NCBI GenBank assembly: GCA_964016885.1
Contig: OZ024741.1
Location: 133,238,001 to 133,302,000, forward strand
Direction of reading: 5' to 3'
Origin: Eledone cirrhosa
Lineage: Eukaryota
Length of the DNA stretch: 64,000 nt
In this document: positions 1-64,000 of the stretch, piece after piece
Layout: each line of letters opens with the position of its first letter
Position numbering within the stretch: the stretch's first letter is position 1
Program-made: the position numbers and the translations under genes
Notes under the pieces: model-generated
Database searches by the model: none
The model's input: only the letters and a program-made list of their open reading frames with translations
What the model was told of the DNA's origin: nothing

Positions 1-1030
1 ATGGTTCTATAGAAATAGTGGACACTTTCCGTTACCTAGGTGATGAAATCAGCAGTGGTGGAGGGTGTTCTGAAAGTACAGTAGCCAGAGTCAGAACGGG
101 ATGGAAAAAGTTCAGAGAGCTTAAACCGCTGTTGGCCACAAAAGATTTCTCTCTAAAAATGAAAGGTAGGCTGTATGATGCCTGCATATGAACAGCAATG
201 TTACATGGCAGTGAGACATGGGCTTTGTGTGCAGAGGATCTGCGCAGACTGGAGAGGAACGAAGTATTCATGCTCCGTTGGATGTGTAATAGTAATATAC
301 GTGAACGGCAAAGCATAAATGAACTAAGTGAAAAATTAGGAATAAGAGGGATCAGATGCTGTTTACTCGAAAGAAGACTACGTTGGTATGGTCATGTGAT
401 GCGCATGAAAATGACAGTTGTATAAAAAAGTGCAGGGCGATCAAAATTGATGGAAGTTATGGAGTAGGTAGACCCAGAAAAACCTGGGACGATTTGATAA
501 ATTCCAACCTCACACACTTTCACCTCTCTAAGACAATGGACCGAGAGCTTTGGCGCTATGCAGTAATACAGAAGACCCGCCTTGCCTATGTACAAAGAAA
601 AACCTAGTCAGTAGGCATCTCTTAAACAAATATATACCACATCCCACTACCCCTACTCCATCCCCCACCCCCACCCCCACTACCCCTACTCCACCCCAAC
701 CCCCACTCCCACCAACACCACCCTTTCTCTGTAAAGTTATGTTGGTACCACAACATCCAGTCCAAAATAATTGAGGTCGTGTAGGTGTCACGACAAAAAA
801 ACACACAGTCCACGCTGTAAAGTGGCCGCGTAGGTAACACACTAAAAACCTCCCAGTTCCACACTGTAAACGTGGTTGGTGTTAGGAAGGGTACCTAGCC
901 GTAGAAAACCTGCCGGACAGCCCTATACAAGCGAGATATGATCACCCGACTAATCTTGTCTCAAGTAGGACAATTCCCATCTAAACCCATGCTAGCATGG
1001 AAGATAAACGTTAAACATTGATGATGATGA
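1..1030 (+). mobile_element. RTE-clade non-LTR retrotransposon 3' fragment (family 1) with 3' UTR and (ATG)n tail
   Basis: Frameshifted RT C-terminus (YLGDEI...MLHGSETW...LRWYGHVMRM...GRPRKTW), C-rich tract 640-725, 3' module ending CCCATGCTAGCATGGAAG...GATGATGA. Confidence 0.85.
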
Positions 1031-2052
1031 TATATATATATATGAAGGCACATGGCTTAGTGGTTAGAGCATTGGGCTAGCAATCAAAATATATATACTT
1101 AAAGAATAAAGAGTAACATGGTTGGCTGTACAATAAGGGCTTTATTTAAAGTACTGACAATTGTTTCGTTGATCATGCGAGTCTAGAGTTTGCTAATCGC
1201 TTGAGGTTGCGTCAATCGATCTCCAATACATTATTTACCTCTGGTCAACACAGATTACGACGCAGAGTACTCACAACCTCTAACTGGATTACCTATAACG
1301 ATAACTTGTTATCCCATATATATATATATATATATAAAAGGAAGTACAGAATAATCGAAGCTCTGGCTGCAGCAAAGCTAACAAATACAATCAGGGTGTG
1401 CAGCTAAGCACTCAATAAGGAATTTTACCTTAGAGTTATAACATTACGTTTAGACAGCTTTGCAAATTGAAGACAGCGACCGATAGGCGAGCCGTAGTGA
1501 CCAAAGCAACGAAAAAACTGACTCAGGAAAAATATGACAAACGAGGACCATCGCGTTTATATTATACAATATCTCCGCTAGGTTTCTGTAAATCCGAAAT
1601 CAACAAAATCCACTTGCAGAGACCTGCATATTAACGGCTGAGCAGCCTAATTTGCATATCGAGTGAGTTAGTCGGCCGGGCGCACCGAAAACAAAAAATG
1701 GAAAAAATGAAACGAAATTTCATTTCTCACTCTTAGTACGGCTGTTACTTAAATATAAGTATGTATACGTACATACATACATATATGTATACAGACGTAC
1801 ATAAGTATGTATATATGTATGTATATATATACATACTTCTGTACGTCTGTGTACATATATGTATGTACGTATACATACTTATATTTAAGTAACAGCCGTA
1901 CTAAGAGTGAGAAATTAAATTTCATTTCATTTTTTCCATTTATCGTTTTCGGCCGAATAACTCACTTGATATGCAAATTAGGCTGCTCAGCCGTTAATAT
2001 GCATAAGGAAAGTATATACTTTCAGACGTTCAATCATCTGGTAGGAAGGTAT

Positions 2053-2095
2053 ACGATGCTGCCGATAGCTAATAAGCTTGAAACTAGTACATCGT
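2053..2095 (+). ncRNA. Minimal type I hammerhead ribozyme (core variant CUGCCGA, probably impaired)
   Basis: acgatg-CTGCCGA-tAGCTaataAGCTt-GAAA-CtaG-TA-catcgt: 6-bp stem I, 4-bp stem II, palindromic ACTAGT mini stem III, GUA cleavage triplet. Confidence 0.7.
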
Positions 2096-2195
2096 TCCTT
2101 TGTCAGTGTTGAACAAATGGGAAACGATGGTTGCTAAACACTGTACGGCTTAATTCGGGCTGTTTGTTTACAAACAAACCGAGCATTATAATAAA

Positions 2196-3331
2196 ATAGC
2201 TGACGTACGCAGCTTCGTTCGAGTAAACAGATGATAAGAGAAGAGAGGTAAAAGAGAAAATGACTGTATTGGATATTTGTCTGGTTACAGTATGAGGCGT
2301 GTCCGTGGTGTCTGTGTGATATAGAAAACAGTAAAAAAAAAATCTTCCGGATATACCAGATTCTTCGTTGTACCGTTTAAGCATAGTATATGAACAATTC
2401 TAGGTGCTCCCACCTAGAATAGTGACCTCTAGAAGAAGGTTCATCTTCTGCCTCACTGTAAAACGTGTATCATTGCATAGACGTGGTTGTTCCACGTTTC
2501 TCAAAAGGATGATGGAAGTTCCAATCTTTTATATTATATGTAGATATAGATATAGATAATTAATATAAAAGATGATGCTCAGCCAGTTCGTCTTCAACCA
2601 TCACAGCACGCCATCGCTGCTTGGCTCCAGTGTTTCGTTGGCGTTGTTCAGCCAGCTCCTCTTCATTCATGGCGGCACGTCTTCGCCTCTGAAGTTTGGC
2701 GTTCCGATGGCGCTGTTCGGCCCGTTTTTCTTCATTCCTGGCTGCACGCCGTCGCCGCTGTAGTTCACTGTTTGGTAAAGTCGAATTGCTTTTATTATCA
2801 GTATTCATTTCGAGCAATTGTCAAAAAATGACACAATAATAAATATATAAGATGTCCGTCAATGTAAAAAAAGGTCCCTATTTACTCCCTTCACAACTCT
2901 GTGTATGTTAGACCGACAGACAGGCACACAAACAGATAAACTGCGTCGTGATTGTGGAACACCCTACGTACACACACATACACGCATGGAAACGCGCACA
3001 CGCATGAACACTTACACACGCACCAGTGCACTTACACACACTTACACACTCACACATGTTGATAGTTTTTACTTTCTGTGAAATGCTGCACGCACGCTCA
3101 CACACATAAACATACGCGCACGTACATACACACGCACACATGGTAATAGTTACAGCGTTAACTTTGCCTCTCTGTTTCTTACTCTCCCCTCTCACTCCCT
3201 CATTCGCATTATGCGTATTAATTTAAGTTTGGCGTCGTTGAGGTGGGTGGAGTCTTTTGAAACCTATGAACCAATGATTATCGGGAATTATGACACACGG
3301 AATACTGACGTTGTTGAAATTAATATATAGA
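2196..3331 (-). mobile_element. Non-autonomous Helitron deletion derivative
   Basis: 5' TC...3' CTAT (canonical CTAG) inserted between A and T with no TSD (empty site visible at 63415/63416). Carries a PIF1-helicase remnant 2528-2400 (KIGTSIILLRNVEQPRLCNDTRFTV...LEVTIL) and 23-aa STPR-like repeats (ORF 2560..2817). Confidence 0.85.
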
Positions 3332-3721
3332 TGTTCGGTAAACCCATACGTACATATATATATGTGTCCATGTATGTATATATATACATACTACTGTATG
3401 TCTGTATACATATATGTATGTACGTATACATACTTATATTTAAGTAACAGCCGTACTAAGAGTGAGAAATGAAATTTCGTTTCATTTTTTCCATATATAT
3501 ATATATATATATAAAACAATGATAGTGAGTAAAATCGAAGTTGCAGCTGCTACTAACATCTTTCAAAAACAATGCTCAGAAGCTGGCACAAGCACTCAAT
3601 AAATTATACCACAGAGCAATAAACATACGTTAAAGGTGTGACAAATTGAAAATTGCAGCCGGGTAAAAAAAACTGCCACAAAAGCCACCACAAGAACGAA
3701 AATAGAAACAGGATATATATA

Positions 3722-3755
<34 letters not shown>

Positions 3756-4180
3756 CACATACATACATACATATATATATATAGATACATATACATATCA
3801 TCATCATCATCATTTTACGTCCGCTTTTCCCTGCTTGCAAGGGTGGGACGGGTCCTATTCAGCACAGCATCTCTCTACTTGTCACGGTCCTTTTATATAT
3901 ATATAATAATAATAATGATACTATTTATAGTTATGTATATACTATAAACAACTATAAACAGGAAAGGTCAGAAATTTCCTACTACCTTATTACCAGTAAG
4001 AGAAATGTAAGAACATCAGGTGTTAATTTTAATTTTAATTTTTGTACAATTCTCGTATAATATACGTCGCATCCATTACACCCTGTAAATACGAAACTGT
4101 TGCTCACAACATCAATATATATGTATCTATATGATTGTTCAGTTGAATAGGAGGTTAATTATATGTACAAACATTGATAA

Positions 4181-4222
4181 TGCTCCGATGACTCCAAAGT
4201 TTGGTAGAAACGATTGTCAACA
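4181..4222 (+). ncRNA. Degenerate minimal hammerhead ribozyme (second family)
   Basis: tgct-CCGATGA-ctCCAAagtTTGGta-GAAA-CgattG-TC-aaca; one core substitution and one stem I mismatch. Confidence 0.5.
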
Positions 4223-4247
4223 CTTAAATGATTTGAACATAACTTTC

Positions 4248-4281
<34 letters not shown>

Positions 4282-4361
4282 CATCATCATCATCATCATT
4301 TTACATCCGCTTTTCCCTGCTTGCATATATATATATGTATGTATGTATGTATATATATGTG

Positions 4362-5595
<1,234 letters not shown>

Positions 5596-5804
5596 TATAT
5601 ATATGTATGTATGTGTATATATATATATATATAATGAAGGAAGTGTGGTAAGGAACCAGATGGACCATAACGCATGAGAGTACTCAATACTTGGGTAGTA
5701 GAGTGGGTAATAAGAAAATGTTCAAGACCCTGAAGCCAGAGCTCAAGCCATTTCGACGGCTATTTCTGTCCAGAAATAGCTGTCTGGGTCTTGAACATTT
5801 TCCC

Positions 5805-5836
<32 letters not shown>

Positions 5837-5856
5837 ATATACATACATACATATAA

Positions 5857-6047
5857 TTGTTTCTACTTTTGGCACAAGGCCATCAATTACCCAGTACATT
5901 ACTGGTACTTTATTTTTTTATCGACCCCGTAAGGATGAAAGGCAAAGTTAACCTCGGCAGGATTTGAACTCAGATCATAAAGGGAGGTAACTCTATGCTT
6001 CAAAGCTAGGCGTCCGGCCCTTTACCGATACTGCCAATCCACCGCCT
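5857..6047 (-). mobile_element. tRNA-derived SINE family B (other copies ~22470, 28450, 36066, 38350, 42960, 47770, 54118, 54690, 55150)
   Basis: B box GAGTTCAAATCC and conserved block GCCTTTCATCCTTACGGGGTCGATAAAATAAAGTACCAG; 3' end GGCCTTGTGCCAAAAGTAGAAAC. Confidence 0.8.
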
Positions 6048-6222
6048 TGTTAACCACCATTTGCCATGTAATGAATCATGCACACATTAAAAAATGACTG
6101 TGTGTGTGTGATATATATATATATATATTACATACATACATATAATATATATATATATCACACACACACAGTCATTATTTTAATGTGTGCATGACTCATT
6201 ACATGGCAAATGGTGGTTAACA
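6048..6222. repeat. Fold-back palindrome, ~80-bp arms centred on (TA)n
   Basis: TGTTAACCACCATTTGCCATGTAATGA... mirrored by ...TCATTACATGGCAAATGGTGGTTAACA. Confidence 0.9.
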
Positions 6223-6362
6223 GACTCATAAAAGGTTAAAAATAACCATTACATTATAAATGCTTCACAGATTCAGAGAATATCAAGCACTGGGTCATGG
6301 TATCCGCTTGAAAAATGTGTGCAGCTCTAAAATTTCCTTAAAATAAACCTTGTACATAAACA

Positions 6363-6401
<39 letters not shown>

Positions 6402-6402
6402 G

Positions 6403-6434
<32 letters not shown>

Positions 6435-8230
6435 TACTTACCCTTAACCTGCATTGATAGTCTTAGGAGCCTCAGTTACTGTCATCTTGTTCACACAGTC
6501 AGTTAGTTAAAGTCTGTTCTAAGCTGAAGGCTCATCAAGTCAGTGCTTATCCTCAGTTTACTGGGCATTAAGCTGCTGAGATTACAAGACTCTCCCTGGA
6601 CAGGATGCCAGTCTATTGCAGATTTCACTCCCCAGCTACTGCTGGTACTCACTCTCAGCTGAGTGTACTGGAGCAACATGAAAGTGTTTTACTCAAGAAC
6701 ATAACACAGTTCCCTGTCCAGGAATCAAACTTATGACACTACAATTGTATGTCAAGCATCCTAACCATTAGGCCACACACACCCAAATACTTATTATGTA
6801 CTTACATTCCTCCCAAGGAATAATCACGAGAATGTGTGAACATTTTTAGATCTCATTGTCATATTTGCTTTTATATAACTAGAACAGAACAACACATGAC
6901 AGTTCCCAGTGTGATCTGATATTGGGTATTTGTCACTAATCACATTTTTTTATCAAGTTTACCTGTGTTGATTCAATTCAGGTATTACAGTAATAATATA
7001 CACTACTGTCTCTGTAGTTGACAGGTGACTGTAATTTTGTTTTATCAAATTTACCAGTATTGATTTAATTCAGGTATTTTAAAGTCTAAAGTCTGTCTTG
7101 AACATGGAGGCTCATCAGGTCACTGTGTATCCTGATTTCCATGGTGTGAAGCGACTGAGTATACAACACTTCCCCTTGGACAGGATGCCAGTCCTTCACA
7201 GGGTTAAACCCTCAGCTAGTGCTGGCACTAATTTTCAGCTGAGTATACTGGAGCAACGGGAAATAAAGTGTTGACTAATGACAGTGGAATCTTATTCAAC
7301 AATAGTGGTTCCCACTCCTCCCCTATTTTCTTTAAGCAATTTGTTTTTCCTAGAAAAGCCATATATCCAGTTTTGATAAATAGGATAAATATATAAATAA
7401 ATAAATAACAATCATTAATTCTCCTTTGTTTGTTCACAACCTGCATTCGTTTGCAAAAAAAATCTAATTTGTTAATTCAATTGTTTGTAAAACAGGAGTT
7501 AGCTTTGTGGAACCCATGAAACAAATTTTATATATTTTTTACTCATGGAGTCCTTTTTGAAGCAAAGTTTTACAGCTGGATTTCCTTCCTGGCATCAACC
7601 CTTTAGGCACTTCTTACATACAAAATATATGAAAAACTGTTCTTTATAAATTGGATTTTGACTCTGTTCATGCCAACCCTTACCTATGGTCATGAATCTT
7701 CGGTAATGACTGAAAGAATATGATCACAAATACAAGCAGCTGGGATGGGGTTCTTCTAAAGGGTCTTTGGAGTAACATTACTCAAAAGAGTGCGTAAATC
7801 AACAATCAGAGATTCGCCATAGGTAGAGTTACTATTTCGCCGAATTGAGAGATGACAGCTCCAATATTACGGAAATGTGCTCAGAATGTCTAAGGAAAGA
7901 ATCACTGGACAGAACTTACATGCAAAAGCAACTGGCAGGAGACTCAGGGGTAGACCCTGAGTAGGATGGTTGGATAACATCCATGAGCTTGGCTGGTCTC
8001 GCTTCGGGATCCAGCCAGATCAATTGGAGACTTGTTTCTGGTAGAATTATCTGAAAGATGTATTTAAGGACTCTGCCCCCTATGACTATCACAGGAATAA
8101 GTGAGTGGAGAATGAGGAAAGTGACAACAACAACTACTACTACTACTACTGCTGCTGCTGTTACTACTACTACTACTACTACTCTGCACTAAAATAGAGC
8201 CTATGTCATAATTTCAGATAACATATCTAT

Positions 8231-8578
8231 TCATCATCATCATCACCATTTCATTTTACGTCCGCTTTTTCCCTGCTTGCAAGGGTGGGACGGGAACTGA
8301 TTTTGGCTTGATTTCTACAGCTGGATGACCTTCCTAACACCAACCTCATTTACAGTGAGTGCTGGGTGCTTTTTTGCCGTGGCACCTCCACGACCACTTT
8401 GCAGTGGAATGATAGGGACCCCAGTCCCTATCATCTCATTTCTACAGCTGAGTAAACTGGAGCAATGTGAAATAAAGTGTCTTGCTCAAGGAAACAACAC
8501 ATCACCCGGTCTGAGAATTGAACTCACAACCTTTCGATTGCAAGGCCAATGCTCTAACCACTAAGCCATGTGCCTCCA
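8231..8578 (-). mobile_element. SINE family A, full-length inverted copy
   Basis: Reverse complement of 5282-5595 at high identity; (CAT)n tail at 8232-8245. Confidence 0.8.
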
Positions 8579-9024
8579 TCTTGATATTTTAATATCCTAT
8601 AATGAGTAAGCAGAAAATATTGAGAAGCAGGTTTGTTAATTTAAATGTTTATAGTATCTTTACTTGTGAACACATCTTTTTACTTCTTGTTTGCCCACTT
8701 ATTCCCGAGAGGGCTGTGGAGACAGAGTCCTCAAACACACCTTACACTGGATCCTGTCAGAAGCAACCATCTCCAATTGATCTGGCTGGATCCCTAAGTG
8801 GGACGAGCTGAGCTCATGGATGTTATCCAACCATTTTCTTGGGATCTACCCCTGGGTCTCCTGCTGGTTGGTTTTTGCCTGTAAAATTTGTTCAGCAATT
8901 CTTTCCTGAGACATTCTAACTACATGTGGACACATCATTTTGGAAATTTGCAGTATTAAAGTAAAGACTTTGATTTATAATATGATGCAGCCATAGTGCT
9001 GTTTTGCACTTTCAAGAATGTCTT

Positions 9025-9330
9025 GCTAATACAATTTCATGTGGAACGGGACATTAAGTATTAAGAGAGCTCTTTGGTAATGTGTTTTCATGTGGTACAG
9101 GACGTTAAGTTTTAAGATCGCTCACTGTTAATGCGGTTTCATGTGGTACAGGATACGAAGTGTTACGACAACTCTCTGCTAATGTGGTTTCATGTGGTAC
9201 AGGGCATTAAGTGTTAAAAGAGCTTTCTGTTTATGTGCTTTCATGTTATACAGGATGTTAAATGTAAGACCGCTCTCTGCTAATGCAATTTCATGTGGTA
9301 CAGGATACTAAGTGTTTTATGAAACACTCT
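9025..9330. repeat. ~52-bp minisatellite, ~6 diverged copies
   Basis: Recurring TTTCATGTGGTACAGGA...TAAGTGTT...CTCT at ~52-nt spacing. Confidence 0.85.
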
Positions 9331-9892
9331 ATGTTGTTGCTTAGCTGTGATATAGAATATCTTTGACCAAAAGCTCTCTAGCCAGGAGCATCTTGACTTT
9401 TGAGGAGAATCAATGACTACATTATTTTATGTGCCAATTAACAAAAAAAAACTGTAGGGTGTGATTTGAAGGAGATTCAGCTGCTATTTCACTATACCAA
9501 GATTGGCGTGCCATTTATACAAGGATTACAGGATACATAAACAATTATACAAACTGAAGAATTTACATTTTGTTAAATTATTGGTTTGCCTAAGAGAAAC
9601 CCTATAGTCTATGTTGGTTACCGACACATAAAAGTGATTAAGATAAGAATTATATTTTAATAATTTGTTTCTAAAATATAATTATGTAAACGTTCATCTC
9701 CATCATCAACATTTAATGTCTCTTTTCCACATTTGTTGAGTGTATTCGGCTGTCATATTGTGAGGCCAGACAGGTTAGGTAACCACATCTCGCTCATACA
9801 TTCTGTTTTTAGTTTCTTTTTTTTAGGGCTGGATACCCTTTCTACTGCCAACCACCTTACTGGGAGCTGGGAGCTTTTTAGTAGCACCAGTA

Positions 9893-10205
9893 TGTGGCCT
9901 ATGGTAAGGGTGTTGGACTTACAATCATAATCTCATGGGTTCGATTCTTGGATCAGATTGTGTGTTGTGTTCTTGAACAAAACACTTCATTTCATAATAT
10001 ACTATACTAGTATATTCATTTTCTAATATACTATACTAGTATATTATATTCAGCTGAAAAGGAATACCAGCTGTAGCTGGGGGTTTAACCCTGCGACGGA
10101 CTGGCATCCTGTCCAGAAGGGAGTCTTATACTCTCAGTTACTTAATGCCACAGAAACCGGGATAAGCATTGGCCTGATGAGCCTCCTGGCTCTAGACAGA
10201 CTTTA
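9893..10205 (+). mobile_element. tRNA/CORE-headed SINE with a different 3' tail (related inverted copies ~6510-6780 and ~7085-7275)
   Basis: A/B boxes, core-like segment, tail AACCCTGCGACGGACTGGCATCCTGTCCAG...CCTGATGAGCC...ACAGACTTTA. Confidence 0.65.
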
Positions 10206-10514
10206 AACTTACCACCTAACAGGGTGGACTGGGAGCTTTTTTCATGGCACTAATGCAACCCTTTTACAGAGTGGAGTGGGTGCTTTTTGTCATAGCACTA
10301 GTACGACCACCTTACAAATGGCATACAGGATTAAATGTATGAATAACTTTGGAGAAAGGGGCAGGTGTAGGGTTTTACAGAAACAGATGTAGAGTTAGAA
10401 CCCAGGATCTTGTAATTAGAAAATGAACTTCTTATTGTCGCTACATGAGTGAGATAGGAAATGCATTGTGTAAATTTTGAAGAGTCACAGACATATATAA
10501 ATATACAAACACAC

Positions 10515-10825
10515 TTAGTAAGGCTTTGCTACATGCCAGATCGAAGAGGGCCACTGTCTGATAGGTTTGTGGTTAAGCCTGTGGCAGTGAAGACTTCCAG
10601 CATTCTTGGCCCTCAGACCAAATTCCTGCTCACTGTTATCTGAGCCGAGTTGGCTGCTCACATGTGCGAGCCCCACAAGGTGGACTACTGTTCCAGCATG
10701 TCTCCCTTGCCATCCAAGGGCAATGTTGGCTGGGACCTCACAATATGAGGTGGCTGTTCCAGAGTGTCTCCCTTGCCATCTGAGGGCAATGTCGGTTCTG
10801 ACCGCGCGGAGGACCGACATTTAAG
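10515..10825 (+). mobile_element. 3' end of a CRE-like (restriction-like endonuclease) non-LTR retrotransposon, with a 66-bp terminal duplication
   Basis: RFVVKPVAVKTSSILGP...FQHVSLAIQ-GN resembles the PxAVETxGxxG...LFQRLSVAIQRGN C-terminus. Confidence 0.6.
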
Positions 10826-10944
10826 TTTCATTTATGGTGGTAGCGTATGGATTTGATTTACTTTGGACAAGTGAAAGCTATGTATGTATACGTCTGTATA
10901 CACTGAAAGATCTATAAATAACCATGTGACTCGACCAACCTCGT

Positions 10945-11025
10945 GACTAGTGACGTCATCAAACAATATATAAAGCCGCCGTCTTCTTTCCTTCTTTATT
11001 AGTGGTTATAGTTACGTAGGTAAGT
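10945..11025 (+). promoter_or_regulatory. Candidate syntenin core promoter and short non-coding exon 1
   Basis: CRE palindrome TGACGTCA 10951-10958, TATATAAAG 10967-10975, consensus donor AG|GTAAGT at 11019/11020, in a locally CpG-retaining region. The ATG exon has its own acceptor, so an upstream exon is required. Confidence 0.55.
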
Positions 11026-11427
11026 CCGCCATTTGTTTACTTTCTAATTTCTATTCAATACATACATATATTTATTTATTTAACTCATAATTTCTGTAGG
11101 ATTAATAAATAGTTTCATGTATTTTGTAAGGTAACAATTACTATTTTATTACCTGTATTCGCCTCATCTGTGCTCAAGAGTAGTATTCATGAACCATACA
11201 TTATCAATCTGCTTTATTATTATTACATATTGAATTTAGTTTCACACACACATATATATATATATATAATATATGCACATACAATAATAATGAGTAGGAA
11301 CGAAGTGTCAATGTATGATCATTAAGTTTATTCATACTTTCATACGCCTTTTTATCTATATGTATACACACATACATATATATGGTTAGCTAGTGCTCAT
11401 ACGATTAAATAGATAATTTCTGTCTCC

Positions 11428-11476
<49 letters not shown>

Positions 11477-12903
11477 TTTATGTCTGTATTACTATCCTCC
11501 ATAACTAGTGTTTAGCTTGTTTATACTCCTCTGTTAATACCATCACACTACACTTCACGTCTCTGTCTCTCTTTGTACATCACAGTGTTGATGAATCAAC
11601 GAGAGGGCCTCTACCCAGTAGATGACTTAATGTATATATATATATATATAATAAATACCAGCCAAATTTCACACAAATCACACCCACCTGTCTTAAATTA
11701 TTAAAATATAGATATGTAGTCCTATATATTGAAAATGACTAGACGGTTACGACTATCTGTTCGATAGTGGAGTGGCGTTCTGAAGGACTAAACAAACACT
11801 TGATATCTCTCTGCTTCTTCTTGCTAGCGTTTATTGTGTGAGCTTTTATTTATTTATATAATGTGAAGTTGTATAGTTCATGCCTTTCCGCCACCACATC
11901 CTGTTCTTTGTTTCTTACTGTTCCTATTTAGTATTTTCTTTACCTTGTCGAAAATAGTGAGGTGGGGGAGATGGAGATATATGATTATTGCCTGATATGG
12001 TATCACCATATCAGACATCATTTCATACACACAACTGTTCGTTGTTAATATATATCTATATATCTCTTTACACGATAAAATGGGTGTAGTTGTTTTTACA
12101 TTTATTTAACCTGCCCGACTATTTCTGCACGCACACACGGCCCTGTTTGTAATCTCCGTTATACATTTTGGTCAATCTTTCCTCCTATATTTCATACTTA
12201 CACTCTGGCTAGTTGGGAGTTCATAGTTACACCCTTGTTAGCAGGGAGAATGGACGTTAAATGATGGTGATGACTCCAGATGAACAACAGCGCAGTATAA
12301 TTTTTCACATTTTATCATCATCCTGGGAAGAAGAAAAAAAACATTTTCTTTGTCTGTAATGATGACATAAATATTTATTAGCGATGATGCTGAAATTGAT
12401 AGTCCTGCTCTAGCATAGCCACAACACAAACCCTTCTAACCTCTTTCTAATGAGAGAGTGGTGACCCCACTATAGCCCCAGGAACATCCTACCCCTAACC
12501 TCCATTCTAAGTAGACACTAGCTGAACACTTGGACTGTTTGTGTATCTAGGGCAGATCTCGTAATAAAATATTTATGTAGACAGACGCTAACATCAAAAC
12601 AGTTTTTGTATAGGTAGATCATGTATATACTACTCTGATATCAGTATAGTGAACAACCATTCCGCCTTCTTCGCAGTATCTTAACTAATACTTTACCCAA
12701 CGGCACCATACATTTGCTTACGCAATTGCTTCTTTGTTTCTATACACACGCATTCGGATATATATAATACACACGCACACACACACATATGTGTGTGTGT
12801 GTCTGGGTAGTTATTTAACATCGCTTCATTATTTCTTTTTAATTATATTTCCCCTGCCGTGATATCGTAATATTGGCTACTATAGATACTTTGGACTTTG
12901 ACG

Positions 12904-13079
<176 letters not shown>

Positions 13080-14434
13080 TAATATATATATATATATATA
13101 TACGGTGTCGTCATCATGGTTCTCGCATTCGACAAAACCAAGACAGGTGTAGGATATATTACAAAGAAACAAAGGATATAATTTAATTCAAGCTGTAATA
13201 ATATTTTAGTCTATGCTAAACGAATGGTAATACAGAAAGCTGGTTCAATAAACTGACAATAATTATAAGTGGTTCCATTGACGTCAAACCTATTGACGTG
13301 CTGGTGGGTAGATTGAGTTGAGAAAAAAAGTGTTTCTAATAATGTGATAGCCTGTATGTGTATGGGCGTTGTAGTTTCCACTATCAACAATAACCATGAC
13401 GACATCAGACTTCCTCCCCACCCTTTCAGTTACTAATGTTTTATTATCTCGTGTGACACTCGCTTCGTTATCTAATGTGACATTTATATATCTACATTAA
13501 ACACCATTGATATCCGTTTAATAATAATAATTTTTTTTTTTTTTACTGGCTATGATTGCAGTGATCAGGGGTAAAATCATCACAGAATGAGGACAAAATG
13601 AATTACTTTTGTATATTTATTAAATCCAGTAACTTAATGTTGCTGTCACCGTCACTATAGCCACACGTTCTTCACCTGGCTATTTTAATTGTACTTGCGG
13701 GGTTTATAAGAAGCTCTAATATTTATATCAATGTTGTGTCCTCAGATTTGTAGATCTGAGATATAATTATTTGAATTGACTCCATTGCATTCTTTGGTCA
13801 AGCTTGGCTGCTATATATATTTCTAGTCAAGCCTGAAGATGAAAGGTGATATCAGCACTTACTTGATTTCAGCTCAGAGTGTGACTAAATACTGCAAGTC
13901 ACTTTGACATTCTAATTTTTAGCTTTTGCTTTGTCACCTTAATAAAAACAAGGCCAAAATTTGACTGGTATTTTTTATCAATCCTGAAAGGTTGAAAGGC
14001 AAGATTTGAACTGAGAATATAGAACCCAGAACTAATTCAAGTATAAGGAAATAACTGACAAACTACAAGTGGGAATATTGAGAATAAAAGTTAGTTATTT
14101 TAGTTATTAGGAAAGCCTTTGAATCAACCCTTTCATTATCATAGTTCTAATCAAAGACACTGCCTGTGATTTTCAAATAATTTTGAAAATAATAAAAAAA
14201 GATTTTAATGGATTTAATAATATAAATTAACTTCTTCATAATTAAGTTTTTGAGTTTCAGGTGGTTTGGTTTCAAAGGGGTTAAGTTGAAGACTCCCTCA
14301 CTCCTCTTTAATACCAGTGTACAATGTGTTGATGTTTGCTATTCCATATAACAAGTAATGATGTAGCTGGTACTAAACTAAGGCATATTAGTCCATTGTT
14401 ATATACACTGATATAAATAAATTATTTAATAAAA

Positions 14435-15120
14435 TGATGGGAGACAAGAGAGATTGTTCCAATCTCCTTGTTAAGCCTCCCCTGTAAAGTCTAAGTTAAG
14501 TGTCTGACAAAGAGACACAGAAGCTAGCTGATGAATAGTGTGGTTTCCGCCCCGGGCACAGCACAGCCGTTCAAATATCCATACTGCGGCAGGTCTTTGA
14601 GAATTCGTGGGAGTATTGTCATGAGTTATGTTCTTGTTTTGTTGATCTTGAAAAAGCATATGACTGTGTTCCTTGGGGCCTGATATCTCTATACGAATGC
14701 CCGAGTATTTGTGTTTGGATAAATGGTGCTAAATCGAAACCTTTCAATGTGGGAGTCGGACTCCACTATGGGTGTGTTCTGTTACCTTTCCTGTTCATTA
14801 TTTACTTGAACAGGATTGACATGTGCAGTTGGGTTGGAAGTTGTATCATGACAAGTGGGTGTAAAATCAGTCGGCTGGAATTTGCAGATGACATGGTGTT
14901 ACTTAACTTGACAGAAGATGATCTCCAACTTGCACTCGATAGAGTGCTGCATGGCGGAAATGAAAATCGGTGCTGCTAAAACTGAGACACTCGTCCTCTC
15001 AAGGAAACCTACACAATGCACTCTACATGTAAATGGAGTTCCACTAAGAAGTTCAAGTATCTTGGGGCTGAGTTCACGAGTGATGGGAGGCAGGAGGCTG
15101 AAATAAGTGCAAGAATTGCA
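14435..15120 (+). mobile_element. RTE family 2 RT fragment
   Basis: GVGLHYGCVLLPFLFIIY...EFADDMVL...FKYLG motifs; homologous to 44100-44590. Confidence 0.8.
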
Positions 15121-18100
15121 GGATGGAAGGTAAAGTTAACCTTAGTGGGATTTGAACTTAAAGCACCAAGAGTCAGAACATGCACCACAATGCATATAAG
15201 CTGACACTAACCACTGCCAATTTGTTGTTTTTAAACCCACTTAATAATATGGGTTATTACTATATTCTCAGCTATTATCTACAATGATCAACTGTTATTA
15301 CAGTTATTTTCTGCATTTGGGACCCTCACATTTTCAAATTTCAAAACAAAATAATGTTTGTTTGTCATTATAAGTGATCAGTTTTAAAGTTTCGAGCAGA
15401 GCCTGATACAAGTCAATACGAAAAATAGACTGGGTTTGAACCAATCAGTTCAGAAGATCCTTGTTCTTGTTTTACACCACTGCCACTAACACCATCACCA
15501 TTTTTCTTATATCCAACTGCCAAAACATTTAGATACCTCTCTATTTTTATCCCATTTGTTTACTGCAATCATTACTGAAACTAGGAATCCCTAATATCAA
15601 TATTATGCTAAGCAATATATTTATATATTTACATGTGTGTACACACACACATGTGTATCCAGTTTAGAATAGATACACAGTATTCCTGCATGTCATAAGA
15701 AATTACTATAAGGGTCAGTGTAAGGAAGGACATCTAGTTGTAAAACATTAAAAAGTGCCAGCATGAAAAAGTTGACAAAAACAATGATGATGATACATTC
15801 ATTTTGAAATATTACATTGAGCTAATTATTTAGATATGCTGGGTGGACTGTGGGTTATGAAACAGCAAAGTCAGTCAATTGTTATTTGAATAACAATGCA
15901 ATAGAAATGTGTCATAAAATTAAATCACTTAAGTGAAAATCAATAGAAGTATATTCACTCTTGTAGTTACGTGACAACACAATTTCTTTCCACTATCCCT
16001 GGCTATAATCATCATCATCATCATCATTTAACGTCTATTTTCCATGCTTGCATGGGTTAGACAGGTTGTCGAGTTATGAAATTAGTTAGGTCCGGAGATC
16101 ATATTATGCTCATACAGATCTATTTTCATTTTATTTCTACCACTGGATGCTCTTCCTAGTGGCAAACACGTTGCCGTAGTGTAAAATATTTGTACACTAA
16201 CTGTATATGTAGAAAAAACATTTACTTTTATAAACATTTGGTTAATTTACGAAGCATTGAGAAATTTGAAAATATAATTACCACAATGCAGGTAACTATA
16301 ATAATAGTTAACTATATTTATCAGTTAAATATGTTGAGTAAAGTATCCCTGATTTGATTTTCTACAGGCTTCTCTATTTCCAGGAGTACTTTACCTGACT
16401 TATTCAACTATTATTTATAGTTATCTGGATTATGGCAACTATATTTTCTTTTGATTAATATTGGTTCAAATATTTCTTCTGATTATGCAATAGAATGTGG
16501 TAGGGTGCACAGCTTTATGTGTTTGGTGATACAAATGAGAAAAAAAATACTTCATGCATATAGATTATTTATTCAAAAGAGGCTGTTCCCCTCCATCAAA
16601 ACTCAATTTCTCACTACCTTGGGAACTTGGTGTGGACTAATGAGAATGATTGCATGTAACAATGGAATTATCAGCTTCTCTCAAATAAATCTTTTTTATA
16701 GGCTTCCATTTCTGAATCTCCTCTTCTCAGATTTTTAGGTAATTTCTATCTGCTGAACTTACTATGGAAAAAGAGCTAGCTATGTGTAATGTAGATTCAT
16801 ATACCATATGTATGTGTGTGTAGTGTTTATGACATCATAAAATGCACCCAGAGCACTCTGTAAAGGAGTTAGCAATATAAAGAGCATCTAGCTGTAGAAT
16901 CTATGTCAAAATGGAACATATAAACATGGCATGGGCCTCAGACCTGTCTAATCACAGGAGCTAACAACTCACCCAACCTATGCTTGCATGGAAAACAGAT
17001 ATAAAATGATGGTGATTAGGTGGTGGTGTGGACAAGTGCTAAGGATTTAACTGAATGTTAAATATATCAGCTCATATAGGAAATCTCCCTGACCTGGTAT
17101 TGTGAAACTGGTGCAGATGGATAAAAATATGCTATGAGTTGGCAGAAGGCCAGGGAAGGAAGGAATTGTAGTGGTTAGATCTAAACGTGTTCAGTCTCAC
17201 ACATGAGATGATACAGAATTGAGAAAAGTTGCAATGTGCCATACTGTGTAGACTTAGGAAACTCATAAACATCTTCATTAAAATTATATGTGGTGCATTT
17301 ATGTATGTATTTAATTATTCATATATACATGCAATACACAGCACAAACATATCCTGTGTACCCACCTCAATGCTTGCTGAACTGAACTTGGTAATACATG
17401 GAAGTAGATCTACTGTGAGAAAGCTGGTGATTTTTTTTCATTGAAGGATGAGTAGTAATATTAATGTTTCAACCATGGCAGTGGGCCAGTGTTGCAGGGG
17501 TGGGTGGGGTGTAATTGATTGATTATATTCTATAATAATACCAACATTGTTGATGTTTTATTTCCTTAAATCTTTCATTATATACTAACTACACTAGCCA
17601 GTTTTCTGTACACTAAAAATCAGATTTTGTTTTTACAGTACTTTACATTTTAACCAATTGTGTAACCAGAACAAAAGCTGATTGAACTAAGTCAAATGTT
17701 GTACTTGATTGAAGGGCTAAATTATGCTGTTTAATTTTTTTGTATCATCCAGGCCACTAAAAATGTGTTTATGTTAAATTTGGCAGAAGCTTCAGTATAC
17801 ATTGTTAAATGGTTGAGGATAAGAAGGGTATCTAACTGTAGAAACCATATTAAAAAAATGGGTCGAGAAGACTTTTCAGTTGTGTTGTGAGCACAACTTT
17901 TCTACTGTTGATACCAGTATAAAACACAAGAAATCTATGTTTTACATAGTATTTCAACATGTGCTACATAGAAAATGGCTATATTGTCCTGTCAGAACAC
18001 AACTCTCCATTAATATTGTTTCTACTCGGTAAAGTACTCAATATATAATATGATTTTGAACTCTGTGATTGACAGTTTTCAGCCTTATTAGACCTTAAAT

Positions 18101-20744
18101 TTGTAATCCACCCCAAAATATATACATTACTATTTTTCAAGGGGTGCCCACTCATGCAATGGGTTGAGTAGTGTACATTTAGATTATTTATTGAAATTAT
18201 GTGTGGTTTGTGCGTTGCAGTTATTGACTGACTGGTGACTAGAGCTACGCAGCAATAGCAATTTAGGTTAACATGGAAAACGAATATGTGAATTTGAATT
18301 GATGAGTTATTTGATCTGCTAAATTGTATTCAAATCATATCTTACTTTAAAAAAGGGAATGACATGTTGGTTTACTCTTTTGATACCAAATTGCCTGAAA
18401 CTGCCCTTGTTTCTACAATACAAAACTATTTTAAAGTGTTTATATTTGTCATAATTTTATCTAAGAACCTTTATTAAGTTATGATTCAAGCACCAGATAA
18501 AAGATGAAAAAGTTATATTATTAAATACTTCCAAATTCTTGATTATTTTCAAAATAATTTTAAACATATAAGTGTCTTTCATTAAAAATATGATAACGAA
18601 AGGGTTAATGTACACTCTGAATAAAAGCCTAGAATGCTTATGATGATGATGATGATGATGAAAAATATTCTCCAGAAAATAATTTGCTGTTATGTGAAGC
18701 TTATATTGGCTAGCTGAAAACATTGACACACTTATTCTAACACAACTTCCCTTATTGTTAGATTTTGAAGCAATGTTGCAGTTTAAGGAAGATTTGAAAA
18801 GATGTTATTACCAGCAATGTGGAACAGGCAATCCAAATGACATGGTGGTGGTGGTAGTGGTACTACTACTATTAAATCATTTTCAGCTAGAAGTAACCAG
18901 GCTTCAGATATTGACTATGATACCACCCACTAAAGTAGTAAGTTTACTACTAGAACATATATATTTTTAGTTATTATATTCACAATCAAATAAACACGAG
19001 TTGTTTATTAGACTTGGGGAAAGGCTTCCTTTAAAATACAAATACCACTCCTGGCTGTCTCATGTAACTAGTTTCCTCTTTTACTGTAAGCTGATAGCTG
19101 ATTCAACAGTACTTGGAACTTGTGGTAATGGGTTTTAGTAAGCAGAAAGTCCACTATCAGAAAGAACCTTGTCTGAACTATGATAATAAAAAACACAAAA
19201 TGAATGCTTCTAGTTAACTTTCTTTTCTTTTTCTTTCTTCTCTAAGATGCTTATAGGATGCAAATCTTTTATTTTTCCTCAACAACATTCCTAGAGACCT
19301 TCCTCTTTTCTTCTTTCTTTCTAGAACTTTGTTGAGATTTTTCAGATGCCTTTTCCACCTATTTTCTTTTCATACTGTTCTTTTATTATTTTTTTTTCTC
19401 AGTAGTCTAGTGAAATGACCTCAAATATTTCCTATATCAAGTTGTAGTTATAAACAGTTGACAGCTTCAGGATTTCTTTCCTTTTTTTATCTCCTTCTCC
19501 TACTTAGAAATCTGATTGTCTAACTGGAATATAGTGAGTTTACCCTTTCCTTACCAACATACCCAAAACTACATATCTGCTTCTACAAAACAAAACCACC
19601 CATTGTAAGGGTTCGTATTGAAATTTAAAATCTTCCATCATAGTTTTATAATAAGACCCATGTGATAAAAATCCCTCAAAATTCTTCATTAATTAATTAA
19701 AATAGTGTTTCATTAGAAATATAGTCATAAACGGGTGAATACTTTATGCTGTTTAATGTACACTTTCTTCTACAGCAGCTTTAATGAATAGCCTTCATTT
19801 TTACTTTTAAGCTCCTTCATAGGTTGTTGCTTGGATTGATATCTGAATTATATTATCCCTTTCATGGCCATATTTTTAATGAAATAAATGCATTCTATTT
19901 CAATTAAGCATTTTGAGAGACTTATTAAAATTATCAATTATTTCATTACTAAGATGGAAACAATATAAAATTATGTTGTTTCTATCTTAGTAATGAAACT
20001 ATTTAAAGTGGGTGGCTTTGTTTCAAAGAAGCATAGCCAGGTTAATAATGGAAGGGTTAAAAAGCCTATTAAACACACAATCCAACATATGTATATCAAT
20101 CTATTGTGAATTTAAGTGTATAAAATAGTGACTAGAAAACTTCTTTTAATTTTTATTTGTAATCTATTGACATAACTTGCTTATTAAATTTTTTTATTGC
20201 CATTAAATCTTGTTTTTGATCTTACTAAGCTAGCATGAAAGATTTGATGCCTGCTGTAAAACATTTCAAATCCTTTCATGAGTTCTGTGAGGCTAATCCC
20301 TGCTTTAGTGGGTGGAAAATGGCCTTAAAACACCAGCTGCTGTAGTTGCTTATGGTTTTTATAGTCTTGCGAAATGATTGTCACACAAAATATTATAAAC
20401 TGAAACCAGAATCTTTTATATTAACAAATTTAATCAAAAACTAATTGAACAAGATTTTGTAGTTGTTTTCATATGGAATTGGGTCAACAAAAGTCCAAGA
20501 CAATATAATGCAATAGATAAAAATTAGTACAATCTATTATATTATTTGGAGATGGGGTCAAAAGTTAGATTTTTATTTTTTATTTTTTCATATGTGACTA
20601 TTTTTCTGCTTAAATATAGTGAGACATAGATTTATGATAATGGCGTCTTTCAATAATTGTTAGTAATTGTAAACATAATTAAGTGTTTTTAAATCGAAAT
20701 CCAGAACAGTTTTAGTTAGCAAAAAAAACCTGCTGGGTTGTATT

Positions 20745-21345
20745 TACAGTGCACTCTATATGTGAATGGAGTTCCACTAAATCAGGTAGAGAAGTTCAAG
20801 TATCTTGAGGCCGTGTTCACGAGTGAAGGAATGCAGAAGGCTGAATTGAGTGCAAGAATTGTAGAAGCTGGTGCAGTAAGGCAGCAGCTTCAGCATTCAC
20901 TAATCGGAAGGGCAGTAGGTGTAAAAGCCAAACTCACTTATCTTCAGTTCGGTATTCATGGCAACCCTTACCTAAGGTCATGAATTTGGGGTAATGACTG
21001 AAAGAATACGATCGCGAATACAAGCGACTAAAATGGGGTTCCTCCAAAGGGTTTTGGAGTAATGTTACTCAATAGAGTGCATAGCTCAGAGATCAGAAAG
21101 TTACTCCAAGTAGAGTCGCTACTTCTCCAAATTGAGAGATTACAGCTCCGATACTATGAGCATATGATTAGAATGTTTCAGGAAAGAATCGCTGGACAGA
21201 TTTTACAGGCAAAACCAACCGGTAGGAGACCCGGGGGTAGACCCCAAGTAAGATGGTTGTATAACATCCAGCTGGATCAGTTCGAGACGGTTGCTTCTGG
21301 AAGGACTCTGCCCTCATGACCCTCTCAGGAATAAGTAGGCAAAGA
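20745..21345 (+). mobile_element. RTE family 2 3' fragment (others at ~7660-8110 +, 8680-8930 -, 24690-25135 +, 29275-29740 -, 32443-32650 -, 42004-42295 -, 42610-42745 -)
   Basis: VEKFKYL...IERLQLRYYEHMIRM...GRRPGGRP; shared 3' end CAGGAATAAG. Confidence 0.8.
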
Positions 21346-21813
21346 ACAACATTTTATTAACTGTTTTTTTTTTTACTAATCACTAAACAGCCTGAAACTT
21401 CCATCTATTTATTTTAACGTGTTTATTTTTATCTAAAAACCTCCCATAATTTTATGTAAGAGCCTTTAAGTTATGATCCAAGCACCAACTTAATACTGAG
21501 AAAATGAGTTATATTATTCAATCCCTCCAAATTTTTGATTGATTTAAAAATTATTTGAAAATCATACCTATAATATCAAACCACCCTGATTCTATGACAA
21601 CACGCCCAGTTATACAATACAAAGCGATCTTAAAGTGTTTATAATTATCTAAAATCCTTCCATTGCAATTTTATGTAGGAACTTTTCTATTCCAAATACC
21701 AACTTAGTAGTGAGAAAGTTACTAACTCCTCACCTCCCCAAATTCTTGATTATTTTCAAAAGGATTTGAAAACCATAGGCACTGTCTTTCATTAGAAATA
21801 TGATAATGTAAGG

Positions 21814-22210
21814 GTTAACCCTGATCGACATTCCGACATTCCAGTCTATCGTTGAGCCCTAGTTAACCCTGATCAACATTCCAGTCTGTCGTTGAGACCT
21901 AGTTAACCCTGATCAACATTCCAGTCTGCCGTTGAGCCCTAGTTAACCCTGATCAACATTCCAGTCTGCCGTTGAACCCTAGTTAACCCTGATCAACATT
22001 CCAGTCTGTTGTTGAGCCCTAGTTAACCCTGATCAACATTCCAGTCTGCCGTTGAACCCTAGTTAACCCTGATCAACATTCCAGTCTGTTGTTGAGCCCT
22101 AGTTAACCCTGATCAACATTCCAGTCTGTCGTTGAGACCTAGTTAACCCTGATCAACATTCCAGTCTGTCATTGAGTCCTGATTAACCCTGATCAATATT
22201 CCAATCTGTT
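21814..22210. repeat. 40-bp minisatellite, ~10 copies
   Basis: (CTAGTTAACCCTGATCAACATTCCAGTCTGYYGTTGAGCC)n, near-identical units. Confidence 0.95.
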
Positions 22211-23281
22211 GGCGACACTATCTTCCTGTTATGTTTCATACTGTAACAACCTGTTGTTAAGCCTCAGTTAGCCCTGATGAAGCAGACCTATATCATGTCT
22301 TCTTAGAACTACATGGTCTAATATGTCCTTTCATTTAAGATTCTGAGGGAATATTTAGCTGCTGTTTCTAGCAGGTTGGTCAACTGCATAAAGGCAATTT
22401 TGTTAGCTAATAAAGTCTCCCTGACACCATTAATGTTCTTGTTTTGATTCCTGTACTAATTTGTCCTCTCTGAGTTCAAATTCCACAAGGTCAATTTTGC
22501 CTTTCATCTTTTCGGGGTTGATAAAAAATATACCAGTCTAGTACTGGAGTCAATTTTTCCCACTTTCTATCCTTCTCAGGAAGAAATCTGCTATGTTCTG
22601 CCTTGAGAGGGATGGGCTCTGTCAGGCTTTAAATGTCCAAGAAACGCTGTATGTCACTAATGAACCCCTATGACCCCATCAGGAGTTACAGGACCATACC
22701 ATACAGATGTTATAAATCAATATGATTCCAGTAGACCTTAGCAAAGTTAAATTACCAAGTCATTTTAACACGTCTTTCATATTGATTTAGCTTTTATATA
22801 TTTACTCTACAGCAATTAACACCATCCAAACTATTATAAACATTGAGTGATAATATTTGCTCACATCTAACAATACATTTCAGTCAACAATAGGATTAAG
22901 GGTGGAAAGTCATTTACGAATAGCAAAGTACATTGACTCAGTGTGTGTGTATCAGGAAGATTTAAAAAATGCTGTAAATTGACAGTAGAGAGACCAACAA
23001 TAACAAATACATTCTCCAACAAAAATGACTCATAGTGGTGGTGATTTGTTGAATTACAGCAATATCTAACCTACACCTCCTTTAGAGCAAATTATTTCTA
23101 TGGTGAACTGTAATGATATCAATTGAGAAATTTTTCATAATTATATAAATATTTAATATTTTTTCATTACATTAACTAACACATCTGATTTTATAATATA
23201 TTATTGGCTTCAGCTGTTGGTATTTAGTATTATTTTCTTTCTCTACAGGAACTTTAAAAGTTAATACAAGCTCTAACCATC

Positions 23282-23332
23282 ATGGCATTGTATCCTTCGT
23301 TGGAAGATATGAAAGTTGACCAGATGGTCAAA
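23282..23332 (+). CDS. SDCBP: Syntenin-1 coding exon 1 ([17 protein letters not shown]); exon begins at 23249 with 33 nt of 5' UTR
   Basis: Acceptor ctctacag at 23241-23248, ATG at 23282, donor gtaagt at 23333; phase 0. Confidence 0.93.
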
Positions 23333-26300
23333 GTAAGTACTATTTTCTTTTTATCAATAATAATACTTACCGTATATACTCGAATATAAGCCGAGGTAGG
23401 TAAAAAACACATTGTTTAGATGGCATGGTTTTGAAATTCTCATGAGTGGAGAATATATTTATGAAGTTTTAATATTTTGATATTTAAAAATATTTTAAGT
23501 GTTGTTTAGAGAATAGTTTTTGTTTCACAATTCCATTACGTAATATTGACCTCCAAAGTGAAACCTATGTAATATTGACCTCCAAAGCGAAAATATTTTA
23601 GCGCCTCATCCCATTTACATAGAATTTTGAAGTTGGTGAAAATCAGCAATATATTGACGGCCAACCCCCACCCCTTCCCATTTTACCATCAAATATTTTG
23701 TCACATTTCTCGGTTTGTATACGAGTATATACAGTATTTTACAAAATTCCATACATCTGACTGTTGTTCTTGTGTTGATGAAATAGTCCTCAGTTAGTTC
23801 CATTTCCATCACAGTTTAACCGTCTTTTAGTTCACCATCTTATTTTTAAAGAATCATTTTATATGAATTTTCATGAGAAATATCCATGCTTCTGCATGCC
23901 TTACCCACAAGTGATTTTGAACATTATACTGCAATTTAATAGTGCTACTATTGCCTACAATGGTGAATTGCTCTTTGGGAGTTAAATGTCTTGGCCACAA
24001 ACACATTACTGTTGATGACAGGATATGAAACATCAACTTCTTGGTTTGATGTTTGATATACTATCTACTTAACCACACTGATGATTAAGGGTGTGAAACA
24101 TTAACCTCTTGGCTGGGATTGAACTAGTAAACTGCAGATGAATGACAACTATTCAAAATGTGGTTTTACAAAACCAGAAAAATAATGTTAACAATTAAGT
24201 ATTTTATCCTATTATATAACTAGTTTAAAGTATTTAGACATAATTACTTTTCATTTTGTTTTTATTTTGTTTCACTTTTTAAGTAAAAGAATAAAACTGA
24301 TTGTGCAGTAACCTTGTGATGTGACAATGTTCTATAGTTATTGTTTCAGTAGGTCTATCTCATTCATTTGATGAGATGTTCATTATATATAATGTTGGTG
24401 TGTGTCTGTATCCCTGTGTGTTGGATGAGGCAACTAAAAGGATTAACACCAGGAAGGGAATTCTGGCCATAAAACATTACCTCAAAAAGAACCCTATCAG
24501 AAAGTCTACAAAGCTAACCCTTGCTTTAGCAAGGAAAAATGACCTTAAAACGGAAAAGATAAAGCAGAAGAGAATGAAATGTATGGGTCAGAGTATTCGT
24601 CAGTATTAGGAGATAGTGACTATGTTGTGTAGGAACTATCAGATGGATACATAAAAAGGGGTAGAAAGAAAAGAAATTACATTGAAAGATTGCTGGAAGA
24701 TACCAGAGAGGACAGCACAGGAGAGCTCAGAACACTGATGATGGATAGAGCTTTGGAGAGCAGGTGTAAAGACATATATACATATGCCATGTGTTGCATG
24801 GCTAGAATGAAAATCAGTGCTGTGAAAACTGAGACACTCATCCTCTCAAGGAAGCCTGCACTGTGAACTCTACATGTGAATGGGGTTCCACTGAAGCATA
24901 TGGAGAAGTTCAAGTATCTCAGGGCCATGTTCATGAGTGATGGAAAGCAGAAGAAGGGAGGTAGGTGTAACAGCCAAACTCGCTATCTTCAATTCAGTAT
25001 TCATGCCAACCCTTACCTATGGCCATGAAGTTTGGGTAATGACCGAAAGAATATGATTGCGAATACATGTGGCTGAAATGGGGTTCCTCTAGAGCGTCTT
25101 TGGAATAACATTACTTGATATAGTGTGAAGCTCTACCTACCATTTCTGACTAGGATACTATGGTTGGGCGTGCTTCCTAACGCCAACCACTTTGCAGAGT
25201 GTACTGAGTGTGTTTTACTGTAACCATCACTAAAGAGGTTTTGTTTTTTTGTCCTTGATATAACAGAAGAGTCCTCTCTGCCCTTTCTAACTCCAACCAG
25301 TTTTCAGGGTGTAGGGGATGCATTTTATTGTGACACCAGTACTAACCTAGATTACCCATCAAATGCCAACCACTTGAGGGGGCGGGAGTCATATACAGGT
25401 AAACCAATATGTATAATTAATCTATCTGATGTCTGTGTTGTTGCTTACTGACTGTTTATCACTAACTAATTTGTATTTTTATTTTACAATTCTAAGGCTC
25501 AACAAACTGCTTCTGTCAACAACCATGCTATACAGTACCCCGGACATTTTGATAGTGGCATATCACAGGCTGAACATGGTCACTTGTACCCAACCTTGGG
25601 AGATTATATGGGTCTAGCACTGACTCCTGAAATGGTTCAGAATATTGCACCAGCAGATAAACAAGTTGCTGTGAGTCAAGCTTATAGTGGTCAGATGCAA
25701 GTGGCTCCAATAACTGGTAACAATACAGGTTTGATGAGAGCTGAGATAAAACAAGGTATCCGAGAAGTTGTGCTGTGCAAAGATGAACATGGAAAGATTG
25801 GATTGCGTCTGAGACATGTGAACAATGTAAGTTGTTTTAAATATACTTACTACTTCAATATGTTGTGTGGTTCTGTATGTGTTACCTCTCACACAATCTC
25901 TGAGATTTCATTTTACTTTTGAAGTTTAATTCTTGAGAGAAAGTCCTGGACTTCACAGTCTGTGAATAGTTATTTGTTTATTATTTTGCAACAATAAAGT
26001 GCACCCAGTCCACTCAGCAATGTGATAGTGCTGGTGCCATGAAAAAACATATCTAGTACACCCTATCAGATGGTTAGTGTTACAACAGGCATTCAACCGT
26101 AGAAACCATATCAGATATGGAACATATGAGTAAGATGAGGTTGCTCTGACTTGTCTGGTCTCAAACTGTGACAACCCCTCCAGCATAAAAACAATGATGA
26201 TGATGATGAATTAAGTTTTTGTGTATTGCTTGAATAACCAGTGTGGATACTGTTGAGTCAAGAATTCCAATTAGTATTTTACAACTGTTTAAAGTCCAAC

Positions 26301-27078
26301 TAAGACAAGCAGAAATAATTGTGGCCTTTGCTACATTCATTGAGATTAGAATTTAGACATAATCCATAGCTCAACTTGTCTTATAAGAATCATACTTTGA
26401 TATTTGACTAGATAACTGTAGAGGCCACAATCAGGAACAATATACAAACTTCAACAAAAACCATCCATCTATTCTATCATGGACAAATAAATATTTTATT
26501 ATAAAATATATGAAATAATTTAGTTTAAAAATTATATTTTTGTTATATCTGTTTATTTTCTATTGTTTCCAGGGTGTGTTTGTGGCTTTGGTGCAGAATG
26601 GTTCTCCAGCAGCTATGGTTGGTTTAAGATTTGGAGATCAAATTCTTCAAATTGACAACCAATCAGTTGCTGGTTGGGACAATGATAAAGTCCATAAATA
26701 TTTGAAATCTGCCAATCCTCAAAAGATCTGTATGGCTATTAGAGACAGGTGAGTTAATGTTATATATTGTTATAGTTGGTGGTAGAGCTGGTGCCACAAC
26801 AAAAATAATCGTAACCCTAACCCTGTAAGATGGTTGCGCCGGAGTCCTGATAAAAGGCTCGTATATGCTGTAAAGTGGTTGGCGTTAGGAAGGTCATCTC
26901 CCCAAAGAAACCAAACCAAGAATGGAGTGTACAAGCAAGATGTGGTCTCATAACAAGTCTAGCCCCAGAATATGACAGCATGCCTTACCCATGCATGTAT
27001 GGAAAATTGACAATGAATGGTGGTGGTGGTGGTGATGATGATGATGATGATGATGAAGTTATTGCTTAAACTGAAATG

Positions 27079-27114
<36 letters not shown>

Positions 27115-30100
27115 GCCATTTGAGAGAACTGTCACTATGCAAAAAGACAGCAGTGGTTATGTTGGTTTTGTTTATAAGGATGGCAAGATTAAATCTTTGG
27201 TAAAAGATTCTTCAGCTGCAAGAAATGGTCTTCTTACTGAACATCAACTTATTGAAGTCAATGGACAGAATGTTGTTGCTTTAAAGGTTAGATATTTTTA
27301 AATTATCCAATTTTCTGAGTGATTGTAATTTTGTTTATTGAAAAAATTATGCAAGAATTGATTGACAAGTAATGAATAAAATTTATCAAAACTATTATAT
27401 ATGCCATGTGCGACAAAGCTGGCCTTTTGAATTACAGGTGTAGTTCATCTGATGGGCTTCTAAACAATTTCCATCTACCCAATTTCACACACAAGGCATG
27501 GGGCAATCTGAGGCTATGGTAAATGACACTTTCCTAAGATGCCATGCAGTGGGATTGAATCTAGGACCTAATGATTTTGAAGCAAACTTCTTAGCCATTC
27601 AGCCATGCTGCGTTCAAGTATAAAATATTTGCTTCAAATTTTCAAACAAAATGTTATTGGAAGAAGATTTCAACACATTATATAAATGGGGAAAATGATT
27701 GAAAATGGGTTATTTGAATTTTGAAATAACTTTTACAAGTGGTGATATTTTCGAACAGACTCATATTTAATTTTTTCATTCAAATGAATTGTATTATTAC
27801 AATTAAATTCTGTAATTAAGGATGTGTAGGAATTAGCTTGAAGTCAACATGAATTAATCCAATGTATGAAGTATGACATTCTTACTAATCATGTTTGTGG
27901 AAGTAAATCTATTCCACATGCCACTACTATAAGTGAAACCTAAGGATCCATCCACCGCGTGACCCCTGCTGACAGGATGGAGAAAACATTGCCCCAGAAG
28001 ATGGTAAGGGAGACTGCTGGAACAACCACTCCACTTCGTGGGGATTGCACTTGTGGGTAGCCAACTCCACTCCGATAGCAGTGAGCAGGGGTGTGGTCCG
28101 GGGACCAAGAACACCGAAAGTCTCCACTGCCATGTGAATAGCTAATCAAAAACAAAGAACTTATCCATTTAATTATAATAGACCCTGACCATAATTAATT
28201 CCTAACTCATTAGTAAATATAACATTTCAATCATATTCTTTGTATGTATGCATTTTTTATGATAAATGGAATAGATCAATGGTATCGTATAATCCTGTAG
28301 CTCCTAATGGAGTCGTAGGGGTACCGTAGTGATATACAGCATTTCTAGGGCATTTTAAGCCTAGTAGAACCCATCCCTCTCCAGGTCTGAACACAGCAGA
28401 TTTCTCCCATAGAAGGATAGAAAATGAGAAAGAGATATAGAGGAAGAATCAACTCCAGTACTAGACTGATACTTATTTTTATTGATCTGGAAAGGATGAA
28501 AAGCAAAGTTATCCTCAGTGGGATTTGAGCTCAGAGAGCTGGAATGAATACTGCAAAGCATTCTATCTAACATTCTAACAAGTCTGCCAATTTGCCACCT
28601 CAAAGAGATCGATAAATAGTTAGCAAACTTTCTTTATATATTGTAAGTTCCCTATTCTGATGTTTTCTATAATGTTTTCCTGTTCACAGAATTCTTTTTA
28701 TTTTTGTTATATTCTTTCCTTACCATTTGGTAATTGCTCCTGCTTCTGGTTCCCTTATGTCAAATCTTTTAACTTCCAAGCATTCATTGGTGATAGGAAG
28801 GCCATCCAGCTATAGAAAACTTGCAAAGGTTCTAGAAGATTCCTTAGTTGTGTCAAATATATGACAACCTACCTGCTGCTGCTGGTACCACAATAAAATG
28901 CACCCATTACTCTCTGTATAGTGGTTGGTGATAGGAAGGGCATTCAGCTATAGAAAACTTGCCAAAGATTTTAGACTCTTCAGTTGTGTCAAATATGACA
29001 ACCTTCCTAATAATGGTACCACAATAAAATGCACCCAGTACTCTCTGTATAATGGTTGGTGATAGGCAGATGCATGAAGTCATAGAAAACTTGCCAAACA
29101 AAGGGTCAAGACTACTTTTCAATTATGTCAGAGACATGACAACCTCGCTTCTACTGGTGCCATGATAAAATGCATGGAGTAACACTTTGTACTATACAGA
29201 AACATATTTAAGCAAGATGCAGTAGCTCCGATTGAGTACTGATTGGGTCTTCATAATATTGATTTTCATTCTTTCCATGCAGCAAACCTATCCACTGCAT
29301 GCCGGAGATCACCTTCTGCTGGTCTTGATACCACTTCCAACCCGGCTACTCATGTCAATCCTGTTCGTGAATATTATGAACAGGAGAAGTGAAAATACAT
29401 ATGCTTGGCAGAGTTCACCACCTATATTGAATGGTTTCAACTTAGCACTATTTATCCAAACACTAATACTAAGGCATTTGTATGAGGACTTCAAGGCAAC
29501 AAGTTGTCCATTGATCCCATATCCCTGTAGAATCTTCCGCAAGTTCCATGGAACTTGGTTGTCTGCCTTTTTGAGGTCTACAAAATAAGCTTATACCTCT
29601 TGGCAATAATTCCAAAAATTTCTCAAGAACTTGTCGCAGTGTCAACTTTGCTGCATCCAGGGCGAAACCCACACTGTTCATTAGCTAGCTTGAGCTCAAC
29701 AACATCCCTACATACCTTTGCCACACATTTGGCATGGCTATTATGGAGAGACTTAACCCTTTAACATTTAAACTGCCCGTATTCGGCCAGAATTCTCTCC
29801 CCTCTTTCTGTTCAAACCGGCTGTAACTGGCTACTCATACTGATGTTAAAGTATTGTTCTCAAAATAAATATTAAAATCTCATAGATTCGATATTATGTG
29901 AAGCAAAGCCTTTACCATGAAAATACAATAGTAAATATAGAGTAATATGAATGCAAAAGGGTTAACAAAAAGATTCCTCTATAATAATTGCAATCTCTCT
30001 TGTCTCGATAAAAGTGGCAGTTTCACTTATAATTTTAAAAAATTAGTCATTCATTAACACTAGTTGATGTTCTAGTATTGTTTTGGCCTTGGTGGCTAAA

Positions 30101-33100
30101 ATAAAATAAAGAATTATACATAGTTCTTTTATTTAGCCATATTTTCTAGGAAATTTTAACCCTTTTGTGACCATATTTCTAATGAAATGCACTTTATTTC
30201 ATTACAAAGATAGATATTCTTATATAGAATTATGTGAGAATATTTTAATTTAAATAAAAACCCTTTAAAATTACTGGTTTTGTTTCATAGAACCAGAACT
30301 GATTTTGGCTGGGTTAGTATCAAAAGAGTTATATAGGAATCCTTTAAAATGGCTGGTATTGTTTCATAGAACCAGAACTGGTTTTGGCTGGGTTGGTGTC
30401 AAAACTGTTTTTTGTCAAAAATATTTGTCCTATTTTTAAAAAATCTATAATATATCTTTGAGTTTTCTTAAATAGTTTTCTTATATCTTTGAGTTTTCTT
30501 GAATTAGAGAAAGTTTTCTAGCAGATGTTTTTGAGGAAATAGATTCCATTCAAAGGTGTGACTAGTTTCATTTTTATAGTTTATTTTGATAGTTTCTTTA
30601 CATTTTTATCATGAGAAATTTCACAGCCAAGTTTCTGTTTGACTGTTACAAAAATACTACCACACCCAGAAGTAACCTACACATACAAACACTTTTATGA
30701 ATCTTATTTTAACCAGGTAGACTAGAACCAAAAAGGGAAATATGTATAGTTAAACTACTATTGTTGAATAAATTAGGTTTGGTTGTTAACCCATTCCTTA
30801 CCATATTACTGATGAAAGAAACTGCAAATAATTTTGAAAATAATCAATAATTTGGAAGGATTTAGTAAAATAAATAACTCTTATTAAGCTGGTTTGAAAT
30901 ATAATTGAACAAAGGTTCTTACATAAGATTATGATGGAATGTTTTTAGATAAATATAAATATTTTAAAATAAACAGTTTTGTATGTTTGAGCCAAGTGGT
31001 GGTTTGTTATTAATGGGTTAACAATAGATAATGTTGGAATATATACAGTTGTTATGGAATGACTGGCTTGATCATCATCATCATCATCATCACCGTTTTA
31101 CGTCCGTTCTTCCACGCTAGCATGGGTTAGACGGGTTGTCCTGTTGTGGGCAGTGTCTGGTCGGCTGACCATGCCTTGCTCATACAGGAACTGATCTGGC
31201 TTGATTTCTACAGCTGGATGCCCTTCCTAACACCAACCTCATTTACAGTGAGTGCTGGGTGCTTTTTCGTGGCGCCTACACGTCCACTTTACAGTGTGGG
31301 CTGGGTGCTTTTTTGCCGTGGCACCTCCACGACCACCTTGCGGTGGGGGGGGGGGGGGGGGCATATTGTTTATATGCTTCAGCATGTACCCATGGGAGGT
31401 CGGGTACCCTGTATTACTGCGTGACGCCAGAAGTCACGGTCGTGTGTCATTGACTTTGAGAGGTGTAGTTGGGTAAGGTCGGCTTTTATCACCTCATCCC
31501 AAGTCATCTTGGGTCTCCCCACTCCGCGGTTTCCATCAACTTCTAGTGCTCTGCACCTTTTTATGCAGCTGTCATCCTTCATACGTATCACATGTCCATA
31601 CCAGCGTAACCGCCTCTCCTGCACGCAGCATTTGATTCCTCTTATGCTCAGTCTCTCTCTCAATTCATTTATGCTTTGTCGTTCACGTATATTACTGTTA
31701 CACATCCATCGGAGCATGCAGGCTTCGTTTCTCTCTAATCTACGTAGGTCTTCCACCTTCAGCGCCCAGGTCTCACTACTATGCAACATCGCTGTTCGGA
31801 TACACGCATCATACAGTCTGCCTTTCATTCTGAGGGAGAAGCCTTTTGCACATGTCAAACAATCATACGCCACAATATCCAGTCTATGTAGTAGCAATAT
31901 TATTTTTAGTTTTCTCTGTTATTGGACTACATCCAAGCTGGGGCTCTACCTTATATAAAAATTTGAAATATGAGAGTAAAGTGTTTAATTCTTAACAAGA
32001 TACAATCATAATGCTCTTTTATATTTTTCCATACAAGCATGGAAAGTGGACATAAAAACAACTGTGATGATGATGAATAATGTTGTACTAAAGTGGTTTC
32101 ATGCAATACTGAACTGTTAGCCTCCAGTTTATAAATCTAATAATCTCTGCCACAAGCATTTGTAATGTTTCTTTTAGCATTGCGCATTAATCTTTCTTTA
32201 GTCTCACCTGGCTTAAAAATAAATAGCCATTCTATTTTATGACTGGTTCAATAGCAATTAAAAGATTACACATTATTAACCAGTTGTAAAACCTTTTTTA
32301 ACAATGTGTATCAAGGATTTTCAGCATTAAAAAAAAAAAGTTACAATTTTTCTTTTTAATGTAAAATCTGTTTGAAAAGAAAATAATTTGTTTATTTTTA
32401 ACACTTGTTACCCTATTTTCATAGAAGCATATTCTTTTAAATTCTTCTTCTACTTATTCCTGAGAGGACCATGGGGGCCTGAATCCTCAAACGCTCCTTC
32501 CAGTGAGGCCTGTCAGAAGCAACTATCTCCAATTGATCCAGCTGGATCCACAAACGTGACCAGCTGAGCTCATGGATGTTGTTCGATTGTCTTGCTCGGG
32601 GTCTACCCCTGGGTCTCCTGCCAGTTGGTTTTGCCCGTAAGATCTGTCTGGTTCGCTAATAATGTGGTACAGCTGCAAGATCTCACCAGCTTTCAGTAAA
32701 AGACAACATTCATGACATCTTCTGAAGGATGCTTATAATGTCTCATCCACAAATTTCATCAAAAAGACCTCACCCTAGATGCACCATTTGTGGTGAAATA
32801 AACACACAGATCAGTCACTCAAACATAACAATGTTTCAGTTTCAATGCAATAGGAAAGTAAAATTGCCTGCATATATTTTACATAGACATTGAGTATGTG
32901 TATATTGAGTATTGAACTTGTAGAGCACTAGGAAATTTTATCTTTGTGTTAATTTAAGTCTGTATGCATTCAGTTTCAAAGGGTATAACATTTTCTATGT
33001 TCTACATATGTATTGGTTACTGCAAAGCCTCTATATATTATTTCTAAATGACATTTATAGCTTAACATCAAATCCCTATCATATAGTGACTATTTTAGAT

Positions 33101-36100
33101 GGAGTTGCTTCTCTAATTTCATGGTTTTGGACAAAGTTTTCTTGATAACAGTGCCAAACGTGCCTGACTACCCTGAATTTGACACTGGGGTAATGAAATG
33201 TCTCTAAATGTCTATATTAAACATTTCAGCCCATTTGAGTATCATTGTATTGGTTACCATCAAACGAAAGTGTGTAACACAAAAGTATGCGCTATTTTCA
33301 TGTGGCAAGCTCCAACAAAGAACATTCAAGTCAGCATAAAAATGTTATGTTCTTTTAACTGAATTTTTGCTTGTAAATCCACCATAGCCAGAGGATTCCT
33401 GAAAGTATTAATTCTATAGTGTGGAATGATGTGAAATATTTAAAATTTAGGTTTTCCTAAGACTTTCTTAGGGCAAAAATTATATAATTTCATTACAATG
33501 AACTATGACATCTCTAAAAGTAGCCTCGTTTGTTAGACTCGTTTAGAAAGCTACACTTAGCAGAGTAAAATTCAATAAATTATCTTTCAGAAAAGTGTCA
33601 GTTCAATCTCTGTTTTACTGGCTTTGATATGTTATGGCCTATTCATTTTGAATGGTTTTTCAAGATATTTTGTGGATTTTTTGTGCTTTAAATTATCATA
33701 AAATTCTATAGACTCAATCTTTTTAGCTGTAGTCTTTTGCTTGTTCTCGCTAAAGGTCTTATTCAACAGAAAATTTCTTATAAGCAACGATAGGAAAAAC
33801 TTCAAAACATAATAATTTCCTCTGTGTGCACTTTGTATGATTCTTTGGCAGTTAATAATAATGATAATGAAATTGTGTACAGTGCTCAGGTGCACTACAA
33901 CTCATCAAAGGTGCATGTATAGTACATAGAATAATGTACAAATGTCAGGAAAATGAGTTTTCAGGCAGAAGTAATGAATTCATTCATATCCTTGACTCTG
34001 GTTTCTTCAGATTGTTTGTATAGAATGTCAAGAATTGAGCATGTATTGATTCTAGTAGACAGCAGTATATATATTTCATGCATTGTATATATGTTAAAGT
34101 GAAATAATGCTGTGCATAGATATTTCATTTATGTACCATGCTGATAATTACTATCATAGTGAGTGATCTGTTTTAAAACCAAATTTATTGATAAGTACAT
34201 CTGGGTTTAGCCACATAGTTGTTGTTGTGTTTTTGGGGGGTCTTCCTTCTATGACTAGGGTAACAATTATCATTTAGTTTGAAATTTTTTACGTTAGTTG
34301 TTGGATGAAAAACAGAAAATAAATGTGTTTCGGGAAATGAAGGATTTAATGAGATGCTTAGTAAGAGATAATGAAAGTTTGGATAGAGGTGGTTTAGTTC
34401 CAAACTATAAATTAAGAGGAATATTGTTTTAGTTTGACTACTCTTTATATTTAAAATTGTTATAATTGTTTGGTAGATGTTTCCCTCCAAGTTAATTTTG
34501 TGTTAAAGAATGTTAATTCTCAATCATAATTATCTAATTGCAACCAATAGATAGTATCAACAATAGAAATACCAATGGAAACATTGTTTCCTTGGTTCGA
34601 TTGAGTTCCACCCCACTCGGTAAGCGAATAAGGTCTGGGAACTTGTCGATCAATCGAATGCTATGGATTGGAGAGAACTGTCTAGCGCTGGTGCCACAAT
34701 AAAATGCACCCAGTACACTCTGACAAGTGGTAGTGCTGTTGTCACCAAAAATGTATCAATCATACCCTGGTTGGTCTGGAATAGAAACCATGCCAAATAT
34801 GGAATGCAATGAGCAAGAATAGATGTTGCAACCCATCCAACACATGCCAACATGGATAGGGGGCATAAAAATGCTGCTGCTGTATTGTCATCATATGAGC
34901 TTAATTATTTTTTCCAAGGACTTTTTTTGGTCTATCCCATTACACATACTTCACATACCTTCTACCTTTCATATATTGATTACTTCTCATATATCTGAAA
35001 CAAATTCATGATATTTATTTACAGTTTTTTAAAACATTGTATTTGAATTTAGTGATTGAAATATGAATCCGCTTAAATTTGAAGTTATAGATGATCAAAT
35101 TTTCTTTTCCAAAAAATGTTTTCCATTACTATATCTCCTTTTTATAGTCATCAATTTTCATGGTTTTTCTCTTCTTTTACTTCCTTCCAATAAATCCTTT
35201 CACTTTCATCCTTCCTCAGCACACGACTCAACTATCTCATTCTATTTCGCTTTACAGCATTTATTACTTGCTCTATTCTCATCACCCTCTGCAATTCATT
35301 GTTTTGTCTTCCTTTCTCTGAGCACTACATGCTCATAAAGGATAAATTATAGTTTTAATTACACACAGATGCATAATTTTTTTATTTTTACTTTCTTTAT
35401 TTTTTTTGTGCGTGTGCGACTTTTATACAACATTTATAACTGAGATTGTTGTTTAATTACAGGATGCTGACATCGGAGCTATTATTGATGCTGGTGGTCG
35501 AACTATTACAGTTACTGTGATGCCTAGTGTCATCTATGAGCATGTTGTTAAATGGTGAGTTGTAAATATCAGATATTCATTGTATTATAATGTGTCTGTG
35601 ACCCATGTAGAAACAATGTAGTGCTAACTTAATGTTATTCTCTAAAGTAGACATTGAGAAGTGTCTTATATAAAGATATCATCTTCTTGCACATGAGTTG
35701 GTTGCAAGTTACTCTCATTCACCTGACTGAGATCAAAAATCAGTGATCAGTTTCCAGAGCCCACTGCTAAGAGGTCGACAAACTTGGGTCCCATACAAAG
35801 ATATGTCAATGGCTTTCTCCACTTAGATCAGTACAGTTAACTGCTATGGCCATTAAAAGTACTATATAATTGATGATGGTTTCACTAGCTTGTATTGTTG
35901 TACTCACATCATTCAATGAGTTAGTACAACCCATTCATTACTTCATGGGATAATTTTATACTTTTAACCTGTTTATACTATTTGCCACATAATCTTGTCT
36001 GAAGTAGTATTGCAACATCTTTTAATATAGTGTGTTGCCTGACTGCAACCTGTATCTATAATAAATATTGTTTCTACATTTGGCACAAGGCCAACAATTT

Positions 36101-36505
36101 GAAGGGATGAGGAAAGTCGATTAAATTGACCCCAGCATGTTATTGGTGCTTTATTTTATTGACATCATAAGAATGAAAGGAAAAGCTAACTTTGGCAGGA
36201 CTTGAACTCAGGACATAGAAAGTTGTAACTAAATACTGAAAAGTATGTTGTCCGACGCTCTACCAATTGCTGCTAACCCACCACCTTTTATAATATTAAC
36301 AAGAGTATCATTTATTTGCATGAACACTGTTTTCCTTGAAGACATTACTGTAGAAGGGTCACAATTCAATAACTGAAAGCAGTAAAAGAATAGAGAGAGA
36401 GATTATTCTGAACCTTTATTTATGTATTGTTTATTTTGTTTCATCCACAGCATGGGTAACAGTTTGATGAAGAAATTAATGGATCATTCAATTCCAGACC
36501 TGTGA
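23282..36505 (+). CDS. SDCBP: Syntenin-1 (syndecan-binding protein, tandem PDZ adaptor); join(23282..23332,25497..25826,26573..26748,27115..27286,35463..35554,36451..36505), 876 nt, 291 aa
   Basis: Six GT-AG exons splice in frame to [17 protein letters not shown]...[23 protein letters not shown]...[12 protein letters not shown]...[21 protein letters not shown]...[15 protein letters not shown]...[10 protein letters not shown]-terminal LYPSL, two PDZ domains and the C-terminal MDHSIP motif are hallmarks of syntenin. Confidence 0.96.
23370..23734. mobile_element. Tc1/mariner-superfamily MITE
   Basis: TA TSDs (23368-9, 23735-6); ~26-bp imperfect TIRs CCGTATATACTCGAATATAAGCCGAG / CTCGGTTTGTATACGAGTATATACAG. 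Confidence 0.8.
25497..25826 (+). CDS. SDCBP: Syntenin-1 coding exon 2 (N-terminal domain and start of PDZ1)
   Basis: Acceptor ttctaag, 110 open codons (AQQTAS...[11 protein letters not shown]...[10 protein letters not shown]), donor gtaagt at 25827; overlaps ORF 25584..25922. Confidence 0.93.
26573..26748 (+). CDS. SDCBP: Syntenin-1 coding exon 3 (PDZ1)
   Basis: tttccag|GGT...GAC AG|gtgagt; [28 protein letters not shown]; 176 nt. Confidence 0.96.
27115..27286 (+). CDS. SDCBP: Syntenin-1 coding exon 4 (PDZ2)
   Basis: Poly-T tract then ag|G CCA TTT GAG; [18 protein letters not shown]...NGQNVVALK|gttaga; 172 nt. Confidence 0.96.
27930..28140 (-). mobile_element. Second CRE-like LINE 3' fragment
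   Basis: [21 protein letters not shown]...WLFQQ; homologous to 10570-10730. Confidence 0.6.
29757..29961. mobile_element. piggyBac-type MITE
   Basis: TTAA|CCCTTTAACATT...AATGCAAAAGGG|TTAA. Confidence 0.75.
30790..31017. mobile_element. piggyBac-type MITE, second family (related copies ~14125-14284, 18375-18608, 19856-20060, 21590-21818, 30157-30330, 41447-41660)
   Basis: TTAA|CCCATT...AATGGG|TTAA with shared AT-rich internal sequence across copies. Confidence 0.7.
31072..31850 (-). mobile_element. RTE-clade LINE 3' fragment (family 1) in the long syntenin intron
   Basis: ORF 31379..31897 ([20 protein letters not shown]...[10 protein letters not shown]...GRPKMTW), closely similar to 1-600; same 3' module and (CAT)n tail at 31072-31092. 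Confidence 0.88.
35463..35554 (+). CDS. SDCBP: Syntenin-1 coding exon 5 (end of PDZ2)
   Basis: ttacag|GAT GCT GAC...AAA TG|gtgagt; [30 protein letters not shown]; 92 nt; too short for the ORF track. Confidence 0.93.
36451..36505 (+). CDS. SDCBP: Syntenin-1 last coding exon
   Basis: ccacag|C ATG GGT...GAC CTG TGA; (C)[17 protein letters not shown]; phase matches the previous exon. Confidence 0.93.
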
Positions 36506-36817
36506 AGTCTAGTTTCTATATATAACACTTGAATAATCAGATGTCAATGCTTGCATTAACAAACCTCCCTCTTGTGAGACCTACTGTATCTATTCAGTTT
36601 TAGGTGGCACATTATACCATTATACACTGAATGCTTTGTTTGAAGTGTGCTATGAAAAATGGGTGCATGTATGTATAGATGGATGGGTGTGTGTGTGTGT
36701 GTTTCTGATCAAGAATGGCTGTTGTATGTCTCTGATAGCCACTTGTCTTCAACAATATATCAATCGAAAATAATCTAATTACACAATAACACTTAAACAT
36801 TTGAGCTCAATTTGACT

Positions 36818-36823
36818 AATAAA
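36818..36823 (+). terminator. Candidate polyadenylation signal of syntenin (alternatives at 37484 and 37652)
   Basis: AATAAA ~310 nt after the stop, followed ~25 nt later by a long T/GT-rich downstream element. Confidence 0.5.
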
Positions 36824-37298
36824 TCATTTTGGTCAATTAGTTAAGGTTTTTTTTTTTTTTTTTTTTGTTTGTTTTTAATCTAGATTTATCGTGGAGGGTT
36901 TTCTGATTTTCATTATCATTTTCCCCCTGCCATTTAGATTGCTAAAGACTTTTGAGGATTATCTTACAAGATTTGTTTTATTTATTCCTCAACAACATTA
37001 AAAAAATGACTACTTCATCTAATTAATGCAAATAATTATTAGTTCAACTACATGAAACAATTCTTTTTGAAAGGAATTTTAAATTCAATTCTAGATACAA
37101 TATGTTGTCTAGAAATATACATATTTACATAATATCTTATCTATATGCCTCCTTTATATGTATTTCTCTGTATGTGCATATGCATACATATATTAAAAAT
37201 GTATGGAACATGTGTGTTTGTTTACATATGTATATATATATATAAGTATGTATGTGTATATATCATCTTCATCATTTAATGTCCATTTTATGATGATG

Positions 37299-37342
<44 letters not shown>

Positions 37343-37349
37343 GTGTGTG

Positions 37350-37405
<56 letters not shown>

Positions 37406-40112
37406 TACTCATACACAAATATATACATATACATGCAAGTGATCATTTTTTTTTTAAATATATATTTACTCAAAACTATTTTCAATAAATATTTTGTACC
37501 ATCTATGAGTTAGTTGTTGCATTTTACTCTACATAAATAGTTTATCAAGTGTTTGCCTCATAACAAAATGCCAAGTAATTTTGGTAGTAATGCTAAATTT
37601 TATCCTGATATTGTATACAATTCAATGAGACTTTCCTGTATATAAACTTTGAATAAATGTATTATTACCAAATGGGACATGGTTTGAATGTTTTTTTAAT
37701 TTATTACAAATGGTTGTGTACATGTGTGTGCACAAAATTTGCCAGTTTTGGGAAGAAGCAATGGTAGATCAATAATTTAAGGACCTGAATTGCAATAATT
37801 TGGTTATCAAAGAAGTGTCATTTGATACCACAGTTCATGTTGTAAGTACATCACCATCATCAGCATCATAATTTTGTGTCCATTTCCCACACTGGTGTGG
37901 TTTGTTACCATTACGAAACTAGACAGGTTGGATAACCATGTCCTGCTCTTACATTCCATCTTGGCATAGTTTCTGCAGCTATATGCCCTTCCTAATATTA
38001 CATTTTATCATGGCACTGACACTACCAGTTTACAGAGTGTGCTGGGCACATTTTATTTTGGCACCACTTTGGAGTAGCTGGGTACATTTATTGTGGCACC
38101 AACACTACCAACTTAGAGCTTGAACTGGGTGCATTTTATTGTGACATCAACTCTATCTCTTTACAGATAAAAGTTTTCCTTTTTAAGCATGTTTTTTAAT
38201 CTTTTCAATACCAACTTTCTTGAAACTGTTTCTGGTTTTATGATACAGAACGTTCTTATTTCAAAGTATCCATATATAATTTTAAGTCTCCATTAACCAT
38301 TTTATTAATTTATGTTCCAAACACCTGCTTAATGATGGATTCTGATTAAGGCACAAGGCAAACCATTTAGAGGTAGAAGGGGAAATCAATTAAATCGACC
38401 CCAGTGCATTACTGGTACTTTATTTTATTGATTCTGTAAGGATGAAAAGCAAAGCTAACCTTGGTGAGATTTTAACTCAGAACATAAAAGGCCATAACTA
38501 TATGTCTCAAAGTATGTTGTTCGACACTTTACTGATACTGCCAATCCTCACCAGCTTAATAATGGCAGCTATTTCCCTAAATCTTCATGTAGTTTCAAAA
38601 TTAATTGAAGCACATAGGTTGTATATTTCGTTAGCAAGCTATTCACAAAAGAATTGAGTGACAATGTTCATGTTTGAACTTTTTCATTAAGGAATGTTCT
38701 TATTTTTGTTTTTGTACAATTAGAAAATAATTTTTTTTTACTGTTCAGTCAAGGAGAGAAGGTCCATGTCAAACCTTTTCACGGCATCCAAAACTGGAGT
38801 GAGGAAGGGTTTTTTGGGTTTTTTTTAAGATATGCTTTCCTATAGGGTAAACTCTGCTAAAGGCCAGATGGTGATATTAAATCAGATGATACATGAAGCC
38901 TACCACCCAAGTAGGACACAGTGGGATCTGCAGTCAGAATGTGGAACAACTCTTATGACACTAATCTAACATCTCTGCCAATCCACTTCTCTGAGTTGGT
39001 GCTTTATTTTATCAACCCTGACAGGATTTGAACTTGGAGTAGAGAGATAGTCGGAACAAATCCCATAAGGCATTTCCTCTTGTGTTCTAATGATTCTGCC
39101 AATTTACTGCCCATTAATTCTTAACATCCTGTAAGGATTCAATAGAAAATACTTAAAAACAGATTTGCTAATTCAAATATTTAGTGTCTTTCCTGGTGGA
39201 CAGATCATTGTGAAATGTTACAGTATAAGAGCAAATATTTAATGTTATGCAGTCATAATGTTGTTTTGTACTTTTCAATAATATCTTGCTAATATTTCAT
39301 GTGGTTTGTTAATTCAAATGTGAAAATTTGCATTATTAGAATTCCAACCATAGAATTGTCTCATAAAATTTAGCAATGTTTGGTGTCAAGAGAGACATTC
39401 AACCATAGAGTAATGTCTCATAAAATTTAACAATATTTGGCATCAAGAAAGACATCAACCATAGAATAGTCTGAACAAATCCATGCCAGCATAGAAAGGC
39501 TTTACTGAAAAGCTTTCCTAGTCTTACCTGTTGTATGGAATGTCTGTAGTGATAGTTGCTATTAGTTTAATTCTTTTAGTTTAGTATTGAACTCTAAATA
39601 ACTAGTGCAATTGATAGATAGTGTCAGCAATAGAAACATTCCTTGGTCTGATTTGACCAGTTACATCCCACTCAGTAAGCAAATGAGGTCTGGGATCTTG
39701 TCAATCAAACTCCATGTTATTAACTATATTCTAAGCATCTCTGTGTCATTCTAAATGTATCTTTTATATCTTTCAGCTGTTGAAGTTGCTTTACAACACT
39801 GTTTAATTCTTTTTAAATATTAGGTAAAAATTATGTAAAGGCTGTTACCAAAATACATATAAAAATTGAAAGTAAATTTTTAAAAAATATTAAATCAAAA
39901 TAGCTTAAGTGGATAGAAAAAAATAGATCTGTGAAAGAAATGTGAAATTCAGCAGAGTTTGTGCCTGAATAGACTTTTTATGCAACTATGTGGCTGAATT
40001 TATCTTAAGTATTGTCATGTGGTGAAATACAGAAGTTTTTCAACATGATTTTAGTGTGGAAGGGAAAAGACAAAACTAGTTAACAAATTGTACTTATTTT
40101 ATTTACTAGTGT

Positions 40113-40410
40113 CCTCCTATGAAGTACAACATTGTATGAAGCCTGCTAAACCTACATAGGTGTGTGTTGTGAGAACATTTAGGGCTCCTATCATTAAAAC
40201 ACTTCAGGAACCTCCTATGAGATACAACCTCATAGGAGGCTAACTAAACCTGCATTGGTAAGGGCCGTAACATAACAGGGATCCCTATCATTAAAAATCC
40301 TGGGGAATATCCTATGAGATACAATTTCGTAGGAGACCTGCTAAACCTGCATTGGTAAGGGTTTTAACATGATAGTACAGGGACCCTATCATTTAAAATC
40401 CTGGGAAATC
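40113..40410. repeat. ~97-bp tandem repeat, 3 copies, with an internal hairpin
   Basis: TCCTATGA..TACAA...CTAAACCT.CAT.GG...CCTATCATT.AAA repeated; CCTCCTATGAG-atacaac-CTCATAGGAGG stem in copy 2. Confidence 0.8.
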
Positions 40411-42302
40411 TATGATTTGTACATTATTTGATGTACTATACATGCACCTTTGATGAGTTGTAGTGCACCTGAGCACTGTACACAATAATTTTCATTATTC
40501 TTTTTATTATTTCATATAATTTTGTCCATATGCCACTGCTATTAATGAAACTTAAGGGTCAGTCTGCCTCATGGTCCTGGCAGACAGGATGTTTCTCATT
40601 TGTTATCAATGAAATTTGTAACTGTTGATACACTGATAGTATATCACTGACAAACACAAATCACACCACCAACCAAACTATTTCATGATAAAAATCTTAT
40701 CAATTATCAGAAAATTTGAAGTCCAATAATAACAATGGAGAGTCAGATACAATAGTACTATCATTATCACCATCGTTTAACGTCTGTTTTCCCTGCTAGC
40801 AAGGGTTGAACAGGTCGTGACAGACAAAGTCAGTACTTGATTGAGTATTTCAGCTCATCCAAGGCTCCAAACAACACAATCACAATAGTGTTTAAATTCG
40901 TGCAAGTGAGTTATGACTTCTTTGTTAGTGACTTGTTCTTAACAATATGTAACTTCCAAATAACTTTTAGACTTTATCTAACATATAAGATGCAAAGTAG
41001 AGAGAAATTATCACAGAACCAGTCTTCACAATTGCAATAGTTTCAACCCAAGCAAATGAGTTATGTCCCTTGTGTTAGTGATTGGTTATGTATGTTAGAC
41101 AGGACATTCCTCTAAAATGATTATCGACAAACACCCTGTATACATAGCCGATCTCTGGGGCGTTTACGAAGCACAGCGGGGATAACGGGGATATAAAGAA
41201 TGGTGTGTTCATACTATAAAATAAGGCGAAGACCCTTAAAGACGGAAAAAGAAGTTCTCATCGGCCGAGGAATCGAATCTCGTATTTCCGTCTTTAAGGA
41301 TCTTCACCTTATTTTATTAGCTATTTAATAACATTTCTGTGCATGAGCACGTCATTCTTTATATTAAATCTAAAATAATTATTTTAATCTTCCCATTGCA
41401 CAAGACTAGTAAGTAGAGGGAAAATAACAGCCTATATTTGTTTCAATTAACCTTTTTTTTATACCAACCCGGCCAAAACTGGCTCTAGTTCTATAAAACA
41501 AAACTTCCCATTTTAAAGGGTTCCTCGTTAAATTAAAATCTTCCAACATAATTTTATATAATAACCATATGTTAAATTACTATCTTGGTAATGAAATAAT
41601 TTTAGTAAATCCTTCAAAATGTTTCTTTAATTGAAGTGGAGTACAGTCACCAAAGAGTTATGTGAACACTCATATAGTTATTTTTTTTTTTTTTTCTCCT
41701 TCACGGAGATAACATTTTTGAATTTTTGAATTTTGAGTTTTCTTACTCTAATAAATGTATAACTTAGTATATTTACTTTCTGATTCATTTATCGTTGTTT
41801 TGCATAAAGTCTGTGTTTTGTTGATGGGGACAGAATATAACCAAAACATGCCCAACAGTTGTTTTCTATGCTTGGCGGAAAAATGAAAAAAATATTAGTT
41901 ATTAACAAATACCATTTTTTCTTCCATTCATATTTATTTCTACTTAGCTTTTTGATAGTCTACGTATTACTTATTACTAATTTATTACATATACTAACAC
42001 ATCTTCTTTGCCTACTTATTTATAAGGTCAGAGTCCTCAAACATGCCTTTTAGAAGCAACCATCTCAAATTGATCTGGCTGGATCCCCAAGCGAGACCAG
42101 CCAAGCTCACGGATGTTATCCATCTTGCTCGGAGTCTACCCTTTTGTCTCCTACCAGTTGGTTTTGCCCGTAAAATCTGTCCAGTGATTCTTTCCTGAGA
42201 CATTCTAACCACATGTCCATAGTATCGGAGCTGTGATCTTTCAATTCAGAGAAGTGGTGGTTCTGCATGGAACAACTCTGTGATCTCCAAGCTATGCATT
42301 AT

Positions 42303-42541
42303 AACTATTACTAATGTATTACATATTCTAAAACGAACTATTACTAACATATTACATATACTAACACTAATTATTACTAACATATTACATATACTAACAT
42401 ACACTATTACTAACATATTACATATACTGACACTAAATTTTACTAACGTATTACATATATTAACACAAACTATTACTAACGTATTTCATATACTGACACT
42501 AATTATTACTAACATATTACATATACTAACACTTATTACTA
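42303..42541. repeat. 33-bp minisatellite, ~7 copies
   Basis: (ATTACTAACATATTACATATACTAACACTA..)n; explains ORF 42280..42573 (ITNILHILT repeats). Confidence 0.9.
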
Positions 42542-43459
42542 CTCTCTCTCTGTATCATGTATTAAGCATCTAAAGCTATGTGATTCTTTGCTGACAATAC
42601 TGAATAATTTTTCTTCTTCATCGCCCACTTATTCCTGTGAGGGTCATGGAGCAGAGTCCTCAAACACACCTCCCAGAGAGTCCTATCTCCAATTGATCCA
42701 GCTGGATCCCCCAGCAAGACCTACCGAGCTTGTGGATATTATCCAATCATCGTGCTTGTGGTTGGCTCTGCCCATTCCTATCCAAATAGTTAAGAGTTTT
42801 GTGTATGCAAACCTATGTGTAAGCATTTACTTACATTAGCCTCCAGCCATAGAAACCTAGCCAGAAACAGTTTTATATGAGCAAGACACGGTCACCTGAC
42901 TCGACTTACCTCTAATGGGACATGTCTAACCCATGATAGCATGGGAAATGGACGTTCAGTGTTCTGGCAGTATCAGTAGAGCGTCAGACACTATGCTTTG
43001 CAACATAGAGTTATGGCCCTTTATGTTCTGAGTTCAAATCCCACCGAGCTTAGCTTTGCCTTTCATCCTTATGGGGTCAATAAAATAAAGCACTAGTAAT
43101 GCACTGGGGTAACTGCTGGCCTTGTGGTAAAAGTAGAAACATTATTATTATTATGATTGATATTATTAGCAGTATTAGTATTAAATTTATTAACTCGATT
43201 AACATAATTTTCCATACATGGTAGTAAGAAACATTATTTTCAAGTATTCTGTTTATTTATAAAGCAAAATACATCTCTAGATCTTTACTTTGCATGCATT
43301 AGATCATCCCACTTTGCTAAATGGTGTAATTATATATCTTCTATTTTATCTGCAAACATACTACTACATTGAAAATTTTCACGTGATACCATTGTCTTTT
43401 TATATCTAAATGTGATAGTTGCTTTAAATTTTTTTTGAAATATTAATATCTACAGCCAC

Positions 43460-44690
43460 AATACTGCAGGCGAAAGAGACTAGGCGTGGCACCAGATGGC
43501 AGGAGGACCCCTTGGTTCAATCAAAGGGTCAAAGATGCCATCCGAGCAAAGAAGGAGGCTTACAAAGCTTGGCTTGGAAATAAGTCCTCATTTTTGCACT
43601 TGCAGTACAAGGGGGCACAAAGAATTTCAGTAGTAAAGGCATCCAAAGTTAAGATATGGGAGTCCTTTGGGGTTAAACTGGAATCTGACTTCAGATCAGC
43701 AAATAAAGTATTCTGGCAGACTATCCACCGACTTTGTAATAAGAAGCCCTCCTCCACACCTGCTATCAAGAACGCGTCTGGAGTTCTCCTCTTTTCAGAG
43801 AGGTGCATCCTTGCGAGGTGGAGAGAATACTTTGCTTATCTCCTAAACCTGATCACAACAGCATCTTCTGAAGTACACAAGGTGCATATGGGAGCAGTGA
43901 CTAATGTCTCAGAGGCTGAGGTCACAAGAGCAGTTAAAGAGTTCAAATGTGGCAAGGTTGCTGGGGAAGATGAAATCTGGCCTGAAATGGTAAAAGCCTT
44001 AAATAAAGAAGGTATTCTCTGGCTGACTCATGTGTGTCAGATAGCTTGGATCTCTGGAAATGCACCTAAGCAATGGCAATCGAGAGTGATAATCGCAATT
44101 TTCAAAAAAGGAGACAAGAGAGATTGTTCCAATTACAGAGGGATCTCATGTTAAGCCTCCCTCGGTAAGGTCTATGCTAAATGCCTGGTAAAGAGATGCA
44201 GGGAGACTGTTGAGTTCAAGCTAACTGATGAACAGTGTGGTTTACGCTCTGGATGCAAATATTCACACTGCAGCAGGTCTTCAAGAAATTATGGGAGTAT
44301 TGCCAAGAAGTATATTCTTGTTTTGTTGATCTTGAAAAGGTATATAACCGCATTCCTCAGGACCTGCTGTGGAAGGTTGTGCAGGAGTATGGGATCGATG
44401 ATCAGTTTCTTGTTGCCCTGATATTGCTATATGAATACCCAAGTATTTGTATTCAGATAAATGGTGCTATATCGAAACCATCCAATGTGGGAGTTGGACT
44501 CTGCCAAGGGTGCATACTGTAACCTCTCCTGTTCATTATTTACATGAACAGCCAGGTTGAAAGTGGTGTCATGAATAGCAGGTGCAAAATCAGTCCATGA
44601 GCTTGGCTGGTCTCACTTGGGAATCCAGCCGGAGTTGGAGACGGTTGTTTCTGACAGGACCCACTGGAATAAGTGGGAGAAGATCCCATA
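43460..44690 (+). mobile_element. RTE-clade LINE (family 2, Expander/Rex3-like), degenerate RT fragment
   Basis: RTPWFNQRVKDAIRAKKEAYKAWL...IFKKGDKRDCSNYRGIS / CFVDLEKVYNRIP...GVGLCQGCIL with frameshifts; internal deletion then 3' end GAATAAGTGGGAGAAGA. Confidence 0.88.
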
Positions 44691-45214
44691 AAAGGGTGAA
44701 AGCAGAAATTATTTGCTTAAACTTTTTATGTGCTAATTATAAATATTTACTGTTATTTTAGATATGTATATATTGCTTAAAAAAAAATATATATATATAT
44801 ATATAAAAGAGTGAAGAGTTAAATCCCTCTTTGGTCAAAAATGACCATGGAATTTTCACCTAGAAAGTTCCCCTCCGAGGTACAATTTTAGGCAAGGCAT
44901 TTTTGTGTAAGACCAGCAGTTGCCCATGCATACCAGTCTCCCCCTCTCAACACCACTGATATAGTCCAAGGGAAAGACAAAGGTTAATACAACTTGGCAC
45001 CAGTGATGTTACAACTCATTTCTACAGCTGAATAAACTGGAGCAAGATGAAAATAAAGTGTCTTGCTCAAGGACACAATGCACCACCCAGTCAGGAAATC
45101 GAACTCCCAATCTCACAATTGTATATCCAACTCTCAACCCACTCAGCCACACACATCATCATCGTTTAACGTCCATTTTCCATGCTATTAACACATATAC
45201 ATATATATATATAT

Positions 45215-45562
45215 ATAAAGAATGATTAATAAAACAGGTAGACATCATAAAAAGGTAATTTATTCCGAGTGCTTACAAATGTTTCTTTAGTAGTTACACA
45301 GTCTAGTCATGCTATGTGCAAATTGGTAGTTATTTATTTGCAGATACTCAATTTCAAATGCTGGTTCATCCTACCAAGTCTTCTTTTTTTTTTTTTTGCT
45401 TTGAAGACTTGGTAGCATTTGAAAATTGAGTATCTGCAAATAAATAACTACCAATTTGCACATAGCATGACTAGGCTGTGTAACTACTAAAGAAACATTT
45501 GTAAGCACTCGAAATAAATTACCTTTTTATGATGTCTACCTGTTTTATTAATCATTCTTTAT
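45215..45562. repeat. Near-perfect inverted repeat, ~165-bp arms (45215-45383 / 45403-45562) with poly-T spacer
   Basis: Arms are reverse complements apart from a few substitutions and a ~10-nt indel. Confidence 0.92.
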
Positions 45563-45969
45563 CTACACTCCAGAATACAGAAGAATTGGAAACCGAGTTT
45601 CTTTAACTGTTCTTTCATAACCCCTCACCGTACATCGACTCTATCTAGTGTAGTAATTAATCATTACTGCATTCAGGATAATCCTAAGCATTTCTTGCAT
45701 AACCTAATATATATATATATATATGTCTAACTTAATAGCATCACTAGGATGTGCGTGTGTGTGTGTGCATGTGTGGTAGTGCTGGTGCGCCAATGGAAAG
45801 CACCTAGTCCACCTGATTTCTGATTTTATTGTTCAAACACACACATATATATCTAAAAATATATATATGTATACAGGGTAGAGGTACCAGTATATATAGA
45901 GTGGGGGGTAGAAAAAATAGTACCTGAGAGAGATACTGAAAGTATAAAGAAAATAAGATGGGGGGGGGG

Positions 45970-46510
45970 GGTAATATGAGAGAGAGAAAGAGATAACAAG
46001 ACAAAAAGAAAAGATGCTATGAAAATAAGCGGAGAAAGTGAAGACAGACTGGGTAGAGATGATAAAAATGAAGTCAGACAAAATGAGAGATAGTGATGTA
46101 GTTAGTGAAAAAAAAAAGAGAAATAGTAGGACAATGCAAACACCAGACAAAAAAAGTGAGAGAGGAGAGAGATGAGGGGAGCTAAAGAGAAAGAGTGGGT
46201 AAGAAAAGAGGAGAGAAGAAATAGAGAGGGGCAGAAAGAGAAAGAGGCAAAGAAAGGAAAGGAGAAAGAGAGATATAGTGGGAAAGAAAAGAGGAAAGAA
46301 TGGAGAGGAGAAATAGAGGGTAAAGTCAAAGATGAAAAGAGAGATAGAGTGGAAAAGAAAAGGGGAAAGAAGGGAGAGGAGATAGAGTGTAATGAGAAAG
46401 AGAAAAGAAGGGAGAGGAGAAAAAGAGAGGGAGTAAAGAGAAAAGGAAACGAGAGAGATGGGGAAAGAAAATAGGAAGGAAGATCAAGAGGAAGAAAGAA
46501 AATACTGGAA
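45970..46510. repeat. GA-rich polypurine low-complexity tract
   Basis: Purine-dominated + strand; source of the spurious K/E/R-rich ORF 46172..46474. Confidence 0.9.
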
Positions 46511-46867
46511 AAACAATGAAATGTAGCTTTTCAACTGATGTCGCTAAAGTAACTCCATTGTATTTTGATCTCTCCCTCTCTGTCCATTGTGTTGTTTCTT
46601 CTATTGTATTAATGATAATATCATGCATAGCCAAATGGTTAACAAGTTCAATTCACCGTAATGAAATGAAAGGTTTGATGATTTTTTCAGCATGGCATCC
46701 TTGTTGGTGAAATTGGGTATATGGTTAATTATGAGGAAGCCAGTTGAATGAACTGAGCTGTTTGTACTCATAAATCAAGGATCCAGCTTTGTTTACCATT
46801 TTATCATACCGTTTCTGTATTTATTAACCCTAACTGCTGATGTAGTTGTGAGGGTGCTCCCACTATA

Positions 46868-47340
46868 TAAAATAATAATGAAATTATTGTGTAGTGCTCA
46901 GGTGCATAGAATAATATACAAAGGCAGGAAAGTGAACAGTGTATGAGTCATGATATACATATGTGCGTGTGTATAGAGTGGGGATATCAATTGTAGTGTT
47001 GGCAAATTTCAGGAAGCATGGAGGTTTTAAAGGATGCAGTGTCCCACCAGCTAACAACTGATGCAGGTAGTTTGTTCCATGCTTCAGCAACACGGCGTGA
47101 AAAAATGTTTCCGAAAGTCATGGGAGCTGTAGTGTTGCATGCCCACCTATGTTAGGCACATGGAAATCAAAAAGGTGCTCAGGGTTGTTGCTGGCAAGAT
47201 GGTTAATAATTTTTGTTTCCCAAGTCAGAGCTTCAATGTATCCATGCTCAGGGAAGCAAGGCGTTCCAGAGTGTGGTAGATGCCTGATGGAGGGTATTTG
47301 TTTATCATACCGATTCTGTATTTACTAACCCATAACTCCT
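46868..47340 (-). mobile_element. CR1-clade LINE 3' fragment (short tails also at ~33860-33965 - and ~40420-40500 +)
   Basis: Minus strand RKHFFSRRVAEAWNKLPASVVS, a typical CR1 C-terminus; shared 3' end GCACCTGAGCACT..ACAATAATTTCATTATT. Confidence 0.75.
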
Positions 47341-49692
47341 GTAGTTGTGAGGGTGCTCTCACTTTATCATGCTGATTCCGTATGTACAGACCCATAACTC
47401 CTGATGTAGTCATAGGGGGTCTTGGGCATTTAAAAACATGGCAGAACACTTCCCCAAGTTGGAATAGAACCCATTTATTCCAGAGAGGCAGTTTTAGAGA
47501 TGTTTTTTATCAACCTTGAATGGGTGTGGCAAAGCTGACCTTGGTGGGATTTGAACTCAGTATGTAGAGAGCCAACATATACTGCAATGAATTCTCTGAA
47601 AAGATATGGTGTACCTATTCTAATCTGGACACATAATCAGAAACACATTTGGCATTCTCATATAATTCTGACATGTCATAGTGAGACGTTTGTATATTTA
47701 TTATAAACATTGTATATTCTTTCATATAAACCTCTATTATATAACAGCTTTCTTCCATAGATATAGAGGAATTGACCCCCAGCACTGAAGTGTTTTTTAT
47801 CAACATTGAATGGATGAAAGGCAAAGTGACCATGACGCAATTTGAACTCAGAATGTGCAGAGCTGAAACGAATACCACTGTAAATGAGGTTGACGTTAGG
47901 AAGAGCATACAGCTGTAGAAACCAAGCCAAAATCAGTTCTGTAGGGGCAAGACAGTAATCTAACCCATGCCAATGTGGAAAATGGATGTAAAACGGTGAC
48001 GCTGATGATTCTAACAACTTTGCTGTATCATGCTGATTCTACTTCCATGTCTGTGGAATCAGCCACATCATATATGAACTAGAATTTAAGAAGGTAGTTC
48101 TGTTGATTGAACAATGGATGATCTATTAACTTGTTATATCAGACTCAGACAATGAACATACTGGCAGGGATTTTATATATTTATTTGGATTTAAGGAGGG
48201 AAGTAGTTAGCACCTTTATTCCACCTGTGGGAAAGCAAGTTCCTAGTAATTCAGAATAGCATCAATTTTCTTAGTCATCTCCTGTGAGGTTTAGCTGCAT
48301 GAAGTCAGCCCTCACATCATACCAGGTTTATGTAGGTCTTCCCCTCCTGCTCAGCAATACTTTGTTTATGTATACTATTACACATCAGAGCATGCTTGCT
48401 GTTTTTTTTTTTTCCAGTTTTCATAAGTTCTATGTAGCATTGTTGTTTGAATGCAAGCATCATACTACTGTACTTACAATACACCCATCTCTACTACTAA
48501 TTTGGTCATCCGGAAACAGCAGTAAAGAGTCAGCTTCTGTGCATCGGCCACATATGAAGCCCACAATCCCATCTTTTTTGAGTACCCATAGATTACATTT
48601 CGATGCACTTACTATTTGTTTCCTTGCATACTGAGCAAGGTCATTTTCTTTTTACATTAGGGCCTTTGGTTATCTCCAAGTTTGGAATTTCAAGTCACCG
48701 ATCTCTAGGATCAGGAGAAAGATCCTTTGCATATAAAAACATTTTTAAAAAAAAGATCAACTGATCACATTTCATTCTTTTGGGGGGGGGGGGGGGGGGG
48801 GTTCCGATACAATCAAATTTCCTTTCCACCCAAATTGGCCTTCTGCTAAAAGTAGGATTTAGTTGAAATTTCGAAGTTGTCTCCCTTGCATTATTCATCA
48901 CGTGAAATATGTGGCTTTTGCTGCAACCAATTTAGTATTAGTTATCTACATTGAAACCAATATATTTTCAAAGACTCATCTTTAATTTAACTGACATTAA
49001 AGTTGCCACTATGTTCAAAACTAACAATTTCTCCATATTATTTACTATCATTATTAGCTGACCAGTCAAGCACGTTCTCACTATCTATCAGAATATTGAA
49101 AGTGCTAAAACTTTTTTTTTTTTTTTAAATGTGTAATATGGTTGGCATTAAACAGAGTTAAAATTAGATTGCATGAGCAAGATATAGACACCTGATCTCA
49201 TGCGAAAACCAATCTAACCCATGGAAAATAGATGAGCTGATATTCTTTTATTCAATGGAGCACTGGCATGGTGAGGCACTCTTCAAAAGTACATATCTTT
49301 TCTAACTATAGAATAGTTTTTAAAGAATTATTCGAGCATCTTTAACTCTTTAAACAAGATTGCTCAGAGCCACCTCAAATAACTAGCTAAATATTAATCC
49401 GTTATCAAGTTCAAAATTGTTTTGCTTAAATCTATTATAAATTTTTATTTAAACTAAAACACACAAGCTGTATTGTAAGATATATGGTTACAGAAGAAAT
49501 AATACAAAGTATTTATTTACACTGGCTGAAATAAATTTACACAAACAGTATCCACACAAATATATACAAACTCTCGTCCCTCCAGTAACCAAATTTCACT
49601 TCGAAAAGAATAAACCATAAAACATTTGTTTATTGAAACATGAAGGCTTATATAAGGATTGCAGACATTACAGATTTTAGTAATGGTCAGAA

Positions 49693-53385
<3,693 letters not shown>

Positions 53386-53388
<3 letters not shown>

Positions 53389-53505
53389 GTTGATATTTTC
53401 TTTTAAGAGTTCGAAAAAAGAGTTTTGGTGTTTTTGATAATGTTTATTTCAGTACAGTGGGCGCTCACACGGATTTGATGTACCCTACGTGAGGTCAAAG
53501 ACTGA
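53386..53505 (-). other. TUBA: Alpha-tubulin exon 1 (5' UTR plus initiator ATG at 53388-53386)
   Basis: caacATG|gtaagt on the minus strand; an intron directly after the ATG is the conserved metazoan alpha-tubulin arrangement. Confidence 0.85.
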
Positions 53506-53542
53506 TATGAAGCTGAGCTATTCGCGCACAGATATATATATA
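53500..53542 (-). promoter_or_regulatory. Alpha-tubulin core promoter (TATA box + TCAGT initiator)
   Basis: TATATATATA at 53542-53533, ~30 nt upstream of TCAGTC (53505-53500) on the minus strand. Confidence 0.7.
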
Positions 53543-54117
53543 GAGAGAGAGAGGGGGAGAGAAAGACAGACACATAGAGAGAAAAGCAAAGAGAGAGAGA
53601 CTAATGTGTGTATGTACACGACCACTCCTCAACCTCGCTTGTTATTCAACCACTACTATAACCGCCACTCTTTTAAAAACCACTGCTCATCACAATAAAC
53701 TATGTAGGCTTATCGCCAACTTTCTTTTACTACTCTTTCTCTCACTACTCTCAATCTCCCTTCTCGTCTCTTCCTCCCCTCTTTCCTCTTTATATCTCCT
53801 ACTTACACACCGACATACGTACATACATATATATACAAACATCTATATACACGGATACATACACACACAGACAAAGTTATATCTGTAATGTACAGAATTA
53901 GAACTGGGAATGCGTAATTGTGTATATAAATTTACCCAGTTTTAGTATATAGACATATAAACATGTCAAATATACGTATTTCTTTGTAAATTGAAAAATT
54001 ATAAACACCCCAAGGCAAGTATATCATCTAAACAACCACAAGAAAATACGTAATCGAAGGGCTTATATATCCTATAACAAGGACCCTATCTGAATTCGAA
54101 CCTGACGCCATTATTTT

Positions 54118-54300
54118 GTTGGTGGATTGGCAGTATCAGTGGAGGGTCGGACGCCATGCTTTCCAGCATAGTTACATCCCTTTACGATCTGAGTTCAAAT
54201 CCCGCCGAGGTTGACTTTGCCTTTCATCCTTACGGGGTCGATAAAATAAAGTACCAGTAATACATGGAATAATTGCTGGCCTTGTGCCAAAATTAGAAAC
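54118..54300 (+). mobile_element. SINE family B, young copy
   Basis: Intact CpGs and A/B boxes; imperfect TSD ATT(T)ATTTTGTT. Confidence 0.85.
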
Positions 54301-54689
54301 ATTTATTTTGTTCTCACGGAGAAACCAATAAAAAATAATAATACTTCATTTACATCGTAAACATTTATCATTTTTGGGGGAGATGGTTTTTCAATACCCA
54401 CTTTAACATTCTTCACCCTTCGCTTTCTCTCTATATTTTGGTGATGAGTTATGCTTGACTGGTCACTCCTTAGCCAAAACAGCTGCTGCTATTTACTTCT
54501 GACAGAACCTGTTGTTTCATCGTAGTTCAGTAAATGCCCCGTCGGAATAACTTTCCCATTCGAGAGAGGGAAATCCTTATTTAGGATATAACGTGTTAGA
54601 CCCATTCTCTGCTTCCAACCTTGTCACTTCGGTCGTAAACCCGGGCACCACCGTTTGCAACGCAGAGGGGAGGAAGATAAAGAAATAAC

Positions 54690-54871
54690 TGTTTCTACTT
54701 TAGGCACAAGGCCAGCAATTACCCAGTGCATTACTGGTACTTTATTTTATCGACCCCGTAAGGATGAAAGGCAAAGTCAACCTCGGCGGGATTTGAACTC
54801 AGATCGTAAAGGGACGTAACTATGCTGGAAAGCATGGCGTCCGACCCTCTACCGATACTGCCAATCCACCA
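54690..54871 (-). mobile_element. SINE family B, young copy with 17-bp TSD
   Basis: GAAGATAAAGAAATAAC at 54673-54689 and 54872-54888. Confidence 0.9.
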
Positions 54872-54972
54872 GAAGATAAAGAAATAACGAGACTGAACTG
54901 ACCGCTTCCTTTTCGACCCGGTCGCCGTCGAGATGTCGCTGACTATACTCCATGGCACTTTATCTGGCTGGG

Positions 54973-56560
54973 TGTAGAGCTCCTTGCTCGCCCCTCCACC
55001 GTCCTTTCTTTCATTGTTTAATTTTTTTTTACTACTTGGTATTTTGTATTGCAGTAAATTCTATATTGACAATCGGAAAAACAAAATGTCAGGGGTTGAC
55101 GTCATATGCTTTTGTCTTCTGTTTTTTGGTGCGGCGTGAGAACAAAATAATTGTTTCTACTTTTGGCACAAGGCCAGCAATGGATCAGTACATTACTGGT
55201 AATTTATTTTATCGACCCCATAAGGATGAAAGGCAAAGTTGACCTCGACGGGATTTGAACTCAGAATGGAAAGGGCCGTAACTCTATGCGTCAAAGCATG
55301 ACGTCCGCCCCTCTACCGATTGTTATTTTTTATTGGTTTCTCTCCTTGTTTCAATGCCTTATACTTTTCATACCAACACATGTACACGTCTAATCTCGCT
55401 TCAATTGGTGACCCCGAACGCGTGAAATCACCCTCAACAACGAAATAGTTTGACACAACTGATTTTATTTTCATCGGCATGGACGACATGGCACTCTCGG
55501 CAGCTTCATCATCAACAGCAGCACAAACAGTGCTATCCTTTAGAATCCCAACATTCTAGACCCTCAATCCAGCTATGTGTTTCCTTTATTGTGAAGCCCA
55601 TTTTGATACGCATCATATTTTGGTCGAAAAGACAAAAATTTCCCCACGTGATATGGGGACCCCAACTCGAGATTCTGCAGAAGATACAGGATTTGCTGTC
55701 TGATCCGCCAGGCTCAATCTTATAAAATTAGTGTAGACGGAACTTATCAAACGGGCGTCGGTCTTCCAACAACAGCAGCAGTACCAGCTGCTCAATACTG
55801 AGGAGTTTGGCGACCATTTTTGAGGCGTTTGAAACAACTGTTGGGAGACAATACCATGGTCCTGGAAATCCTGAATCGGCTATTTCTTCAAAGATTACCG
55901 CCGGACACACATAGCATTTTTTACCAAAGCGTCAACTTCTATCGAGTTCACAGATTCAGCGGACAGGATCATGTAACTAGCAGCATTACTGTCATCAGTG
56001 GTACACGTGTGACACACCAAACCTCCAGTGAGCCCCTTTTCTCTCTCTGTTTCTCGTTCTTCTTCACTTTCTGTTTCGGGGATAGCAGCCCTTTGAGCTC
56101 AACTCGAGGAGTCAGACACATAGTTAAACGTCCTCATGGCATAAATGCGGCTACAGCCACGCCACAGCACTAGCCCATCTTGGCATTCTGTTCTTCAGCA
56201 ACTCTGACATCCCAATGGTGCTTGGACGACCGGTCCACTGTACTGATACACCATACGTTCGGCAGAGATGCCCGTAGATGCTCGTCACCCTGTTCGATTT
56301 GAAGATGGTTATGTTCCCTTCCGGGAAACAACGTAGCCAGACATTAACAGCGGCTATCACCCTTGGTTCCACTAAACTTAGTTACTTCTCCCATATCAGA
56401 TACACGTTCTCTTGTGGACACTGGGACAGAGGTTTGTATTTCACCACCTGCCCTGGTGTCAAACAACAAGAAACCCACGACAATTCTTCTTCAGGCTGTT
56501 GACAACTCCCCTATTGCTACATTCGAGAATTCAAGCATCGTTAATTTTTTTAAAACTATA
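54973..56560 (+). mobile_element. Degenerate Ty3/Gypsy LTR retrotransposon (5' LTR, PBS, gag, protease)
   Basis: LTR end ..TTCA (55403), PBS TGGTGACCCCGA (55406-55417) complementary to the tRNA-Trp 3' end, gag-like LRRLKQLLGD...LFLQRLPP, protease SLVDTGTEVCISP...LQAVDNSPIATF. LTR start uncertain; a SINE B copy is inserted at 55150-55320. Confidence 0.78.
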
Positions 56561-57095
56561 AACCTCGTCATTTTTGATGGGCACTATGCTTGTGTATATA
56601 CATCAATGCATTGATCTATTAATCAGTTGATGAGTAATCGGACAAACAAGGTTTGCTGCATTAAAGCTTTCACATGTGATTTTGACCCTGATTACATACA
56701 TACCAATACACCCGTAGATACATATGTATATATTCTTTTGACCGAACACAATATGGATATTGTGTAACGTTGTCAATGACTGTGTGGGTGTCGACATGGG
56801 TATAAAAGGTTTGTCGTTCTGTTGTTTTTTTTTACTTCTGGGTCAGTCCTGATTAACCAGACGCGTGATAAAAGATGTTTCATCTATGTCCATCCCACCA
56901 TTTTTATCAGACATTCTGTGTACCTATGAATATATTATCTAATGGCTTTCCTTTTATACGACGATAGAGTACAATTTAAAAGAAATTTGTCCAGTGTCTA
57001 TCTAACTTGATTCAAATTTCAGTGGTGACGACTTGTGCATTTTCTCATTGATGACCCTCATGAAGTGGAATATTATTTATATTACCAGTATTTTT

Positions 57096-57581
57096 TGTCG
57101 GAGATGTGATTTCTCAATTCTGAGAAGTAGGGGGGGGGGGTCTACCTGAAGCGACGCTCTAATCCCCGAGCTACGCACTCTATCAAGTAACGTTATTCCA
57201 AGGACTATTAGAAGAAACCCCCATTTCGGCCGTTTATATTCGCGATCTTTCTGTCATTACCCAAGATTCATGACCATGGGTAAGGGTTGGCACGAATACC
57301 GAACTGGAGATAGCAGCATATTCGGCTTTTGTAGCTATTTCCCTTCTGATTACCGAATATTGAAACTGGCACATTACTAGCATGTGGTTTGAATGCCCCA
57401 GGAAAGAATCGGTGGATAGATTTTCCAACTGCCAGGAGTTTCAGGAGTAGACCCTGAGCAAGCTGGTTGGATAACATCCATGGGCTCGGCTGGTCTCGCT
57501 TGGAGAACACGCTGGAAGGAGTTTTGAGGATTCTCCCCCCCCCCCCCCCCCAAACCCGCTCAGGAATAAGTGGGAGAAGAA
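57096..57581. mobile_element. RTE family 2 insertion with 5' inversion (57096-57372 minus, 57375-57581 plus)
   Basis: The two segments are contiguous in the 20745-21345 copy but lie in opposite orientation here. Confidence 0.7.
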
Positions 57582-59302
57582 GTAGTGTTATGGTTTAATC
57601 CCGTGTGATGGCTTTTGCATATGACCTTTGCATATAATCTAAGACTGATAAGATTGGTTACATAATACCCCACCCTAACAGCCACTAAAAGAAGAAGAAA
57701 ACAATAGTAACACACAACTGCAGCCATAGCGAACGCTGCAATTGTGATGGAGAGACACATTCTCAACATAGCTATGACCATACCCGATGACTCAGAAAAT
57801 ACTTCAGCCACTAACAACTAAAGGCTCTGCTTCCACATCTGGAACGGTGCTGCTACTACTCACTATGGCGTCTTATCCCCCCCCCCCCCCCCACACACAC
57901 ACAAAGAAAAGCCGCTTGTCTTTTTTTTTTGTGTGATACGAATTTTACCTAAGGCAATAAAAATACAATATAAAGAAGAAGAAAAGAAAGAGAGAAAATT
58001 AAATAGCGAAAGTAAGGAAAGGGAGAGGAGAGAGTAACAGATTTAACACCCTAGTCAAAGCCGTATATCTCAACTGCACCTCTCAGAGAAAATGGCGAAG
58101 GCATTATCGCGGAGAACAGTCAACGACACCCACTGCACGGAGCACTTTCCTCAGGCGGGATGTACTGTTCCCGATTTTGCGGAGAAAAACGGCAGTTCGA
58201 AAATTGTTACGGAAAGAAAGCTGTCTTTAACTATCTCTCTCCCCCACGTTACGGGCAGCAGTGCCTGGATTTGTTGGTCTGAGGTCACGAAATAACACTC
58301 TCCAGCCTCTGATCCACAAATATGTTCTTTCTTCTCTTTTCATTTACTACAATGGTCTATGCTTCTTGGAGCTTGCTAGTCTCATGCAACCCATAACCTT
58401 AACCCTGGGGTTTGTTAGTCTCATGCCACCCCTAATTCTAACCCCAACCCTGGAGTTTGCTAGTCTCATGCTACCCCAACTCAGACACTCTTATCTCTCC
58501 TCGTAACATCACCCATTTTGTGATCAGACACCATGGCCCTGTGCTAACCACTTTACAGAGTAATTTCTGCCTAGTACATCAAACCTCTAGAACACTTTTC
58601 CTCCTCGTATCTTTCCCAAAGTGTAGACCTATCGATCACCCTAGTCTTGGGAGAGCTTGTGAAGGCCATGGTTATTGCGCCTTCTTCCAGACCTACCAAG
58701 CTAAAAAATAAAAATAAAAATAAAAATAAAAATAAAACGAAAAGACACATGTATTATTTTTGGTAACTTAAACCATTGACCTTCTACTCAGTTCATGTTT
58801 AGGCATCCTCTCCACTACTTTTTATCACATTCCGCAAGTTCATTCACAGCATTCCAGCACACTGATCATTTTCAAGCCAACGAAAATCTCTATCTGAGCA
58901 TTCGACCTGCTAGAAATAGCAACAAAATCCCTCTCAAATCGGACATTACTATATTATTTAGAAAGATGTAAGACACATTGGTGGATGTGAAATTATGACG
59001 GATGGCTAAAGCTGAAAGGCCGTTGAATATAAATTTCAAATCAATCATGGCTAAACAACATCAATAACACCTGTCTATAAGGTTCTCAATCTTTCATAAA
59101 CAAAAGCTAAATCTTCAAATTACACCTTATTGTCTATAAAGAAGAGGGACAATGGATAGTATAATCCTATATACCATTGGTCATGGCCTTTAATCATAGG
59201 TCTGTACAGTCAAAATTGACTTGAAGCAAAACAGCAACAGCGCCATGAAGGTCTAGCTGAGTACTGACATCTCATGGCACACAAATTATATATATATATA
59301 TA

Positions 59303-59445
59303 CTAGCTGTTGAAACGGTAAGAGCTCATCCGTCGAGGTCCCGACTCTTTATAATATATGTATGGCAGCGATAATGAGGGACAGAGACCGCTGGAGAGAA
59401 CTCGTCCATGGATCTCGGGAATTTTACCCGCCTTAGATAGATAGA
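59303..59445 (-). mobile_element. Possible mini-Helitron
   Basis: Minus strand TCTATCTATC...ACGG-atgagctctta-CCGT...CAGCTAG|T, inserted in TA-rich sequence. Confidence 0.45.
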
Positions 59446-59771
59446 TATATATATAGTTCAAAAGGACAAATAAACAAACAAACGCAACAGTCAATAGTAC
59501 ATAGTCACCAATCAATAAAGGTTTAACAAATCTTCCTTGTATTACTATTATTATATGTGTGTGTGTGTGTGTGTGCGCGCAGGGGCATGGAAATACTCGG
59601 TTTGGTGCCCGGTTAGCCTACTGAGAGTGAGAGAGCCCTAGTTCCTGTTAGGACATTATTCTAGGAGAAAAAAAAACTGATGTAAAGCCAGCGACTTGAT
59701 CGCAGCCAGTGATTTTGACACGTTCTTCTTTTTGGATACCTGTCACCGTTGTTCAGAGTGTGGGATGGGTC

Positions 59772-59900
59772 CAGTGCCGGATTTAGGACAAATAAGGTCC
59801 CTTACGTGGGCCCTGAAGGAGGTAAACAATTTTGTTGGCGGGAAGATGTCTCCACCCCTGTGTTTACGCACACCTAAGCACATTGGTAAATCCAGCACTG
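59772..59900. mobile_element. hAT-type MITE, 129 bp
   Basis: TIRs CAGTGCCGGATTTA / TAAATCCAGCACTG with 8-bp TSD GATGGGTC (59764-59771, 59901-59908). Confidence 0.88.
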
Positions 59901-60810
59901 GATGGGTCCAGTGGAGGGCCTTTCTTCACTTAAAAAGGCTTCAAGAACAAGCACCACTTGATCTAAATGACTTTTACGTGTATTTCTTTCGCTGCAGCAT
60001 GCAGAGATGGATCTTAGTTTTTGGAGGGCTAAAAAGTAATCTTCGTGCCACCCATGGCAATTCTTGAAACAGTGATGTAGCCATTATGTATGTATTTATG
60101 TCCTTTGCACTATATTAAGAGATAAGTTTAATGGATAGCACACGAAGAAAAACGAAGAAAAAGATTATTTCCCTCTGAAATCAATGTGAGTGTCTTTCTA
60201 TAATACTAAAACTTCCTCGCATCGGTGCTTGTCTAAAATATATTTTAGATATAAACTGATAAAATTTTAGGGGGTGGGAAGATAAAGGCAGAGAGATAAA
60301 GAGTAGAAAGAAAGGAAAGAGATACAATGATGTGGAAATAGGGCGAATTTAAATTTAAAGTTGTCAACGGTTTGAGAAATCGGCCAGCGATTGGTTTGTT
60401 TGTGAATGTTCATGAAATAGGCGCCAATTACAATGTCACCTTCATATAATAAATATACTACGTTAATTGAAACTTTTAGACTAGTAGATTTGAATTCTAT
60501 TTCAGAATAAATGTAATAATATATCTATTTTTTGTATTTAGAATTATAAACAATTATATGTACGTATGTATACAAAACACACGTACGAATATATATCTTC
60601 TTCGAAGATATATATGTGTATGTTACACATACGTACACATAAAACAATTCAAATATATTCTCTCTCTATATATATATATATGTGTGTGTTCACTTATATA
60701 TATACATGAGTGTGCGTGCGTATATATATATATATATATATATGTGTTCACTTATATATATATATATATACTCACCAGTGTGGGTGCGTATATATATATA
60801 TGTGTGTGTG

Positions 60811-60842
<32 letters not shown>

Positions 60843-61887
60843 AATGGCTTCTATAAGACTAGAGCTGTTTCATTCGAAAGAAATTCTCCTTATGACTTTA
60901 TTTCCATCCAACAATGAAGCTAACTTATTGTCAAATACGTTCCCCTTACATTTTATTTTCAGACAAATAATATTTCACTCTACGTTAATGAACCCTTCTC
61001 TTTAGGGAATTTGGACTTCTATTTCCATGTTATTTTTAGTGAATAAAAAACAACGAAAAATAATCTTTCATTCAAAATTAAAATACGATTAACATTCGCA
61101 GATCTCTTCCCTTACATAGTCACAATGAAGAAGAAAACTGATTATTAATAGTGATAACAGCAATTGATTTAATATACAACCTCCAAAATCATGATTTTCA
61201 CAAAGGCTACGCTGAAATCAACACGTATACATACATATCACCCAAGTTAGCGCTCTATGGGCGTGGTCTAGTAACCCTAATGCAATTCATTAGATTTTTG
61301 CATTAAATGTTTATAAATTCATTAAAAGGCCAGTTTACATTTTTATTTCTAGTCGAATATTTGTTATCACATTTCACAATAAATGTAATTAAATTTGTAT
61401 GTTCAATCATTTTATAGGTTTGAATTTTCTTTAAATGTGTACCAGTTTGATTTGAAATTTAAATATATAAAGGTTCCGTCTTACTAAATCAGAAAGTGAG
61501 ATAGAAAGAGTTAAGTAAAGACGGGGACTAGCCGGGAGGAGGAAAGCAAAATGTAAAAAAGACAAGAGGAGCAGAATTACAGTTGTGTAGCAAAATAATG
61601 AGTGACCGTTAAATTTTGAGTTGGCGCCCGTTTGAGAAAGGAGCAGCGATTGGTTTCGGGTGAACACGTTGAAATTTGGCGCCAATTTCAACGTTATTTA
61701 TGTCGATAACCGTATTCTATGCGATACTATAAACTTGAGATATTCATATTTGTATACTTCTACTTGAAAATATGGATTTGTAGGAAAATTGAAATCTTTG
61801 AGGCAATTTTCTTGTTTCTTAAATAAATATAAAAATGTTTTGTTGTATTTAGTGAATAATATAATTTTTCTTTAGATTTATAATTTA

Positions 61888-61969
<82 letters not shown>

Positions 61970-62057
61970 TTATTTATTTAAATAACAGATTAAAGTTTAA
62001 GCAAAGAATGGCTGCTTTCACCCTTAACAGGATCTTTTGAAACTTTATTATTATTAC

Positions 62058-62088
<31 letters not shown>

Positions 62089-62101
62089 GTATATATATAT
62101 G

Positions 62102-62142
<41 letters not shown>

Positions 62143-62155
62143 ATATATATGTATG

Positions 62156-62186
<31 letters not shown>

Positions 62187-62341
62187 GTATATATATATGT
62201 GTGTATATATATGTGTGTGTATATATATGTATATATATGTATGTATATATGTATATATAAATATATATGTATATATATATATATATGTGTGTATATATAT
62301 ATGTATATATGTATATATATATATGTATGTATATATATATG

Positions 62342-62408
<67 letters not shown>

Positions 62409-62857
62409 GGGTATATATATGTATATATATATGTCTATATATATATGTATGTATCATCATCATCATCGTTTAACGTCCATCTTCCACGCTTGCATGGGTT
62501 TGGACGGGAGTTTTCCCACTTGAGGAAACAGTGGTTGTCTTGCTCGCATAAGACTGTGGCGGGTTTTCTACGGCTGGATGCCCTTCCTAACACCAACCAC
62601 GTTTACAGTATGGACTGGGAGGTTTTTACCGTGTTACCTACACGGCCATATTACAGCGTGGACTGTGTGTTTTTTGTATGTATATATATATATGTATGTA
62701 TATATATATGTATGTACGTATATATATACGTATATATATATATATGTATATATATATACATATATATATATACATACATATAAATATATATATTACCCTA
62801 AGTATTGAGTACTTTGGTGCGTTATGGTCCACCTGGTTCCTTACCACATTTCCTTCG

Positions 62858-62967
<110 letters not shown>

Positions 62968-63025
62968 GTATATATATATATGTATATACATATATATATA
63001 CATATATATACATATATATATATAC

Positions 63026-63073
<48 letters not shown>

Positions 63074-63110
63074 GTAAATATATATATATATATGAATGTA
63101 TATATATGTA

Positions 63111-63210
<100 letters not shown>

Positions 63211-63245
63211 CACATATATATACATACATATATATATGTATATAT

Positions 63246-63673
63246 ATAAACGGAAAAAATGAAACGAAATTTCATTTCCCACTCTTAGTACGGCTGTTAC
63301 TTAAATATAAGTATGTACACGTACATACATATATGTATACGGGACGTACTGTAGTATGTATATATATATACATACATGCACACATATATATATGTACGTA
63401 TGGATTCACCGAACATTTATTATAATGCTCGGTGTGTTTGTAAACAAACATCCCATATCAAGCCGTAGTGTCTAGCAACCATCGTTGCTCGTTTGTTCAA
63501 CACTGACAAAGGAACGCTGTACAAGTTTCAAGCTTATTAGCTATCGTCAGCAACATATACCTTCCTGCCAGATTGTTGAACGTAAATACTTACCTTATGC
63601 ATATTAACGGTTGAGTAGCCCAATTTGCATATCGAGTGGTTTAATCGCCCGGGTGCACCGAAAACGATAAACG
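63246..63673 (-). mobile_element. ~421-bp hammerhead-bearing retrozyme/Penelope-like monomer in (TA)n
   Basis: Uninterrupted copy with 7-nt terminal redundancy ATAAACG (63246-63252, 63667-63673); no ORF; TA microsatellite on both sides. Confidence 0.72.
63514..63556 (-). ncRNA. Minimal type I hammerhead ribozyme with intact catalytic core
   Basis: Minus strand atgttg-CTGACGA-tAGCTaataAGCTt-GAAA-CttG-TA-cagcgt: canonical CUGANGA and GAAA, GUA triplet, 6-bp stem I with two G-U pairs. Confidence 0.78.
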
Positions 63674-63779
63674 ATTTATTTACATATATATTGTATATAT
63701 GTATCTATATATTTGTATATATATATGTATATATGTATATATATATATGTATATATATATATGTATATATACGTGTATA

Positions 63780-63864
<85 letters not shown>

Positions 63865-64000
63865 GTATATATATATATGTATATATATATATATGTATAT
63901 ATATATATGTATATATATATATATGTATATATATATATGTATATATATATACATATATATATATATATGTATATATATATACATATATATATATATATGT

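Follow-up and report, generated by a model that had tools for sequence, protein, structure and literature searches.

A dispersed 421-nt hammerhead retrozyme family in Eledone cirrhosa carries the integration signature of Penelope-like elements

Features of the window

The window, meaning the whole 64,000-nt stretch of DNA analysed here (Eledone cirrhosa, assembly GCA_964016885.1, contig OZ024741.1, positions 133,238,001 to 133,302,000), contains an exon of a syntenin-like PDZ protein at 25500–25823 on the plus strand (best named match from Argonauta, 60% identity, with five other proteins higher at 66–75%) and, at 49693–50847 on the minus strand, what we take from its translation to be an alpha-tubulin coding exon. 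Near its right-hand end lies one 421-nt retrozyme unit on the minus strand (63251–63671, 37% GC), flanked by (TA)n tracts at 62859–63248 (3' end of the unit) and 63684–64000 (5' side), which bears out the original prediction of a non-coding monomer between TA tracts. The same period of 421 nt is given by a joint from 63670 to 63250 in contigs of one sample, the source of all variant frequencies and joints quoted for this copy. The heptamer ATAAACG is present at both 63246–63252 and 63667–63673, but what had been described as a terminal redundancy is in fact a remnant of the unit before it, whose final 7 nt are left at 63667–63673 (minus strand), and thus denotes a partial tandem. A tail of ~52 nt (63251–63304, minus strand) lies between a short 3' end near 63305 (unit position ~369), at which contigs have loose ends, and a long 3' end at 63251 (position 421). 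The same strand carries ATGCAAAT at 63623–63630, an octamer-like motif and candidate promoter element that is also present in the distant family Z described below, as well as a TATA-like box at 63583–63588, which is TATATA in the family and TATTTA in this copy.

The predicted layout of a minus-strand type I hammerhead (63514–63556) could be read letter by letter from 63556 downwards as ATGTTG (63556–63551), the core CTGACGA (63550–63544), U, AGCT-AATA-AGCT (63542–63531), U, GAAA (63529–63526), CTTG, TA and CAGCGT (63519–63514). The first and last of these elements pair as stem I (6 bp), AGCT-AATA-AGCT forms a 4-bp stem II with a U.U at its base, helix III is palindromic with 1–2 bp, and the predicted cut falls after GUA, between 63520 and 63519; a long helix in the predicted fold extends stem I around the ribozyme (63495–63581, minus strand). 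The motif is of type I as proposed, but the label 'minimal' does not hold, as the min-HHR of PMC4209133 has a helix II of 7–8 bp, a helix I of 4–5 bp and no helix III; by the account given there it is rather a canonical metazoan type I ribozyme. Axolotl ribozymes offer parallels, HHR_Amex2 for this basal U.U of stem II and HHR_Amex1 for the palindromic tetraloop stem III (PMC7229834). The Rfam scan that had been suggested as a check returned no hammerhead in the window, either at gathering score or at E ≤ 10, and only TA-hairpin miRNA models scored, far below cut-off; the hammerhead call therefore rests on motif, fold and covariation.

The stem III palindrome of this copy (63521–63526, minus strand) is ACTTGT, a variant which accounts for > 99% of contig depth at 63523, while the family form ACTAGT is found in 48 of 60 sampled units. 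Its predicted self-duplex has an energy of +0.3 kcal/mol, compared to -4.8 kcal/mol with the family palindrome, and the change is thus predicted to abolish the stem III self-duplex.

The second insertion in the window

A second copy had been described as a single element spanning 1822–3494 with the same ribozyme. We find instead a composite, made up of an inverted arm on the minus strand (1625 to approximately 1830) which itself spans a head-to-tail junction, a plus-strand segment in which the 3' part of one unit abuts the 5' part of its successor (1822–2195), an unrelated insertion of ~1130 bp that splits the copy (2196–3326), and a plus-strand 3' part which runs to the long end and borders there on (TA)n (3327–3494). 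The head-to-tail junction was found as predicted, near 1937–1943, and the stem I pairing acgatg:catcgt was confirmed, but the hammerhead (2053–2095, plus strand) is not the same, its core being CTGCCGA with an A6>C change at 2062. Each copy in the window therefore has a ribozyme-damaging change (ACTTGT in one, CTGCCGA in the other), and both are likely passive. Another TA-flanked repeat adjoins the second copy on both sides (1336–1625 and 3513–3710), and related pieces occur at loci L017 and L213.

Copy number, arrays and related families

A 27-nt core of the unit has 11,229 exact matches in the 3.0 Gb genome compared to none for its reversed control, and its abundance is thus not due to chance; a second 24-mer of the unit has 15,688. 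The former count is a lower bound, since the exact 27-nt core occurs in merely 27 of the 60 sampled units. Copies range from ~97% down to ~72% identity, fall into at least three subfamilies and form tandem arrays of two to eight or more units. A long array of an old subfamily (G000:C3:12272007-12294753, partly in L246) has at least 38 matches over at least 22 kb, with ~500-nt spacing. A GTAAGT resembling a splice donor was dismissed as it is absent from the older subfamilies.

The family fits a described class, the non-LTR retrozymes, which are non-coding, head-to-tail units of 150–450 bp with GC below 50%: units are 421 nt long with 37% GC, the longest ATG-initiated ORF in an eight-unit array is 60 aa, all 11 hammerhead core letters are intact in 46 of 60 units sampled irrespective of the core, and the monomer RNA is predicted to be self-paired (see below). 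The suggestion of a possibly undescribed family thus survives for the 421-nt family itself, which was not found in print, but not for the retrozyme class. Literature on hammerheads and Penelope elements in octopus and other cephalopods, surveyed mostly from listings, yielded neither a cephalopod retrozyme nor the 421-nt family, and the text passages and supplement available for the O. vulgaris repeat annotation (PMC13282606) contain no mention of ribozymes or retrozymes. Abundant ribozyme repeats such as these are probably an unannotated class in cephalopod genomes.

A relaxed search with the core pattern gave 297 matches, mainly mutated copies of the 421-nt family. A distant relative, family Z (E 2e-11; L312:2745-3090, minus strand, and L348-L372), is a further tandem retrozyme devoid of ORFs, in which ATGCAAAT/ATGCAGAT motifs recur. 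Judged by eye, its hammerhead has a GUC site and a stem III that is stable at 3 bp, and so may cleave as a monomer. A third related unit, in L351 ~330 nt downstream of the start of the family Z match, has a ATGCGAAT motif and a hammerhead with an ACATGT palindrome, and is an intermediate between the 421-nt family and family Z. Both family Z and the third family carry a hammerhead along with a TATA-like box and the octamer-like motif; families Z and Y have short units too.

Conservation of the ribozyme and of the RNA fold

The ribozyme core is conserved above background across copies: in the 60 units sampled irrespective of the core, core letters differ at 3.6% compared to 6.1% elsewhere (p 0.01). 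Between the three subfamilies none of the 11 core columns differs, compared to 38 of 226 columns overall; taken alone this invariance is not significant (hammerhead vs rest, p 0.18). The core is also retained in the distant family Z, and one stem I pair covaries, being U.G, A-U or G.U in 96, 38 and 13 insertions respectively and unpaired or gapped in only 8. The fold of the whole unit has a z score of -8.9, a prediction which includes a self-complementary TA-rich segment. Seven compensatory pairs, including long-range helices to the tail, were identified among 10 sequences, a number reached by 1 of 500 shuffles, where the shuffling takes no account of relatedness and the sequences tested had themselves served to derive the structure.

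Insertion anatomy and pairing of 3' ends

Insertions were dissected in two sets, the first comprising 65 in order along contig 1 (70 loci, with 5 duplicates dropped) and the full set comprising 165 (170, less 5 duplicates or adjacent second blocks). In the contig 1 set two sites, unit positions ~369 and ~421, account for 78 of 98 3' ends and define an optional 3' tail between two fixed ends. A TA run lies within 30 nt of 78 of the 98 3' ends, compared to 8.6% of background 30-mers, in keeping with the TA-associated family that had been predicted, while plain 5' ends are scattered and have TA at only 12 of 32. Both 3' start sites have 3–5 nt of TA-like microhomology. A comparison with empty sites, directed at whether TA tracts precede an insertion or expand upon it, gave homologs for 3 of 169 and 13 of 170 flank pairs, mostly other TA-bound repeats.

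In addition to partial tandems, many insertions contain an inverted, 5'-truncated arm, so that two arms lie head-to-head (33 of 65 in the contig 1 set, 83 of 165 in the full set). One end lies elsewhere in 16 of the 83, and both ends can be classified in the remaining 67, among which 61 combine one short with one long end, five are long+long and a single one is short+short (p 6e-13); excluding best-hit loci leaves 40 of 42 as short+long. The same combination is found in all 11 classifiable head-to-head insertions of family Z (among 14), and in all six (among 9) and all four (among 6) of families A and B, two families encoding reverse transcriptase (RT) and GIY-YIG domains; for these three families the regular expressions that assigned ends to classes were written once the sequences had been seen. 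That the tail of Penelope-like elements (PLEs) is often at one end only was already stated in PMC8557442; the presence of one tail per insertion is quantified here as a near-strict short/long pairing. Literature on PLEs and twin priming, again mostly from listings, yielded no description of paired end use. From this pairing in four families follows a specific expectation that can be put to the in vitro PLE system already established. Thousands of copies bear the complete PLE integration signature, which supports mobilisation by PLEs independently of sequence homology.

Penelope-like elements in the same genome

Young elements with RT and C-terminal GIY-YIG domains joined by a CxxxxCxxC linker, which PMC8557442 ties to the Neptune/Nematis clades and to TA targeting, are present in the same genome, with ORFs of up to 1096 codons. 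There are 10,596 GIY-YIG candidates, and RT+GIY-YIG PLEs with hammerhead motifs are abundant, which together with the published PLE architecture of the insertions upholds the proposed link to PLEs. Exact matches to pLTR motifs number 11,632 for family A and 6,005 for family B. Family A (L248-L277; ORFs in L082 and L083) is an abundant Neptune-type PLE in which the pLTR hammerhead has a U3-A8 core variant, one described in PMC4209133. Family B (L278-L307; ORFs in L084, L085 and L089) is also of Neptune type, with a small hammerhead that has a U.U at the base of stem II, and a CAGTT motif downstream of TATAAAA is where its 5' ends accumulate.

The search for an autonomous Penelope sharing the retrozyme sequence, proposed as a follow-up, identified no such helper among 80 GIY-YIG loci (of 150 listed, representing at least 7 families): a profile search of the 80 and BLASTN on 40 returned only nested retrozyme copies. 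Family A provides the best match to the tail, a weak similarity (p 0.017, from one of 6 tests) in which the register is not kept. The 421-nt element itself has no RT+GIY-YIG ORF, its longest ATG-initiated ORF being that of 60 aa in the eight-unit array.

The RNA template

Propagation through self-cleaved or circular RNA had been proposed for the family. There is no pile-up of 5' ends, even at the predicted cut site, and a cut linear monomer is therefore an unlikely template, whereas a circular template is compatible with the data. Among young copies 1 of 67 5' ends lies at the cut site compared to 1.9 expected at random, a test which is weakened because most retrozyme loci were picked for an intact core, depleting first-lap 5' ends near the cut. 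Only the young subset was used for 5' ends, as multi-reference end mapping produced artefact piles at 79 and 223. The predicted cut site is spanned by 258 unit pieces, and 121 of 248 arms cross a unit junction.

The autonomous elements behave differently. In families A and B, 18 of 30 and 17 of 30 arms respectively stop in a 12-nt window ~30–40 nt after TATAAAA, while for the retrozyme (182 arms) no 15-nt window has a stop rate above 7.5%, the value at 140–154 being 1.6%. This contrast suggests that the autonomous elements are copied from uncut, promoter-started RNA and that the retrozyme template lacks a defined 5' end, and it renders the idea of a circular template, put forward as early as 2014 (PMC4209133), testable.

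Rare variants are shared within insertions, with ratios of 18:155 for units and 12:150 for arms compared to 19:1621 for random pairs (~7-fold for arms), and minor alleles are concordant in 16 of 38 laps and 15 of 33 arms, many of the discordant arm sites being CpG. A single template for both arms of one insertion is favoured. Long arrays are nearly identical internally (0.3% in L242 and L243), while others are mosaic, combining two subfamilies (L215), two haplotypes (L244) or a mixture of haplotypes or subfamilies (L105), and cannot have come from one monomer circle. Overall we lean slightly towards a circle as the template, with an uncut multimer as a serious candidate not far behind.

Proposed mobilisation by Penelope-like elements and alternative explanations

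We propose that the 421-nt repeat is probably a retrozyme that is not autonomous and relies for its copying on the RT/GIY-YIG protein of a PLE, likely of Neptune type, with both strands of a TA tract cut and priming at two fixed internal sites of an uncut or circular RNA. Tandem loci would be transcribed, possibly from an internal octamer/TATA promoter; neighbouring hammerheads would pair via the ACUAGU palindrome and cleave as dimers, and the monomers may be ligated into circles. The 2026 preprint (bioRxiv 10.64898/2026.07.22.740005) speaks against this scheme in that, of the Xenopus retrozyme dimers tried in vitro, 8 of 9 stayed uncleaved. The PLE protein, probably as a dimer, would bind the structured 3' part of the RNA and nick both strands of the TA tract, so that one target strand would prime at the UAUAU loop (position ~369) and the other at the UUUAU junction (position ~421). 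Continued reverse transcription past the unit junction would generate partial tandems, and joining of the two cDNAs head-to-head would complete the insertion.

A broader and more tentative reading, which we regard as possible but would not expect to hold in full, is that PLE integration generally proceeds by paired dual priming (one protein dimer and one RNA, always with one site per strand), and that cephalopod retrozymes, lacking an ORF but having their own octamer/TATA promoter, exploit it via covalently closed circles; the retrozymes alone would then lack a defined 5' end because their template is a closed circle. In that case the genomic copies would be a natural record of circular RNA as a retrotransposition template.

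It is also conceivable, and to our minds similarly tentative, that PLEs mobilise the family from uncut, linear read-through transcripts of tandem loci, the hammerhead being kept as a structure or cleaving at another stage, with no role for circles. The mixed arrays L215 and L244 are readily explained in this way, ribozyme mutants insert normally in vitro (PMC11167929), and the autonomous families are copied through their own hammerheads to a promoter-defined end. However the retrozyme has no promoter-defined stop comparable to theirs, the arrays L242 and L243 are near-identical inside, and both the core and the dimer palindrome have been kept across subfamilies. A small cluster of 5' ends at 116–125, ~30 nt after the TATA-like box, would suit a read-through transcript, but with 8 of 67 ends it falls short of significance (scan p 0.36) and was rejected as a transcription start.

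The unit could alternatively be the truncated terminal repeat (pLTR) of an unsampled autonomous PLE, given that most PLE copies are 5'-truncated, that the 80 GIY-YIG loci examined are drawn from many thousand, and that 21 of 57 Xenopus families have pLTR homology (bioRxiv 10.64898/2026.07.22.740005). We consider this improbable, since what lies upstream of a unit in arrays of up to eight or more is another unit rather than an ORF, the eight-unit array encodes no ATG-initiated ORF above 60 aa, BLAST maps of 170 insertions have no evident common upstream sequence, and the related families Z and Y are likewise short. The idea that a LINE or recombination at the DNA level has spread a satellite or SINE-like repeat, in which the hammerhead motif arose by chance or is dead, is most improbable: the lack of an Rfam match, the damaging changes in both window copies and the possible growth of some arrays by unequal crossover would be in its favour, but copies are dispersed, have fixed 3' and variable 5' ends, inverted arms, the short/long rule common to PLEs and no poly(A) tail, stem I covaries, and the core is retained in family Z.

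Relationship to known elements

The enzyme that moves animal retrozymes and the use of circles as template are both treated as open questions in the passages of the literature compared here. The closest known systems are the metazoan non-LTR retrozymes of mussel, coral and axolotl (Cervera and de la Pena 2020, PMC7229834), which share non-coding units of 150–450 bp with low GC, one type I hammerhead per unit, tandem arrays and highly self-paired RNA. Their circular RNA and cleavage have been demonstrated, whereas the 421-nt family is known from genome sequence. The latter differs in its cephalopod host (the passages available contain no mention of octopus or cephalopods) and in that most copies are dispersed, TA-flanked insertions of 1–2 units which have inverted arms and 3' ends fixed at two sites, an arrangement not described in those passages.

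That retrozymes are non-autonomous PLE derivatives moved by PLEs is also the conclusion of Li, Clavereau and Pollet 2026 (bioRxiv 10.64898/2026.07.22.740005), whose evidence is co-occurrence and pLTR homology in vertebrates; among their 35 species insects and a coral are the sole invertebrates. For the 421-nt family, unlike those, no pLTR homology was found and the evidence is the integration signature. Partial tandems, an inverted 5'-truncated arm, a bias to TA microsatellites and a hammerhead near the 3' end are shared with Neptune-type PLEs (Craig et al. 2021, PMC8557442; Cervera and de la Pena 2014, PMC4209133), from which the family differs in having no ORF, a tail of ~52 nt rather than 30–40 and no promoter-defined 5' end.

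The anole Poseidon element PAc (Frangieh et al. 2024, PMC11167929) offers a biochemical parallel, as its protein, a predicted dimer, cuts and extends both strands of an AT-rich target in vitro and starts at two internal RNA sites bracketing the tail; ribozyme cleavage is dispensable for insertion. For PAc there was no strand difference in start site and no target homology, in contrast to the TA-like microhomology of both start sites here, and pairing within an insertion is not treated in the main text. What this abundant new family of a known class adds is the quantified PLE integration signature together with the template contrast.

An snRNA-type promoter was also considered for the retrozyme and rejected, as inspection by eye of the 300 nt upstream of 10 U1 genes revealed no motif in common. 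The U1 snRNA genes (L171-L180) do share upstream motifs among themselves by eye, TTAYYTCCCTTG near -250 and AAATCAGT near -50, which are unlike those of the retrozyme, and many of these genes sit in 2.67-kb tandem arrays.
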